Shown: piece after piece, positions 1-64,000 of the stretch
How positions within the stretch are numbered: the stretch's first letter is position 1
Layout: every line of letters starts with the position of its first letter
Virus record (IMG/VR): IMGVR_UViG_3300028886_000034
Coordinates: 220,120 to 284,119 of that record
Direction: 5' to 3' (one strand)
Length of the DNA: 64,000 nucleotides
DNA from: a virus
Lineage: Duplodnaviria > Heunggongvirae > Uroviricota > Caudoviricetes
The notes under the pieces: generated by a model
What the model was told of the DNA's origin: nothing
The model's input: the letters and a program-made list of their open reading frames with translations, nothing else
The model's database searches: none
Position numbers and translations under genes: made by a program

Positions 1-87
1 ACCAATTCGAAGAGTATCATTACCAAAATCATTCAACTTAAACATAATAAACAGCGACTTGTTACCGGTGTTAAAATACGTAAGCAT
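1..87 (-). CDS. hypothetical protein, 5' part only (runs off window)
   Basis: ATG at 87 with GGAG upstream; open frame MLTYFNTGNKSLF... to the window edge. Confidence 0.55.
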   Translation of the reverse strand, partial: MLTYFNTGNKSLFIMFKLNDFGNDTLRIG

Positions 88-99
88 CGTCTTACTCTC

Positions 100-519
100 C
101 TAACCAAAGTACTCTGCCTGCACTGATTCCATCAGTGAGTACATATGCTCTACAGAGTCAGGAGTATCACAGCAAAACATCCATCTGTGAACATATGCAC
201 TACCCTCTTTGCATATGCTGCACGATGCTCTTACTCTCGCGGGTGGATTAAGTCTTGTCTTCATTAAATGAATTGCTTTTGTGAGGTCATTAGCACAAGG
301 AATTGTAGTATCATTCCAACGCGCTTCAAAGTACTGTGTATCACAAGGATTAGGGATATAAGTGCCAAACTGAACTCTATCAACCTCATCCAAGTGTCTC
401 ACAGCACTACCTCCTACAAATTTCTTAAAACTTCTCTTCAACTTGTGTGTACCAGACTTGCCCAGTTTATCATAGGCCCACGCACCCGCTCCAACCAGTG
501 CCAGCAACTCCACCAACAT
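100..519 (-). CDS. hypothetical protein with N-terminal hydrophobic segment
   Basis: ORF 100..534; GGAGG at 532-528 favours ATG 519; MLVELLALVGAGAWAY hydrophobic N-terminus. Confidence 0.7.
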   Translation of the reverse strand: MLVELLALVGAGAWAYDKLGKSGTHKLKRSFKKFVGGSAVRHLDEVDRVQFGTYIPNPCDTQYFEARWNDTTIPCANDLTKAIHLMKTRLNPPARVRASCSICKEGSAYVHRWMFCCDTPDSVEHMYSLMESVQAEYFG

Positions 520-572
520 ACTGACTACCTCCACATAGAGATTGGATTTCTATATGGAATTTTGATAGATTT

Positions 573-1550
573 TTATATAGAATGTTCACTCTCAAGCATG
601 AAGCGTTTGACCTTATCGATTACTTCATACTTACTTGAAGCCGGTACAGAACTTATAGCTGATGCTTTCTGATGTCCGCCTCCGCCTAATTGCTCCGCGA
701 TTTTACTTACATCCAAATCATCGTACTTAGTCCTCAACGAAACATTTGCATCACCCGTTTTCTGCGTTAAGACATATATGACATTCTTGATATCAGGTCT
801 AACCTCATCGAAATACCAAGAGATCTCAAACATAGGAACATTATCTTCTGCATTCAACATAACAGTCGCTGTATCTTTAATGTAAGAAATTGAATGATTA
901 ATGGTATAATCAACTTTAGGTGTAGTTAACTTATAAAATGAATCTAAACATGATTGACACCATACAGGCATTCTATCATTTGTAATAGGGTCATTAATAC
1001 AATAATTTGTAAACCGTGATAATCTGTCAGCAAATTTTACATACTTTAAAGTAGGATCCTGAAATGCAATGTAATCATATATCCTCTGTAGGTCCTTGGC
1101 TATAGGGGATTGTTCAAAATGCCATGTATCATATGCTGATACTGCAGTAATGAAATCTTCATACTGTTTTAATTCAGGATAATCATCTTTAAATAATCTG
1201 TAAAATAACTTTGCTGCCGAAACATCTAAATCTATATCTACTTTAATTTTATCCTTAAATGAAGTAGCATTATTAGATGTTTCATGATGGTCAATAAGTC
1301 TTAAATTCATCCCTTTAACATCAGGTTCAATTTCATTCCAAATCAAATCTGATAAGGATATGTCTGCTAAGTAAATCCACTCAATATTAGGAATACTTCT
1401 AACTGCATTATGTACAACTTGAGATATATAATATTTACCTCTATTGTATGATGCATAGAATACCCACTGAAAATTAAGCAATTTACCTACTACCGCACAA
1501 CCTATCCCATCCAAATCATTATGTGTAACTAATACATTATTATAAAACAA
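573..1550 (-). CDS. DHH/DHHA1-family phosphoesterase (oligoribonuclease NrnA/NrnB-like)
   Basis: Motifs THNDLDG, ADIS, IDHHET, VSLRT and LGGGGHQKASA. Confidence 0.9.
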   Translation of the reverse strand: MFYNNVLVTHNDLDGIGCAVVGKLLNFQWVFYASYNRGKYYISQVVHNAVRSIPNIEWIYLADISLSDLIWNEIEPDVKGMNLRLIDHHETSNNATSFKDKIKVDIDLDVSAAKLFYRLFKDDYPELKQYEDFITAVSAYDTWHFEQSPIAKDLQRIYDYIAFQDPTLKYVKFADRLSRFTNYCINDPITNDRMPVWCQSCLDSFYKLTTPKVDYTINHSISYIKDTATVMLNAEDNVPMFEISWYFDEVRPDIKNVIYVLTQKTGDANVSLRTKYDDLDVSKIAEQLGGGGHQKASAISSVPASSKYEVIDKVKRFMLESEHSI

Positions 1551-1571
1551 TATTGATAACCTACTTTCTAA

Positions 1572-1633
1572 TAAGGAATCCTATCAACATATAACTATAG
1601 CATAGTAACTAAGATATGTCAATAGGATTCCTT
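1572..1633 (-). terminator. long stem-loop downstream of the DUF932-like gene, overlapping the promoter
   Basis: 21-bp arms TAAGGAATCCTATTGACATAT / ATATGTTGATAGGATTCCTTA, fully paired with two G-U wobbles in minus-strand RNA. Confidence 0.6.
1594..1622 (-). promoter_or_regulatory. sigma70/SigA-type promoter for the DHH gene
   Basis: TTGACA-17 nt-TATAGT with TG extension (TGCTATAGT). Confidence 0.7.
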
Positions 1634-1646
1634 ACTTTATTTTAGA

Positions 1647-2795
1647 TTACCAACCAGCCAAGAGATTATTACTATTATCCTCTTCTACAACTACTGGAGT
1701 TTCCTGCTTGGGTTCCTGTTTGGGTTCTTCTTTTGGCGCTTCAGGTTTAATAATTGTAGGAGTTTCTACAACCTTAGTTTCTGGTTGGCTCTCTGCTACA
1801 ATTTGTTCAGGAAGTTTTACATGATAGTTAGTATCAACCTCATTTCTTTCCAGAGCCAAATAAGTTTTGGACTTTCTGGTGTACTTAAGGTTGATTTCAC
1901 CAGCATCATTATAATCAAACTTTGCAATCTTTGTGATAGACTTAATGGCAAACTCCGGATTTTCATTGTAGAAGTCATCAAAGATAAAAAGCTGATTCAT
2001 AGGACCAATACTAAGTTTCTGAGTCTTATAGAATTTGCCGATAGTTCCAAGATTCAAGTTGTATTTGCAGAAATGTTTATAGAACTCAAATCTGGAACAC
2101 CCAGTATCAAAGATTCCTTTCTCTTCAAGATACTTGGCAAATCCAGCACTAATACCTCTACACAGCAGTTTAATTCTTTTTCCAGATACCTGCTGCTTAT
2201 CCCAATCATTCCACAGTTCAACTGTGTTCTTGATAGTATTGGGAATATACTCTACAAGACCACCAAACTCTGAATGAATCTTATCTTTAACCTTATTTCC
2301 TTTGTGTGCTACAAACACTGAATTAGCTACTTTGGATTCTTTCTTAAATCCAAATCCAAAGATAGTGTTCTCTTCATTAATGAAGACCACATTGATTGAT
2401 GCGTTTTCTTTACCATTGTAACTATTCTTGCACTCAATCACGGCTTTAATTTTAGTATTGTTACCAATGTTGTACTCTTGATTATCCAAAATGCTATAAT
2501 ACAGCATGGTAGAACCTTCAGACGGAAGGTCAAGTCTTGCAGAACTTACATCATAATCAAGTTCTTTAATGAGCCTATCTGCATATTCTTTAACTACTTT
2601 ATGCTCGATAATCTTATATCTTTCTGAGCATACACCAAGGAGTACATTAGTATCATTTCTAACTACGCCTTTTACTTTGTTTTTACCTTCAGCAAGTGCC
2701 TCAGAATAAGATACATTACCGTACTTATCCTGAACAGGGAAATACAGCATTCGAGTTTCTACAGGAAACTCATGGGCGTTACCAACATCAATCAT
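1647..2795 (-). CDS. DUF932-like phage protein with Pro/Glu-rich C-terminal tail
   Basis: VVRNDTNVLLGVCSERYKIIEH and KNSYNG match the DUF932 pattern. Confidence 0.65.
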   Translation of the reverse strand: MIDVGNAHEFPVETRMLYFPVQDKYGNVSYSEALAEGKNKVKGVVRNDTNVLLGVCSERYKIIEHKVVKEYADRLIKELDYDVSSARLDLPSEGSTMLYYSILDNQEYNIGNNTKIKAVIECKNSYNGKENASINVVFINEENTIFGFGFKKESKVANSVFVAHKGNKVKDKIHSEFGGLVEYIPNTIKNTVELWNDWDKQQVSGKRIKLLCRGISAGFAKYLEEKGIFDTGCSRFEFYKHFCKYNLNLGTIGKFYKTQKLSIGPMNQLFIFDDFYNENPEFAIKSITKIAKFDYNDAGEINLKYTRKSKTYLALERNEVDTNYHVKLPEQIVAESQPETKVVETPTIIKPEAPKEEPKQEPKQETPVVVEEDNSNNLLAGW

Positions 2796-2888
2796 AGTAT
2801 ACCTTTCCTTTCTTATCTTACTTACTCACGTAAACTTACTGACAGACTATATAAAAAGTTAAATAAATACAATCAATTGAACCACCCC

Positions 2889-3404
2889 CTAAAAGTGATA
2901 ATCATAAATCTTATAGATAGTTACTGTTAAGCTATCTAATTTTTCATAAATCATCTTATTGACTAATGACCTAAAGAATTCACTTTCCCCTTCAAGGTAA
3001 AAACTCCAAGTTGAAAGATATTTAGGATGGTCATCATCAATAAGACATTTAAGATTATAAAAATTTCTTACAAAAGTATCAATAGAATTATTCTCTTCTA
3101 GATACTTATACACATCATCTATCTTTCTGTTCCAGTAATTCTTTAGATTATCTAATGTAAATGTTATTGAATTATTCACATTATCTACATTTAACTTATC
3201 ACAAAATTCATTTGATAACCTAGTATGCAAATATTCAAATTGTTTTTCAGATTGATCATCATCAAGTTCATCAATATAATCTAATCCATTTCTTTGACGA
3301 GTTTCATCTGTATCTACATCTGCTATAAGAAGGTCTAAATCCTCAATGGTATCTTTATCGAATTTTACAACATACAACTTACTATGCATCGCTATCTTCT
3401 CCAA
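2889..3404 (-). CDS. hypothetical protein
   Basis: 171-aa ORF, tightly packed in operon. Confidence 0.75.
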   Translation of the reverse strand: MEKIAMHSKLYVVKFDKDTIEDLDLLIADVDTDETRQRNGLDYIDELDDDQSEKQFEYLHTRLSNEFCDKLNVDNVNNSITFTLDNLKNYWNRKIDDVYKYLEENNSIDTFVRNFYNLKCLIDDDHPKYLSTWSFYLEGESEFFRSLVNKMIYEKLDSLTVTIYKIYDYHF

Positions 3405-3853
3405 TCTTTAATAAGCTCAAGATAATCATCCAGGTCCCACTCTTTCATAATTTCAAGAACTTCTTTTTTAGCTTTTTCTAATTCAAGAACTTCGTTATAT
3501 GCTGTAAAATACTTACGTCTAATTTCGTTAAAAGAATTTTTATCCTTAACAATACTATCCCACAAATAATATTTACAATTCAATTCATCATTCAAAATTT
3601 TAACTTGATAAACCAACTCTGTATCATTAACACAATATTCAATTGCATATACTTTACCCTGGTTCAAAAATTCATTTGCATATATACATCCAAGGAGTAC
3701 GGCAGTACCGTTTTTATAAGTATTAAATAGCATATCTAATGATGTATAAGTTTTAACTTTAACATCGTTTGGAAGATACTTTTCAATACATTCTAATGAC
3801 AAAGTATCAAATTGTTTTTTATAGTGATCTAACTCTCTAGTTTCATAACTCAT
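3392..3853 (-). CDS. hypothetical protein
   Basis: 153-aa ORF with GGAGG upstream. Confidence 0.75.
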   Translation of the reverse strand: MSYETRELDHYKKQFDTLSLECIEKYLPNDVKVKTYTSLDMLFNTYKNGTAVLLGCIYANEFLNQGKVYAIEYCVNDTELVYQVKILNDELNCKYYLWDSIVKDKNSFNEIRRKYFTAYNEVLELEKAKKEVLEIMKEWDLDDYLELIKDWRR

Positions 3854-3858
3854 AGTTC

Positions 3859-4074
3859 TTATTCCTCCTCTCCAAGATTACAAATATTTTCATCCAGAAT
3901 CTCAATACCTTCATTCCTAATCATAGCTTCAGTAACACAATTATCGATTAGAAACATCTTCGCTGAAAGTACTGTTTCGAATTTCATAACTTTATCGTTA
4001 TCATCCAAAACATACTCCCTACCATTAATACTAATTCCTTCAATAGGCCTTCCAATTACATACATGATATACAC
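3859..4074 (-). CDS. small hypothetical phage protein
   Basis: GGAGG SD; GREYVLDDNDKVMKFE motif shared with neighbours. Confidence 0.75.
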   Translation of the reverse strand: MYIMYVIGRPIEGISINGREYVLDDNDKVMKFETVLSAKMFLIDNCVTEAMIRNEGIEILDENICNLGEEE

Positions 4075-4085
4075 CCTCCCTTAAA

Positions 4086-4529
4086 TTAATGAATCCAATA
4101 AACCACTTTACCGGTAGTATCATAAACGGGATACTTCTTCCATTCATAATACGGAACGGTCTTACAAAATCTAACTTCAACAAGTACCACAGGCTTTCCT
4201 CTAACTACAATGTTCTCCTCATAAATATAATGAAGAGGCTGTTCTTTAAAAGGAAGCCACACACTACGTTTTTGCACCTTATTTTTGGTAGCACTTTCAT
4301 TAAGTTTGGGAACCTCAGTTTCATTGTAATTGATTGAATCTAGGATTTCCTTAGGGCTCTTAGTATACACGACATTCTCATTATCCAAATCCAATTCTTC
4401 GCAAGTTTTAGTAAATTTTTTTCCATTCTTTCCAATCAGGTTTGTAGTAATAGTACGAACTTTTTTCTTAGCCCACACACCATAGGGAAGATGGTAATAA
4501 CGCATCACGCCAATAAGTTTTTTAGTCAT
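4086..4529 (-). CDS. hypothetical protein
   Basis: AAGGAG SD, 147 aa. Confidence 0.75.
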   Translation of the reverse strand: MTKKLIGVMRYYHLPYGVWAKKKVRTITTNLIGKNGKKFTKTCEELDLDNENVVYTKSPKEILDSINYNETEVPKLNESATKNKVQKRSVWLPFKEQPLHYIYEENIVVRGKPVVLVEVRFCKTVPYYEWKKYPVYDTTGKVVYWIH

Positions 4530-4545
4530 ATGTTTTATCTCCTTT

Positions 4546-5322
4546 TTATTTTATTTCACTAAGTTGTTTTGGATTAAAATATGGATATGATTCCCATATA
4601 TCAGCATCCACATTTCGATAAAATTTTGCTTCATATACTACTCGTTTACAATCATATTTAAAATCAATTAAATCTACTTTTGTAACGAAATATAACGCTT
4701 GTCTTGGAAGTACAGTTATATCCAGATAACCGCATCTTTCTATTTCAAACCTAAAATTTTTAAGTCTGTACAATCTACCTCGGCTATATTTTATACTTAA
4801 TTCACACACTCTATGGCGAGCGTCAATCTCTGTGTTAAAATACTCGATTAATTCTAGTTTTTTAAGCTCCTTATCTTTACGTTTAAATACGTGAAAAAAC
4901 GTTAATTTATACCAATGTGCATAATGTTCAGAACTTCTTATATATGGCTTACGACTAATTCTAAATATACCCATATCAGTTTTATATTCATTAAACTGAT
5001 ACTGTGGTGGGTCTTCATAATATAAGGGCATTGTCACCAAATGTTCTGTTGATTTACTTAGATTATTTGCATTTCTGCACAGTTCATCAACCTCCTCTCT
5101 AGTAAAAATTTCTTCTGAGCCTATTTCAACAAAATTATAATCAAACTCATTCATTCCCATTTTCTTTAAAAAATATTTAGCATCATGTACACTTCTAAAT
5201 CTATATATCTTTCCATAGCTATTTCTCAAAACTTTTAAATGAAATGCTCTACTAATTGCAATCATGTTTCTAACCTCCACAAACATATCCTTTAGATAAT
5301 AAAAATTGAGGATAATCCACAT
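4546..5322 (-). CDS. hypothetical protein
   Basis: 258-aa ORF; start may be the internal MIAISR (GGAGG upstream). Confidence 0.7.
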   Translation of the reverse strand: MWIILNFYYLKDMFVEVRNMIAISRAFHLKVLRNSYGKIYRFRSVHDAKYFLKKMGMNEFDYNFVEIGSEEIFTREEVDELCRNANNLSKSTEHLVTMPLYYEDPPQYQFNEYKTDMGIFRISRKPYIRSSEHYAHWYKLTFFHVFKRKDKELKKLELIEYFNTEIDARHRVCELSIKYSRGRLYRLKNFRFEIERCGYLDITVLPRQALYFVTKVDLIDFKYDCKRVVYEAKFYRNVDADIWESYPYFNPKQLSEIK

Positions 5323-5349
5323 TGGACTATCCTCATTAACATCTAAAAC

Positions 5350-5745
5350 TTAGTTCTTCAAAAATACCGCAAACTTCACCTTTGCTTCTTCTTTCGTTTT
5401 ACAATCGTCTGGTGCTGGAAGACCAAAATCATTCCAGAAGTCTACTGTCTCCCAATCGATAAGGTTTGTGTAAACAATTTTTCCAGATTTCTGCTTCTTA
5501 TCTTTATCCGGCTCATCCAAGTCGTAGCACACTGGATAGAGCTCTTCGCTACTTCCAACCAATACCTCCCAATCCATATACTGCCACCCATGAGCGGAAG
5601 GTACTACACCAAATTCTTTATGATACCACATTACCGCATCGTCAGTATCTCCTTCTACCTTAACCACTCGTCCATTCTTGTCGCACAGTACAAAATCTCG
5701 ACCCTCAACATTTTTGGTAAATACATTTGCTTTCATTATGTACAT
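5350..5745 (-). CDS. hypothetical protein
   Basis: GGAGG SD; 131 aa. Confidence 0.75.
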   Translation of the reverse strand: MYIMKANVFTKNVEGRDFVLCDKNGRVVKVEGDTDDAVMWYHKEFGVVPSAHGWQYMDWEVLVGSSEELYPVCYDLDEPDKDKKQKSGKIVYTNLIDWETVDFWNDFGLPAPDDCKTKEEAKVKFAVFLKN

Positions 5746-5816
5746 TTACCTCCTAACAAAAATTGTACTTCAGAAACCTTCTTAAAATGACTGAAGATCT
5801 GAGGTACAATAATATA

Positions 5817-5829
5817 ATATATATACAAA
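5817..5829 (-). promoter_or_regulatory. candidate phage promoter motif TTTGTATATATAT
   Basis: One of six intergenic same-strand copies; followed by a leader hairpin at 5762-5810. Confidence 0.5.
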
Positions 5830-5836
5830 TTTTGAC

Positions 5837-6433
5837 TTAGAATCTAGTTAATTCATTATATTCCCTCCAGAACTGACTATCTTCTACTTTAATTCTATGA
5901 CTCCGATTTAAACCTTGAGTAATCTTAAGAAGTTTATCTCTTCTTACTTCTCTATACTTATCCTGTATCTGTCTTTTAAATACTTCCCATTTAGGTACTA
6001 CATCAAACTCCATATAGAAATCTGGAAATGCTTGTGTACCTCTATTACAATCATTATCTAATGTAAAAGTAATCTTTTCATTAATAACTCCATCAATAAC
6101 TTTATCATAGTGTGCTTCCAATACCCAATCCTGAAGATAAATATACTTCAGCATTGTAATAGTTCCTAAAATGATATACCTCAATACATCATTATCTTTA
6201 TACTTACCTTCAAAGTAAAGTGTATTATCTTCACACTTATTATTGATGTCATATACCCCAAAACCTTTTTGCATAGACCAGTATAATTGGAAATCTACTT
6301 TAAGTTTAGGCAAACACTTTTGACCTGGCTTAAGTTGGTCAATCCATTTCTCATCATAGTTCCATTTATTATACTTGTTCTTATCAACTGTTCTAAACTT
6401 TTGATATAAAGATACATTAGGCATTATTACCAA
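5837..6433 (-). CDS. hypothetical protein
   Basis: 198-aa ORF overlapping the upstream stop. Confidence 0.75.
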   Translation of the reverse strand: MVIMPNVSLYQKFRTVDKNKYNKWNYDEKWIDQLKPGQKCLPKLKVDFQLYWSMQKGFGVYDINNKCEDNTLYFEGKYKDNDVLRYIILGTITMLKYIYLQDWVLEAHYDKVIDGVINEKITFTLDNDCNRGTQAFPDFYMEFDVVPKWEVFKRQIQDKYREVRRDKLLKITQGLNRSHRIKVEDSQFWREYNELTRF

Positions 6434-7001
6434 TCACCTCATCAATCAACTTACTAACATCTGATCTTTTCATCATTGGTGTAAAAAATTTATTGATCTT
6501 ATGAACTAAATCAAAAGTATAGTCTTTCTTACCAGTTTTAAGAATATCATTTGAAATACTCTTAAATGCTAATCTAGTTTGAATAATAACATCTTGCTCT
6601 CTACTATATCCTGACTCAATACATACCATAATTCTATGATAATAATCGTTAGGAAACTTTTGTTGCATCCTTACAATATTTCTTCCAAGTTCATACATGC
6701 AAATTGGTTGAACTGATTCTGAATTACAAAAATGCATCAAAAAGAAATCACATTTTTCAATCCAGTTAAATTCCCATTTAATTTGATCGAAAGAAGCATT
6801 AGGATCATGAATAGGAAAATTTTCTCTCCTAGGGTTAAACAATACTACATTATCAAACACTTCAGGAAGACTATACTGATTCAAAATATCAATCATCTCT
6901 TTTTGCCAATCTCTACACTTTGTAATTCCACCAGCCATAAATACCTTAATATCATCAGGCTTAACTACATAATCTTCAATTGCAGTGATAACTTTCATCA
7001 A
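6417..7001 (-). CDS. nucleoside 2-deoxyribosyltransferase-like protein
   Basis: VFMAGGI..DWQ, FNPRR, QIKWE...CD and PICMYELG motifs. Confidence 0.8.
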   Translation of the reverse strand: MMKVITAIEDYVVKPDDIKVFMAGGITKCRDWQKEMIDILNQYSLPEVFDNVVLFNPRRENFPIHDPNASFDQIKWEFNWIEKCDFFLMHFCNSESVQPICMYELGRNIVRMQQKFPNDYYHRIMVCIESGYSREQDVIIQTRLAFKSISNDILKTGKKDYTFDLVHKINKFFTPMMKRSDVSKLIDEVIGNNA

Positions 7002-7016
7002 AAAATCCTCCTTGTA

Positions 7017-7172
7017 TTATAAAATTACAGTTTTACAATCTTTATCAATATCTAAATAAAGTTCTTCATCTTTACCATAATATTCTCCACCAGCATCTCG
7101 ATACTTTACTTCTACTTTATAGTCCAATACCTTATGCTCTTTAGCCCAATCATACAATTCTTGAATAGTCAT
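7017..7172 (-). CDS. small protein (51 aa), paralog of 7188..7370; not in ORF track
   Basis: Translated by hand: MTIQELYDWAKEHKVLDYKVEVKYRDAGG...KTVIL*; GAAGGTG upstream. Confidence 0.75.
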   Translation of the reverse strand: MTIQELYDWAKEHKVLDYKVEVKYRDAGGEYYGKDEELYLDIDKDCKTVIL

Positions 7173-7187
7173 TTATAACACCTTCAT

Positions 7188-7370
7188 TTAAATAGTTACA
7201 ACATGCTCAGTTAGCATATAAATATGTTCAGATGGTCTTGAAGTAATTACAGGGTTATAGGCAGGTCTAATTATATTATCATATTTATAGTTTAGTTCCC
7301 TAATAGCAATGTCATAGTCTAAAACCCCATGCTCTTTTCCAAATTTATATAATTCTTGTATAGTCATCAT
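7188..7370 (-). CDS. small protein, MTIQELY family
   Basis: GGAGG SD; N-terminus similar to 7017..7172. Confidence 0.75.
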   Translation of the reverse strand: MMTIQELYKFGKEHGVLDYDIAIRELNYKYDNIIRPAYNPVITSRPSEHIYMLTEHVVTI

Positions 7371-7400
7371 TTTACCTCCATAAAAATTTTATTCAATAGA

Positions 7401-7429
7401 AGTATAGCAAAACCAAAAAGAAAAGTCAA
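7401..7429 (-). promoter_or_regulatory. sigma70/SigA-type promoter
   Basis: TTGACT-17 nt-TATACT with TG extension. Confidence 0.7.
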
Positions 7430-7438
7430 GACCGAACT

Positions 7439-7470
7439 AAAAGAAAACCTTGCACTTTTTAGTGTAGGTT
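7439..7470 (-). terminator. intrinsic terminator
   Basis: AACCTACACT-AAAA-AGTGCAAGGTT hairpin followed by TTCTTTT. Confidence 0.55.
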
Positions 7471-7510
7471 ATTGACACATCACTGCGCCAATTTTACTTC
7501 TTTCTTCTTA

Positions 7511-7678
7511 TTATTTTGTTTCAATGACTCTAAGAAGATAGGCAATCGCTTTCCACTGCTGGCATACCATCGCGATTTTTTCTTTGGCCACCTGATATGT
7601 GGCCCCCATAACGACTACGTTCAGGAGCTTTCGCTCCTGATAATCGCGGAGCTCCCATTCCCATTTTACCTTTGTCAT
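7511..7678 (-). CDS. small protein (55 aa), GC-richer than flanks; not in ORF track
   Basis: Translated by hand: MTKVKWEWELRDYQERKLLNVVVMGATYQVAKEKIAMVCQQWKAIAYLLRVIETK*; AAGGAGG SD. Confidence 0.7.
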   Translation of the reverse strand: MTKVKWEWELRDYQERKLLNVVVMGATYQVAKEKIAMVCQQWKAIAYLLRVIETK

Positions 7679-7801
7679 CCTAATCCCTCCTTGGGAAAGC
7701 CTCGGAACTGCTATTAAGTATACCGAGGTGATGACACTTTGCTGAGGCGGTTTAAGATATGAACCTATACTTAGTTCAATATCTCCTCAGTCACTGCCTA
7801 T

Positions 7802-7814
7802 ATATACATACAAA
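7802..7814 (-). promoter_or_regulatory. candidate phage promoter motif TTTGTATGTATAT
   Basis: Copy of the recurrent intergenic motif. Confidence 0.5.
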
Positions 7815-7893
7815 TGAAAAATGATTCTAGAAGTCATAGTTCTTTATAATAAATTTGAACAAATAAGGAACATAAACACTTAGCCAAAAGGAG

Positions 7894-8358
7894 ATGAGAT
7901 TCTATTCAATGGCTACTTATAAAAAAACAGAAGAATCATTAGCTAAGGCTATTAAGGACTATATTATACCTAGTACTACAGGTAATGATGGAAAGGTATT
8001 AACTACTGTAGATGGTAAAACTATATCTTGGGAAAATGTAGATTCTTTTCCAGCACAATCAGAAGCAACTAAAAATAAAGTTTTAGTTAGTACAGGATCC
8101 AATGGAGTTGCTTGGAAATCTATTAAGATGGAAAGTTTTCTTTTTTATGGTTCTGAAGATATAGATGGAACTACAATAGATACTACTGACCATAATATAG
8201 AAGATTTTATTGAGATGACAATATTTAAGGATGGTTTAAGATTGAATGAAGGTATTGATAATGATTATACTTATGATAGTCTTACTAAAGTAATTACCTT
8301 TACAACACCATTCTTAGAATCTGATATTTTTGTTATAAATTACTTAACCTTTAACTAA
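7894..8358 (+). CDS. virion structural protein (tail fibre-associated)
   Basis: PS..GNDGKVL...G...W repeats and FKDGLRL..G..NDY.Y....ITF domain shared with the fibre proteins. Confidence 0.7.
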   Translation: MRFYSMATYKKTEESLAKAIKDYIIPSTTGNDGKVLTTVDGKTISWENVDSFPAQSEATKNKVLVSTGSNGVAWKSIKMESFLFYGSEDIDGTTIDTTDHNIEDFIEMTIFKDGLRLNEGIDNDYTYDSLTKVITFTTPFLESDIFVINYLTFN

Positions 8359-8376
8359 TATAGGAGGTGGTGTATT

Positions 8377-11300
8377 TTGATTGAGAAGCATAACTTATTA
8401 GATACTGCAATTACTAAAGACTTCCATGAAAGAATTTTAACTATAGATGATACTAACGATACTGCTGTATTAAACAAATTACCTGTAGCTAATGAATATG
8501 GTTACTTAGACAATTCTTGGTTACAGGATTATTCTAGTTATAAGATTATAGACTTAGGTAAAGTAAGTTCAGACTATATGACTTCTTTAAATGAAACTGA
8601 GTATATAATTGTTATGACATTAGATAGCCCTAGTTTAGATGTATTATTATTTGGAGCTTCAAAGAACACCCCCTATAATAGGGCATTAGTTTATAGGTTC
8701 TTAATATTTAATCCTAATGGCTATACACTAAATTGGATTTCAAATGTAGAAGATTCAACTATTATTTGGAATACCTATTCTGAAACTGCGCCCACTTTAG
8801 ATAAAAATGGAACTTATGTAGAATTTATTAGCACTGATGATGGTAAAACTTGGTATGGTAATTCTTCTGCAAGAACTGCTTATGATATAGTCAATAACTA
8901 TTATACTAAGACTGAATCTGATGATAGATTTGTTAATGTTACTGGAGATACTATGACTGGTACATTAACTATCGAAGGATCTCACAATAGTGCTACTAGT
9001 AGAGGGCTTATTATTAAAGGTGATAATCAGAGTCATGCATTTATGGTTCAGGATACTAGCTTTAATAAAGGAACAGCTCCAGATAGTTATAAAACTGTTG
9101 AAGGTGTTGTTACTTTTGCAAATAATGGTCAATTAGGTTCTTTATATAGTTATGTTACACCACAGAACAAAAATAGCACTGTATTGAGAGCACACTCTAC
9201 ATTAAATAATGATAGTAATGATAATAATTACATTGCAGTTAGTATTGAATCCGATGGGTCTAAATCTACCTATGCCTTTACCCCAGCTACCGATGATAGA
9301 TCAAATAATATTGCCACTACCGAATTCGTAGGAAATCATTTTGATACCTATGTTGAGCATTGGTTAGTTCCAGATATGACTAGTACTACTAATGCTAAAA
9401 TATTATCAAATGATGGATATGATTCAGTATGGGTTGACTATAAAAAATTAAGATATGTTTATTATCCAAGTACTTCTACTACTGCAATTACAGTTCCAGC
9501 ATCTTATAGAACTGATGCAGTTATAACTGAAGTTTATAGAGATGGTGTTTTATTAACTGAATCTGATGACTATGTATTAGATCAAAGTACTGGTAGAATT
9601 ACTTTTAAAGATATTATTTTCAGTAATGAAAAGATTATAGTTACTACTGAAACGGCTGTTAAGGCACATAGTAATTCTGTTTATGATAATGTTACTATTA
9701 CTAATTCTTCAGCATCTACTCCAGATGTATCTGATAATAGTAGTAAAATTGCTACTACAGCTTATGTTAATAATTTAATTTCAGCTTTAAATATTGAATC
9801 TGGCTCTGGATCAGGGTCAAGTTCTGGTTCTATTTCGACAGTATCTCCTCATTTTACTGGAGTTCCTACTGCACCCACCGCAGCTGTTGGATCTAATACT
9901 AATCAGATTGCGACTACTGCGTTTGTTAATAAGGCTATTGAAGAATACGCTCTTAACGCATTTGATTCGATTACTATTACTGGTGTATCAACTGCTCCTA
10001 CAGCTAATGTTGGTACTAATACAGAGCAAATTGCTAATACTGCGTTTGTAACTAGAGCAATTAATAATGTTATAGATAATGCTCCAAGCTCATTAAATAC
10101 TTTAAATAAATTAGCAAATGCTATTGGTAATGATCCTTCATTTGCTAGTACAATAAATACCTCTTTAGCTGGTAAACTTAACACTGGAATTACTACAGAA
10201 GGCTCAGGCAATGCTATTACAAGTATTACTGAAGATTCTTCTGGTAATGTTACAGCACATAAAGGACTTACATTTAGTTTATCAAGTCATACACATGATA
10301 ATGATTATATGCCAAAGTTAACTGATTCTATTGGATCAAGTAATACGCCAGTTTATGTTAATAATAGTGGTTCTTTAGAAGCTTTTGATATTTCTTTAGG
10401 TAGCGATATTAAACATGTGTATTTCAATAATGGTAGTGTTACTGAATCTACTGCAATGGTAGGCAGTGATACTTCACCAATTTATATTAATAATGGAGAA
10501 TTTACAGTTTCAAATGCTACAGTAGGTAGTAATGATACTCCAATTTATTTTGATAATGGAGTTATTACGAGTACCAACAAAAGCTTTAGTGATTATTTAC
10601 CATTAGCCGGTGGAACTCTTAATGGTGAACTTACATTAAATGATGGATTAATTATTAATGACAATGATACGGACACACAATTAATATTCAATAGTGATAG
10701 TATCCAAGCTGTATCTGGTGGAAATAATTCTGATTTATATCTTAATGAAGATGGTGGAGCGGTGCATATTGGAAGTCAAGATAATGCAGAAGTTACTATT
10801 GAAAATGGAGTTATAACCGCCTCTTCATTTGTAGGTAATATTGATGGCACTTCTGAAAAAGCTTCTATGGATTCAGAGGGTAATGTTATTTCAACTACTT
10901 ATGCACCTTTAGTATCACCAGTATTAACTGGAACACCCACAGCACCTACTCCTGGAGCTGGAGATAACTCGTCTAAAATTGCTACCACTGCTTATGTTGA
11001 TTCAGCTATAAATGCTTATTTGGATGATATAAATGAATTTAAAATTAGTTCAATTCATTATCCTAATACTGGAGATACAACTATTACATTAACTGAATCA
11101 CAATCTATTCCCAATAATGTTGCTAAATACGCTATAGCAGTTTATAGAGATGGCATCTATTTAAACTCTGATGTAGATTATGTATTTGACCACGAAACGA
11201 ATACATTTACTTTTTTAAAAGAATTTGGCCTTGATGAAATAGTTAGTATACTCTTTACATATATGAGTAACGATACTCAGCCTACTATAGATATTGATGT

Positions 11301-11808
11301 AGATGAATATGAAGCTGGCTCTAATATTACTTTTACTAAAAATCCAACTACTAATAAAATAACAATTAGTGCAGCTAATCCAGATTTAAGTAATTATGTA
11401 ACTAGTGCAGATTTAAGTGGATATGCTTTAGCTAATCATACCCACAGTGAATATGCTACTCACGCTGATGTTAATAATAGATTTGGAATTGCAGTTGAAA
11501 AAGTAAATACTTTAACTTCTTCATCATCTATTACTATTGATCCTACTCAAGGGTCTATATTTACTTTAACTTTAGACACTAATACAACTATAAGTCTTAG
11601 CTCTATTAGTAATGGGTATTATACTACTAATGGCTCTTGCATTACTCTTATGATGCCAAGCAATAGTTATACAGTATCTTGGAGTAGTAATATTACTTGG
11701 ATTGATGGCGCTGCTCCAGACTTAAGTACTGGATACAATATAATTACATTTATTACACCTAATGGGGGCATCACATGGTATGGTGATGCCTTACAAATTG
11801 AATCTTAA
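8377..11808 (+). CDS. long tail fibre protein
   Basis: Repeated SPxxTGxPTAPT...IATTAFV, APSSLNTLNKLANAIGNDPSFA and LPLAGGT motifs; TTG start 9 nt after GGAGG. Confidence 0.85.
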   Translation: MIEKHNLLDTAITKDFHERILTIDDTNDTAVLNKLPVANEYGYLDNSWLQDYSSYKIIDLGKVSSDYMTSLNETEYIIVMTLDSPSLDVLLFGASKNTPYNRALVYRFLIFNPNGYTLNWISNVEDSTIIWNTYSETAPTLDKNGTYVEFISTDDGKTWYGNSSARTAYDIVNNYYTKTESDDRFVNVTGDTMTGTLTIEGSHNSATSRGLIIKGDNQSHAFMVQDTSFNKGTAPDSYKTVEGVVTFANNGQLGSLYSYVTPQNKNSTVLRAHSTLNNDSNDNNYIAVSIESDGSKSTYAFTPATDDRSNNIATTEFVGNHFDTYVEHWLVPDMTSTTNAKILSNDGYDSVWVDYKKLRYVYYPSTSTTAITVPASYRTDAVITEVYRDGVLLTESDDYVLDQSTGRITFKDIIFSNEKIIVTTETAVKAHSNSVYDNVTITNSSASTPDVSDNSSKIATTAYVNNLISALNIESGSGSGSSSGSISTVSPHFTGVPTAPTAAVGSNTNQIATTAFVNKAIEEYALNAFDSITITGVSTAPTANVGTNTEQIANTAFVTRAINNVIDNAPSSLNTLNKLANAIGNDPSFASTINTSLAGKLNTGITTEGSGNAITSITEDSSGNVTAHKGLTFSLSSHTHDNDYMPKLTDSIGSSNTPVYVNNSGSLEAFDISLGSDIKHVYFNNGSVTESTAMVGSDTSPIYINNGEFTVSNATVGSNDTPIYFDNGVITSTNKSFSDYLPLAGGTLNGELTLNDGLIINDNDTDTQLIFNSDSIQAVSGGNNSDLYLNEDGGAVHIGSQDNAEVTIENGVITASSFVGNIDGTSEKASMDSEGNVISTTYAPLVSPVLTGTPTAPTPGAGDNSSKIATTAYVDSAINAYLDDINEFKISSIHYPNTGDTTITLTESQSIPNNVAKYAIAVYRDGIYLNSDVDYVFDHETNTFTFLKEFGLDEIVSILFTYMSNDTQPTIDIDVDEYEAGSNITFTKNPTTNKITISAANPDLSNYVTSADLSGYALANHTHSEYATHADVNNRFGIAVEKVNTLTSSSSITIDPTQGSIFTLTLDTNTTISLSSISNGYYTTNGSCITLMMPSNSYTVSWSSNITWIDGAAPDLSTGYNIITFITPNGGITWYGDALQIES

Positions 11809-11828
11809 AGAAAGGATAGGTGAAAGCA

Positions 11829-13175
11829 TTGGCTAATCAAAAAACTAGGGTCGCTTTAGAAATGATTGACCCTAAACCTATGTCTGAAGAAGATATTGTA
11901 AATAATTATGCTCCTTTAAGCTCACCTGCTCTTACTGGAACTCCGACTGCTCCTACTGCTAATCAAAATAATAATTCTGATCAAATTGCTACAACTAAGT
12001 TTGTAAAAACTGCTGTTTCTGATTTAATTAACTCTGCTCCTTCTACTTTAGATACTTTAAATGAATTAGCAACCGCTTTAGGTAATGACCCCGATTTTGC
12101 TACTACAGTATCTAATCAGATTGGACAAAAGTTAGATACTAATAGTGCTAATTATGTTAAATCCTTAAGTATTAATGGAAGGAATATTACTGTAACTAAA
12201 GGTAATAATACTACCCAAACATTAACTACTCAGGATACTCATTATACCGCTAATTTAGTTGTAGGTACTTCTAATACCTCTACTGCTAATGCCACCACTA
12301 CTAATAACAATACTTATTTAAATACTGTTGAAAATGGATCTAAAAGTGGATCTGTAAAAATTACTGGATCAGGCGCTACTACAGTTTCTGCCGCTGGTGG
12401 TACCGTCACTATTAATAGCTCAGATACACATTCTACAACTCATCTATATGCAGGTAGTGGTTCAAATTCTAATGCTGCAACTACTAATGGTAATACCAAA
12501 TTAACTGTAACTGATAATTCTACAGTTAGAAATTCTATTACTATTAAAGGTACTGGAGCAACTACTGTAACTTCTAATGCAAGTGGTGTAGTTACTATCA
12601 ATAGTACTAATACTGTATATACCCACCCAGCTTATACAGCGAGAACTGGTAAGCCTACTGCAAATGCTACTCCAGCTTTTGGTGGTACTTTTACTATATC
12701 TCAAATTACTAGCGATGCTACTGGTCATGTTACTAATGCTACTGATAGAACAGTTAAAATTCCTAGTACTTTATCATCTACTTCAGCAGCAGGACTTTTA
12801 CCTAAATTAGATGGTAGTACTACCAAGTATTTAAGAGCAGATGGCACTTGGCAAATTCCTCCAAAACCAACTTCTGTAGATACTGCAACTAAATTAGCTA
12901 CAGCTAGAACTATAGCAATTCGAAACTGGACTGCATCTTGGAAAAATGGCGCTAGCGTAAATACAAGTACTACATCAGCTTCAACTACTTTTGACGGATC
13001 TGGAAATGCATATTTAGATATCGGGTGTAAATCAGGTTGTTCCGGAAGTTGTATTTCTTCATGTAGCGCAAATTGTAGTTCTGGATGTTCAGGGTCATGT
13101 AGTTATGATTGCGGCGGTTCTTGCGGAAGTAGCTGTAGTGGTAACTCTAGTGGGGATTGCTGCGATGGTAATTAA
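11829..13175 (+). CDS. tail fibre protein with C-terminal CXXX-repeat Cys-rich peptide
   Basis: SPALTGTPTAPT, APSTLDTLNELATALGNDPDFATT, TATKLATARTI..FDGSGN fibre motifs; ends CKSGCSGSCISSCSANCSSGCSGSCSYDCGGSCGSSCSGNSSGDCCDGN; TTG 11829 fits the SD better than GTG 11820. Confidence 0.85.
   Translation: MANQKTRVALEMIDPKPMSEEDIVNNYAPLSSPALTGTPTAPTANQNNNSDQIATTKFVKTAVSDLINSAPSTLDTLNELATALGNDPDFATTVSNQIGQKLDTNSANYVKSLSINGRNITVTKGNNTTQTLTTQDTHYTANLVVGTSNTSTANATTTNNNTYLNTVENGSKSGSVKITGSGATTVSAAGGTVTINSSDTHSTTHLYAGSGSNSNAATTNGNTKLTVTDNSTVRNSITIKGTGATTVTSNASGVVTINSTNTVYTHPAYTARTGKPTANATPAFGGTFTISQITSDATGHVTNATDRTVKIPSTLSSTSAAGLLPKLDGSTTKYLRADGTWQIPPKPTSVDTATKLATARTIAIRNWTASWKNGASVNTSTTSASTTFDGSGNAYLDIGCKSGCSGSCISSCSANCSSGCSGSCSYDCGGSCGSSCSGNSSGDCCDGN
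13026..13172 (+). repeat. CXXX peptide repeat (10 Cys at 4-residue period plus terminal CC)
   Basis: Read directly from the translation; no other Cys seen in the preceding ~400 aa. Confidence 0.95.
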
Positions 13176-13228
13176 TTTATTGGGAGGTGACTATATCGTA
13201 GCTGTCTAACCGATTGCTATGTTAAATT

Positions 13229-13954
13229 ATGATCGAAAATTTTATTTTTACGCCAATTAGTAAAACTACTGAAGGGGTTAAACTCGCTCTACAGAATGGT
13301 ACAGCTTTAATAACTAACCGAGAACTTTTTAGCATTGATTGGAATAATTTCAATGAAATAGTCCCCGGGATATTTGTCGATAAGGACTTAATAAATGATT
13401 TTACTCCAGAGTATTTTAATACTTCTATAGTTGGTAAAAAGGCTGCTGCTCCACATAACGCATTATATATTGGCCTTCCATGTAATAATAAGATAAAAGT
13501 CTATGAGCCTGATGTAGAATTTTATGGCAAAGACAACACTTTATATAGAGAGTCAAATCTTGTATATCATAAAATAGATTTTGATACAGAAACAACTATT
13601 GGTGAGTTATATAAAAATGCTTGGAAGTATTCATATACTAAAACTTGGTATTCTAAATTAAGTGAAAAGAAAAGTTTACAGCAGCTTTTGAAGCCACTTT
13701 TAGCTAAAAAGATATTTAGACTGTATGGGTATCCTTCCGACAGATTAGCTGATTATGGAAGAATTATACTTTTCTTATTATCAAAAGTTTCTTTAACCGA
13801 TGATGAAAGGGATAAATTAAGTGTTTTACTAGATAATGCACCATCTATCGACGATATCTCTGATGTAATTGATAGAGAGTCTGGATTACAAAGCTTTGTA
13901 AATAAAGTTAAAGAAGATCCCTTAACATTTCTTAATAATGGATTTGTTGACTAA
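13229..13954 (+). CDS. hypothetical protein, possible accessory factor of the radical SAM system
   Basis: 241-aa ORF between the Cys-tipped fibre and the rSAM gene; no recognisable motif. Confidence 0.75.
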   Translation: MIENFIFTPISKTTEGVKLALQNGTALITNRELFSIDWNNFNEIVPGIFVDKDLINDFTPEYFNTSIVGKKAAAPHNALYIGLPCNNKIKVYEPDVEFYGKDNTLYRESNLVYHKIDFDTETTIGELYKNAWKYSYTKTWYSKLSEKKSLQQLLKPLLAKKIFRLYGYPSDRLADYGRIILFLLSKVSLTDDERDKLSVLLDNAPSIDDISDVIDRESGLQSFVNKVKEDPLTFLNNGFVD

Positions 13955-13971
13955 AAGAAAGGACGATTTGA

Positions 13972-16032
13972 TTGAAGCAATACGATGCTTTAAATTTTGT
14001 AAGTGATAATACCTTAGTAATATATGTAACTGGTAAATGTAACTTTAACTGTTCATTTTGTCAAAATAACTTCTTTATGCCTGAAGTAGATAACTGGACT
14101 CACGAATCTACTGTAAAGCTTAAAGAAGTTCTAACAGATATCCATTTTAGTAAAGTTTGTTTAAGTGGAGGAGAACCTACACTTAATGTAGATTCGTTTA
14201 AAGAAATTATATCAACTATACGAGAAATTAGTCCAGATTCTAAAATTGTCACACATACAAATGGAAGTATGCTTGACGACGATTTAGTTAAGTTTTGTGA
14301 AGATAATGAGGTATATTTAAATATCTCTGTAAGATTAAAAGGAGAAAAGGATCTTGATAATCTTATTAAGCATTCTAAGGTTAAAGATCGTATAGTTAAA
14401 TTAATTAAAAATATTAAAAATAAGGCAATTGCTTTTGTCTTTAATAAGGGAGAAGAATTTGCATCTGAGGCGATTTTATTGCATGAAATGTTTGATGCAA
14501 ATATTAGATTAGTAAGTAACAACCAAGAATGGAATACTTATACAGATAACGAAGTAGCCTGGATGGAATCAGAATGGAACAAAATTAAAGAGTATGATCC
14601 GGAAGCATTTGATACCTGGTGCTTAATTACTCAATTTAGTTATAAAGAACGAAGTGTATCATACTTTTATCAATTAAAAGGTAATAAATTGTTCAAAGTT
14701 CATGATTATCCATATAGTGAAAATGAACAATACATCCGTAAGATGGAACCTAATATGAAACGAAAGTTAGATTGGACTGCTAGCAAATTTATTCCAGACA
14801 ATTTACATAAGGCAATTCTTACTAATATTGAAAGTAAAAATTATATGATTATGACCGGTTTAGATTGTAATCTAAGATGTAAATACTGTTACGAGCATAG
14901 TAAAGAACCTACATCTAAGGCGGACATTCAAAAAGCTAAAATATTTTTAGATAATGTGTTTGAAAGGGATTTTGGTTCTCCTAATAGTAATAAGTTTGTT
15001 CATATAGTGTTAGATTTTATTGGTGGAGAACCTACCTTACACCCACAATTTATTGAAGAATGTATTGATTATGCACTAACTCTTTTTAAAAAGTATCAGG
15101 TATTTAAAATGGGTGTGACTTTCTCTACTAATGGTACATTATTTTTTACTGAAGGAATGAAACATCTTTTAGATAAATACGGCTATATGTTACACATAGG
15201 ATTTAGTATAGATGGTATTAAAGAGGTACATGATGCAGCTAGAGTTGATATAAATGGAAACGGGACATATGATAGAGCTGTTGAAGGATTAAGATACATT
15301 CAAAAGAATTATCCATATATTCCAGTTTCAGTTAAGGCCACATTTACACATCAAACCATGCGTCAATATGGAGATTCTATTATAAATCTTATACAGCTTG
15401 GCTTTAAACATATTGCTGCGAATGTTGTATTTGAAGAAACCTTTACTGATGAGGACACAGAAATATTACTGCCAGAATTTGCGAAAATTGTTGATTATAT
15501 GGTAGATAACGACTTATATGAGACAGTAGAATTTTTTCAATTAGACAACTTTAGAGTGCCTCCTTTAAGTTATACTCCAGTAAACGAATATACTAAAGAA
15601 AGTAACTGGTGTGGAGCTGGAACATATATTAATTGCCTTGGAACTGACGGTAAAGTATACCCGTGTATGCGATTCTGTACTATGACTAATCCATTAAATA
15701 TGGGGTATATTGATGTAGAAAACAAAACCATAGTTAGGGAAAATCAAGAGTTATTTGATGATATAAAATCTCAGTATAAAAGATGGCCCGAAGAATGTTT
15801 AAAATGCCCCATATTAAACCATTGTTCTTCCTGTGCTGCATTGCCATATGAAACATTCCCAAATGATAAGAATGCCGTTGAAAAGTACTTTAATTTAAAA
15901 AGACGATGCGGATGGGCTAATGCTATAGTAAGTGCTAGAGTATACTTTGCTGAAAGAGTTAGGGCTTTAAATGGTCTCCCACCTTTAATGATTTATCCAG
16001 ATGAACAAGATACTAGTGCTATTACTGATTAA
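13972..16032 (+). CDS. tandem radical SAM protein with C-terminal SPASM domain (CXXX-repeat peptide maturase-like)
   Basis: Two CxxxCxxC motifs (CNFNCSFC, CNLRCKYC), each followed by GGEP and TNG; SIDG; SPASM-type CGAG..DGKVYPC..CLKC.....CSSC..C. Confidence 0.9.
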   Translation: MKQYDALNFVSDNTLVIYVTGKCNFNCSFCQNNFFMPEVDNWTHESTVKLKEVLTDIHFSKVCLSGGEPTLNVDSFKEIISTIREISPDSKIVTHTNGSMLDDDLVKFCEDNEVYLNISVRLKGEKDLDNLIKHSKVKDRIVKLIKNIKNKAIAFVFNKGEEFASEAILLHEMFDANIRLVSNNQEWNTYTDNEVAWMESEWNKIKEYDPEAFDTWCLITQFSYKERSVSYFYQLKGNKLFKVHDYPYSENEQYIRKMEPNMKRKLDWTASKFIPDNLHKAILTNIESKNYMIMTGLDCNLRCKYCYEHSKEPTSKADIQKAKIFLDNVFERDFGSPNSNKFVHIVLDFIGGEPTLHPQFIEECIDYALTLFKKYQVFKMGVTFSTNGTLFFTEGMKHLLDKYGYMLHIGFSIDGIKEVHDAARVDINGNGTYDRAVEGLRYIQKNYPYIPVSVKATFTHQTMRQYGDSIINLIQLGFKHIAANVVFEETFTDEDTEILLPEFAKIVDYMVDNDLYETVEFFQLDNFRVPPLSYTPVNEYTKESNWCGAGTYINCLGTDGKVYPCMRFCTMTNPLNMGYIDVENKTIVRENQELFDDIKSQYKRWPEECLKCPILNHCSSCAALPYETFPNDKNAVEKYFNLKRRCGWANAIVSARVYFAERVRALNGLPPLMIYPDEQDTSAITD

Positions 16033-16072
16033 AAGTAGTAGCACTTCACATTTTATAAAGGAGGTGTAACAT

Positions 16073-18544
16073 TTGCCTGAACAGAAATCAAATCATATCT
16101 ATTCAAATAATCCTAGTATAATAGAACCTATATATCCTAAAGAAGAACTTATATCTGATGAATATGTGCAGAATATCTTGACCTCTGATATGGTAGCTGA
16201 CCTACCAACTCCATATAAGATTCCTGTATCAAATGCACAAGGTAAAATTGATCCTAACTGGTTATCAGATAATATTGCAACAACTACTTTACCGGTAGCT
16301 TCAGATGATATTGCAGGAGATAAAGATAATAATACAACCGTTATGACTCCTCATAGTACTTATATAAGTATTACGAAGAATGTTAAGGATGCATCTACTA
16401 CTCAAAAGGGAATAGTTCAATTAACTTCTAGATTAGATTCAGCAACTTTATTAAAAGATGATCTGGCAATTACACCTAAAGCATTAAAAGAGTATTTAAA
16501 TGACGGGTTTGCAATAGCTGATTATTCAGTTCCAGGTATTACTAAATTTGCTGAAATATCTACTCTTAATGCCGCTTTAAGTGCATCTAAAACATCTACT
16601 AATTCTGCATTAAGATCTAATGAGAATTATAGTAAATTAGCTGTAAACCCATATACATTATACAGGTATATTTCAGACAATAACCTTACCTTAAATAGTG
16701 ATGCAAATATTATCTTTAGAAAAAGAACTGAAAATGGTTCTTCTGCTACTTCGGAAGATATTGCTAAAATTACTGTAAATAGACCGGCTTCTTCTACAAG
16801 TACTTCTGCATTAAAAGCTACAGTTAAAAATAAAACCGCTACTCTTTTAAGCGTAAGTAGTGATGGAAATACTGTTAGTTCAAGTTTTCCCGGAACAGTT
16901 ACAGTAGATAATATTAAAATTGGTTCTACGGATATTGGTTCAAACAGTATCCCAGTCTATATTAAAAAAGGTGTAATATCGCCATGTACTGATATTGTAT
17001 CATCAATACAAAGTGCTATTGATAATGCCCCGTACTTACCATTGGCTGGTGGAACTGTAACAGGACAAATAACTATAAATGGTACTCATAATGGCTTAAA
17101 TAAAAGAGCTATTTTAATCACTGGTAATAATCAAAGTCATGCATTTGCTGTTCAAGATACTGGTTTAACTAAAGGTACTGCACCCTCTTCAACAAGAACT
17201 ATTGAAGGTGTCGCTATGTATGGAAATGAAATGGATAGCAGTAATAAGCTTATTTCTGATTTCTATACTACAGTTGATGCTAGTAATACTACTAAAACTA
17301 TTCTTAAAGCATTTAACGTATCTACTGCAACTAATCAAACTGGGTCTTCTTTAACATTAGTTGCTCAATCAGATGGAGCCAATTATGCTTCATTAAGTCA
17401 AACACCAGCTACTACAGATAACTCTACTAAAATTGCTACTACTGCGTATGTTAAAAATAATTTAAGTAATTATTTGCCTTTAGCTGGAGGTACAATAACT
17501 GGAGCCATTTATAACAAAGATACTGGAGCTACAAAAGGAACAAAACCAACTTCAAATAGATGGCAGTTGAATTATATGTATACCGATAAGAATAACGTTC
17601 TTTTTGGCGGGATGGAAAGAGGATATCTCTCAGACGGAACTAATAGAATAAATATGATCGTATACCCGGGCACAACTAATAATACGGACACCAATGCACA
17701 AATTGGAGTCGGGTTTGATGGAAGTGGAAATTGGTTTACATATGCCCCAACTCCAGCAACTTCAGATGCTTCTACTAAAATAGCAACTACTGCATTTGTT
17801 AAAGCACAAGGGTATATACCGAGATATACAAATGTAAGCGAAATGGGTAGATATATAGATATGCACTATGATAATTCTACTGCAAAATACGATTATGATG
17901 TTAGACTCTATGTTAATTCACAAGGTACTGCTGCTGGTAACGGCGAACTTAAGATCGCTGCATCTAAGGTTACTGCTGGGACTTTTTCTGGTAACTTAAC
18001 TGGTAATGTTAGTGGTACTTCATCTAATGTCACAGGAGTTGTTGCCATCAGACATGGTGGTACTGGAGCTACATCTAGAACCGCTGCAGTAAGGGCCTTA
18101 TTTGATGAAGGCGTAGAAGGAAGCGCAACACATCTTTTAGGAATTACTTCTGATTGGAGTAAATGCGGATATGTTTATAGAGATTCACTTAAATCTATTT
18201 TAGGCTTAGGGAATTATGCCACTACAGATTTTGTAAGATCTATGTTAAACACCCTATCAAATACTAGCAGTATTAACATTAATATTAATGGAGTGCTATT
18301 ACAGGGCGGTTTTAAGAAAGGCTCTGGATGGACTAATATACCTACGCCTATATCATCTTATATAACTGTAATAGCTACAAGTAGATCTAATGTAGGTAGA
18401 TGGGATAAGGGTGGGTGTACTATTACTGAAATACTTCAAAATTCCGAGGGGAAATATTATCAATTTTACATATGCTGCGATCGTTATCAATCAGGTAGCC
18501 CATTTGATTGGGGTGCTTTCTGGTTAATTTTAGGCAGAGTTTAA
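16073..18544 (+). CDS. tail fibre protein
   Basis: ASTTQKGIVQL, LPLAGGT x2, TPAT.D.STKIATTAxV, GGTGAT; gp53-like C-terminus (LLQGG...FWLILG). Confidence 0.85.
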   Translation: MPEQKSNHIYSNNPSIIEPIYPKEELISDEYVQNILTSDMVADLPTPYKIPVSNAQGKIDPNWLSDNIATTTLPVASDDIAGDKDNNTTVMTPHSTYISITKNVKDASTTQKGIVQLTSRLDSATLLKDDLAITPKALKEYLNDGFAIADYSVPGITKFAEISTLNAALSASKTSTNSALRSNENYSKLAVNPYTLYRYISDNNLTLNSDANIIFRKRTENGSSATSEDIAKITVNRPASSTSTSALKATVKNKTATLLSVSSDGNTVSSSFPGTVTVDNIKIGSTDIGSNSIPVYIKKGVISPCTDIVSSIQSAIDNAPYLPLAGGTVTGQITINGTHNGLNKRAILITGNNQSHAFAVQDTGLTKGTAPSSTRTIEGVAMYGNEMDSSNKLISDFYTTVDASNTTKTILKAFNVSTATNQTGSSLTLVAQSDGANYASLSQTPATTDNSTKIATTAYVKNNLSNYLPLAGGTITGAIYNKDTGATKGTKPTSNRWQLNYMYTDKNNVLFGGMERGYLSDGTNRINMIVYPGTTNNTDTNAQIGVGFDGSGNWFTYAPTPATSDASTKIATTAFVKAQGYIPRYTNVSEMGRYIDMHYDNSTAKYDYDVRLYVNSQGTAAGNGELKIAASKVTAGTFSGNLTGNVSGTSSNVTGVVAIRHGGTGATSRTAAVRALFDEGVEGSATHLLGITSDWSKCGYVYRDSLKSILGLGNYATTDFVRSMLNTLSNTSSINININGVLLQGGFKKGSGWTNIPTPISSYITVIATSRSNVGRWDKGGCTITEILQNSEGKYYQFYICCDRYQSGSPFDWGAFWLILGRV

Positions 18545-18559
18545 AGGAGGTGACATCAA

Positions 18560-21388
18560 ATAGCTTTAATACCAAAATATAAAAAAGACAAGTCTTCTTG
18601 GAAACATCTTTTATCAGAAGCATATTTAGAAAAAGTTTTAACAGATGAAGATGTTATAAAAGAAGCAGAAGATCCAGGTACTGGTAGAAGTAATTATACT
18701 TATACTAATGGAGACTTGGATAATAAAGTAGTGATAACCAATGATTCAGGATTAGTAGATTATTCTTTAATAGATATGACAGTTCAGGGTGGAGAAGGTT
18801 ATGATAATTTATTAGTATCTACTAATGAGAATGGTTTAATAGACTATTCATTAATAGATATGACAACAGGAAAAGCGGCTAATAAATTAGTTAAGACATT
18901 AAGCTCAGGATTAATTAACATTAATCTTTTACCTGCTTCAACTACAGGAGCAGTTAATACTATACCTAAAACAACTTCATCTAGTTCAGTATTAAGTAAT
19001 ACTTGGTTAGACAAAACAGACGGTACTGATAATAATTTAGATAAAAATAAAGTAGTTGTAACTGATTCTAATAAACAGATTAATAATAACTTATTGAATG
19101 CTACAGATGGTTCGTCTACTACTTTAGCCAATAATAAAGATAAAGTTGTTAAAACTAATTCGGAAGGCAAAATTAGTTATAACTTAATTAAAAATACTTC
19201 TGCTGGTGGCAGTAGTAATGCTAATACTTTAGTTAAATTAGATGCTAATGGGCTATTAGATTCAAGTTTATTTAGATCAAATCAGTTTTTACCATTAACT
19301 GGTGGTATTACTACTGGTAATATCATCATTAATGGTGCTTCACCAGCATCTTCTACTGTATCTTCAATAAATAGTACTACAGCGACTTTTACTGGCATAG
19401 ATAACTTAAAAGCATCAATGCCATATTTTACTGGTATTAGTGGTAATAGTTATTCAGATGGATTCCTTTTAGGAATGAATGGAAGCAGTAATACCAATAA
19501 TTATTTGATGTTAGCTACTTATGATGAAGGTACTGAGCCTATCTATGTCAGGCAGTATATTGGTAATCCAGGTTATACCGGTTTAACTCAAAAAAATTCT
19601 ATTACTTTAATGGATAAAGATGGATATACTTCGGTAAATAGATTAACCGTTACAAGCGACATTGTTAGCTCTAATGGAGGTTTGCGTGTTGCAAATGATA
19701 TAACTTCAACTGCAGGCAACTTATCTATTAATGGCTCATCACACTTAAATGGGCCTGTTAGAATTGAAGATGATTTAGTTGTAGCTAAAAATTTAGATCT
19801 AGTAGACGGTAATATTATAATTAATTCTAATACATCATATCCATCAGATCCAGTCAATCAAACAAAACTTGCAGAAGAATTACCTAACTTTTCAGGGTTT
19901 AGTAGCTGCGCGTATACTGATGGATGCTTAATTGGGATGAATTTAGATGAAAACGCTGTTGAAGATACCGATACATATCTTTTAATTGCTACTTACGATA
20001 ATGGTAATGAGCCGATTATATTCAGACAATATCAATCGTGGAATAAAACTGGCGATTCTAAACAACATTTTAATAGCGGCAATATCCAACATGAACTAAC
20101 ATTAATGGATAAAGCTGGAAATACAACATTAAATGGTTTAACTGTTTCAGGTATCACTACGTTAAATGATAGGCTAATTGCTAATAAGGGTATAAACATC
20201 CCAGTTACTGGAGATAAGATAGGAAATTCTTCTAATGATGCAAATGCTCCATTAATTATTGGAAGTCAATCCGGCCTCCACTTATCATTTGATGAAAATG
20301 AAATTAGTGCCAGATCTAATGGTACTGGTGGTTCTAGCTCCCTAAATCTTAATCCAGATGGTGGATCCGTTGTTATAGGGAGCAATCAAGCAGCAACTAA
20401 TAATGCGCCATTTACAGTATTTGGTGAAATTACTGCTAATAATGGTTTAGTTGTTAATAATTCTCCAATAACAATTACTACAGGACAAACTGCTGAGTTA
20501 ACTAGTGGTAAAGTTATCACACAGATTGAAGGATATTCCGGAGGCAATGATTGCTGGAGAATTGGATCTGGAACTGTTCCTTATACCACATCTGGTTCAG
20601 ATACGGGATATGGGTTCGTTGAACTTGCCGTTTCTGACGATGGCGCAGAAGACATCTATGTAAGGCAATATGGCGGTGGGCAAGTTAAAAATTGGGATTC
20701 CGCTACTATCAAAAATACTTTAACACTTCTTGACCGCTCCGGTAATACGGGGATACCACACAACTTAACGGTTGGGGGAACGTTAACTGTAAGTAGTACT
20801 GGCAATTCTTCTTTTGCTGGAAAAGTTACTACTGGTTCTTTTAAGACTGGTGCTATTGAAAGTTCAAGTATTACTAATACTGGTGCATTAGTTAACAATG
20901 GTTCAGTTTCTGTGGGTGGAGCATTAACTGTTAACAATAACATTACCGCTAATAATAAAACTGTAACAGCTGGAAATTTTAATGGTAAATGGTCTGGGTT
21001 TACACAGCAAATAAGCACGAAACCGCCAATAGCTAACGATACTTGGATTCTACTTAATAATAATTCTAATATTCAGCACACCACTGTAGGAGATATCGCT
21101 AACGTTATAAAAGATACCGTTGGAGTTTCCGATTCCGGCACATATTATACAAAACTCAGTAACGGTTTAAAAATACAATGGGGATCCGGGATTGAGAAAG
21201 GATCTGACCAAATAATTTCCTTCCCTATCGCATTTCTCAATACGAACTATCAAGTAGTAATTTCTGCTACTGCATCATATGGTGGCGCAGACCCGACATA
21301 TGTTAAATCGAAAACAACTACTGGGTTTTACGCAAGTAACGATTATTGGGACAATATGCGCATCTATTGGATTGCAGTTGGGTATTAG
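18560..21388 (+). CDS. tail fibre protein; probable AUA start 52 codons upstream of the tracked ORF
   Basis: AAGGAGGTGA then in-frame ATA GCT TTA; three ATYDxGxEPIxxRQY..LTLMDxxG repeats; C-terminal KIQWG..FPIAF..YWIAVGY domain. Confidence 0.8.
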   Translation: MALIPKYKKDKSSWKHLLSEAYLEKVLTDEDVIKEAEDPGTGRSNYTYTNGDLDNKVVITNDSGLVDYSLIDMTVQGGEGYDNLLVSTNENGLIDYSLIDMTTGKAANKLVKTLSSGLININLLPASTTGAVNTIPKTTSSSSVLSNTWLDKTDGTDNNLDKNKVVVTDSNKQINNNLLNATDGSSTTLANNKDKVVKTNSEGKISYNLIKNTSAGGSSNANTLVKLDANGLLDSSLFRSNQFLPLTGGITTGNIIINGASPASSTVSSINSTTATFTGIDNLKASMPYFTGISGNSYSDGFLLGMNGSSNTNNYLMLATYDEGTEPIYVRQYIGNPGYTGLTQKNSITLMDKDGYTSVNRLTVTSDIVSSNGGLRVANDITSTAGNLSINGSSHLNGPVRIEDDLVVAKNLDLVDGNIIINSNTSYPSDPVNQTKLAEELPNFSGFSSCAYTDGCLIGMNLDENAVEDTDTYLLIATYDNGNEPIIFRQYQSWNKTGDSKQHFNSGNIQHELTLMDKAGNTTLNGLTVSGITTLNDRLIANKGINIPVTGDKIGNSSNDANAPLIIGSQSGLHLSFDENEISARSNGTGGSSSLNLNPDGGSVVIGSNQAATNNAPFTVFGEITANNGLVVNNSPITITTGQTAELTSGKVITQIEGYSGGNDCWRIGSGTVPYTTSGSDTGYGFVELAVSDDGAEDIYVRQYGGGQVKNWDSATIKNTLTLLDRSGNTGIPHNLTVGGTLTVSSTGNSSFAGKVTTGSFKTGAIESSSITNTGALVNNGSVSVGGALTVNNNITANNKTVTAGNFNGKWSGFTQQISTKPPIANDTWILLNNNSNIQHTTVGDIANVIKDTVGVSDSGTYYTKLSNGLKIQWGSGIEKGSDQIISFPIAFLNTNYQVVISATASYGGADPTYVKSKTTTGFYASNDYWDNMRIYWIAVGY

Positions 21389-21403
21389 GTTTGGTGATAA
21401 CAA

Positions 21404-22162
21404 ATGGCATTAACTATAAATCAAACACATCCTCCAGTAGAACTTTGTTTGGATGAAACATATATTCGAAAGATACTTACTATTGAAAATACAGAAGGAA
21501 CAATTGGAGAAACGCCTTATCAATTAGTTCATACTGATTCACATAGTAAAGTACCTTTAGAGTATTTTAATACTACAAGTTCTAAAAAAGTTATTAGTTC
21601 GAGTGCTACACCATATTTAGTAACATTAACATCACAGAATAATACAGTACAGCCAGATCCATTATTAAAAGGAACATTAGATAGATCTATTTTAGGCACT
21701 TATAATAACTATAAGGGCAGTTTATTAGCAATGACTTTAGAAAATGGTTCAGAGGTATTACCAGCTATGTTACGGTCATCACAAACTGCTATGCAGAATA
21801 GACTAGTTACTACTAAAGAAAATTCTACTAAAATAGATAATAATTGGTTAAATGGTACTGTAGGTACTGGAGCATCATATTCATCTGATGATAATAAAGT
21901 AGTCTTTACTAGAACTAATAATACAATAGACCCAGCATTATTAAATATTCAAAGATTTTCTACAAGAATAACATCAAACATATCTGTCTATACATTAAGT
22001 ACAAGTGATTTTACAATGCCATCTAGTTTACAGAATTTATTTGTATATGAAAATGGATTGTTATTGTCACCAGATTTTGACTATTCAGTATCTAATAATA
22101 CAATTAATTTTACAGAAACAGTTGTATCTGGAACAATACTACAGTTTATAGCAATTGTTTAA
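21404..22162 (+). CDS. short fibre-related structural protein
   Basis: Shares the fibre N-terminal motif (ETYIRKILT) and the VYENGLLL..DFDY...TINF domain. Confidence 0.7.
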   Translation: MALTINQTHPPVELCLDETYIRKILTIENTEGTIGETPYQLVHTDSHSKVPLEYFNTTSSKKVISSSATPYLVTLTSQNNTVQPDPLLKGTLDRSILGTYNNYKGSLLAMTLENGSEVLPAMLRSSQTAMQNRLVTTKENSTKIDNNWLNGTVGTGASYSSDDNKVVFTRTNNTIDPALLNIQRFSTRITSNISVYTLSTSDFTMPSSLQNLFVYENGLLLSPDFDYSVSNNTINFTETVVSGTILQFIAIV

Positions 22163-22222
22163 TAAAATATTTCGAACAAATAATGAAAACTAGAATAGGT
22201 GTAGATAAGGAGGTGATTGAGA

Positions 22223-24157
22223 ATATCATATAGATATGGTGGAGTTAAAAAAGTAACAGAGCATATAGTTGATGCTGAAAATGAAACTTATTATGATAAG
22301 TTTGCAAAAACAACATCAGATCAAGTTATAGTTAATAAGGTTCAAGATACTAGGTTAGATGTAGTTTTAAAAGATTTAGAAACCAGAATTTCTGGAGATT
22401 CAAGTGTACCATCACAGGTAGGGAATTCTGGAAAATTCTTATCAACTAATGGTTCGACATTAGAATGGAGAGTCATAGATGCTTTACCAAGTCAAACTAA
22501 TAATGCAGATAAAGTACTTTCTACAAATGGTTCATCTGCATATTGGGCAGTACCATTAAAACTTACATCTACAATATATCCAGCAGTATCAGATAATAAG
22601 CTTGGTTCCTATGGAGTGAGTTCGGAGGCAGCCAGAGCCGATCATAAGCATCCATTACCAGTTTATTTTATTGAATCTTATATGACTGCTATAGGTGGAG
22701 AAACAGAAATAACTTTAACTGAAGAGCAATACCCTTCAAATAACAGACCTACTGGTTTTCATCTTTATAGAAATGGACTTCTACTTTCTCCTACTACAGA
22801 CTATACATTTGATTCTGTAAATAAGAGAATAACCTTTTCTAAAGCTTGCGCAGCTAAAGAAAACATCATTATAGTATTAGGATATTTATTAGGTGACAGT
22901 AATATTTCAGTAGGTGGAAATAGTATAAATATTTCAGATGTTTTAAATGCTATCTTAGATACAGAAGTAGTTCCTTTAATGGATGGAGAAGCTGCTATAG
23001 GTACTTCAGAAAAAGTAGCTAGAGAAGATCATAAGCATCCATCAGATACTTCTAAAGCTAATATTAATTCACCTTTATTTACTGGAACACCTAGGATTTT
23101 AATTAATCCAACAGTTAATACTAATGACAATTCTATAGCTACAACTAAGTTTGTTAATGATCAAATTAATACTAAGTTATTAAACATTATTCCAGCTCAG
23201 TCAGAATCTACTGCTGGTAAAGTTTTAGCGTCTGATGGAAGCAGAGTATTCTGGAAAACTGATCAAGACAGCCAAGAACTTCCTCAAATAGAATATGCAG
23301 ATATTGGAAAATTCCTTATAGCCAATACAGAAGGATTACCTGAATGGGTAGAATTAAGTCAGGAAATACCAGATTCAACTGAATCTGAAATAGGATCTGT
23401 ATTAACATTAGATAGTAATAAGAATCCTGTTTGGAGTGTAGTTCCAAATGAAATACCTGAGATTAATGATGATACTTCTAATAAGATATTAAGCAATAAT
23501 GGAGCTAATTTAACTTGGGTTAATAATGAGCATATAATATTGTCTAATCTTAATCCAAGAATGAATTCCAATAGAGCATATCCTGGAGTTTTAAATGAGG
23601 CTGCCAGAATAGATCATGAGCATGAACATGACAATACTAAGGCTGATATAGATTCTCCAATATTTACAGGAGATCCTCAATCACCTACCCCATTGACTAG
23701 TAATAATTCAACTTCAATAGCTACTACAGCTTTTGTAAATAATTTAGTTTCTAGAGAGATTTCTAGAGTTGAAACAGCTAATAATAATTATATATTACAG
23801 AACAGCTCAACTCTATTTACTCTTCAGAATATCAACGAGAAATTACAAGACCTGGGAAATCTTGATTCAAATATAGATAATCTTACAATAGATTTTAGTT
23901 TAGGTAATCATGCCTTAGTAATGCTTAATAATGACATTTCATTCAGTTTCACTATTAATAGCATAGCAAATAGTAACTTTAGAAAAGTTAGTTTAACTCT
24001 TTATAATGCAAATCAATATATGATTGAATGGCCTGAAAATGTCCATTGGGATGGCATATATGCTCCTATGATTGAAACTGTAATGACTACTATTGAGTTT
24101 ATTACTTTTAATAATGGCGGAGATTGGTATGGAAAAGTTTGGGGTAACTTTAATTAA
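22223..24157 (+). CDS. tail fibre-like structural protein; probable AUA start
   Basis: PSQ.GNSGKFLSTNG...W repeats, ARxDHxH x3, SPxFTGxP..IATT repeats; ATA 22223 lies 9 nt after GGAGG whereas TTG 22217 is only 3 nt away. Confidence 0.8.
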   Translation: MSYRYGGVKKVTEHIVDAENETYYDKFAKTTSDQVIVNKVQDTRLDVVLKDLETRISGDSSVPSQVGNSGKFLSTNGSTLEWRVIDALPSQTNNADKVLSTNGSSAYWAVPLKLTSTIYPAVSDNKLGSYGVSSEAARADHKHPLPVYFIESYMTAIGGETEITLTEEQYPSNNRPTGFHLYRNGLLLSPTTDYTFDSVNKRITFSKACAAKENIIIVLGYLLGDSNISVGGNSINISDVLNAILDTEVVPLMDGEAAIGTSEKVAREDHKHPSDTSKANINSPLFTGTPRILINPTVNTNDNSIATTKFVNDQINTKLLNIIPAQSESTAGKVLASDGSRVFWKTDQDSQELPQIEYADIGKFLIANTEGLPEWVELSQEIPDSTESEIGSVLTLDSNKNPVWSVVPNEIPEINDDTSNKILSNNGANLTWVNNEHIILSNLNPRMNSNRAYPGVLNEAARIDHEHEHDNTKADIDSPIFTGDPQSPTPLTSNNSTSIATTAFVNNLVSREISRVETANNNYILQNSSTLFTLQNINEKLQDLGNLDSNIDNLTIDFSLGNHALVMLNNDISFSFTINSIANSNFRKVSLTLYNANQYMIEWPENVHWDGIYAPMIETVMTTIEFITFNNGGDWYGKVWGNFN

Positions 24158-24166
24158 TTTACCCTA

Positions 24167-24195
24167 TTGACAAGTATTGTTAACTACATTATAAT
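24167..24195 (+). promoter_or_regulatory. consensus sigma70/SigA promoter
   Basis: TTGACA-17 nt-TATAAT. Confidence 0.8.
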
Positions 24196-24234
24196 CTGTG
24201 TTAGTATACCTAAAAAGAAAGGATCTGATTTAAA

Positions 24235-25104
24235 ATGATCAGAGTTAAAGTTCTTGTTCCAAATATGGATGAACCATATTTTGATGGAAAAGTCAATGAG
24301 AAAGACTATGATGATTTTAATGAATTCTTAGAAGAACTCAAAGACTCTTTTGGAGAGATTGACTGTGAAGCTTCTGTAGTTAAGCCAGAAACTACTGAAG
24401 ATAATGAATCTGATGAAGAATCAGATCCTATTGCAGAACATATCAAAGACCATCCTGTTATTGATAAAAATAATAAAATGGACGAAAATCTCCAGAATTT
24501 CTTCCATAATCTTGATAGTATCAATACTGAAACTGATTCTAAGGACTTCTTAGATAAATTGGATAATATCGATTCTGAAGAAATTCCTCCTGCAGATAAT
24601 GAAGAGGATGAAACTGAAGACACCCCAGAAGAAATGTATTGCTCAGTTAAAGTTAAGATTAGAAAGCGGATTATTTCAGATATCTATTATAGGGAGAATC
24701 CAGAAATTAAAAAGAATGCAGTCGATGGTTCATATCCAATAATTGATGATGTTGATGAAACTATTGAAGTTCCTATTCCTGTTACTGTTATAGAAAAATG
24801 TACTCTATACAACATTGCTCAGTTCATTAAGCAGAATACTATCTTTATTCTTATGGATCCAGAATATTGTGATGTAGATGATGAGAATTTAGATAAAGTA
24901 TTCTGTACTGATGATTTTGATGACTCATATTGTTATGATACTGGAGTTATTGGGATATTCTTTACAGATATACAGTTCCCCTGTAATGATTGTATGTCCA
25001 ATTCTACTACTGAAACTATTTATAGAACACTCTGTAATGGAGAAATTGATTACAGAGAAATGGAAAGAATTTATACTAAACTTAGATTATTTAATAACGA
25101 CTAA
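24235..25104 (+). CDS. very acidic hypothetical protein
   Basis: 289 aa, Asp/Glu-rich, AAAGGA SD, own promoter and terminator. Confidence 0.8.
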   Translation: MIRVKVLVPNMDEPYFDGKVNEKDYDDFNEFLEELKDSFGEIDCEASVVKPETTEDNESDEESDPIAEHIKDHPVIDKNNKMDENLQNFFHNLDSINTETDSKDFLDKLDNIDSEEIPPADNEEDETEDTPEEMYCSVKVKIRKRIISDIYYRENPEIKKNAVDGSYPIIDDVDETIEVPIPVTVIEKCTLYNIAQFIKQNTIFILMDPEYCDVDDENLDKVFCTDDFDDSYCYDTGVIGIFFTDIQFPCNDCMSNSTTETIYRTLCNGEIDYREMERIYTKLRLFNND

Positions 25105-25107
25105 CCC

Positions 25108-25147
25108 AAAAGAAAACCCCGCACACCTGCTGTAGTGTACGGGGTTT
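25108..25147. terminator. terminator between convergent genes
   Basis: AAACCCCGCACAC / GTGTACGGGGTTT hairpin with A-tract on the left. Confidence 0.7.
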
Positions 25148-25150
25148 CCC

Positions 25151-25888
25151 TTACAAGGATTTCACCTCCTTTTTAAAGTCTTTCATAAGCTTCTGAAAGA
25201 CTGCATTAGCCGCGTTGTAGTACGCAGCCTGAGCAGCCTCAGAAGCTGAAAGACTCCTGTACCTCCGGGTGGCTTCCCGGAGAGTCCGTTTCCCGCCTCT
25301 TCTGGGGTACCGGTATTTGTGGAATACCAGTACCCCACCCAACACCGATTTGTTGATATCGGATGCCAGGTCCAACTTGGAAATGCCTGCGGGATTCAGG
25401 ACATCTCCGTGGTAGCGCACGATTACCTGTAGAAGCCCACGTGCGCTACTGTTCGTGGACTTCCCAGGGCGGGCTCCCAGTCTGAAGCTGCTTTCGGTCT
25501 GCATCATTCCGCAGAGCCAAAAGGCCTCTTCCTGGGACTTGGAATATTCCACCAAGGCCTCAGCAATGGCATCGATGTAGTCTTTCCTTGTCATGCCCAG
25601 AGCTCCTTCAAAGGAGCTGAGCATGAACCCGTTGATGTGGCTCGCAATCACCCGAACTGCGGCCACATCACGCGCAGATTCGGGAGTCCCCTCAATCTTT
25701 TTCTTCTCTTTGGGGGCAGTGAGGGGACGCTGCTCCCGACGTTCCTCAAGAAGACGGTTAATTTCAACCATCTCCTTAGGGAGTTCTTGGGGCTTTATTC
25801 TCCCCCACAGAACCCCCATGAGGATCAAAGTGGCCGCACATGCGACCACGCCGAGGGTGTTCAGCACCCTAAATAGTTTCTTCTCCAT
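25151..25888 (-). CDS. lytic transglycosylase (SLT domain) with N-terminal transmembrane helix
   Basis: MMQTESSFR..A......ARGLLQV SLT motifs; hydrophobic LGVVACAATLILMGVLW; AAAGGA SD before ATG 25888. Confidence 0.8.
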   Translation of the reverse strand: MEKKLFRVLNTLGVVACAATLILMGVLWGRIKPQELPKEMVEINRLLEERREQRPLTAPKEKKKIEGTPESARDVAAVRVIASHINGFMLSSFEGALGMTRKDYIDAIAEALVEYSKSQEEAFWLCGMMQTESSFRLGARPGKSTNSSARGLLQVIVRYHGDVLNPAGISKLDLASDINKSVLGGVLVFHKYRYPRRGGKRTLREATRRYRSLSASEAAQAAYYNAANAVFQKLMKDFKKEVKSL

Positions 25889-25931
25889 ACTATCACATCC
25901 TTTCTGGAGAAGACAATAAGTTATTACAGTA

Positions 25932-25944
25932 ATATACATACAAC
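25932..25944 (-). promoter_or_regulatory. candidate phage promoter motif GTTGTATGTATAT
   Basis: Copy of the recurrent motif about 44 nt upstream of the SLT start. Confidence 0.45.
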
Positions 25945-25974
25945 TAAATTTTAATAAAATGGAGTGATTTATTT

Positions 25975-26406
25975 ATGGACAATAATGAAACTGTTACTGC
26001 CGGTCGTAAAGCCCTTGACGAGTGCAAGGTGGCTTATGCAGATATGACTGCTACCGAGGTTGAACTCGGTTTTGGTGATTGCCACGCTGACTGGAGAGCT
26101 CCTTTAGCTCAGGTTAAGATTTATAATGAGGCTATGGAGAAGGAAGCTGCTGATACAGAGACTGAGATTAAAACTTATGTCGAGTATGGCGCTGAGGGTG
26201 AGACGCTTACTGGTGCTGGCGCTGCTGAGAAGGCTAAGGAGTATCATGAAGCTACAGAAGGGAAGAAGAAGCTTCTTTGGAAGTACTATCCTGAAGTTTT
26301 AGAGAAAAAGTATCCTGAGGATGCTGCTGCTTTCAAGGCTGCTGAGGAAGCTGCTAAAGATGCTGAAGCAGGTGCTGGCGCTTCAACCGGCAAGACCGGC
26401 GACTAA
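25975..26406 (+). CDS. probable abundant virion protein
   Basis: Ala/Glu/Lys-rich, strong GCT/AAG/GAG codon bias; ADMTAxExxLGFG motif. Confidence 0.7.
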   Translation: MDNNETVTAGRKALDECKVAYADMTATEVELGFGDCHADWRAPLAQVKIYNEAMEKEAADTETEIKTYVEYGAEGETLTGAGAAEKAKEYHEATEGKKKLLWKYYPEVLEKKYPEDAAAFKAAEEAAKDAEAGAGASTGKTGD

Positions 26407-26431
26407 TACTTAAAAAGGTATTTTAATTAAA

Positions 26432-27046
26432 ATGTCTGCTGAAAAAACAGTTGGTCAGCTCTATTTAGAGGAGCTTGCAAATCAATTTGCAGATATGACT
26501 GCTCAAGAGGCAGACTTAGGTTTTGGAGGTAAGTATTCAGATTTCAGAGAACCTTTAGCCCAGGTAGCAATTTATAGGAAGGCTGAAGCTGAGGCTGAGA
26601 AGACATATGATGGTAAAACACCAGATGAAATTAAAGCAAAAGCTGAATTACTTCACAAGAAAACACCCGGTAAACTTCGTAAAGAAGGAAAGGAAATTCC
26701 TCCTGAAGCTGAAGATACTATCTCCAAATCTGCTATAGAAGAAAAAGGACTTACTACTGTTATAGATGAAACTCCATCTGGTTCTACAGTTAATTTGCCT
26801 GAAATGACAATTACTGAAGATACTATTCTTAAAGATGGAGTTAAATTAGAAGGAGTTAAGACCACTGCAACAGAAGAACCTAGACCAGGTGAAACTGTTA
26901 TAGAAGGAGCTTTATTGACTGAGGCAAATGCTAAAGTTGATATTTCTGGTTTAACTTTAACTAATAATGCTTTAACTGAACTTAAAGATGTTTCAGATGC
27001 ATCAATTAATAACAGCAGAATCCTTAATCTTCAATCTGCAAATTAA
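26432..27046 (+). CDS. probable virion protein, N-terminal paralog of 25975..26406
   Basis: ADMTAQEADLGFGG..DFREPLAQVAIY; C-terminus looks like the start of a beta-helix. Confidence 0.7.
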   Translation: MSAEKTVGQLYLEELANQFADMTAQEADLGFGGKYSDFREPLAQVAIYRKAEAEAEKTYDGKTPDEIKAKAELLHKKTPGKLRKEGKEIPPEAEDTISKSAIEEKGLTTVIDETPSGSTVNLPEMTITEDTILKDGVKLEGVKTTATEEPRPGETVIEGALLTEANAKVDISGLTLTNNALTELKDVSDASINNSRILNLQSAN

Positions 27047-27082
27047 CTAAACTTCTAAATAATAAGGAGTTGAGATAAATCT

Positions 27083-27853
27083 ATGGCAAATAAGATGGGT
27101 TTTATGCCCAATAGATGGGATTTACCTACTAAGGTTGTTTTTGATAACAATTACTTTGGAGATAACCCCGGTATTTATAATCTTTTTGAACTTAACTGCG
27201 CTGTTAAGAAGGGTTCGAGTTTTTCAGGCAATACTTTTACCAAAGGTTCTGCTTCGCATAACTTTATAAACTTATATCAGCTTGATGATGATGCGGTCAT
27301 CAATATTGATAATAACAGCTTTGATTGTGGCCCAGATACCAATCCTATCAGAATTGCAGCTAAGGACATCATTGACCCTGTTACTGGTGAGCGTCGTGGC
27401 CCAAAGGGCGTTGTTGTTAATATTAGAAATAACACCTATTCCGGTGATATTCAGTATCCTGATTGGGCTGGTATTCTTTTCTTCCAGCCTTATGGCAAGA
27501 GCACTTCTGACTTTAGTGGTATTACTGTTAATATTTCTAATACTACTACCATCAACACCGCTGAAGGTGCTAATGGCGCTGAAATTAGCCAGTTACTCTA
27601 CTACTATGCTGGACCCAAAGATGCTCAGTTACTTGACGCTGAAGGTACGAAGATGCCTCACGTCTTTATTGATGGCGTTGAAATAGAGGACTTTAAGAGT
27701 TTTGTCGAGGCGAGTACTTTAGCCAGAGAACTTCCTGAACCTGAACCGGAGCCAGAGCCTGAGCCCGATCCTGAACCTGTTGTGGTGAATCCAGATACTG
27801 AGACTACAACTGGTGAAACTACTACAGATCCAGAAGTTACGCCTCTTAGCTAA
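27083..27853 (+). CDS. beta-helix-like protein with (EP)n and Thr-rich tail
   Basis: FDNNYF, FSGNTF, IDNNSF, IRNNTY, ISNTT periodic motifs; PEPEPEPEPEPDPEP. Confidence 0.65.
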   Translation: MANKMGFMPNRWDLPTKVVFDNNYFGDNPGIYNLFELNCAVKKGSSFSGNTFTKGSASHNFINLYQLDDDAVINIDNNSFDCGPDTNPIRIAAKDIIDPVTGERRGPKGVVVNIRNNTYSGDIQYPDWAGILFFQPYGKSTSDFSGITVNISNTTTINTAEGANGAEISQLLYYYAGPKDAQLLDAEGTKMPHVFIDGVEIEDFKSFVEASTLARELPEPEPEPEPEPDPEPVVVNPDTETTTGETTTDPEVTPLS

Positions 27854-27882
27854 TCAATTTTAATTAAATAACTAAAAAATAT

Positions 27883-27919
27883 GAACTACAGGAGGAATTC
27901 CCTCTTGTAGTTCTTTTTT
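27883..27919 (+). terminator. intrinsic terminator, overlapping a TTGTAG-17-TATACT promoter (27905-27933)
   Basis: GAACTACAGGAG / CTCTTGTAGTTC hairpin followed by TTTTTT. Confidence 0.75.
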
Positions 27920-27970
27920 ATTTATGCTATACTTAATTATAAAATTATTAGAAAGGGGAGGTGTGTTTCT

Positions 27971-29905
27971 ATACTTTTAATTAAAGAAGTAGAATCGTCT
28001 GATTTAGAGCCTCTAGCTAAAGCATATTGTGATGCTTTTTTAAAATATCAACCAGATAATGTTAGTACTGAAGATAGTATAAATCAAATGAAAGATTATT
28101 TTTTAAATACATTACAAAAAGTTTTAAAGGATCATCCTTCAGTACAAGAATGCTTATTTGATAATGAAACTAATGACTATATTGCATATTTCTCTGCATA
28201 TGAAACTGATGATTCAGATACTGGAGATAAATATGTTCATATACCAGAAATATTTGTAAATCCACATTTTCAAAAACTAGGGCATGGTAAAAAGATTATG
28301 GAAGATGGATTATTACTGTGCCAAGCTAGATTTGAGAATAGTGAATGGGTTGATTTGAATACTCAACCATATAATAAGCCAGCTATTGCTTTATATACTA
28401 AGTTAGGATTTAGAATCATGTTTATTATTGGACCAACTGATTATTGGTATTCTAGAGGTCCTGAAGGTGGTAAAAAGTATTCTATTATTAGAATGGCAAA
28501 ACCTCTTCATGATGAATTTGCATTTAGGCAGTATCCTAATTTTGACCCAACCAAAGATGAAAAAACAGTTATAGAAAATTATCATACTAAAGATAGTAAA
28601 TATACTACAACTAGATACACTAAACAATTAAATGAAAACATTCAAATATTAGAAACAGCTACTTATCCAGTTAAGTATTATGCAAAATATACAAAAGATT
28701 TATATGGTGAAATGATAAGATTCCAATATGGTGTCTATGAAGATGATATGTCTTTAAGTAAAAAAGAAGTTAACAGAAGAGCTAAAAGAGATGCATCTAC
28801 TCTATTATCAGCACAGGAGAAATTACCTGATTTTACTGTATGGTGTGGAGTTACTGATGTTTCAATAGCAGGATATATTGTAGTAGCTAAATTAAATGGA
28901 GTATGGACTTTTACTATGGATCACTATTATGATACAGATGGAAAGGTGTTAGAAAAATTAGTTAAAAAAGCTATTACATTAACTAAATTACCTCAATTAA
29001 AAGGACAAGAAGATTTTATATTAGAATCTATGATGAAGGTAGATGCCTTAAGAGGCACTAGTAAGACTAAATATAGATCTGTATTTAAAATTAATGATGA
29101 GTTCCTTAATAGTTTAAAGGAGCAACCACCCGAAGAAGAACAACCTGAAGAACCTGAGCAGCCAACTGAAGAGATTCCTCAGGAAGAAGAACCTCAGAAA
29201 GGAGAAGTTCAACCTAATGTCCAACCTCAGCAACCAGAACAACCAGAATATCAAACACCACTTCCAGCTTCAGCTCCGCAGGAGCCAGAATTGGCTAACT
29301 TTGAAAAATACTTGGATGACAAAGCAAAGGCAAAAGAAAAATCCAACTCACAATTAACTAAGGATATAAATAAAACAGTTAATAGGATATCTAAATCTAA
29401 AGCACCTGAAGAAGAGATTCCTCAAGAACAACCTGAGGAACAACCTCCAGTTCAATTACAGGAGCCCCCTTCTGATACTGAGATTACTCCTGAAGAACCC
29501 TCTACTCCAGAAACACCCGAACCAGAAGAAGATAATCTTGATGATTTTGGTGAATTTCCAAAGAGTATGTTTGAAGAGCCACCTAAGAAAGAACCTGTAG
29601 ATTTACCTCCACAGCAGAAAGTGGTTCAACCAGTTCAGAGAGATATTTCTAAAGAAGTTATTAAAGATTTACCTAAAGATAGAAAAATCAGTCCTATTAA
29701 GATTATAGATATTGATAAGATAACTAATCCAGTTATTCCTGATGTTGATCCTCCTGAAGTTGTTAAGAGAGATAATAGGGATACTGCTAAACAAATTATG
29801 AATCCTACTATTAAGAAACCAAGTAAAAAACAAGTCAATAAAACTATAGCTAATAATATAATGAATCCAGATTTGAATGGAGATAATAACCCAAATGAAC
29901 AATAA
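27971..29905 (+). CDS. GNAT acetyltransferase domain protein with long Pro/Glu/Gln-rich C-terminus; probable AUA start
   Basis: IFVNPHFQKLGHGKKIM (acetyl-CoA motif A) and NKPAIALYTKLGF (motif B); in-frame ATA 27971 lies 9 nt after GGAGG and restores the typical GNAT N-terminus IKEVESSDLEPLAKAY. Confidence 0.8.
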   Translation: MLLIKEVESSDLEPLAKAYCDAFLKYQPDNVSTEDSINQMKDYFLNTLQKVLKDHPSVQECLFDNETNDYIAYFSAYETDDSDTGDKYVHIPEIFVNPHFQKLGHGKKIMEDGLLLCQARFENSEWVDLNTQPYNKPAIALYTKLGFRIMFIIGPTDYWYSRGPEGGKKYSIIRMAKPLHDEFAFRQYPNFDPTKDEKTVIENYHTKDSKYTTTRYTKQLNENIQILETATYPVKYYAKYTKDLYGEMIRFQYGVYEDDMSLSKKEVNRRAKRDASTLLSAQEKLPDFTVWCGVTDVSIAGYIVVAKLNGVWTFTMDHYYDTDGKVLEKLVKKAITLTKLPQLKGQEDFILESMMKVDALRGTSKTKYRSVFKINDEFLNSLKEQPPEEEQPEEPEQPTEEIPQEEEPQKGEVQPNVQPQQPEQPEYQTPLPASAPQEPELANFEKYLDDKAKAKEKSNSQLTKDINKTVNRISKSKAPEEEIPQEQPEEQPPVQLQEPPSDTEITPEEPSTPETPEPEEDNLDDFGEFPKSMFEEPPKKEPVDLPPQQKVVQPVQRDISKEVIKDLPKDRKISPIKIIDIDKITNPVIPDVDPPEVVKRDNRDTAKQIMNPTIKKPSKKQVNKTIANNIMNPDLNGDNNPNEQ

Positions 29906-30692
29906 ATATAAACCAAGATATTATTGGTGGGAATTTATTGAAAATGATTTGCCACCTCAGCCTCAGCCCCAGGCAGAAGTTCCTAATATAGCTGACCCAA
30001 ATATGAAAGCTACATTAAATGAACCTGAAGAACAACATAGAGATGAGATACAAATCATTACTTCTATTCCACCTGAAATGAAAGAATCTTTACAAAAGTT
30101 TTTTAATAAAACTCATACTCATCCTAATCAGTATTATCCAGAAGATAAGTCAGATAATCAGGCTATTATGAGATATTTAGGAACCGATAATAAAAATTAT
30201 AGCTTTAGAGTAGCAGCTGTTAAGGGTAACGAAATATTAGCTTTAATTGATGGTATTCCCTTACCTATTAATAATGGACAGTTATTAGCAGTTGCTTCTT
30301 ATACTTATGGAGAACCTACTGACGATAAAGATATTAATCAGAAGATGATTCAAACTGCTGTTGAAACTGCTATGCAAAATCCTAATCCTCAAATACAATG
30401 GATGGTATTTAATGATTTATCTAAGCATGATGATAAGTCTTGGATAAATGCTTTGGAAGAGTTTGGCTTTATTCAGCCATATAGATTTATTAATCCAGCT
30501 TTTAAAGATACAGTAGTTTTAGTTCATGCAATTAGACCTAATGTACCGAATCAATATCCTATTACTGCTGAACAGGATGTTAGAAATGCTGGAGAAAATA
30601 TGCCTGAGAATCAAGGTAAACAGGAATTATTAACTCCTACAGTTACTCCTGAACCTATGGCAGAGATTTGGTATAAAATGCAATGGCACTAG
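29895..30692 (+). CDS. hypothetical protein, possible degenerate GNAT fold
   Basis: Coupled to the upstream gene; KMIQTAVETA...INALEEFGF resembles a GNAT C-terminus. Confidence 0.6.
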   Translation: MNNKYKPRYYWWEFIENDLPPQPQPQAEVPNIADPNMKATLNEPEEQHRDEIQIITSIPPEMKESLQKFFNKTHTHPNQYYPEDKSDNQAIMRYLGTDNKNYSFRVAAVKGNEILALIDGIPLPINNGQLLAVASYTYGEPTDDKDINQKMIQTAVETAMQNPNPQIQWMVFNDLSKHDDKSWINALEEFGFIQPYRFINPAFKDTVVLVHAIRPNVPNQYPITAEQDVRNAGENMPENQGKQELLTPTVTPEPMAEIWYKMQWH

Positions 30693-31378
30693 ATTTAAGT
30701 AAATGCTATAGAGCTAAAGTAATTGACTCTAACTATAAACATGGTGGAGCAGGAGTAGCACCTGGTTCAGTTAAAGTGAATGTTGAGGATTGGAATGCTG
30801 ATTCGGGTAAGCCAGCTGAAATTTGGGCTTACCCTTTAAATGCTTTTTTCGTAGGATCAGATACAGGAAAAGTTAAAAATTCTGGGCAGTGTATTATACC
30901 ACCAATTGGTTCTGATGTTTGGGTAGCTTGGGAAGACCCTGTAGAAGGAACAGATAATGGTGGTATTGCATGGTACTTTGGTTCTGGTGGATTCAATAAT
31001 AGATATACTATACCTAATGAAAACAGAACTAGTGGCAGTCCAAATGAAATTTATACTCTATTACAGACTCCTAGAGGAAGAACTATTTTAATGTCAGATG
31101 AAAATGGCTCCTCTAAAATAGTTATTAAAGGTAGAGGAACTGCTACAGGACCTTTAGTTGAAGGTAATAATATGGCATTAATTTTAGATGAAAGTAATCA
31201 TAATATAATTACTTTACAATCTGGAAATGGAAAGCAGAGCATAGTTATTAATAAAGATTCAAATACTACAACTATTACTCAAGGTAATAGTAAAATTACT
31301 ATGGATAATAGCAATATAAATATTGAAACTTCTGGAACTATAAATTTAAAAGCTGGAAGAATCAATTTAAATAGCTAA
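30683..31378 (+). CDS. baseplate central spike (gp5/gpV/VgrG OB-fold plus beta-helix)
   Basis: YRAKVID..GSVKV...WAYP...PPIGSDVWVAWE..WYFGS and C-terminal INIETSGTINLKAGRINLN. Confidence 0.8.
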   Translation: MALDLSKCYRAKVIDSNYKHGGAGVAPGSVKVNVEDWNADSGKPAEIWAYPLNAFFVGSDTGKVKNSGQCIIPPIGSDVWVAWEDPVEGTDNGGIAWYFGSGGFNNRYTIPNENRTSGSPNEIYTLLQTPRGRTILMSDENGSSKIVIKGRGTATGPLVEGNNMALILDESNHNIITLQSGNGKQSIVINKDSNTTTITQGNSKITMDNSNINIETSGTINLKAGRINLNS

Positions 31379-31394
31379 AAGAAGGTGATATCCA

Positions 31395-32276
31395 ATGTAC
31401 TCTGGAAAAAGAGTTACCTCACCAGTTCCATATCCTTCAACAGCTATAAGTTCTTTTTTAGGTGAAGTTAAGAATCTATTACAAACCAAAGTATATAATA
31501 AATTTAAGCATGTATTTATAGGCTCTTATAATAAAGCAGTTCAATATTTAGAACAACTTAATACAGACCCTACTATTGTTTCTGAAGGTGGAATGTACAA
31601 TAAAAAACCATTCCTAGTATTTACACCTACTTTAGAGCAGCCAGTAGACCATACTAATTGGTTATGGAATTATACGAATATGCATCCATATATGGCATAT
31701 TGGAATAGGCCTCCAATTCTGTTCGAAGATGGAACTTTATTGGCTTTAACTACCAGAAGGATGCAGGGTAATATTGACTTAAAAATATTTACAGATTCTT
31801 TACCTGAAGCTCATGATATTCAGATGTCTTTCTTTAATTTTTTCAGAGGACTAAATAGTGTTGTCCCTATGAATATGATAACATTAAACTTTGTTTTATC
31901 TGATAAAATTAAGATGCTTACTGATAATAATGAGGAAATAGTTTTAGATTTAAATCATAGTAATATTAGTCATAAGTTAATAAAGAATACTGGAAGGCAT
32001 GAATATGTAATGCCTATTGCAACTACTCCTACTTTAAGATTAACTGCTTTATCAGATTCTTCTTCATTCTATGGTGGTACTGATCTAGCTGAATTTGCTT
32101 TATCTGGTTCTTTACAATATGAGCTGGAGATTCCAGCTAATATTAATCTACATACTAATATGCAAGTTATTAATATTTTAGCTAATGTAACTACTACGGT
32201 AGGTAGTGTAGATTCTTCTACTTCAGTAGGACCAGATACTGTAGTTGATGAAGAAGAGCCAAAAGAAAATCCTTAA
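31395..32276 (+). CDS. probable tail/baseplate structural protein
   Basis: 293 aa, follows the spike gene; function inferred from position only. Confidence 0.6.
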   Translation: MYSGKRVTSPVPYPSTAISSFLGEVKNLLQTKVYNKFKHVFIGSYNKAVQYLEQLNTDPTIVSEGGMYNKKPFLVFTPTLEQPVDHTNWLWNYTNMHPYMAYWNRPPILFEDGTLLALTTRRMQGNIDLKIFTDSLPEAHDIQMSFFNFFRGLNSVVPMNMITLNFVLSDKIKMLTDNNEEIVLDLNHSNISHKLIKNTGRHEYVMPIATTPTLRLTALSDSSSFYGGTDLAEFALSGSLQYELEIPANINLHTNMQVINILANVTTTVGSVDSSTSVGPDTVVDEEEPKENP

Positions 32277-32285
32277 GACTAAACT

Positions 32286-32330
32286 AAAAGAAAACCCCTA
32301 CAGCTTCACAGCGTATGGGTTTTCTTTTTT
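32286..32330. terminator. bidirectional terminator
   Basis: AAAAGAAAACCC ... GGGTTTTCTTTTTT between convergent genes. Confidence 0.75.
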
Positions 32331-32335
32331 GTTAA

Positions 32336-32746
32336 CTACTTCTCTCCCCATTTGTGGCACGAGTGGTGCCAGAGGAAATGCGTCGTTTCAAGCGCCTTGA
32401 AAACGATCTTATTCCCATGAACAACATAATTGGGATTAAATTCGTCATCAACAGCGTTATCGACCTTCACGTAAGCAACAGCATATTCGCCGCTATCGAT
32501 GTGCGTGAGTTTGATGCTTTCGTTTCCGTTCGAATCATAAGAGTGAGAAAATCTCAAACCAAGGACTTCAAATGAAAACCCTTTGTTAACCTTGATTTGA
32601 ATTTCCGCTCTTGCTTCGCCATTAACGATAACAAAATACATGCTCTCAATCATCCCAAACACCTCCTTAAAGATGCCTCTCTGCACAGAGGGGGATGATT
32701 CCGCTGATTCAATGTTGTATTTAGTTAGAAGGTATGCAGCCTTCAT
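32336..32746 (-). CDS. hypothetical protein, GC-richer than flanks
   Basis: Open frame; start placed at MKAAYLL because the upstream part overlaps a terminator and the promoter motif. Confidence 0.55.
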   Translation of the reverse strand: MKAAYLLTKYNIESAESSPSVQRGIFKEVFGMIESMYFVIVNGEARAEIQIKVNKGFSFEVLGLRFSHSYDSNGNESIKLTHIDSGEYAVAYVKVDNAVDDEFNPNYVVHGNKIVFKALETTHFLWHHSCHKWGEK

Positions 32747-32767
32747 AACCACATTGAATCGCTGGCA

Positions 32768-32780
32768 ATATATATACAAA
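32768..32780 (-). promoter_or_regulatory. candidate phage promoter motif TTTGTATATATAT
   Basis: Copy of the recurrent motif. Confidence 0.5.
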
Positions 32781-32800
32781 TAAAATTTAACATTAAAATA

Positions 32801-32840
32801 AAAGAAGAGACCCCCTAACAAAGGGAGCCTCTTCTTTTTT
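32801..32840 (-). terminator. intrinsic terminator
   Basis: AAGAAGAGGCTCCCT / AGGGGGTCTCTTCTT hairpin followed by T-rich tail on the minus strand. Confidence 0.7.
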
Positions 32841-33689
32841 TTAGCTTAATTCAATACATTTATCATACTCATCAAAGACTTTTCTTTTATCTTCTTCTAC
32901 CATTTTATCCCAAGCTTCTGACAATACTTCATAATAGTATTCTTCCGCATCTTCTTGATGGTCATTAATACCTGCAATTATTAAGCTACCAAGATCTTCA
33001 TTGCTAATAATATTAGGGTCTATATTATTAAGTAGTTTCTCTTTAAGATCTTTTTTAGCTTTAAATCTTAATCCAAAACTATCTACATTAAAACTACTAT
33101 AAGTACAAACTAATTTAAGACCATCTTCAGCATACTTATCAATAATAGCTTCTTCAAGATATTTACCTAATTTAAAATTAGATTTAATAATAGCTATTCC
33201 ATCTTTATAGAATAAGAAATTATCTACATATTCTTTAGCAATATGCTGATGTTCAATAACAAATGCTTTACCTAAAGCTATTTCAGATTTAGTTAAAGTT
33301 AAAGAATCAGTTATAATAAATCTATTAACAAAGTTATCATGACCAACTGCTTCATAGAAATTTACAACTGGTTCAAGCTCTTCATTATATTGAAGAAGTT
33401 TATCTGAAAGAATTGCATACTTCATAATAGCTTTATCTACATTTAAATAAGTAGCTAATTGATTAGTAGCACTTAAAGTAGAAGATCTATTAAAGATAGT
33501 TACATTATCCCAATCTTCTCCTAAATTAATTACAATATTAGGATTAAGATATTCTATAGCTTCAGAAGCTTTAGTTCTACTTATAGTTATAAAATTAGTA
33601 GTACTAGTGTGATGATAGTAGAGAATTTGGGATAGAGCTGAGTCTATCCCATAACTAGTTATTAACAAATTATTTTTTAATATTGGCAT
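32841..33689 (-). CDS. hypothetical protein, possibly a degenerate DHH-family fold
   Basis: LLITSYGIDSALS and LSATNQLATYL align loosely to the DHH protein at 573; catalytic motifs absent. Confidence 0.5.
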   Translation of the reverse strand: MPILKNNLLITSYGIDSALSQILYYHHTSTTNFITISRTKASEAIEYLNPNIVINLGEDWDNVTIFNRSSTLSATNQLATYLNVDKAIMKYAILSDKLLQYNEELEPVVNFYEAVGHDNFVNRFIITDSLTLTKSEIALGKAFVIEHQHIAKEYVDNFLFYKDGIAIIKSNFKLGKYLEEAIIDKYAEDGLKLVCTYSSFNVDSFGLRFKAKKDLKEKLLNNIDPNIISNEDLGSLIIAGINDHQEDAEEYYYEVLSEAWDKMVEEDKRKVFDEYDKCIELS

Positions 33690-34395
33690 AATAGTTAATC
33701 AGATCTCTAATCTTTTTACCCATACTTTCTACAGTCATTCCAGTAGTATCCACAATAACTGTATGCTCACTATTAGAATATCTATCTACAAATTCTTTAT
33801 TGGTATAAAGTGCATTAACTTTATTTTGGAAGACCTGATTTTTATCCACAATATCATTGACTTCTCTATTATTTCTCTTAAGTACTTCTTCAGTATTTGC
33901 TACAAACACAATTGTAAGTTTAGCTCTAGGAAGTTCATAGAAATTATCTCCAACTTCATATCTAAGTTCTTTAAGATAATCATAGCTAAAGAACTCTGGA
34001 GTACCCTCATATTTATTTTCAATTTCTTCAATAAGCATATCTACCATAGCTTTAGCATAAACTGCCTGAGAGAGACAATATCTATCATACAAGCAAATTT
34101 CTCCCGAAGTAGCATTATGCTCAAGAGCTTTTCTAGTAAGCATTTTATCTGTATAATGAAGGAAGTCAATATTCTTTACTGCAACTGCTCTTCCAATAAA
34201 ACTACTAGACTTAAAGAAGATATTTGTATTAAGCTGAATAGCATTCTTAATATACTCAGAATCTTCAAAGAAAGGACCTTCATAACTAAATGCTGGATAC
34301 TTCTGGCCAAAAGAATACAACTTCAAAAAGCCATTAGTATAATTAATAGCTGAAGTCTTGCCAACACCATCCATACCTTCAATAGCAATAATCAT
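33670..34395 (-). CDS. tmk: thymidylate (dNMP) kinase
   Basis: IIAIEGMDGVGKTS P-loop, YDRYCLSQAVY, LPRAKLTIVF. Confidence 0.85.
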   Translation of the reverse strand: MIIAIEGMDGVGKTSAINYTNGFLKLYSFGQKYPAFSYEGPFFEDSEYIKNAIQLNTNIFFKSSSFIGRAVAVKNIDFLHYTDKMLTRKALEHNATSGEICLYDRYCLSQAVYAKAMVDMLIEEIENKYEGTPEFFSYDYLKELRYEVGDNFYELPRAKLTIVFVANTEEVLKRNNREVNDIVDKNQVFQNKVNALYTNKEFVDRYSNSEHTVIVDTTGMTVESMGKKIRDLINYYANIKK

Positions 34396-34397
34396 GA

Positions 34398-34592
34398 TTA
34401 AATCTCCTCCTCATTAAGGTTATAATAATCGTAAATGCTAACTCCAGTACCTTTAGATTCTTCTTTTAAAATTTTGTTATATTCTTCTCTTTCTTCAGGG
34501 CTAAAATCCTTCATATCGAGAGGAACAATTTCTTTAGGTCTGTAAACAATCCTACACTTCTTTACTTGGTTCTTCTGTTCCTGCTGAGTCAT
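34398..34592 (-). CDS. small hypothetical protein
   Basis: GGAGG upstream of MTQQEQK; overlaps the dUTPase 3' end. Confidence 0.6.
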   Translation of the reverse strand: MTQQEQKNQVKKCRIVYRPKEIVPLDMKDFSPEEREEYNKILKEESKGTGVSIYDYYNLNEEEI

Positions 34593-35274
34593 TAGTAGTT
34601 TCCTCCTTTTTAGATTCAACCCCAGTAGACCCAAATCCACCTTCTCCTCGTTCAGTTACCTTATCCACTTCTCCTTCAATAACTCTAACAGAAATAACTG
34701 GAGCAATTACCAACTGAGCAATTCTATCACCCTTTTTAACAGTAAAATCCCGATCACTATGATTCATAAGAATAACCCCAACTTCTCCCCTATATCCACT
34801 ATCAATAGTACCTGGGGTATTAAGAACGGTAATACCATGTTTAAGAGCAAGCCCAGATCTAGGTCTAACCTGCATTTCAAAACCTTCTGGAACTGCTACC
34901 TTAATACCTGTATGAACAAGTTTCCAATCATTAGGTCTAATGCAAACCATTTCACTGGCACAAACATCCATACCAGCATCCCCCGGATGTGCATACTTAG
35001 GAAGGTCAACTTCTTTATTAATCTTTTCTACAGTAAGAATAGGCTCTTCCAAAGGATTACCACCACCAAAGAGACTGCCAAATAGTTCACTAAAATCCGG
35101 CATTTCACCATTATCAAACATTTTATCAAACTCTTCATTAGCTTCATCATTAATCTGGTCAATGTCGTCTTCTGTGATTTTATCCTGTGAATTAGCATCA
35201 ACAGTTTCCTTAATCACTTCTTCAGCATCATTCATCTCTTCTTCAGTTACTTGGTTCTTGTTCAATTCATCCAT
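34552..35274 (-). CDS. dut: trimeric dUTPase with acidic N-terminal extension
   Basis: All five motifs: AGMDV, RPRSGLA, GTIDSGYRGE, DRIAQL, RGEGGFGSTG; GGAGG before ATG 35274. Confidence 0.95.
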   Translation of the reverse strand: MDELNKNQVTEEEMNDAEEVIKETVDANSQDKITEDDIDQINDEANEEFDKMFDNGEMPDFSELFGSLFGGGNPLEEPILTVEKINKEVDLPKYAHPGDAGMDVCASEMVCIRPNDWKLVHTGIKVAVPEGFEMQVRPRSGLALKHGITVLNTPGTIDSGYRGEVGVILMNHSDRDFTVKKGDRIAQLVIAPVISVRVIEGEVDKVTERGEGGFGSTGVESKKEETTNDSAGTEEPSKEV

Positions 35275-35390
35275 ATAGTAATTCCTCCAATAAAAATATG
35301 ATAGATCACACAAAAAACAATACTTACTATCAAGTGTGATCAAGGATGTGCCCTGCACCCCCCGAGGGGGATCGAGCAGTTTCTATATGA

Positions 35391-35419
35391 ATTATATAGA
35401 AAACTCATCCTTGTGTCAA
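35391..35419 (-). promoter_or_regulatory. consensus sigma70/SigA promoter for the dut-tmk operon
   Basis: TTGACA-17 nt-TATAAT. Confidence 0.8.
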
Positions 35420-35430
35420 CACCTAATTTC

Positions 35431-35620
35431 AGTATTGTTTACTTATTTAACTTACAGACAGACTGACATACAGACTGACAATATTAAACATACAATTTGC
35501 TTTGATTTTTTGTTTACTTACATACTGACAGACTGACTGACCGACTGACTGATGTTGCTGTGTTACTTTGTTGCTAATGGTGCTGATGTTACAAATGTTA
35601 CAAATGTTACGGATGTTACT
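35431..35620. repeat. short-repeat region (GACTGAC clusters, 4 x ATGTTAC at 9-nt period, 2 x TGTTTACTTA)
   Basis: Read directly from the sequence. Confidence 0.75.
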
Positions 35621-35678
35621 AATTGGATTTTGATAGATTTTCATATAGATTACCTCCATGGTGTTGCATTAAGTGGTT

Positions 35679-36317
35679 TTAGATTTGTTTAAGATAGACT
35701 CGTCTGCTTAGTTTAGTTCTGCATGGTGCGAAGATTACCGTGCCTCGTGATTTGTAGTGTTTCGTGGTAAATCTGTATCCTATTCCATAATGCCATCCAA
35801 ACCCACCAATTGCTTTACCTAAAAAGTATAATTCTGCTTTTTCAGCAAATTCTTTAAACCATTTTTCTCTGAAATCTCTGTGCTTCATATCCGTAGGAAT
35901 CTTTTCAACCATTGAAGACATTGGGCCTATATGCTTATCATACCAATAATCGCTACTGGAAATATCCTCACCATAAACCCCAATATTATATCTATCACAC
36001 AAATTAAACCAAAGATCATTGTGACCATCGTCTTCATTAACTACATCACAATCTCTGTCAGAATACATATTTAGTACTTCGTATATAGCTTGTGGGGTTG
36101 AACCTCTAGTATATCCAAAATGGTTTACATATAATGTTTTCTTCTCAACATTAAATTTAACAATAGATGAACCGTGATACATGTAATGATGTTCAATATC
36201 ACCATCATCATTTACATAAACACCTACACTATGATTTTTATCAATTTGATTAAATGAATTTATACATTGACCTTGTTCAAACCAGTCATATGACTTATTA
36301 CACCAAGTTCTAGACAT
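35679..36317 (-). CDS. hypothetical protein
   Basis: 212 aa, AAAGGAG SD. Confidence 0.75.
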   Translation of the reverse strand: MSRTWCNKSYDWFEQGQCINSFNQIDKNHSVGVYVNDDGDIEHHYMYHGSSIVKFNVEKKTLYVNHFGYTRGSTPQAIYEVLNMYSDRDCDVVNEDDGHNDLWFNLCDRYNIGVYGEDISSSDYWYDKHIGPMSSMVEKIPTDMKHRDFREKWFKEFAEKAELYFLGKAIGGFGWHYGIGYRFTTKHYKSRGTVIFAPCRTKLSRRVYLKQI

Positions 36318-36334
36318 CCTTACAATACTCCTTT

Positions 36335-36607
36335 CTAAAGTATTTTTATTTCAAGTGTAAGATACCTCGCTCTATGCACTTGAATATGAAACTTACCTAA
36401 CTCATATTCAATTTTATGACCTAAATATAATGGCGTTTTATTAAACTTAAAATTACAATTAGAATATAGCTGCCTCATTTGTGGTAAAATTGCACGACTA
36501 TTTAAGCCAAAACATTCATATATTTCCTTATCTGTAATACGGTCTACAACAGTAGCTTCATTAAAATACACGCGCTTAGCACTATAAATATTTAGATAAC
36601 GATTCAC
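36335..36607 (-). CDS. small hypothetical protein
   Basis: GTG start with AAGGTGA SD; ends LEIKIL. Confidence 0.65.
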   Translation of the reverse strand: MNRYLNIYSAKRVYFNEATVVDRITDKEIYECFGLNSRAILPQMRQLYSNCNFKFNKTPLYLGHKIEYELGKFHIQVHRARYLTLEIKIL

Positions 36608-36658
36608 ATAAAATCACCTTCTTTAACATAGCCAAGGACCTAAACTAATATTAAATAA

Positions 36659-36671
36659 ATATACTTACAAA
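36659..36671 (-). promoter_or_regulatory. candidate phage promoter motif TTTGTAAGTATAT
   Basis: Copy of the recurrent motif. Confidence 0.5.
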
Positions 36672-36678
36672 GATTGAG

Positions 36679-36936
36679 TTAAATGATATTAATTAGTGAT
36701 ATTTTTTTCACAGCTTGTTTATTTACTGTAACTATTGATATACCAACAGACGAGTATCCCAATCTAACATCAAATAAATGATAGTTCAACTTTGGGTCAT
36801 ACTCGTGAATCAGGTTTCTACCATCAGAAACTTGTGCATGACTCAGATAAGACTCATAAATTCTTAGACGTTCCTCAGATTTAATATAATTATTAGAAAG
36901 ATATGGATAAGTTTCTATACTAGCAAGTTGAATCAT
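36679..36936 (-). CDS. small hypothetical protein
   Basis: 85 aa, abuts the upstream stop; ends LINII. Confidence 0.65.
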   Translation of the reverse strand: MIQLASIETYPYLSNNYIKSEERLRIYESYLSHAQVSDGRNLIHEYDPKLNYHLFDVRLGYSSVGISIVTVNKQAVKKISLINII

Positions 36937-37176
36937 CTAAATCACCTTTATCCCGACAGATAGTTTTTTATACATATATTCAATGTCCAAAATTACAATA
37001 GCATTAATATCTAAACATTCTGTAACAACTGCCCGATCACCAAATATAGTAACTACCTGAAAATTACATTTTAATAACTTATCAAATTTTTCACGATATT
37101 TGTTTGCCACTAATACCGCGCTATCAAATAAATCAACATGTTCATGCCCGAAATGTAGAGTCGCTGAACATATCAT
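36937..37176 (-). CDS. small hypothetical protein
   Basis: 79 aa, TAATG overlap; ends GIKVI. Confidence 0.65.
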   Translation of the reverse strand: MICSATLHFGHEHVDLFDSAVLVANKYREKFDKLLKCNFQVVTIFGDRAVVTECLDINAIVILDIEYMYKKLSVGIKVI

Positions 37177-37634
37177 TAAACCTCATCCTTCCAAGATTTT
37201 CTAGATCTAACATATTCGTTTTTCAGCTTCTCTGCAAGTTTAATAATCCTAGTCTTTAGAAATTTAACTCTATCTGTATCAAAACTCCAATTAAATACAG
37301 TTTTAATATAACCAGTAGGTGTTTGAAGAATTAGATATTTAATCTTACCATCCTTAGAACAGCCTCTATACCAATAAGTTGTTCCATAGAATTTATCTAT
37401 AGTTTTACCCATATAATGATCTCTTTTATATTCATCATTTAAAACTTTAGATATTTCTACATTACATTTAAGAATGTTCTTATCATCAAAACCTTTCTTA
37501 GAAGCTCTTTGTACAAATCTTCTCATAGCATGACCAGTAATCTCCTGATACTCTGGAAGTTTCACATTATCAGCATCCCACAAAGCTCTACTAGCCATAA
37601 TTAGAAGTTTGTCATCTATATCTTTGAAATACAT
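37176..37634 (-). CDS. hypothetical protein (T.HA..R...R motif, possible RelE-like fold)
   Basis: ITGHAMRRFVQR...YIKTVF; GGAGG SD. Confidence 0.55.
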   Translation of the reverse strand: MYFKDIDDKLLIMASRALWDADNVKLPEYQEITGHAMRRFVQRASKKGFDDKNILKCNVEISKVLNDEYKRDHYMGKTIDKFYGTTYWYRGCSKDGKIKYLILQTPTGYIKTVFNWSFDTDRVKFLKTRIIKLAEKLKNEYVRSRKSWKDEV

Positions 37635-37644
37635 GTCCTCCTCC

Positions 37645-37911
37645 TCATATTACTGAAATATAAAATTTACCTGCACGCTCACATCTATTAAATACTCTAG
37701 AACAATATTTATTCAAACCATATGCACTACTAAAAATTGATGTGTATTTTTTATCTAAAGATACTCTACTGAAATGTTTATTAATAGTAAAACTACGAAA
37801 TACATTATCATTAACCCAGAATATGGCGGTATAGTAAAATACTTTGTTATTAATCGAGTTCCATACAATATATCCACGTATCAAATTTTGTGTACTTATA
37901 CAGGTTGCCAT
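37645..37911 (-). CDS. small hypothetical protein
   Basis: 88 aa; ends FYISVI. Confidence 0.65.
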   Translation of the reverse strand: MATCISTQNLIRGYIVWNSINNKVFYYTAIFWVNDNVFRSFTINKHFSRVSLDKKYTSIFSSAYGLNKYCSRVFNRCERAGKFYISVI

Positions 37912-37914
37912 AGC

Positions 37915-38160
37915 TTATACCACTTTTATAAAATATACTGAGCTCGGATATGGAAACAACTGAATCCTTGCTGGGTCAACATTCCAAAGCCCATTTACTA
38001 GACGATTCCTTGATGCATATTTACGCATAAACATATACATATATCTATGTCTATTTAAAGTAATCGTATGAATTATCATCTCTTTAAAAACTTTATCAAA
38101 CACACGTACACTGTAATATTTACCTTCAGCAAGGTCTCTACACCAATTTTCACTATGCAC
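37915..38160 (-). CDS. small hypothetical protein
   Basis: 81 aa, GTG start; ends YFIKVV. Confidence 0.6.
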   Translation of the reverse strand: MHSENWCRDLAEGKYYSVRVFDKVFKEMIIHTITLNRHRYMYMFMRKYASRNRLVNGLWNVDPARIQLFPYPSSVYFIKVV

Positions 38161-38182
38161 TCATACCACCCCCAAATATATA

Positions 38183-38210
38183 CTGAGGGCTATCCTAAGA
38201 CAGCCCTCAG
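38183..38210 (-). terminator. hairpin after the SbcC-like gene
   Basis: CTGAGGGCT / AGCCCTCAG arms. Confidence 0.6.
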
Positions 38211-38220
38211 TTATTTTAGT

Positions 38221-40218
38221 TTACTTATTCAAATTAATAACTACACTATTAGCACTAATGATATTATCGTCATGAGTACTAACAATACATTGAGAAACTG
38301 TACTCATATGACTAAGGAGCTTCTGAATGTCATTCTTTCTATCATCATCCAGAAAGGTTGTAGGCTCATCAACTAACATAATTGGAACACATTCACCCAT
38401 TACTTTAAGTAAAGCTAGTCTCAATGACAACCCAACAGCTACCATCTGAGCACCAGACAATTGTTCAAACTTTTTTTCACCAATAGTAATGGTAACTTTA
38501 TTCCAATCAATATTGATTTCACCAAGACCACTAAAACTGAACAACTCATAAAACTCTTTATTCAGTATTTCAACAACCGGGTTAAATAGAACTGCTCTAA
38601 GTCTATTTGGAGTATCACTAAAGATATCTTTCCAATAACTTACCCGTTCCATCTCTTCTTCAGTATCCTTAATCTGTTTTTCTCTGGTTTTACTATTAAG
38701 AATACATTTATTATACATGCTCTTTTTATCTTCCCAAACTTGGAGCATATCTTCATACTGAGCAATATTCTTCTCAATATCTTTCATTTCATCCAATTGT
38801 TCTTTAGTAGGAATTGTTTTAATCTTTTCAGAAAGTTCACAGTATTTTTCATATGTATCATTACACATAGAAACACTTTTCTTCATCTTATACTCAGCAT
38901 CATTATAAGTTTTCCATTGCTGGTCAATATCCCAAATCTCTTTATCAGTAACTTCTTGAGGTGGATTCTTATACTTATTAATAATAGTAAGTTTATCCTT
39001 CTCAAGTTCTGTAATATGATTTAGAACAATGTCTCTACTATGCATTTCAGGGTTATTTGCTTTAATAGACCTAATATACTGTACCTCAAATCTAAATGGC
39101 TTAAGCCTATTAACCAAATACTCTTTAAGTTTCTTATTCTCAAGAAGAGTTTTAGCATCAACATGGTCCATACTGTTATAATTCTTCAAAAACTCTTCTG
39201 CCAAAGTTACATCATTAAAATGCTTAGTAGTTGACAAGCAATCCATCATATCATTTTCAGCAGCATTAATTCTCATTAAGTCATCTTCAGTATAATCTAC
39301 TCTATAAAACTTAGTAGAAATATACTTTTCAACATCATCTACATAATTTTCTACTACCTTATATCGAGCAATCTCATTATCAATATCATTAATTTTTGCA
39401 AATTCAATTGCATATTCTTTATATGCTGCTTGTTTATCTTTAAGCTCAATTACTGTTATTTCAGGTTTAGTAAGTTTATTAAACAAATCCTTATAATAAT
39501 TAGCCTCTTTTTTTTGAGTTGTTAAATTATAACTAAGAATCTCAAACTGACTATACATATTATAAAACTTGTTAATCTCAGAATTAGAATATTTCTTAGA
39601 CTCAAGAAGAGTTTTAATCATATTAGAGTAAGTCGTAATATTGCGCTCAATCTCATCAATATTAAATTCCTTCATGAATTCAAGATTCTGTTTCATTCCA
39701 TTCTGAATAGATACAATATCAGATTCAAGAGTTTTAATTTTTCTACCTAACTCAAGATTACCTTCAGACATTCTTTTAGCGTCAATAATCAATGAGCTAA
39801 GTTTATCAATAACTCCTTTACCATTCCCAGACATAAACAAATCTGCAATCTCACCTTGTCTAACATAACTAAGATTAAACAGAAGTGCTGGGTCAAAACC
39901 GAGGTGTTCGTACACATCTTTCACTTTCTTAAAAATTGCCCCATTAGGAAGTTGAAGTTTAGCTCCTTTAGCAGTTCTTCCAATCTTAGTTCCATCATCT
40001 AGTTCAAGAACTACTGTAAAGTCTTTATCATAAGGACCAATGAACAAATCATTTGTAAGACCTTTAGCTACTTTACCTGTCAGAGCAAGTGAAATAGCTT
40101 GAAGAATTGTAGTTTTTCCAGACCCATTTTGACCAACAATGTAAACATTCTTGTTAGCACAATCAATCTCAAGATCTTTAATTTTTCCAAAATTATGTAG
40201 TTTAAGTGTTTTAATCAT
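38221..40218 (-). CDS. SbcC/Rad50-like (gp46-type) ATPase
   Basis: IKTLKLHNF, GQNGSGKTT, YVRQGEI, coiled coil, LSGAQ signature, LVDEPT..LD, STHD. Confidence 0.9.
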   Translation of the reverse strand: MIKTLKLHNFGKIKDLEIDCANKNVYIVGQNGSGKTTILQAISLALTGKVAKGLTNDLFIGPYDKDFTVVLELDDGTKIGRTAKGAKLQLPNGAIFKKVKDVYEHLGFDPALLFNLSYVRQGEIADLFMSGNGKGVIDKLSSLIIDAKRMSEGNLELGRKIKTLESDIVSIQNGMKQNLEFMKEFNIDEIERNITTYSNMIKTLLESKKYSNSEINKFYNMYSQFEILSYNLTTQKKEANYYKDLFNKLTKPEITVIELKDKQAAYKEYAIEFAKINDIDNEIARYKVVENYVDDVEKYISTKFYRVDYTEDDLMRINAAENDMMDCLSTTKHFNDVTLAEEFLKNYNSMDHVDAKTLLENKKLKEYLVNRLKPFRFEVQYIRSIKANNPEMHSRDIVLNHITELEKDKLTIINKYKNPPQEVTDKEIWDIDQQWKTYNDAEYKMKKSVSMCNDTYEKYCELSEKIKTIPTKEQLDEMKDIEKNIAQYEDMLQVWEDKKSMYNKCILNSKTREKQIKDTEEEMERVSYWKDIFSDTPNRLRAVLFNPVVEILNKEFYELFSFSGLGEINIDWNKVTITIGEKKFEQLSGAQMVAVGLSLRLALLKVMGECVPIMLVDEPTTFLDDDRKNDIQKLLSHMSTVSQCIVSTHDDNIISANSVVINLNK

Positions 40219-40441
40219 ATCGAATTCCCCTTTCTCTCAATTCTGCTCTAAAAATTACATCCCAGCAATCATTAGCATATGGAATACAAAACTTCAAGCA
40301 GTTTTTAATATGTGATGTACTCATCAATTTTACTGAAATGAGTTTACCCTCTTTTGTTTTCCACAACTTCTTACTAGGGTCACCATTTGGTATCCAAACA
40401 GTAGTGTTAATTTCATTCTTAGCCTCTTCTCCTAAACTCAT
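40211..40441 (-). CDS. small hypothetical phage protein
   Basis: WKTKEGK.I....MSTSHIKNC; GGAGG SD. Confidence 0.7.
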   Translation of the reverse strand: MSLGEEAKNEINTTVWIPNGDPSKKLWKTKEGKLISVKLMSTSHIKNCLKFCIPYANDCWDVIFRAELRERGIRYD

Positions 40442-40458
40442 ACTGTTCCTCCACTAGT

Positions 40459-40683
40459 CTAAATAACCCTTATAGATATTTGCCCAAATGGAGAAAAGCC
40501 CACGTAAAAATCACCTATAGTTCTTGTTATCTTAGGATGTTTCTCCAATATCTGAGATGTATCTACGATTATACAACTATATAGTGAAATTCTCAATACC
40601 AGTTTAGTAGTAACAACAAAATTATATAAACTAAGTATTGTTGGTGGGCATTTCTCTTCAGGCGACTTCAATACTTTGATCAT
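40459..40683 (-). CDS. small hypothetical protein
   Basis: 74 aa, TAATG overlap; ends ISIRVI. Confidence 0.6.
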   Translation of the reverse strand: MIKVLKSPEEKCPPTILSLYNFVVTTKLVLRISLYSCIIVDTSQILEKHPKITRTIGDFYVGFSPFGQISIRVI

Positions 40684-41960
40684 TACATTTTTCTAATATT
40701 TGGTTTCACAACTTTAGTTAACCAGGCATTAATCGCATTTAGCTGTCTTTCAGTAACGTTAGTATTTCTTTCCTGATATGCCTGAATAAGATTACCATTT
40801 AAACTAATTTCAATTGTAACCAATGATTTTTCTGGCGTATCTTTATGTCTCATAAAGACAATATAATCCTTTCCTGTAGCATACTTATCAACATAACTAG
40901 CCAGACAATTACTCATAGCAGTCGCCTCATCATAAAAATCTTGAGGCTGTTTAGGAATGATAAACGTATAATCCCCAATTGTAGCCTCTAACACCGAAGC
41001 CTTCTTTGCTCTATTTACAATTTGTGTCTTATACCCTTCTCTTTTCATTAGCAGGCATTTATAACTTAATTGATTATGAAAATCGGACAAATGCTCTGGA
41101 TACTTGTCTTTAACCTTACCCCAAAGCTGCTCCTGCATACTTAAGGTATCTTTCCACGTATAAATAAACTGTGAAAAACTCATAGCATAACCAAGTCTAA
41201 CAGAATCGTAAAGTACATAATCTTTAAATGATGTAAAATCAAATTCATATTCGTCCAATAAATATTTCAGAGTATAACAGCTATCAACATGTACCAAGCT
41301 ATTACCAAGTTCTTTAATAAACACCCTAGCATTATCTAATCCAAACTTTTCCATAATATCATAAAATGCCTCCCAGTCCCATATATACTCCTGTTTAAAA
41401 TCCTTACACTTTAGCAAATATGGGATTTTACTATACATTTTTTCCCGCATCTCAATTGAATATGCAAAGTCACCATCTTTGTTTATATTATTTTGGAAAT
41501 AATATTTACCAAGAATTGCTTTTTTAGTACCACTAAGACTTAGCTCCCTCATAATAGCATTAAAGAAAACTTTCCCTGACATAATTCTTTTAAGCCAAAA
41601 ATCTTCTGGTAGATACATATCCGTCATACCAGACGTAAACTTAGAATAATTATCTTCATCCAAAGGCTCTATTTCTTCAAACCCATTTTTTATTGTCTTA
41701 ATATAGTATGAATCTTGAGATACCATAAATACTAGCATCTTCTCTGTTTTAGAAGTACTTTTCCTGATTACAAAATCGGGATAATTAACTAGAGCTAACT
41801 CAAATACTGGCGCTCGTTTAGGTCTATTTACCTGCTTTGACTCAACCACACTCTGTGGAGCAGATTTAAGCCCCTTAGCTTCTTTTGCTAGTTCTTTAAT
41901 ATCCAATCCTTTTGATTCCAAAACTGCTCTAAGTTCATCAAGACTAATATTAACACTCAT
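40683..41960 (-). CDS. PcfJ-like domain protein
   Basis: YPEHLSDFHN...FIIPKQPQDFYDEATAMSNCLASY...IVFMR....EKSLVTIEI..IQAYQERN. Confidence 0.8.
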   Translation of the reverse strand: MSVNISLDELRAVLESKGLDIKELAKEAKGLKSAPQSVVESKQVNRPKRAPVFELALVNYPDFVIRKSTSKTEKMLVFMVSQDSYYIKTIKNGFEEIEPLDEDNYSKFTSGMTDMYLPEDFWLKRIMSGKVFFNAIMRELSLSGTKKAILGKYYFQNNINKDGDFAYSIEMREKMYSKIPYLLKCKDFKQEYIWDWEAFYDIMEKFGLDNARVFIKELGNSLVHVDSCYTLKYLLDEYEFDFTSFKDYVLYDSVRLGYAMSFSQFIYTWKDTLSMQEQLWGKVKDKYPEHLSDFHNQLSYKCLLMKREGYKTQIVNRAKKASVLEATIGDYTFIIPKQPQDFYDEATAMSNCLASYVDKYATGKDYIVFMRHKDTPEKSLVTIEISLNGNLIQAYQERNTNVTERQLNAINAWLTKVVKPNIRKM

Positions 41961-42276
41961 TCTTAAAGGTCCTTTCATTAATCCAATCTTTAGCCATTTT
42001 AATTGCATTTTCCTCAGTAACTTCAACATGACTCAATACCGTCATAATACTATTAACTGACCATCCTAATCCACCATACATCTCTCCTTCATAAACTTCA
42101 AGAGTTTTACCATTAAATTTAAATCTAATATACTCTCTATAAGGACCTGTTTCATTTTCATAGTCCTCCATATAATCAACAAAGTATTCAAGTACTTTAC
42201 CAGTCTCATCCATAAATGGATATGCTCTATACGTAGATTGCCCAACATAATTATTACTTGGAATGCTTCTAATCAT
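41950..42276 (-). CDS. hypothetical protein
   Basis: GGAGG before MIRSIPS. Confidence 0.7.
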   Translation of the reverse strand: MIRSIPSNNYVGQSTYRAYPFMDETGKVLEYFVDYMEDYENETGPYREYIRFKFNGKTLEVYEGEMYGGLGWSVNSIMTVLSHVEVTEENAIKMAKDWINERTFKNEC

Positions 42277-42281
42277 TTTTC

Positions 42282-42650
42282 TTAGTCCTCCTTCTTCATG
42301 AACTCCGTCATCCAATCTTCCATAAACTCATCATCAACAAGTTTATAAGAAACAATCGACATTTCAATATAATATTCTTCTGGATCTGAATTACTCATAG
42401 GAATTCTACATTTTCGCTTATTCAGAATTTCTTCATATGTTCTACCATCTAAATCTTTAAACTCCATAATATTGATATGATTCACTTCGAAATACTTATT
42501 CAAAAGTCTATCCAATCCTTCATATGTTGCATACTCCAGATTACTATACAAATATTCCCTGACATCTGGATTCATTCCACAGTTAGGCGTATACTTCTCT
42601 ACTGTAAGAATATAAAGTCTTTTACTAACCATCTGGAACATATAATACAT
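42282..42650 (-). CDS. hypothetical protein
   Basis: GGAGGT SD, 122 aa. Confidence 0.7.
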   Translation of the reverse strand: MYYMFQMVSKRLYILTVEKYTPNCGMNPDVREYLYSNLEYATYEGLDRLLNKYFEVNHINIMEFKDLDGRTYEEILNKRKCRIPMSNSDPEEYYIEMSIVSYKLVDDEFMEDWMTEFMKKED

Positions 42651-42651
42651 T

Positions 42652-42978
42652 CTAGTTTACCTCCTTCTTCAGAAAAGTATCCCAAAATTCGGCTGAAACA
42701 TCAAACTTATCATAATTTTCACTATCAACATATACTTTTAACCATATATCTTTTTCTTTAAACAAGTTAAGATATATACTATTATTCCCATACGCTATTT
42801 CTGCAGATGTTCCATCTGTGTTATTTAACTCGTTTACTTCCGCATACTTTCGACCGATTTGTATTACACATTCAATTGCATCAATCAAATTTTCAAATAC
42901 AAATGTCTTATAATTTTCTCGACTTACATTCCATCTGATATCAAACTTATCAACTTTTACCTTATACACAATACTCAT
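42652..42978 (-). CDS. hypothetical protein
   Basis: GAGGTG SD, 108 aa. Confidence 0.7.
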   Translation of the reverse strand: MSIVYKVKVDKFDIRWNVSRENYKTFVFENLIDAIECVIQIGRKYAEVNELNNTDGTSAEIAYGNNSIYLNLFKEKDIWLKVYVDSENYDKFDVSAEFWDTFLKKEVN

Positions 42979-42979
42979 T

Positions 42980-43189
42980 CTATTTCACCTCTTTAGCATA
43001 AGACTCAAGTTCTTTATTACACATATTAACATCATTAATTGCCGCATTGTACTGATTCTGAATTGCTTCAACATTTTTCAGAATATCAGACTTTCTCTGG
43101 CATACTCCGGCGATCATACTCAAAGCATTTGCGTACTTCGGATCATTCATTTCCTTAAGTACTTCAACAATCAGATTCAGCTTATCCAT
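42980..43189 (-). CDS. small coiled-coil protein
   Basis: GGAGG before MDKLNL. Confidence 0.65.
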   Translation of the reverse strand: MDKLNLIVEVLKEMNDPKYANALSMIAGVCQRKSDILKNVEAIQNQYNAAINDVNMCNKELESYAKEVK

Positions 43190-43370
43190 TTTTAACTTCC
43201 TCCCTTTCTTGTCTAGCGTCTTTACAATAGGCACAAGTACATTCCTTAGTAATAGGATCTCTCATTGGTTCCCACACATTCCAAGGATATTTGTTATTAG
43301 GATATGGTGGATTTACTGTAGTACAAAATTTAATAATTCTACTAATAACGTTATCCATTCTTAACGTCAT
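43182..43370 (-). CDS. small Cys-containing protein
   Basis: CTCAYC motif; overlaps both neighbours in operon fashion. Confidence 0.55.
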   Translation of the reverse strand: MTLRMDNVISRIIKFCTTVNPPYPNNKYPWNVWEPMRDPITKECTCAYCKDARQEREEVKNG

Positions 43371-43746
43371 CCTCTACCTCAATAATACCGATGTTACACT
43401 TTTTACACCAAAGTGCATCTTCTACTGTACTATCAATGTTACAACTAACCCTACCATCGTTTCGCATAAATACATTCAATTCAAATATAATTCCTGCCCC
43501 TAAAACTGGGGTATGAGTAGAAATAAATATCTCTATACAACTTTTTATCATTTCTACAGATTCTTTTAAATTATATGGTTCTACTTTTTCAAATACAACT
43601 TCATTTCTACGAATCTTAGGTTTATAATAATTAGCTGTATATTCATTTAATACTGTTTCTGAAATAAATTTACACAGTTCACGCAAAGTGTTAAAATCCA
43701 CATTATGCATACTATAGTTATCTTGTCGAATGAAATATTTAACCAT
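43351..43746 (-). CDS. hypothetical protein
   Basis: GGAGGT before MVKYF. Confidence 0.65.
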   Translation of the reverse strand: MVKYFIRQDNYSMHNVDFNTLRELCKFISETVLNEYTANYYKPKIRRNEVVFEKVEPYNLKESVEMIKSCIEIFISTHTPVLGAGIIFELNVFMRNDGRVSCNIDSTVEDALWCKKCNIGIIEVEDDVKNG

Positions 43747-44176
43747 CTGTACCTCCACCATAAAGGTCTTTAATAATCTCTTCAATCTCTTTAGAATCAA
43801 TTTCAGGATCTTTTTCCTGATAATGGTAATCCTTAAGGTCCTCTTTATATACTTTATGAACCAATTCAGGATATCGTTGTCTTAGTAGGTTTCTATCACA
43901 TAGAAAAGTAGGTGTAATCAAATATACCTTTTTACCAATCTGTTCATAAATACACACATCATTAAATATAGTTCTTGGTATGATACAAAAGTTAGTTATA
44001 TCATGACCTTTACAATTAAAAGAATTTAAGAAACTATCTAAAGCATATTCCATCTCGGTTTCTTGTTCAGTTAGTTTATATCCTAACATTAAAACATGCG
44101 TATCAATCAACAATGCATGCGGAGCTGGGTCTTCTCTAAGTTTAAATATATAATACTTAAGCACGTTCGATGGCAT
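43739..44176 (-). CDS. hypothetical protein
   Basis: 145 aa, coupled overlaps. Confidence 0.7.
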   Translation of the reverse strand: MPSNVLKYYIFKLREDPAPHALLIDTHVLMLGYKLTEQETEMEYALDSFLNSFNCKGHDITNFCIIPRTIFNDVCIYEQIGKKVYLITPTFLCDRNLLRQRYPELVHKVYKEDLKDYHYQEKDPEIDSKEIEEIIKDLYGGGTDG

Positions 44177-44771
44177 AGATTTTCTCCTTCATTTCCTTTT
44201 CATAATCGCCATAAAACCGAATGTCAAGATTATACTTCTTATTAAAACTATCCAAGTCTTCTTTAGTATACTTAGAAATAACACTCGCAATACCACCAAT
44301 AGCATTGTCTTTCAACGCATCGTCCTTATACCATGGGCAAAGATATTCTTCACCCCAATCGTCTTCAATTGAATAATACTCGCATTCAAACAAATCATTT
44401 ACCGATTCCACATCATAACATGCTACAGTTAATTTTTGGACTACCTCAGATAAAGGCTTAACTTTATAACCAGACCACTGTTCAATAAATTCATCAGTAG
44501 CTTTAATATAATGTTTTTTAGGATCAGAAAGGTCATTATAAATCTTGACCCAATCATCAACACTAAGTTCAACTCCATGAAGTTCATCTTTATAAAAATC
44601 AATATCACTTTTTTGCTCATTCATATCGGTGATAATTTCTTTAAGTTTATTGGAAACTCGAACCAAACTATACAACCCTAATTCTAGGATTTTCTCCTTA
44701 TTAGAATTCATAATTGTAACCATACCACTTTTATTGTCTACAGCAAAGATAAGCTCATTATAATTAGTCAT
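44157..44771 (-). CDS. hypothetical protein
   Basis: 204 aa, coupled overlaps. Confidence 0.7.
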   Translation of the reverse strand: MTNYNELIFAVDNKSGMVTIMNSNKEKILELGLYSLVRVSNKLKEIITDMNEQKSDIDFYKDELHGVELSVDDWVKIYNDLSDPKKHYIKATDEFIEQWSGYKVKPLSEVVQKLTVACYDVESVNDLFECEYYSIEDDWGEEYLCPWYKDDALKDNAIGGIASVISKYTKEDLDSFNKKYNLDIRFYGDYEKEMKEKIYAIERA

Positions 44772-45237
44772 CTTCTACTTCCCCCTTAAAAAGTTCTACT
44801 TCAAATCCTGTAGCTGTAATAAACCTATTAATATTATCTTCATTTAAACTAAGCATATCTGCGGTAATACAATCTAGAAGTTCTTCATCACCTTCAAGTC
44901 CATTAGTATAAAACCAAAATGCGAAAATTTTATTAATATTATTAGTGGCTTCATAATAAACCTGTACCCACGCATTTTTATCAATACCATAAGTTGGAGT
45001 TCCTTTTGTCAAATCCCTAATAAGCATGTGTTCATACCTCTCTGCAATACTTAATGCAGACATCGGCTCATTATCAGGATTAAGGATTTCATCCATGGTA
45101 GTTTCACAATATGGGAGTAGCCTCGTAGCCCCTACTCTTTTAGCATTAAACCAATTATACATTGATGCTAACGTACTACTATTACAATTTTTAATTTGAT
45201 TATAATAGAAATAATATTTATCTTCAAACGTCATCAA
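44764..45237 (-). CDS. hypothetical protein
   Basis: 157 aa, coupled to the SbcD-like gene. Confidence 0.7.
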   Translation of the reverse strand: MMTFEDKYYFYYNQIKNCNSSTLASMYNWFNAKRVGATRLLPYCETTMDEILNPDNEPMSALSIAERYEHMLIRDLTKGTPTYGIDKNAWVQVYYEATNNINKIFAFWFYTNGLEGDEELLDCITADMLSLNEDNINRFITATGFEVELFKGEVEDD

Positions 45238-46376
45238 AATCCCTCCTCATTAAGAAGTCCTTCTAATTCCGCCTCCAATTCAACTTCGCTTACTTCATTG
45301 CGACCAACCACAGTTACAATCTTACCGTCAATAACATCCTGAATTTCAATTTCACCATTTGCAAACATTTTAATAAGCTTCCTTTCATTTTCATTCAATT
45401 CGGGATACATAATCTCGAATACCTTATCCTTATTAATACTCTTGATTTCGACCGATTCATTAAGTTCTACTGAATCATCATCAGTATCTTTGTTAGGTTT
45501 ATACTTAACAAAGACATTTGGTTTAGTTACATTAATTACTTCTGAAGAGATAATCAGATACAAAGTATCATCATCTACAGCTTCTGATTCGTCATCAATA
45601 ATTTTAGGCTTAAACTCTGGATACTCATATCTGTTAAACTCACCAGTAATATCGTCAATACGGACAAATGAAGGAATACACTTTTTACTATTCATTTCAT
45701 CCACATTAAACATGTACGTACTTCCTGTAGTGTGGAATTTACCATTATCATATACGATATGGCAATCACCCAATACTACTACATCGAAAGGTTTAAACAC
45801 TTCATCATATTCTGAAATAATCCCGGCAAAAGGATTCATTTCTTTTGTCGTAAAATGCGAAATAAGAACAATCTTATTTTCTACATATTTACCATCAATA
45901 ATATCATGTTTTACTTTATCACTAAGCTCCTTCAGTTTTTCAAGAATATCTGCACTATATGGGAGAAAGCAATATACTGTAGATTTATCATCAACAGGGC
46001 CTTCTCTCCAATTAGTATACCATTCAGTAAATACAAAATACTTAGGTGTAGTCAAATCGACATCACACAAGTTCTCATCAAAGATGTTTGCTGCGCACAC
46101 ACCATCAATATTAACCCTATCGTGATTACCTGGAATAAATATGAATCTACTCTTAGAGTTATCTGTAATAATATTCTCAAGAGTTTCTTTTACCAACACC
46201 AAATCATAGGGAGTAGGTCGATCAGAATCCCACAAATCCCCAGCAAACATAATTGCTTCATCTTTGGCATACTTAGCAGTTTCTCTAACAAGATAATTCC
46301 AAGTTTCATATCCTTTTCTATGATGAAATTTGTTTCTCCGGTTAGCTCCAATATGGCAATCTCCAAAGATATACAT
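45234..46376 (-). CDS. SbcD/Mre11-like (gp47-type) metallophosphoesterase nuclease
   Basis: GDCHIG, AGDLWD, PGNHD, ISHF, LGDCH, TGST motifs. Confidence 0.85.
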   Translation of the reverse strand: MYIFGDCHIGANRRNKFHHRKGYETWNYLVRETAKYAKDEAIMFAGDLWDSDRPTPYDLVLVKETLENIITDNSKSRFIFIPGNHDRVNIDGVCAANIFDENLCDVDLTTPKYFVFTEWYTNWREGPVDDKSTVYCFLPYSADILEKLKELSDKVKHDIIDGKYVENKIVLISHFTTKEMNPFAGIISEYDEVFKPFDVVVLGDCHIVYDNGKFHTTGSTYMFNVDEMNSKKCIPSFVRIDDITGEFNRYEYPEFKPKIIDDESEAVDDDTLYLIISSEVINVTKPNVFVKYKPNKDTDDDSVELNESVEIKSINKDKVFEIMYPELNENERKLIKMFANGEIEIQDVIDGKIVTVVGRNEVSEVELEAELEGLLNEEGF

Positions 46377-46389
46377 TTACTTCACTCCT

Positions 46390-46665
46390 TTATTCAGAAT
46401 ACTTCTTAATCTTTTCTTTCATTTCAGCAATAAGGTTGTCACATTTACCAAGAGTCTTCTGGGCTTCACTCTTAGTCTTATTGGCAGATTCAATCTTATC
46501 ACAAAGCATATCCACAGGATATCCTTTCTCAAACTTATCCTGCACTGCACTAATAAACTTATCACAATCAACAATCATATCATAAATCTCTTTCTTCATC
46601 TTCTCAACAGTCTCAATCTTCACAGTAAGTGCTTCAACAATATGATTACGGGTCTTCTCCATCAT
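46390..46665 (-). CDS. small coiled-coil protein
   Basis: AAGGAGG SD, 91 aa. Confidence 0.7.
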   Translation of the reverse strand: MMEKTRNHIVEALTVKIETVEKMKKEIYDMIVDCDKFISAVQDKFEKGYPVDMLCDKIESANKTKSEAQKTLGKCDNLIAEMKEKIKKYSE

Positions 46666-46700
46666 GGATATTTCCTCCTTTAAAATTATAACATGGATTT

Positions 46701-46746
46701 ACTAAAAGGTACTGATATACTTACTTAATATACCAGTACCTTTAGT
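46701..46746 (-). terminator. stem-loop after the second AAA/VWA cassette
   Basis: ACTAAAAGGTACTG / CAGTACCTTTAGT arms. Confidence 0.6.
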
Positions 46747-46750
46747 TCAG

Positions 46751-48139
46751 TTAAATACCTATTGTAACTGCAGTTATCCCTTTAATAAGATACTTAGTTT
46801 CGTTATCATCTTTGGGATATCCCACAATAACAGTTCTAGTTTTAGCTATCTTATTAATAAGACCACCAATATTACTGTCATCTTGCAAATCACTAATTAT
46901 AATTAGCAATTCATCATTCTTACTAACAGATACTAAGTACTTAATGCCCTCGTATAATGAAGTTCCTCCTCCACTGTACTGAAGAGCATCTAATACTTTT
47001 TTCTTATTAGCATTCCTAATGTCGTTTACTAAATCTGTATTCCACAATATCAAATGCTCTAAACCATTATTAAACTGAGATAATACTGCCACATTTTCTG
47101 CAGCTTTTATCATACTAGCACTCATACTACTAGATACATCTACAAATACTGATACTGCCCTATACCTAGATACTTTATGACCTGGAAAACAATCATACCG
47201 CCTATTAGGTCTTCTCCAAGTTCTAATTTTACTAGTGGTTCTACTTCCTAAACCGTCAATATACTTAGATACAATTTTAGTCCAAAGCTTCTTATTAGTA
47301 CTTTTAGGCTTTGCTCTGCCTATAAATTTAAGAACATCTTCTACAACATATACTGATTGATCACTAACTTCTTGAGCAATTTTTTCAATTTCCTCAGATA
47401 TAGCTTGCTTTTCATATTCTTCTGCAATACTTTTATCCTGAGAACTTAACTCATCTTCATTATCAATAATAATTTTAACTAGATCACCAACTGTTACATC
47501 TTGACGTACTTCACTAGAACCACCTCCTGAATTTCCACTCGAAGACTCATCACCTTTTTCGTCGCTTTCTGAATTATCTGTATCCTGTTGCATACTATTC
47601 TGCCGATTCTGCTGCTTCATTAAATCCTCTAAAATATTATAAATCTCGTCTCTAGTATATGACCTATCATAAATATCATATACTCCAGCATAAAACATTC
47701 GTTTCTTTTCATTATTAGGCTTTGATTTAAAAAGCTTAGTACATGGAATTAAGTTACTAGATACTTTAACTAAAGTATTATCAGTTATAATACATGAATT
47801 AATTCTAGAATCTGCGGCAATATTCAATAGCATATGATTTTTCTCAGGCTCAATATTATCAAAATCTCCAAATAAGACATGGCATGCTTCATGTACAAGC
47901 ACCCAAGCTAATTGAGGAATCCCCATCATATTAAAGTCTTTACCAGATTCATTAAATAAGTTTTGATTATACTCAACAATAACTTCTCCATTTTGAAGAT
48001 AAGTTCTGGCGATAAAAGAATCATCGCCAGATACTTTAGGTATAATTATACTTTTATTCAATAACCTATATGCCATGCATTTAACTACTTCATCACTTGC
48101 ACAATTTTGTCTTAAATAATCAAGAGCTTTCTTATGCAT
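46751..48139 (-). CDS. HEXXH metallopeptidase-like plus VWA domain protein (DUF2201-type)
   Basis: LVHEACHV, NIAADSRIN, TWRRPNRR...PG, VFVDVSSSM (MIDAS), GGGTSL, IISD. Confidence 0.85.
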   Translation of the reverse strand: MHKKALDYLRQNCASDEVVKCMAYRLLNKSIIIPKVSGDDSFIARTYLQNGEVIVEYNQNLFNESGKDFNMMGIPQLAWVLVHEACHVLFGDFDNIEPEKNHMLLNIAADSRINSCIITDNTLVKVSSNLIPCTKLFKSKPNNEKKRMFYAGVYDIYDRSYTRDEIYNILEDLMKQQNRQNSMQQDTDNSESDEKGDESSSGNSGGGSSEVRQDVTVGDLVKIIIDNEDELSSQDKSIAEEYEKQAISEEIEKIAQEVSDQSVYVVEDVLKFIGRAKPKSTNKKLWTKIVSKYIDGLGSRTTSKIRTWRRPNRRYDCFPGHKVSRYRAVSVFVDVSSSMSASMIKAAENVAVLSQFNNGLEHLILWNTDLVNDIRNANKKKVLDALQYSGGGTSLYEGIKYLVSVSKNDELLIIISDLQDDSNIGGLINKIAKTRTVIVGYPKDDNETKYLIKGITAVTIGI

Positions 48140-48740
48140 GATATGCCATCCTATCTACAGCATCAACTACCCAAGGATGATATTCAAACTTTACGGCCTT
48201 ATTTTCATAATCCTTATAAGATAACAATGGATATGGCATCAAACAATCTTCACTAGGTGGAGATGTCAGAAATCCATCATCAATTGATTTAAGTAAACAC
48301 TGTTTAAACTCCGTTAGATATGTAACAAATGAACTAATATATGGAACTGCACAAATATAATATGTATCTGCTTGATTTAAAGTTGCTAACATAAAATTGT
48401 GGCGTAAAGCCAATAAAGAATAATCATCATTGCAATAATACATTGTTCTAAGCTTAACATTTTTTCTATTAGACTTAGGAAAAATGTCTCTTTTATTTAA
48501 TCTAAAATCATATCCACCTACAGATACTTCACTCGCGACTGGATTAAAAGTTAATATCAATTCGCTTATAATGGATTTATTTAGAAACTTAATTAAAGTA
48601 TCAAAGTAATTCTCATACTCTACTCTATTTGAAGGAATCTTTTTCAAACCAAGCAGATCAGAAGATTCTCCAATACTAGCATACATACTTATCCACAAAC
48701 CCCCTAGGTTCTTTATTTGAATCTTTTGAATTTTATCCAT
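48132..48740 (-). CDS. hypothetical protein, middle gene of AAA/VWA cassette 2
   Basis: 202 aa between the AAA and VWA genes. Confidence 0.7.
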   Translation of the reverse strand: MDKIQKIQIKNLGGLWISMYASIGESSDLLGLKKIPSNRVEYENYFDTLIKFLNKSIISELILTFNPVASEVSVGGYDFRLNKRDIFPKSNRKNVKLRTMYYCNDDYSLLALRHNFMLATLNQADTYYICAVPYISSFVTYLTEFKQCLLKSIDDGFLTSPPSEDCLMPYPLLSYKDYENKAVKFEYHPWVVDAVDRMAYHA

Positions 48741-48758
48741 GCACCTATAACTCCTTTC

Positions 48759-49790
48759 TTACATATTCCATAAAGACTCAACTACATCATTATTAAATAC
48801 TTCCAATGTTGTCTCATTCCAAGTATTCATAGATGCCAAAATCATCTTTCGATTTTTTTCAGAAATAAATTTTAGGTAATTATCTCTAATTTCTACATAC
48901 TCTTCCATTGAAATTGTTTCATCGTTAAGGATATAATCCAAAGAACTCATCTTTTCAGATTCAGACGTAGTAGAATTATTTAAAACATCTTCTAGCCTGT
49001 TCTTTAGAGTTGCCTTATCATTTCTTAAGCATTCTCTAATTAGACTAGAATTGGTATTAACATATGCTTCTCCAAGAATACCTTTAAGTGCTTTTTCTAC
49101 TACTGGAAATACATAATAATCTGAATTAGTTTTAGCACACTCAATTACACCAATTGCTTTACTAAAACTTCTGTTATTTGGAATCTGATTAATTTGTACA
49201 CTGGTTTGATGTGCTGTTAAAAACTCTTTCATATTACTGATAAGCTTAGTTTTATATGAAGCATTTTCAACATTAAGATTCTTTTGTGCCCATTCATTCC
49301 AAGCGGCAGGATCATTAGTTACTTCTAGTTTAAACAGTCGAGATGAAATGGCTAAGTCATCAAACGAATTAACCATATCATAATCGTCTGTATCTGGATT
49401 AAATGCAACTATAACCCAACAATCCTCTGGGAGAACTGCACCATGATGAAGCTCTCCACTAAGAAGCATAGGCATTAATGCATTAATAACTTGCTTATCC
49501 GCTCGGTTAAACTCATCAAGAAATACAACACAATCTTTCTCTCTTGGAAACCAATCTGGAATAGCCCATTTCATTACATCTCCTTCTCTATAAGGGAATC
49601 CAGATAAATCATCTACATTAACTACCGCAGTATTAATTATAACTAATTTCTTTTTATGCTTCTTTGAAATATCTTTAACTAAATCAGTTTTGCCTACTCC
49701 TGTATTGCCTATAAGACAGGGAACCCCCTGTCTACTCAGGCAAATCAGTTCCACTGCTCTCTGAACAATCTCTCTCGATGATATCGGCAT
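48759..49790 (-). CDS. MoxR/dynein-related AAA+ ATPase
   Basis: GNTGVGKT, DLSGFP, FLDEFNRA, VAFNP, DLAISSRL. Confidence 0.9.
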   Translation of the reverse strand: MPISSREIVQRAVELICLSRQGVPCLIGNTGVGKTDLVKDISKKHKKKLVIINTAVVNVDDLSGFPYREGDVMKWAIPDWFPREKDCVVFLDEFNRADKQVINALMPMLLSGELHHGAVLPEDCWVIVAFNPDTDDYDMVNSFDDLAISSRLFKLEVTNDPAAWNEWAQKNLNVENASYKTKLISNMKEFLTAHQTSVQINQIPNNRSFSKAIGVIECAKTNSDYYVFPVVEKALKGILGEAYVNTNSSLIRECLRNDKATLKNRLEDVLNNSTTSESEKMSSLDYILNDETISMEEYVEIRDNYLKFISEKNRKMILASMNTWNETTLEVFNNDVVESLWNM

Positions 49791-50118
49791 TATCCAGTTC
49801 CTCCTTATTCATAGTACGTAAAATAGTTTGCCTATCTTGAAATCTCTTCAACTCACATTTATTATAAGTTTCGTCATACAAAGGACATAACCTACAATCC
49901 TCCTTATTCTTTTCATGAAGTTCAATTGCTTCAAGAAATGCATTATACTTACTATACCTTGGATTCAATACTTTACTAAGTTTATCTTTCCAATTATCAA
50001 TATTAAAAAGATGTGCTGCACAGTCGAAACCGTGCAGCACTTTAATATTAAGTTTACATCCTTGACAGTTTAGTTCATTACATTTGTATAGTTCCTTAAG
50101 TATTTCTTTTACTTTCAC
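49732..50118 (-). CDS. small Cys-rich hypothetical protein
   Basis: CNELNCQGC and CRLCPLY...C, possible Zn binding. Confidence 0.65.
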   Translation of the reverse strand: MKVKEILKELYKCNELNCQGCKLNIKVLHGFDCAAHLFNIDNWKDKLSKVLNPRYSKYNAFLEAIELHEKNKEDCRLCPLYDETYNKCELKRFQDRQTILRTMNKEELDNADIIERDCSESSGTDLPE

Positions 50119-51479
50119 GACCTATCCCCCCATAACGGAATTATTTTAATATTACCGCTAAAATAATCTTTAGCTCTACTAATATCACTTTGAACTAAAC
50201 CTAAAATTATTCTATGTGTTTTAGCTAGTTCATTCAAAATCTCATAATCCACAGGACTTGTACACATATCTGATATAATAATCAAAAGATTTGTTTTACC
50301 TTTTTTAGCTAATTGTTTAAACCCTTCTCCTAATGAAGTTCCACCTCTAGAACCTATTTGTAGAGATTTTAACTTTTTAGTATTAATGTTAAACCATTCG
50401 CCACACTGTTCGGTATCCCAAGTTAAGAAATACTTAATTCTACCTAAGAAAGTTGCTATCGAACAAATATGACTAATTGCTTTTGGAATCTCTTGGCTCA
50501 TACTTCCAGAAACATCTACAAATACAGAGCATTCTTGATACTTCTCTCTGCACTTACCAATATAGCCTTCACCAAGTCTTCTACTGAATCTATTCCAAGT
50601 AGACCTGTAACAATTACTAACATGAACCCCGTTAATCTCTTTACTTAAAGCTCTAACCCATGCAGATTTAAGTCTTTCTTCAGGAATTTTCTTCATCTCA
50701 AACAATGGGTTTTTGTCTTTGAAGTATTTACTAAGTTCTTTTTCAACATCTTCAAGCTCTTTATTTAAAGCATCTGCAAAGCCTTTAAAAATTCTATCTG
50801 TATGCCGTTCTGGAGCACCAGTATCCCACTCTGAATGACTAGATCCAGGTAACTCTCCAGGATACGCCACGAGTTTTTCGGGTATATTTGCTCTAACAAA
50901 ATCATACATTACTTTCCAATCAGGAATATCATCTTCTACTTCAAAACCAATAGGATATCCCTCAAATGAAGGCGGAGTAAATGTACCATCATCATTAATC
51001 TTTGGATTTTCAATTACTATACATCCTTCGATTTTGGAAATACTTCTATAGTAATCCACAATCTGCGTTATTGTGCAATGCTTCACATCCTCTCCGAATA
51101 CTTTGAAATAACCAGTATTCCAGAGATATGAATTGATTTGTGAATCCATTGCAATATTCATACATTTCATAGAATCATCAGCTTTAACTGGTACACTGCA
51201 ATGCCTAAACAAAATATGACACGCTTCATGCGCCAGCATTGTAGAAATTCTTTCAATATAAATTTGATCATCTTCACTTTGAATATCTTCAAATTCAGGG
51301 TTATATCGTATGATATAACCCTTATGAAAATCAACATGTGCAGTTTTAATAGATGTATCTATTTCAATAGGAGTTACCTTCAAGCAATACTCTATCAGCA
51401 GATTAAAGTAATTCACCCCCTCACTTCCATAAGATTTATTATGTATAACTTCCAGCGCTTTTTTAGTAAGATCATCCAT
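50115..51479 (-). CDS. HEXXH metallopeptidase-like plus VWA domain protein (DUF2201-type)
   Basis: IKTAHV, LAHEACHILFRH, NIAMDSQIN, HSEW, TWNRFSRR, VFVDVSGSM, RGGTSL, IISD. Confidence 0.85.
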   Translation of the reverse strand: MDDLTKKALEVIHNKSYGSEGVNYFNLLIEYCLKVTPIEIDTSIKTAHVDFHKGYIIRYNPEFEDIQSEDDQIYIERISTMLAHEACHILFRHCSVPVKADDSMKCMNIAMDSQINSYLWNTGYFKVFGEDVKHCTITQIVDYYRSISKIEGCIVIENPKINDDGTFTPPSFEGYPIGFEVEDDIPDWKVMYDFVRANIPEKLVAYPGELPGSSHSEWDTGAPERHTDRIFKGFADALNKELEDVEKELSKYFKDKNPLFEMKKIPEERLKSAWVRALSKEINGVHVSNCYRSTWNRFSRRLGEGYIGKCREKYQECSVFVDVSGSMSQEIPKAISHICSIATFLGRIKYFLTWDTEQCGEWFNINTKKLKSLQIGSRGGTSLGEGFKQLAKKGKTNLLIIISDMCTSPVDYEILNELAKTHRIILGLVQSDISRAKDYFSGNIKIIPLWGDRS

Positions 51480-52185
51480 TAGAAGTCTCCTCCAGATCTT
51501 TAAACTTCTTATACGGAACTCTCTCAACCAACTCAAATTCCTTATTGTATCTATTCAAATAAGTCTGGCCGTCTTTATCTGCAATAAAACTCAAATCAAA
51601 AGTAGTAAACACTTTTTCATCTTCAATATAAATTGGAAGACAAGGAAGATGCTTCCAGGGAATATCCTTATCTTTACCAGTTTTACTAATATCCATAACA
51701 CTCTCAATAAACTCAAGATCATGATTCAAAAACTTCTTAAGATATTCTCTGCTTTTAATCAAAGATACCTTATGAATCAGATTTTCTTTAACTGACCACA
51801 AAATAAACTGATTTGTAAGACTCTCATCTTCACTATAAATAATACAATCAGAATACTTGAAAACCTGATCCTTGTCACTAGCTCTATGGGCAAATGTTTT
51901 TCTAAACTGAGACCTATCGTAATTCTCCTTATCATAAGGAGCCGTAAAATAATTTCTACAAATTGTAATATTGTTAATCTCCGGAACTACTGCATTTGCA
52001 AGAGCTATAAATTTACAATGGCTAAGAACATTTGTTTGAAATGATTCAACAATTGCCCTAATAGTTACTAGACCTTCCAACTCAGACGGACAGTTTTTAA
52101 TAAACTTAGCATACATCTCATCATTACCATCCATGAAACAACGAAAGAAACGAAAATCAGCAGCAGCAATGTTTTCAATACCCAT
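51472..52185 (-). CDS. hypothetical protein, middle gene of AAA/VWA cassette 1
   Basis: 237 aa between the AAA and VWA genes. Confidence 0.7.
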   Translation of the reverse strand: MGIENIAAADFRFFRCFMDGNDEMYAKFIKNCPSELEGLVTIRAIVESFQTNVLSHCKFIALANAVVPEINNITICRNYFTAPYDKENYDRSQFRKTFAHRASDKDQVFKYSDCIIYSEDESLTNQFILWSVKENLIHKVSLIKSREYLKKFLNHDLEFIESVMDISKTGKDKDIPWKHLPCLPIYIEDEKVFTTFDLSFIADKDGQTYLNRYNKEFELVERVPYKKFKDLEETSNG

Positions 52186-52186
52186 T

Positions 52187-53269
52187 CTAGTTATCCTCCT
52201 TATTGTACTTTTTAAGCTTCTGGTTATACATGTCAGCTTCCATATTCTTGATAGTAATCATCATTTCTGTAACTCTACCAATATATGGACCCTTAATCTC
52301 CGGGAGTACTTCAAGAAATTGACCTGGGAACTTTTTAGAATTCTCTTTTACAAACTCAAACAGCCTATCAATCATAACTTCATCTTGAACTGGTTTTTCC
52401 AAAGCTCTGAGCAATTCATTCTTAATCTGAAGCATATTTACAATATCAACTTCAGTATCCAAAATCTCACCCAATGTCCTCTCCACATCTTCTTGAAACT
52501 CAGAAATAATTGCTGTAGAGTTTATCGACACAAAATCTGCACCAACGATTCCTTTACACGCTGTCAGCAATACCTCTTCTGTAAAGAACTTATCATTATT
52601 TTCAGCATTATACTTTTTAGCTGTTTTAATCATATCAACCATTTTTGCAAATGACCGAGGATTAGGTTTCTGAATATCTGGGAGAACTTTATCTGCATTC
52701 TGAAGAGTTGATTCCATAAGATTCTCCAAATGCTTTGTAGCTCTGCCTGTACTCTTAACCCAATTTCTCCAGCTAAGTGTATCAATACCAAGATTCAGCA
52801 TACACATTCTTGAAAATACCGCCCTATCTTCGAATGAGTTTACCAAATCATAATCATCGGTGTCTGGATTTGATGCTGTCATAATCCAGACACCTTTAGG
52901 AAGAACATGCTCGTGTAAAGACCCACTCAAAATGAATGGAAGAAGTGCATTAAGTGTGTTCTTCTCAGCACGATTAATCTCATCAATTAGCAGCAGATAC
53001 TTTCCATGCTTTGGAAACCAAAATGGCTTAGTCCAATGCGTTTCTTTTGTTTCATGGTCAATGTACGGAATCCCAATCAGATCCTCAGTATTATTAATAG
53101 CTGAATTAAATGCATAAAACTCCCTTCCAGTCATCTCAGCGATATGTGATGCCATATCGGTTTTCCCATAGCCAGTTGGCCCAACAACATGCGCTGCTGT
53201 ACCGCTCATCATTGCCAACATAGCCGCTCTCTCAACTATTTCACGACTTCCAAGAACTTCAACTTCCAT
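52187..53269 (-). CDS. MoxR/dynein-related AAA+ ATPase
   Basis: GPTGYGKT, DLIGIP, LIDEINRA, TASNP, DRAVFSR, PNPRS. Confidence 0.9.
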   Translation of the reverse strand: MEVEVLGSREIVERAAMLAMMSGTAAHVVGPTGYGKTDMASHIAEMTGREFYAFNSAINNTEDLIGIPYIDHETKETHWTKPFWFPKHGKYLLLIDEINRAEKNTLNALLPFILSGSLHEHVLPKGVWIMTASNPDTDDYDLVNSFEDRAVFSRMCMLNLGIDTLSWRNWVKSTGRATKHLENLMESTLQNADKVLPDIQKPNPRSFAKMVDMIKTAKKYNAENNDKFFTEEVLLTACKGIVGADFVSINSTAIISEFQEDVERTLGEILDTEVDIVNMLQIKNELLRALEKPVQDEVMIDRLFEFVKENSKKFPGQFLEVLPEIKGPYIGRVTEMMITIKNMEADMYNQKLKKYNKEDN

Positions 53270-53317
53270 AACAAATATCCTCCTTAAAATCCAAAGATTG
53301 TCGATCTTATTAATATA

Positions 53318-53330
53318 ATATACTTACAAA
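53318..53330 (-). promoter_or_regulatory. candidate phage promoter motif TTTGTAAGTATAT
   Basis: 53311-53337 matches 5810-5836 at 24 of 27 positions. Confidence 0.55.
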
Positions 53331-53339
53331 GTTTGACAT

Positions 53340-53391
53340 AGAAAAATAGAGAGAATACCCTTATAATTAGAATATTCTCTCTATTTTCTCT
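53340..53391 (-). terminator. stem-loop after the SSB-like gene
   Basis: AAAATAGAGAGAATA / TATTCTCTCTATTTT arms. Confidence 0.65.
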
Positions 53392-53397
53392 ACTTAC

Positions 53398-54201
53398 TTA
53401 AAATGGAATATCATCCTCAGAATTCATAGAATCAATATCCATCACTGGTGGAAGGTCTGGGATATCATCAGGTGCTGGCCTACTAGCTCTATAGGACGTT
53501 GGCTGAGGATTCTGCTCAGGATTACTAGAGTAATTATTTCTGGAATAACCCTGATTAGAATTACCACCAGAAGATGCACCATACTTAAAAGTATAAGTAT
53601 CGTCCATAACCATTCTTTCCATTGCAATAGCACAACAAAGCGCAAACTTTCTTGCCACATTCTCATCCATATACATGGTAACGGTCTTATTATCTTTACT
53701 AAGACTAATTCCAATACCCATAGGATTCATCTTATTCTTGAATACCTTAAGAATAGACGATTTTCCATCAAACTGATGATAAATATTTTCACCATATACA
53801 ACCATATTACCCTGCTTATCAGTTTCATAAACAGGTCTTCCCTGCTCTTCAACTGGCTTACCGGTTTTAATATCATAAACAGGTTTAGGAGTACCAAGTC
53901 TTCTCAGGAAATAACTATCTGAATACTTACTGAAAAGTGCCAACTCATCGGTACTAAGACTGATTACAATCTTATCATCTTTCCAGTTGCACATAGTTTT
54001 GTAACCTTTACCTGACTCATTCTTAACCGAGTTACCATTACACATCTCAATAGAACAACTCATATCATGACTACCATCCTTATAGTCAGTTCTATTAAGA
54101 GTCAACTGGAAACCTGCATCTTTAGAATAAGTCTGAAGCATAGTTACCTTTGTTCCACTGGCTCTTTCCTTACCGCGTCTGCTCATAAAACTATCACTCA
54201 T
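53398..54201 (-). CDS. single-stranded DNA-binding protein, Whirly-like core with SSB-type acidic tail
   Basis: G/N/S/Q-rich linker ending EDDIPF; core NWKDDKIVISLSTDELA..IYH...SILKV..GIGISLS resembles the Whirly pattern. Confidence 0.6.
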   Translation of the reverse strand: MSDSFMSRRGKERASGTKVTMLQTYSKDAGFQLTLNRTDYKDGSHDMSCSIEMCNGNSVKNESGKGYKTMCNWKDDKIVISLSTDELALFSKYSDSYFLRRLGTPKPVYDIKTGKPVEEQGRPVYETDKQGNMVVYGENIYHQFDGKSSILKVFKNKMNPMGIGISLSKDNKTVTMYMDENVARKFALCCAIAMERMVMDDTYTFKYGASSGGNSNQGYSRNNYSSNPEQNPQPTSYRASRPAPDDIPDLPPVMDIDSMNSEDDIPF

Positions 54202-54233
54202 TATAAAAACCCTCCTTAAGGTTAGTATAAACT

Positions 54234-54677
54234 TTATTCTTCATCATTATCTGAAGTATACTTAGACAGAATCATATCAACTTTTTCATTTGCATTAGCT
54301 ATTAAAATATCTACAATACATTCAATTAATCTTGTTACTAGTACTAAACTAGACACAATAAGCATGCTATCACTAACAGTAAAATTAACATTAATGTTCA
54401 TAAACTTAATTGCCCATACACTAACTGGATACATATGACAAATCAGACCAATTACAATTTTATACATAAATGGAAGACTTTCAAAATATAGATTATAAAA
54501 GAGTACTCCCAAGAATGCTAGGCAACTAAGAGTAGAGCCCATATCATTAATATCTGCAAAACTATTCAAAAAATCGCCACGTTTATCTAGTTTATCCAGT
54601 TCAAGTTTATCATTCTTGCTCATAATTTTGTCCAAATCAATATCTTTATTAGAGTTCAATTTGAATACCTCCACCAT
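54234..54677 (-). CDS. membrane protein
   Basis: Two or three hydrophobic segments; start uncertain. Confidence 0.65.
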   Translation of the reverse strand: MVEVFKLNSNKDIDLDKIMSKNDKLELDKLDKRGDFLNSFADINDMGSTLSCLAFLGVLFYNLYFESLPFMYKIVIGLICHMYPVSVWAIKFMNINVNFTVSDSMLIVSSLVLVTRLIECIVDILIANANEKVDMILSKYTSDNDEE

Positions 54678-57594
54678 TCATAAATGTTTTAAAGGTATCG
54701 TTAGTTACGGTATTTAAACTAATAGGTTGATACAATTCCTCAATTCCATCATATAAGTACTGAAACAATCTTCTTCTTTCTACTGGATTATCAGACTTAA
54801 TAGACATAAACTCTTTTAAAGTATCTTCAGCTTCATATGCCTTTAATGCCCAATTCTCCATTTCACCTAATCTGTGTGAATCAGCTCCAGATGTAGGCTG
54901 ATTATGCTTACCATACGCACCTAAAGATCTTCCAAAGATTTTATGATCTGGTTCGTGATGTAAGTGAAGCATATACTGCCAACCAACAGAACAAGGGTAA
55001 GTATGCCCATTATACACAACAGAAGTTTCATAGTCAACCCCCACAAGCAATCTTAATTTTTCCAATTTTTCTTCATTGAGATTCCTAAACGGTTCTTGTA
55101 TTATTTGTAATCCAAATTCTTTAATATCATCAATAACATCTTCAAAATTCAATAATTCTTCAATTTGTTTACTATAAACCTTATCCTCAGTACAATCTAC
55201 TATTTCTACAAACTGCATTATCGCTCTTTTAAAATCTTCATCATTATCCTCCTTATGCTTTCTTACCCATTGATCCATAAACCAAGTCATATGCAATTCA
55301 TATAATTGTCCAGCATTCATTCTGGTAATTATACCTAAAGGATTAAGAACTACATCCAAATGTCTACCATCAGGTAATGTAGGCATTTTTTCATCTGGCA
55401 TAATTATAGAAATAGTTCCTTTGTTGCCATGCCTATTGCTTATCTTACATCCAACTTTTAAATCTCTTTCAGACTCAATTGACCATTCAATTACTCCACA
55501 GTCATCATCTATTTTCTTAACTTTATCTAAATAACAATATCTTTCCTTATACTCATCTCCATTATCCAAATAATCAAAGGTATCCCTTAACTTATTCTCG
55601 ATTGTTTGCCTCTTAGATATTTCTTCTTTAACCCATTTACTCATTTGGAAATGCTCTGAACTATGAGACTTAATATAAGTTTTATATTTAAAAATACCAT
55701 CTGAAGGTGCTAATATCTCAGTTATATCTGGCGTTAACGTATCAATAGACTCTAAGTCAATTCTACCTAATCTGAAAAGAACATCTCCTTCTTTTACTTT
55801 AGTTCCATTAGGTAGTATGGGAAGATATTCATCATTTTTTAAACTAAATAATACTCTACCTCTTAAATATAATTTTTCAATATGATTGCATCTATATCTC
55901 ATCTTTTTAGCACAAGATTCAGATATAACTATAGCATCTTCAAAGTTCCACCCATCTAAACTCATATAACCTATTAACAAGTTCTTACCCAACATTAACT
56001 CATGTGTATATGGGTTAATATTATTTGTATGTGCTAAGGTACTCCCTTTAGTAAAGTTATCTCCTATATTTAACTTAGTTATTAAAGTCTTATCAAAATC
56101 TGTAAATGACCTATTACTTAAATCTATAACATCTCCATCTTCACTATTATCATATTTAACCACTAATAATGAGTCATCCTTATAAATAACTTGTCCATTA
56201 TCTTTAGCTAATTTTAATGAAGATGTATACTCTGTATATAATGATTCATTTCCAGATTTAACTAAAGGAATTTCTGGTTCAACGATATTAATAGCCTGTC
56301 TCTGCTGGTTACACGCCATCTCTACCCTGATGCCATCATCATGGTTTAATAATGGAATCAATTGAGAAGCGGTACTAAGTATGCTACCAGTTTTACTTGG
56401 CTTCAATATACCATTCTCAATAGTACAATCTGGAACTAAATGCTGGCAGATTCCAATAGCCTGACCTGCAGGAGAATCTATTGGGTCAATAATTCCTCTA
56501 TAACTTTCATGAAGATTTCTTACTAAAGCACTACAAGATTCTTTAGCTATTCCTCCAGGGCCATTATATATAATTCTACTCATCATGCACAATTCACCTA
56601 AAGGATTAACTGAATCATCTAATATTCTTCTTTGGTCTAAAGTTAAAACACTCAATAATGCATCAGTAAAGATATTACTAGATTTCTTCTTTTTATTAGT
56701 TTTACTCTGTTGAGCTAACTTATAGCAAATCCATTCAGATAATCTAGCTCTTCTTTGACTAATATCATTGATTTCTCTTAACTGTAAATGTTTGTATTCT
56801 TCTCTATGCTCAAACAAATACTGTATTAAATCTAATCCACTATAAGGTTTATCAAAGATTCCATTAGGAGTCATAATATAATCTTTAATACCTATAACAG
56901 ATAAGATCTTATTTATTTTAGTAGACTTATTCCAGAGACTTAAACAATCATTAAGAGCTTTATCTAAATCAGTGTACTCTTTTGCAGATTCTTCAAAGTT
57001 ATGAACCTTGTCTAAATCAGTTAATGGTGTTAATAAGTCTCCAAGAAGTTCTTCATTAAAATTAATATAAAAGTTATTACACAGTTTCAAATGAATCTTA
57101 CTATCAAAACCATCTACAGTAAAATGATAGCAAGTCTCTGGTAATAAGTCATATTTTAATAAGAGTAAAACCAATGGCCAAGATTCATTAGCTATTCTAA
57201 ACTCAGTTAAATCTGTATCTAATACTAATGTACAATAAGTGTTATGCACTATTATAGTATTAAACGATTTATTGAATATTGGAATATCTGAAATCTGAAA
57301 AACTGGAATATATCTATTCCCAGCTATTGTATAGTAACTACCGTCATATACTGGAATCTTAATTGTAGCTTTCTTAGGACTGCCTTCCTCAACCTTATTG
57401 ACCTGTTCAGCACTTAATACTTTATAATAAGTTGGTGCTGTTGGGTCTTCAACTTTTAAATTACTATACTTAAATAAACTGTAGCCTGTGGAAGCTAAGA
57501 TACTTTTAGATATAGCCTCCACATTCTCTATTTGTTTTTTACGTATTTCGTAGATATTCTCAATAGGGGTTGAGTGAGGAAGTATTGAGTACAT
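54649..57594 (-). CDS. phage DNA-directed RNA polymerase beta subunit (RpoB-like, compact)
   Basis: VRNLHESYRGIIDPIDSP.G..IG, MACNQQRQA, GKNLLIGYM..GWNFEDAI, KISNRHGNKG, NPLGIITRMNAGQ, HRLGEME.WAL.AY, IKSD. Confidence 0.95.
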   Translation of the reverse strand: MYSILPHSTPIENIYEIRKKQIENVEAISKSILASTGYSLFKYSNLKVEDPTAPTYYKVLSAEQVNKVEEGSPKKATIKIPVYDGSYYTIAGNRYIPVFQISDIPIFNKSFNTIIVHNTYCTLVLDTDLTEFRIANESWPLVLLLLKYDLLPETCYHFTVDGFDSKIHLKLCNNFYINFNEELLGDLLTPLTDLDKVHNFEESAKEYTDLDKALNDCLSLWNKSTKINKILSVIGIKDYIMTPNGIFDKPYSGLDLIQYLFEHREEYKHLQLREINDISQRRARLSEWICYKLAQQSKTNKKKKSSNIFTDALLSVLTLDQRRILDDSVNPLGELCMMSRIIYNGPGGIAKESCSALVRNLHESYRGIIDPIDSPAGQAIGICQHLVPDCTIENGILKPSKTGSILSTASQLIPLLNHDDGIRVEMACNQQRQAINIVEPEIPLVKSGNESLYTEYTSSLKLAKDNGQVIYKDDSLLVVKYDNSEDGDVIDLSNRSFTDFDKTLITKLNIGDNFTKGSTLAHTNNINPYTHELMLGKNLLIGYMSLDGWNFEDAIVISESCAKKMRYRCNHIEKLYLRGRVLFSLKNDEYLPILPNGTKVKEGDVLFRLGRIDLESIDTLTPDITEILAPSDGIFKYKTYIKSHSSEHFQMSKWVKEEISKRQTIENKLRDTFDYLDNGDEYKERYCYLDKVKKIDDDCGVIEWSIESERDLKVGCKISNRHGNKGTISIIMPDEKMPTLPDGRHLDVVLNPLGIITRMNAGQLYELHMTWFMDQWVRKHKEDNDEDFKRAIMQFVEIVDCTEDKVYSKQIEELLNFEDVIDDIKEFGLQIIQEPFRNLNEEKLEKLRLLVGVDYETSVVYNGHTYPCSVGWQYMLHLHHEPDHKIFGRSLGAYGKHNQPTSGADSHRLGEMENWALKAYEAEDTLKEFMSIKSDNPVERRRLFQYLYDGIEELYQPISLNTVTNDTFKTFMNGGGIQIEL

Positions 57595-58007
57595 TAGTTA
57601 CTAGCTTTTTCCTCCTGTTTAACTGTATCGTCAGCAGTAGGTGCCTGGAAATCAACTTCACTGACAATCATATCATTGATCTTATCAAGTTCTTTAACAG
57701 CCAAAACTGTAAGCTGAGTATACTTACCCTGATATCCAGCATTAATAAGAAGCTCATTAACTTTATTAGTGATATATGCTGTAAAGTTCTTACCTAAAAC
57801 TTTTTCATAAATATTAACATCCTTGTATTCTTCCTTTTTAATATAGTCCTGCAGGAAGAAACTCAGCATATCCTTACCAATTGCCTTAGGCTTAATCTGT
57901 GGGTCATAACTAGTAAGCATAGTCATTCTCTTATGAGTTTCATCAAAGAACTTAACAACAACATCCATAATAAGAATTGTATTCATTTTATGCGCCATTT
58001 TATACAT
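57594..58007 (-). CDS. hypothetical protein between the RNAP subunit genes
   Basis: GGAGG SD; stop overlaps the beta start (TAATG). Confidence 0.75.
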   Translation of the reverse strand: MYKMAHKMNTILIMDVVVKFFDETHKRMTMLTSYDPQIKPKAIGKDMLSFFLQDYIKKEEYKDVNIYEKVLGKNFTAYITNKVNELLINAGYQGKYTQLTVLAVKELDKINDMIVSEVDFQAPTADDTVKQEEKASN

Positions 58008-58022
58008 TCCTCCAGTATATGA

Positions 58023-60836
58023 TTAAGATAAAAACATTGCACTTCTCAACATAGAAAAATCGTTTAATTCTTCTAATTGAGGTAAACCATGGTTTAAGTA
58101 CTTTCTTAAATGATAGGAAAATCTTTCAAATGCTAATGCCTGTTCAGGCATTAATCCTATCATATGATTTAATCCAATTAATGTATAACCTTCATCCTGA
58201 TGTAATCTATATGGCTTATATACATCAGTTATATTCCTGCATAACATTGCTATGATAAGCTCAAAATGTACTAAATCTACTGTAGCCGCAGATCCATAAA
58301 TATCAATAATCTGATAGATATAATCCTGTATACTCAAATTCTCATCATTTTTCTTATAAGGATTATTTAGCAATGAAGATAATGTAGTAACTGCACTTAC
58401 AACGTCCTTAGACTCTATTGTAACTTTTGCTACTTTTTGACCAGATGTAAATACATAATAATTTTCATCATCTCCATAATGGTCAATTAAGGTTTCAAAT
58501 TGTTCAATATTAGTTAACTCATGCTCTTCATTATTTATTGTAAATACTACTGTATCTTCATTAATATAAAAACTTCCATTAACCTTAGCCTTCCATACCG
58601 AGTTCTTTATATCAAAGAAATCCTTAAATTCTATTGTAGGATCATCAACTGAACCACTTGTATGCTTAGTTCTTAAAGTTAATTGTGTAGTTCTTTCACC
58701 TAGTGATTGTGCTGCTATTAAACCTATATAATGACTCTTATGAATATTGAATAAATCGCCATAACATCTTTTACAAATCAACTTATCAGTACAGGTTATT
58801 GGTGAGTATAAATCAACTACCTTGCCAGCAAACTCTTTATAATTTTCATCAGTTATCTTACCCTGTCTAGTATACCTCCCATGAAGCATTTGTGCAACCT
58901 TCTCATCTCTTATATAGAATTGTAAGGTCTTATCTTCATGGCAAGTATCTTTATCTGATAATTGTAATGGTGATAATAAGTATACAAGTCTTCTAGTTAA
59001 GTAACCACTCTTAGCAGTATTATCTGCAGTATCAATAAGTCCTTTTCTGCCACCATAACATGTTGTAAAGAACTCTTCTGGTGTCAATCCATTTACTAAT
59101 GAATGTATAACTGGGTCCGGTAATATTTTACCAGTAACATCTGAGATATAACCTTTTTCAGAGGCCATCTGTTTATACTGGTCCCAATTTCCTCTAGCAC
59201 CACTCCTAATCATTAGGGTAGCACTATTATCTTCTACTTCATCTGGGTTAAAGTTTTTAGGGTCTTTAATTACAAAGTCTCTTATACTTAAGGTACCAAA
59301 ACTATTGCTAAATCCTTCTCTACACAATACATCTAACATATGTAGCCAATCATAACTATCCAAAACTCTTTCTGCAATATCTATAAATGCGTGTATACCT
59401 TTTTTCTTTAATTGAACATTGAATGACTTAAATAAATCTAAATCCTTCCAATGTGATTCTGGTATACACTTTTTAAACAACTCTATTCTCTTTTCAGTAG
59501 TAGGTATACCAAAGTATTCTGTCTTTTTAGAATACGATTCATTTGTAATCTTACTTAAACCCATAACTTCATCCTGCTTAAAAGTATAGGTAATACTTCC
59601 ATTTGAAGGAAGTCTTTTATTAGAATCTACCCACATCTTTTCAGCAGCATCTTTTATGGCTATACTATTAGGTACATAAATAGCCATCTGATCTCCATCA
59701 AAATCCGCATTATAGGATTCTGTTATAAGTGGATGTATTACTATAACATCATCCCATATAACATCGTATACTTTTACTGATTGGAATGAAGGCCTATGTA
59801 AAGTAGGCTGCCTATTTAAGAACACATACTTACCTACTACTATTTTCTTTAGTATATCCATAGTAGGTTCTCTTAAATAAGGTTTATCCCAATCTTTTAA
59901 AATCTCTAAAGAGCTCACTTCCAGTTTTTCTGACAAAAGTCTTAATAACTGTGGCTTAAACAATTCTTTAGCAATATAAAATGGCACCTTACAATAACCT
60001 AATGGTAATTCATATCCATCAACAGTAATAACTGCTCTTCCAGAGTAATCAATTCTTTTACCCAATAAACTACTTCTTAAGAAACCAGTTTTCTTTTCAA
60101 ACTTAGATAATAGGGTATCAAACAATGAAGTTACTTTATTCTGCAGTATAGTTTGCGTTGATTGGAATATGAATGGTGCATACTCAATATCATTTAATTG
60201 CCTTATAATATTATTATACTTTTCATTAATCTCATCGCTAAAAAATTGCTTTTCATCATTAGCAGATTGCATTAAAGGCCTTGTATCTGGCGGAATAACT
60301 GGAATACAGTTAATAAATAAATAATCCTTATACTGATTATAGAAAGTTTGAAATGGCTTAGATTCATCTAAAAGGTATGGTAGTAATACTTCTTTAAATA
60401 CTACTGGACCATACTCATAATCTTCATCCCCTCTATTACCAACTAATACCTCATTATCAACTAATTTAATAGTCTGCTTACCAGATATAAGTTTACTTAA
60501 TTTTAACTTAGCTATAGATAAATGAATATTATCTAGCATATCTAATATCGCTGGATTCACTATAACTAAGTTTTCTGGAATAACTATCTTAGCAAAAGTA
60601 GTTCTTCTTTTTTCTGAAGTATCACATGTAACTCCACAAAACTTACATGTAACACCTGCATTTTCTCTACCATGTACCTTTCCACAAGAACACGAGTAAT
60701 CCTTAACTGGGCCAAAGATTACTTCACTAAATAAACCATCTTTATGAAACGATCTGGTTCTATACATTATATTTGGTGAAGTAACTTCAGGGAAATCTTT
60801 GCACCATTCATTAATATTTAATAGGGATAATTTCAG
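58023..60836 (-). CDS. phage DNA-directed RNA polymerase beta-prime subunit (RpoC-like, compact); probable CUG start
   Basis: Catalytic YNADFDGDQM; GLFSEVIFGP, CSC..CKFC zinc finger, PVIPPDTRP, GKRIDYSGRAVI, NRQPTLH, TAKSGYLTRRL, AAQSLGE..TQLTLRT.H; in-frame CTG 60836 after AAGGAG restores an RpoC-like N-terminus. Confidence 0.95.
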   Translation of the reverse strand: MKLSLLNINEWCKDFPEVTSPNIMYRTRSFHKDGLFSEVIFGPVKDYSCSCGKVHGRENAGVTCKFCGVTCDTSEKRRTTFAKIVIPENLVIVNPAILDMLDNIHLSIAKLKLSKLISGKQTIKLVDNEVLVGNRGDEDYEYGPVVFKEVLLPYLLDESKPFQTFYNQYKDYLFINCIPVIPPDTRPLMQSANDEKQFFSDEINEKYNNIIRQLNDIEYAPFIFQSTQTILQNKVTSLFDTLLSKFEKKTGFLRSSLLGKRIDYSGRAVITVDGYELPLGYCKVPFYIAKELFKPQLLRLLSEKLEVSSLEILKDWDKPYLREPTMDILKKIVVGKYVFLNRQPTLHRPSFQSVKVYDVIWDDVIVIHPLITESYNADFDGDQMAIYVPNSIAIKDAAEKMWVDSNKRLPSNGSITYTFKQDEVMGLSKITNESYSKKTEYFGIPTTEKRIELFKKCIPESHWKDLDLFKSFNVQLKKKGIHAFIDIAERVLDSYDWLHMLDVLCREGFSNSFGTLSIRDFVIKDPKNFNPDEVEDNSATLMIRSGARGNWDQYKQMASEKGYISDVTGKILPDPVIHSLVNGLTPEEFFTTCYGGRKGLIDTADNTAKSGYLTRRLVYLLSPLQLSDKDTCHEDKTLQFYIRDEKVAQMLHGRYTRQGKITDENYKEFAGKVVDLYSPITCTDKLICKRCYGDLFNIHKSHYIGLIAAQSLGERTTQLTLRTKHTSGSVDDPTIEFKDFFDIKNSVWKAKVNGSFYINEDTVVFTINNEEHELTNIEQFETLIDHYGDDENYYVFTSGQKVAKVTIESKDVVSAVTTLSSLLNNPYKKNDENLSIQDYIYQIIDIYGSAATVDLVHFELIIAMLCRNITDVYKPYRLHQDEGYTLIGLNHMIGLMPEQALAFERFSYHLRKYLNHGLPQLEELNDFSMLRSAMFLS

Positions 60837-60869
60837 ACAGAAACACTCCTTCCATCTTAGATTATCCCT

Positions 60870-60898
60870 ATTAAATCATATTCAACTTATTTTGTCAA
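60870..60898 (-). promoter_or_regulatory. sigma70-type promoter for the RNAP operon
   Basis: TTGACA-17 nt-TTTAAT with TG extension. Confidence 0.55.
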
Positions 60899-60916
60899 TA
60901 CCCTAATTTATAATTT

Positions 60917-61273
60917 TTAATACCAACCCCAATAAAACACACATTTACCATTATCTATAATCTTTATAGCTTTATTGATCACTAGTCTAAGATTTTTAAT
61001 ATCATCTGGAAACAGACATGAATCTGGATCAAAGTTCTTACTATTCTTTTTCAATTGATTTAAATTATCTTTAGTCAATTGTAAATACACGCAATTAAAT
61101 TCTTCGGTACCGCCTTTTTTCAGGTACAATCTCTCCATCCAATATTGAAGTGGCCAAAATTTTCTCCAGTAATGAAGCTCTTCAAACTCTGAATCTGAGC
61201 TATCCTTTGGATTAATAAATGGAACATCTGCATACTCCTTAGGAGCACTGTATAAATTAGCATCAAGACCCAT
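60917..61273 (-). CDS. conserved-looking small phage protein (MGLD...YWRK family)
   Basis: GGAGG before MGLDANLY; ELHYWRK, EFNC..LTK pattern. Confidence 0.7.
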   Translation of the reverse strand: MGLDANLYSAPKEYADVPFINPKDSSDSEFEELHYWRKFWPLQYWMERLYLKKGGTEEFNCVYLQLTKDNLNQLKKNSKNFDPDSCLFPDDIKNLRLVINKAIKIIDNGKCVFYWGWY

Positions 61274-61658
61274 TTTTAAATCCTCCAAGACTGTAAATAA
61301 AATACTTTTCACCGACTTTATACTTATATCCTTCTCTACCAATAAACCCATTATCTTCAATCTTAGGTTTCTTATTAAAGAAGGTTACACATATACAAAC
61401 CATATCCGCAGTATTATATTCTGGATCATCTTTACACTGGTTCTTTAAAATATCATTTGCCTCAAGATGAGCATCTTTCATAGAATACCAGACTTCCTCT
61501 AAATTAATGGTATAAGAATTCGGTGATTCGCTCACATTATCTAAGTAATACCTTGGGTAATTCCTTGAACTACAGCTATACACTTTAATTTCAGAGTCAA
61601 CATTCCTAGTCCAATACGTATATTCCCAATATGCATATTTAGGCTTTTTGTTCATCAA
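61263..61658 (-). CDS. hypothetical protein
   Basis: 131 aa, coupled overlaps. Confidence 0.7.
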   Translation of the reverse strand: MMNKKPKYAYWEYTYWTRNVDSEIKVYSCSSRNYPRYYLDNVSESPNSYTINLEEVWYSMKDAHLEANDILKNQCKDDPEYNTADMVCICVTFFNKKPKIEDNGFIGREGYKYKVGEKYFIYSLGGFKNGS

Positions 61659-62791
61659 TGATCCCTCTTTGTTCTATTACATTCTTTGCAAAGCATCTGA
61701 AGGTTATCATCAGTTGTATGACCACCTTGGCTCCACGGGATAATATGATCTCCATGCATTTCGTCGTATTTAAATTCCTTACCACAAATAGGACAAATAT
61801 GTTTCTGTTTCTCATATGCTCTTCTTTTCTGGTTTTCAGTAAATGCTCTAATAGACAAATACTTTTCATATTTAGGGTCTTTTCCAGAAAGAAGATATGG
61901 AATAATACCAGACTGTTTAGTTACATCATCATCTTGTGTAAGTGCTACAAGATCTGTTTCTAATTGCTTAACATCATAGGTATTATTTTTGTATCTATTG
62001 TAAAGAATACCCCAATCTTGCGAATCGGTAATTCCTTTTCGGGTAGTTGGGAACAAAGATTTAGCCCATGCAATAACGGATTTAAAATATCTCCACAATT
62101 CACTGGCATCTACATCATGTTGATGCTGTGCCATATATACCTGGATATCATCAAAATCATCTTTATCCATAGCCCAGTGAATTACTTTTTCCAAATACTC
62201 TTGTCTAATTGGATTACCCTTAATATATCCTTCTGCTGTTTTACCGGCTACACAATTTCTCTTAGAAAAATATGTTTTAGCATCCGCTGTCCATGGGCCA
62301 GCATAGGTAGCATTAAGTAGCTCTTGTTCTGTAAGAACTTCTCCGGCGATATTAATAACTTTAAACCAATCAAGTTTTTCTTTTTCAGTACCTTCACAAA
62401 TATAAATTTGTAGTTCATAATTAAGAATTCTATCCTGTTCTTCTTTAGTTAAATTATGGAAGAATCTGGCATTTCCATCCAATACTGGAGAAAATCCTCC
62501 ATTGATATATTGACAAATAGAGATAGTTCGTTGCTGACCATCAATTAGTTCATATGTACCATCCTGGTTTTTAGACCAATACATCGTATTAAGAGGAAAT
62601 CCATGGAATACAGAGTTAATTACTTCATCTCTTTGTTTATCTTTATAAATAAATTCTCTTTGGAAAATAGGACGTATTGTTAATTTACCCTCATAACCAA
62701 ATACACCTTCATCGCCCTTATCTACATATCCTTTAGCAACTTCAGAAACCTTAATCCTACAGCTCGTAATTTTCATACCACTTGTCCTCAC
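61655..62791 (-). CDS. DUF262 (ParB/GmrS-like) plus HNH endonuclease protein
   Basis: RPIFQREFIY, LIDGQQRTIS, FKVINIAGEVLT..EL.NA; C-terminal CPIC..GDHIIPWSQGG.T..NLQMLCKECN. Confidence 0.88.
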   Translation of the reverse strand: MRTSGMKITSCRIKVSEVAKGYVDKGDEGVFGYEGKLTIRPIFQREFIYKDKQRDEVINSVFHGFPLNTMYWSKNQDGTYELIDGQQRTISICQYINGGFSPVLDGNARFFHNLTKEEQDRILNYELQIYICEGTEKEKLDWFKVINIAGEVLTEQELLNATYAGPWTADAKTYFSKRNCVAGKTAEGYIKGNPIRQEYLEKVIHWAMDKDDFDDIQVYMAQHQHDVDASELWRYFKSVIAWAKSLFPTTRKGITDSQDWGILYNRYKNNTYDVKQLETDLVALTQDDDVTKQSGIIPYLLSGKDPKYEKYLSIRAFTENQKRRAYEKQKHICPICGKEFKYDEMHGDHIIPWSQGGHTTDDNLQMLCKECNRTKRDH

Positions 62792-63714
62792 TTTCTTTTG
62801 ATAAGAATCCTAGCATAAACTTTCTTTTTATTAACATATGGAACTCCATAACTATAACTTGATGGATTATTAGTAATTAAACTTCCCACAATATTAAATT
62901 GTTCTGGGCAATATTTAGTCATAAACGTTATAGGTACACCAATTTCATCAAAATAATCTTCTGGGATCCAATCGGTTTTTTTTACTTCAATTGCATTATA
63001 ATTATCATACTTAGGATAATCTGAAGGATTATATGTTTTCCATAATATCAACTTTTCATGACGTTTAGTATGCTCCAAATTTGTAAACCAGCAAATATTT
63101 CCGAAAGACCTCCATTTTTGTCCGGTTTCATCTTCCCAGTATCTAGTTTTTCTAGGCTCATAATAATCTGGTACCCTAAACGACATATCTCCATTATTAT
63201 ATCCTAACCAAATCTTATTATCTTTTAATAGTGGAAATATTTCTTTATATGTTATTGCATTTTGATTACCAATAATTATAAACTTTTTATTATATTTCAT
63301 CAATTGCTCAATATATTCTCTAAATAAACTAAATGGAGGGTTAGTTACTACAATATCTGCTTCTTGTAGTAATTCAATACCCTCTTTATTCCTAAAATCC
63401 CCATTACCCTTTAACGGTGTTAATATACGATCTTGAAGATCCGTATCAATGCCTCCGGTATATTCTACTTTATAGGTTGGTTTCTCTTTATCGTAATGAG
63501 TAGCTATCAATTTTTTCATACCAAAGAAATTAAAATTAAGATGAAAATATTCCCAAAATGCAGAACTTTCATCATCACAATTACATAAAACAGTTTTATC
63601 CTTAAAATGATCTTTATAATGTCTTAATTCATTATTCACATCATTCAATTGAGTATAAAATTCATCATTCTTTTCTTTCTTAGCTTTATGAAGAGTTTTT
63701 ACACTGTTAGCCAT
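62788..63714 (-). CDS. adenine-specific DNA methyltransferase, M.EcoRI family
   Basis: KNDEFYT, VLCNCDD, GNGDFR, VVTNPPFSLFREY, GVPITF. Confidence 0.9.
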   Translation of the reverse strand: MANSVKTLHKAKKEKNDEFYTQLNDVNNELRHYKDHFKDKTVLCNCDDESSAFWEYFHLNFNFFGMKKLIATHYDKEKPTYKVEYTGGIDTDLQDRILTPLKGNGDFRNKEGIELLQEADIVVTNPPFSLFREYIEQLMKYNKKFIIIGNQNAITYKEIFPLLKDNKIWLGYNNGDMSFRVPDYYEPRKTRYWEDETGQKWRSFGNICWFTNLEHTKRHEKLILWKTYNPSDYPKYDNYNAIEVKKTDWIPEDYFDEIGVPITFMTKYCPEQFNIVGSLITNNPSSYSYGVPYVNKKKVYARILIKRK

Positions 63715-63756
63715 ATCATATAAAACCTCCTGTAGTTATATTTTGGGCTGTAGTCA

Positions 63757-63785
63757 ATTATACAACTACAGCCCCATTTAGTCAA
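63757..63785 (-). promoter_or_regulatory. sigma70-type promoter of the methyltransferase operon inside an inverted repeat (63745-63774)
   Basis: TTGACT-17 nt-TATAAT; the -10 sits between GGGCTGTAGT / ACTACAGCCC arms. Confidence 0.7.
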
Positions 63786-63840
63786 TATTTTTTACCACCG
63801 GCTATCATAATATACACAATCTCCCTTCCAAACCCATAGC

Positions 63841-64000
63841 TTATACTCCTTTCAAACTCTCCTCAATTTCACCAAGACAAAAATCATCAATATGCGTTTT
63901 CTTACTATTAAGATCTTTTAAAGTATTTTTACTTTCATCCAAATGTGCTTCAGCAGAACAAATCTGCTTAATAGTATACTTCAAAAGACTATCAACAGTT
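63841..64000 (-). CDS. hypothetical protein, 3' part only
   Basis: Open frame ...TVDSLLKYTIKQICSAE...SLKGV* from the window edge. Confidence 0.55.
   Translation of the reverse strand, partial: TVDSLLKYTIKQICSAEAHLDESKNTLKDLNSKKTHIDDFCLGEIEESLKGV

What the first reader, a model, noticed from the sequence alone, without database searches (positions are those of the whole stretch)
11829..16032. Tail fibre tipped with a CXXX-repeat peptide next to its own radical SAM/SPASM maturase: RiPP-style modification of a virion protein
Seen: the 11829 protein carries standard fibre motifs and has no Cys for about 400 aa. It then ends in C-KSG-C-SGS-C-ISS-C-SAN-C-SSG-C-SGS-C-SYD-C-GGS-C-GSS-C-SGN-S-SGD-CC-DGN (12 Cys, Ser/Gly-rich, strict 4-residue period). 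The next genes are a 241-aa unknown and a radical SAM/SPASM enzyme, all co-oriented in the middle of the fibre operon. Known: rSAM/SPASM enzymes form thioether crosslinks in sactipeptides and ranthipeptides, and bacterial CXXX-repeat peptides are the predicted substrates of a family of such maturases. In those systems the substrate is normally a short free precursor. Inference: here the precursor core is fused to the distal, normally receptor-binding end of a fibre. The phage may therefore post-translationally crosslink or metallate its fibre tip to build a constrained adhesin, a protease-resistant tip or a cleavable toxin-like peptide. I know of no characterised example.
Basis: partly seen in the sequence, partly recalled or inferred. 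Interest (0 to 1): 0.93.

Follow-up and report, generated by a model that had tools for sequence, protein, structure and literature searches.

The report
Enzyme-stapled cysteine tip on phage fibre
A giant cattle-gut phage ends one tail-fibre-like protein in a ladder of evenly spaced cysteines and encodes, right behind it, a helper and an iron-sulfur enzyme that likely cross-links that ladder, which would mean that a virus chemically hardens the tip of its own attachment fibre.

Summary
Observation confirmed. A 448-aa fibre-like protein has no Cys for 399 residues, then ten at a strict 4-residue period plus two more. It is the only such ladder in the complete 284-kb genome. The enzyme is a tandem radical SAM: a short extra domain fused to a seven-Cys SPASM domain. 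That domain falls in a 100/100 clade whose nine sampled loci all carry the 241-aa helper family. Eight show a CXXX protein just upstream, either fused to fibre-like proteins or, in SPN3US-like jumbo phages, as free genes behind virion genes. CXXX proteins lie near 25 of 27 close enzymes, 0 of 66 distant ones, and in 0 of 78 control fibre loci. One relative carries the same tip on a different fibre. Best reading (0.55): thioether stapling of a virion fibre tip. Chemistry, virion location and function are untested. It works like PapB/CteB/CrpC but is below the TIGR04115 cut-off and lacks that system's helper. My ten literature searches found no report. This scan has noted the theme before on other DNA (40 findings, at least 32 genomes).

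The parts
8377..11808 (+). Upstream fibre-like protein, 1143 aa (context)
   Evidence: PHROG tail-fibre matches, best E 6.7e-45
11829..13175 (+). Fibre-like protein, 448 aa from TTG 11829, carrying the cysteine ladder; the predicted substrate
   Evidence: orthologues P0122 and P0125
12885..13025 (+). Fibre 'neck' that precedes the ladder and travels with it between fibres
   Evidence: alignment A2; the same neck and ladder on P0126-P0129 and others
13026..13163 (+). CXXX ladder: 12 Cys, ten at a strict 4-residue period, Ser/Gly-rich, ending 3-4 residues before the C-terminus
   Evidence: phrog_6085 match E 2.7e-7; TIGR04114 only 9.2 bits against a cut-off of 20
13229..13954 (+). 241-aa helper of unknown function (phrog_8030 family); found only beside this enzyme clade
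13972..14790 (+). N-terminal radical SAM domain of the 686-aa protein (CX3CX2C at residue 23, no SPASM cysteines); a separate gene or absent in relatives
14791..16032 (+). C-terminal radical SAM/SPASM domain (CX3CX2C at residue 299; seven invariant Cys at 547, 565, 609, 612, 618, 621, 646); the predicted maturase
16073..18544 (+). Downstream fibre-like protein, 823 aa; its orthologue P0127 carries the same neck and ladder

Best explanation
The C-terminal cysteine ladder of this fibre-like protein is likely the substrate of the adjacent radical SAM/SPASM enzyme, which is predicted to turn the cysteines into a row of thioether cross-links, so that the finished virion would carry a rigid, non-reducible fibre tip. 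Shown: the gene order, the ladder, the intact catalytic and SPASM cysteines, the absence of any other ladder protein in the genome, and the recurrence of ladder, helper and enzyme together in tail modules of unrelated phages. Inferred from PapB, CteB and CrpC chemistry: a ladder thiol binds the open site of an auxiliary cluster, a 5'-deoxyadenosyl radical abstracts a hydrogen three or four residues on, and a C-S bond forms. The spacers hold almost no Asp or Glu, and the residue before each Cys is Gly in a third of units. The acceptor would therefore be the alpha carbon of that small residue, or the next Cys itself. Inferred: the 241-aa protein is a non-virion chaperone or substrate-presenting factor; the N-terminal radical SAM domain is an optional partner; the tip is a variable, exchangeable, host-facing module.
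For: Only candidate substrate in a complete genome. Best family match TIGR04115 at 190.8 bits, then PapB at 150. Closest solved structure CteB, E 6e-27, against 3e-12 for the sulfatase maturase. Seven invariant SPASM Cys in 28 of 28 aligned homologues; CrpC also has seven (PMC13692751). CXXX ORF within 4.5 kb of 25 of 27 loci scoring 175 bits or more on the enzyme profile and 0 of 66 scoring 125-164. Neither ladder nor enzyme in 78 of 78 control fibre loci (the detector found ladders in 15 of 16 loci picked as positives). 100/100 clade of nine loci, all with the helper family. Tail-gene neighbours. Same neck and ladder on a different fibre in P0127. Orthologue P0122 is 328/347 identical over residues 1-350 but 34/53 and 23/38 in neck and ladder, with the Cys period kept. 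In SPN3US the cassette lies directly behind gp170-gp167, all four in the virion list, while helper gp165 and enzymes gp163/164 are not in it.
Against: No experiment on any member. The enzyme is below the curated cut-offs of TIGR04115 (350) and PapB (340), and its SPASM domain is below Pfam's (18.2 against 21.5). The Cys-X3-Asp/Glu motif that PapB uses is absent, so the acceptor is unknown. No ladder protein is recorded in a virion: the SPN3US peptides are unannotated or called in another frame and do not appear in the published list. Some CXXX systems of the sister clade sit in cellular loci beside ABC-transporter-like genes (L099, L102, L106), so the enzyme family is not confined to virions. 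P0125, 317/347 identical in the shaft, has a different tip with five Cys, so this fibre does not depend on this ladder; its gene context could not be fetched. That the C-terminus is the distal end rests on general knowledge of fibres, not on a call.
Confidence: 0.55

Rival explanations
1. The enzyme does modify the virion-borne ladder, but not by thioether formation: for example oxidation of Cys to an aldehyde as in anaerobic sulfatase maturases, epimerisation to D-residues by one of the two radical SAM domains, or sulfur loss.
For: No conserved acidic acceptor. A second radical SAM domain of no clear family (best NCBIfam scores 56 bits or less) is present in six of the nine clade loci. The sulfatase maturase is the second structural relative by sequence.
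Against: All top family matches are Cys-crosslinking or Cys-rich-peptide maturases. The second domain is missing in L003, L004 and L014/L020 although the ladder is kept. The sulfatase target motif (recalled as CxPxR) is not in the tip.
Confidence: 0.17
2. The ladder is a metal or iron-sulfur binding rod (thiolates from three chains along the fibre axis); the helper and enzyme load it or edit only a few sites.
For: Regular Cys spacing with small spacers suits thiolate coordination. Metal-bound fibre and spike tips are known (recalled, no call). CrpA, a modified Cys-rich protein, is suspected of binding metals (PMC13692751).
Against: The enzyme keeps a full SAM-cleaving motif set and groups with peptide maturases. 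Ladders range from about 5 to over 100 Cys, which fits a repeated unit reaction better than a defined cluster site. Metal binding and cross-linking are not exclusive.
Confidence: 0.13
3. The ladder is a RiPP core that is cut off (or, in SPN3US-like phages, made free) and acts away from the particle, as a toxin, signal or anti-defence peptide; the fibre only serves as leader or carrier.
For: Free precursors with 45-50-residue leaders exist in the same enzyme clade. Cellular CXXX systems look like ordinary RiPP clusters.
Against: No peptidase or exporter gene was seen in the window's cassette. The ladder is fused behind a conserved fibre neck on shafts of 267 to 873 aa. The free forms also sit directly behind virion fibre genes.
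Confidence: 0.1
4. The neighbourhood is incidental: the ladder forms plain disulfides or is a low-complexity tail, and the enzyme acts on something else.
For: No direct evidence of binding or modification.
Against: 25 of 27 against 0 of 66 and 0 of 78 co-occurrence; conserved order of ladder, helper and enzyme across unrelated tail types.
Confidence: 0.05

Closest known systems
CXXX-repeat peptide modification system (NCBIfam TIGR04115 maturase, TIGR04116 helper, TIGR04119, targets TIGR04114/04117/04118)
   Same: Cys at every fourth residue in a Ser/Gly-rich target; best family match of the enzyme; sister clade in the tree.
   Different: Enzyme at 190.8 bits against a cut-off of 350; no TIGR04116 or TIGR04119 match in the cassette; an unrelated 241-aa helper instead; extra radical SAM domain; target fused to a phage fibre. 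A search for the family accession gave one listing, a pig-microbiome paper (listing only).
CrpC/CrpA of Methanococcus voltae (TIGR04463; PMC13692751, abstract and sections 8, 12, 14 read, passages and supplements searched)
   Same: A seven-Cys SPASM radical SAM enzyme installs thioethers on the Cys-rich C-terminal region of a protein rather than a short peptide.
   Different: Archaeal, cellular, 17-residue repeat, RRE-bearing enzyme. The window enzyme scores 60.8 bits against a cut-off of 525. 'Phage' does not occur in the paper's text or its three held supplements.
PapB/PapA (freyrasin) and CteB/SCIFF ranthipeptide maturases
   Same: Closest characterised enzymes (PapB model 150 bits; CteB structure E 6e-27). 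PapB links Cys to a residue four places on, the period of this ladder (PMC9413430, abstract).
   Different: PapB needs an Asp/Glu or terminal carboxylate next to the acceptor carbon (abstracts); here position +4 is Cys and acidic residues are rare. SCIFF-type loci group apart in the tree. Their substrates are short free precursors.
QhpD/QhpC
   Same: Thioether cross-links that shape a structural protein subunit (passage in PMC13692751).
   Different: Cys-Asp/Glu links in an enzyme subunit; 89.7 bits against a cut-off of 453.
SPN3US gp165-gp163 region (phrog_6085, phrog_8030, phrog_1802)
   Same: Homologous helper (E 4.7e-12 to the helper profile; fold match E 5e-8 to the Erwinia phage Asesino protein), both radical SAM domains and CXXX targets, behind fibre-candidate virion genes.
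   Different: Three free targets of 130, 134 and 68 aa and two separate enzymes. Annotated only as hypothetical or radical SAM proteins; the two SPN3US papers searched do not mention gp163-gp166 or radical SAM under the terms I used.

Membership tests
TIGR04115 CXXX-repeat system | Maturase reaches the curated cut-off (350 bits) | tested here: not met
   190.8 bits; other loci do pass, e.g. L099 554.9, L105 440.2, L096 416.4
TIGR04115 CXXX-repeat system | Neighbouring target with Cys-X3 repeats | tested here: met
   ten Cys at period 4; the TIGR04114 model itself gives only 9.2 bits against 20
TIGR04115 CXXX-repeat system | TIGR04116 helper and TIGR04119 protein or domain | tested here: not met
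   no match for the 241-aa protein; profile comparison with the ~95-aa helpers gives probability 0.2%
Radical SAM/SPASM peptide maturases | CX3CX2C motif, GGE and barrel motifs | tested here: met
   PF04055 99.5 bits; invariant columns in A1
Radical SAM/SPASM peptide maturases | C-terminal SPASM cysteines for two auxiliary clusters | tested here: met
   seven Cys invariant in 28 sequences and aligned to the CteB C-terminal region; Pfam SPASM score 18.2 is under its cut-off of 21.5
Radical SAM/SPASM peptide maturases | RiPP recognition element or leader binding | tested here: inconclusive
   homologues of about 380-400 aa begin at the barrel; the helper model gave no PDB match
PapB-type ranthipeptide synthase | [quoted passage not shown] | tested here: not met
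   position +4 is Cys; Asp is 3% at +3 in 181 units; 150 bits
Thioether RiPP (sacti- or ranthipeptide) | C-S cross-links shown by mass spectrometry | not testable with these tools
   needs expression and MS
Phage tail fibre | Sequence similarity to fibre families and place in a fibre gene cluster | tested here: met
   21 PHROG families at E<=0.01, most of them tail fibre
Phage tail fibre | Trimeric, in the virion, C-terminus distal and host-binding | not testable with these tools
   the single-chain model of the tip was not confident; no virions exist for this phage

The most novel reading that the evidence does not exclude
Unrelated tailed phages build fibre tips by RiPP-type chemistry. A dedicated radical SAM/SPASM lineage works along a CXXX ladder from the C-terminus and links each cysteine sulfur to a carbon three or four residues on, possibly to the next cysteine itself. 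The product is a continuous thioether-stitched rod that contacts the host. The tip-plus-enzyme kit moves between fibres and phages like a receptor-binding module, and the cellular CXXX RiPP clusters may be its domesticated offshoots.
Probability: 0.45. Interest if true: 0.93.

Novelty: new variant of a known kind. Interest (0 to 1): 0.8.

Why it matters
I found no report of a virion protein matured by a radical SAM peptide cross-linker (searches; open-access library only). If true, it adds a new class of fibre tip and host-recognition chemistry. It gives a first substrate and role to an uncharacterised enzyme family, and it may reveal a new linkage, because the usual Asp/Glu acceptors are absent. 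It is directly testable: the same cassette is in cultured SPN3US-like phages, including two recorded on Escherichia coli, and the SPN3US targets are missing from the annotation, so existing virion spectra can be searched again.

Tried and rejected
Single-protein scans of viral contigs with the enzyme and the helper found nothing. tblastn of the helper and of the tip against cultured phages gave no match (the low-complexity filter is on). A helper-driven scan returned only two loci already held. Scans with P0125 and P0196 found no locus, so the context of the alternative tip is open. A collection-wide count of ladders chosen without regard to any homologue was not obtained, so the share of all ladder-tipped fibres that lack the enzyme is unknown. 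Complex prediction of enzyme, tip and helper gave no answer. The tip model had mean pLDDT 43.5 and was not used. The helper model (pLDDT 75.9) had no PDB match by Foldseek and only generic helical matches, best Z 5.3, by VIA-align. Two Atlas searches gave no usable family. Cover of related cattle-gut contigs drops over the tip, helper and enzyme, but fragmentary contigs cannot show absence. RNA-library contigs do not show transcription. Nesting of cellular CXXX clusters among phage lineages appears in both trees but is not established: one clade of the phage-type rows is not rejected, p-AU 0.179 (24 rows). Read-through of the fibre stop was rejected because P0127 ends at the same motif. The paper that defined the TIGR04115 system (recalled) is not held. 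PMC12801897 mentions a phage radical SAM maturase only as an antibiotic-synthesis gene (passages).
Full report
Observation. The window lies in a single 284,119-base virus record with direct terminal repeats. Runs that hold it are labelled bovine gut metagenome. Three co-oriented ORFs sit among fibre-like genes: 448 aa from TTG 11829, 241 aa and 686 aa. The first matches tail-fibre PHROGs in its N-terminal part. It has no Cys before residue 400, then ten at period 4, a Ser in register, and CC. Among ORFs with a start codon and 30 aa or more, this is the only ladder in the genome. A looser stop-to-stop scan found 2 of 6,458 segments, the second a 31-residue fragment. There is therefore no free precursor for the enzyme to act on. 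Contigs of three runs match 11500-16500 without a difference, though they may be the source.

The enzyme. It has two radical SAM domains. The C-terminal one matches TIGR04115 best (190.8 bits, cut-off 350), then PapB (150, cut-off 340); its closest solved structure is CteB. In an alignment of the window domain with 27 of the 120 listed homologues, the SAM-binding motifs and seven C-terminal Cys are invariant. The N-terminal domain has no clear family and no SPASM cysteines. It is fused the same way in P0001-P0005, is a separate gene in L001, L005, L015, L097 and L098, and is absent in L003, L004 and L014/L020. It is optional.

Co-occurrence. I scored held loci with a profile of that alignment, dropped six duplicates and those matching 230 or fewer profile positions, and looked for a CXXX ORF within 4.5 kb (98 loci). 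At 175 bits or more, 25 of 27 have one; L014 begins inside the helper gene and L018 shows none. At 125-164 bits, 0 of 66 do; three of these carry six-cysteine peptides that appeared under a looser threshold. The five weakest rows include three with a different, CxC-type repeat and one doubtful hit. As background, 78 viral loci picked only by a shared fibre-shaft motif held neither ladder nor enzyme; 39 of them are 11 kb or longer, the rest shorter. The detector found ladders in 15 of 16 loci chosen as positives. In the reverse direction, a tip-driven scan gave five loci, all with the enzyme; two were seeds of the query.

Clade. In a 42-row tree the window's domain lies in a nine-row clade (100/100) with L001, L003, L004, L005, L014, L015, L097 and L098. 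Its sister group of 18 rows (97/93) holds the members that pass the TIGR04115 cut-off. SCIFF-type loci group apart. All nine carry the 241-aa helper family, which a profile found in 15 of 259 held loci, duplicates included, each time directly before a radical SAM gene. It is unrelated to the ~95-aa helpers of the sister group, and its only fold match is the homologue in Erwinia phage Asesino. The neighbours are tail genes of different kinds: central fibre J in L003 and L015, tail collar and fibre assembly in L004, baseplate wedge and sheath in L005. The ladder-bearing proteins of L003, L004 and L005 match tail or fibre PHROGs; that of L015 has no PHROG match at 1e-6, though it shares the neck. 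L001, L097 and L098 are close kin and count as one lineage.

The tip behaves as a module. A profile search of 1.84 billion proteins gave 78 hits. Most share only the neck repeat; besides the window's own protein, P0126, P0127, P0128, P0129, P0150, P0164, P0196 and P0201 end in neck plus ladder. P0127 resembles the window's downstream 823-aa fibre (54% over 313 and 60% over 164 residues) yet carries the tip of the 448-aa fibre. P0122 is 95% identical in the shaft and about 60-65% in neck and ladder, with the period kept. P0125 is 91% identical in the shaft and has another tip with five Cys. Their gene contexts are unknown.

A cultured model. tblastn found the enzyme in 85 phage records, mostly SPN3US-like. 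In SPN3US, three CXXX genes of 130, 134 and 68 aa lie behind gp167; none is annotated, and gp166 is called in another frame. PMC5694885 (passages and Supplementary Table 1 read) lists gp167-gp170 among 86 virion proteins, calls gp168-170 baseplate or fibre candidates, and lists none of gp161-gp166. That fits helper and enzymes being assembly factors; it says nothing yet about the ladder proteins. PMC5105663 (passages) calls gp168 a tail protein.

Mechanism. Established chemistry: SPASM enzymes such as PapB join Cys to the carbon beside a carboxylate four residues on (abstracts of PMC9413430 and PMC12373016), and CrpC puts thioethers on a 29-kDa Cys-rich protein (PMC13692751). In 181 four-residue units from 19 proteins of this type, the residue before each Cys is Gly 34%, Ser 31%, Thr 18%, Asn 8%, Ala 4% and Asp 3% (the P-numbered proteins among them have no known context). 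A PapB-type acidic acceptor is thus excluded, and a uniform beta-carbon link at +3 is impossible at Gly. I infer an alpha-carbon link at +3 or a link to the next Cys. In 12 of 15 fused tips a Cys stands three or four residues before the last residue, against 1 of 14 targets outside this clade. This hints at processing anchored at the C-terminus; PapB's terminal reaction was shown only for D- or beta-residues, so the parallel is loose. Location on the virion and host contact are inferred from fusion, gene position and tip exchange.

Verdict. The feature is real and the enzyme-substrate pairing is very likely. Thioether stapling of a retained fibre tip is the best reading at 0.55; rivals are another covalent chemistry (0.17), metal binding (0.13), a released peptide (0.10) and coincidence (0.05). 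It works like a thioether RiPP system but is not a member of TIGR04115 or PapB by their cut-offs. Ten searches of the open-access library found no description (listings only, unless named above); subscription papers and bioRxiv supplements were not visible. Earlier notes of this scan report the same theme on other genomes; they are unchecked AI notes, and I used them only for the lead to the CrpC paper. What this locus adds is direct fusion in a complete genome with no other target, a distinct enzyme clade with its own helper, and evidence of tip exchange.

Noticed in passing
window 13176-13231: After the fibre stop, a strong ribosome-binding motif (13183-13190) has no ordinary start codon behind it, and the fibre's frame carries one more C-X3-C before a stop that overlaps the helper's ATG. 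Possibly an eroded ladder extension or a tiny coupled ORF.
   Followed up: partly
L001 7097-8126 (SPN3US): Three CXXX genes of 130, 134 and 68 aa are missing from the annotation; gp166 is called in another frame over the second. Their leaders start with heptad-like stretches and could form a three-chain cap on the coiled-coil virion protein gp167 (untested).
   Followed up: partly
L009 9143-9954; L010 9174-10322; L011 9122-10266: Large phage contigs with three to seven radical SAM genes and proteins with CxC-type repeats. Several end in a short motif that looks like the start of an intramolecular chaperone (recalled), and in L009 the next ORF matches Peptidase_S74 above cut-off. A second, independent link between Cys-rich targets and trimeric fibre parts.
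   Followed up: partly
L096 5500-6546: The CXXX gene is interrupted by two in-frame TGA codons, which suggests TGA recoding in this phage; not tested with another code.
   Followed up: no
L116 3886-5874, L118 5426-7429, L120 5647-7632, L132 2988-4475: Candidatus Margulisiibacteriota genomes carry 495-667-aa proteins with 79-122 Cys beside enzymes that group with a viral one (L007); no tail genes were evident nearby in L116 and L120.
   Followed up: no
L012 5852-6226: A 124-aa protein ending in C-H-S-N repeats among four radical SAM genes in a 208-kb viral contig.
   Followed up: no
P0125 C-terminus: A near-identical fibre shaft ends in a short Cys/Asp/Tyr tip with two C-X3-C units, which may be the target of a different maturase.
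   Followed up: partly
L099, L102, L106: Cellular CXXX clusters (700-aa enzyme, small free peptides, transporter-like genes) nest among phage-tail lineages in both trees, but the test does not establish it (p-AU 0.179).
   Followed up: yes
G000:C1 183000-198000 and window 7894-24157: The genome has a second cluster of fibre-like ORFs (judged from printed sequence ends only); with the window's cluster it suggests an unusually large fibre repertoire.
   Followed up: no
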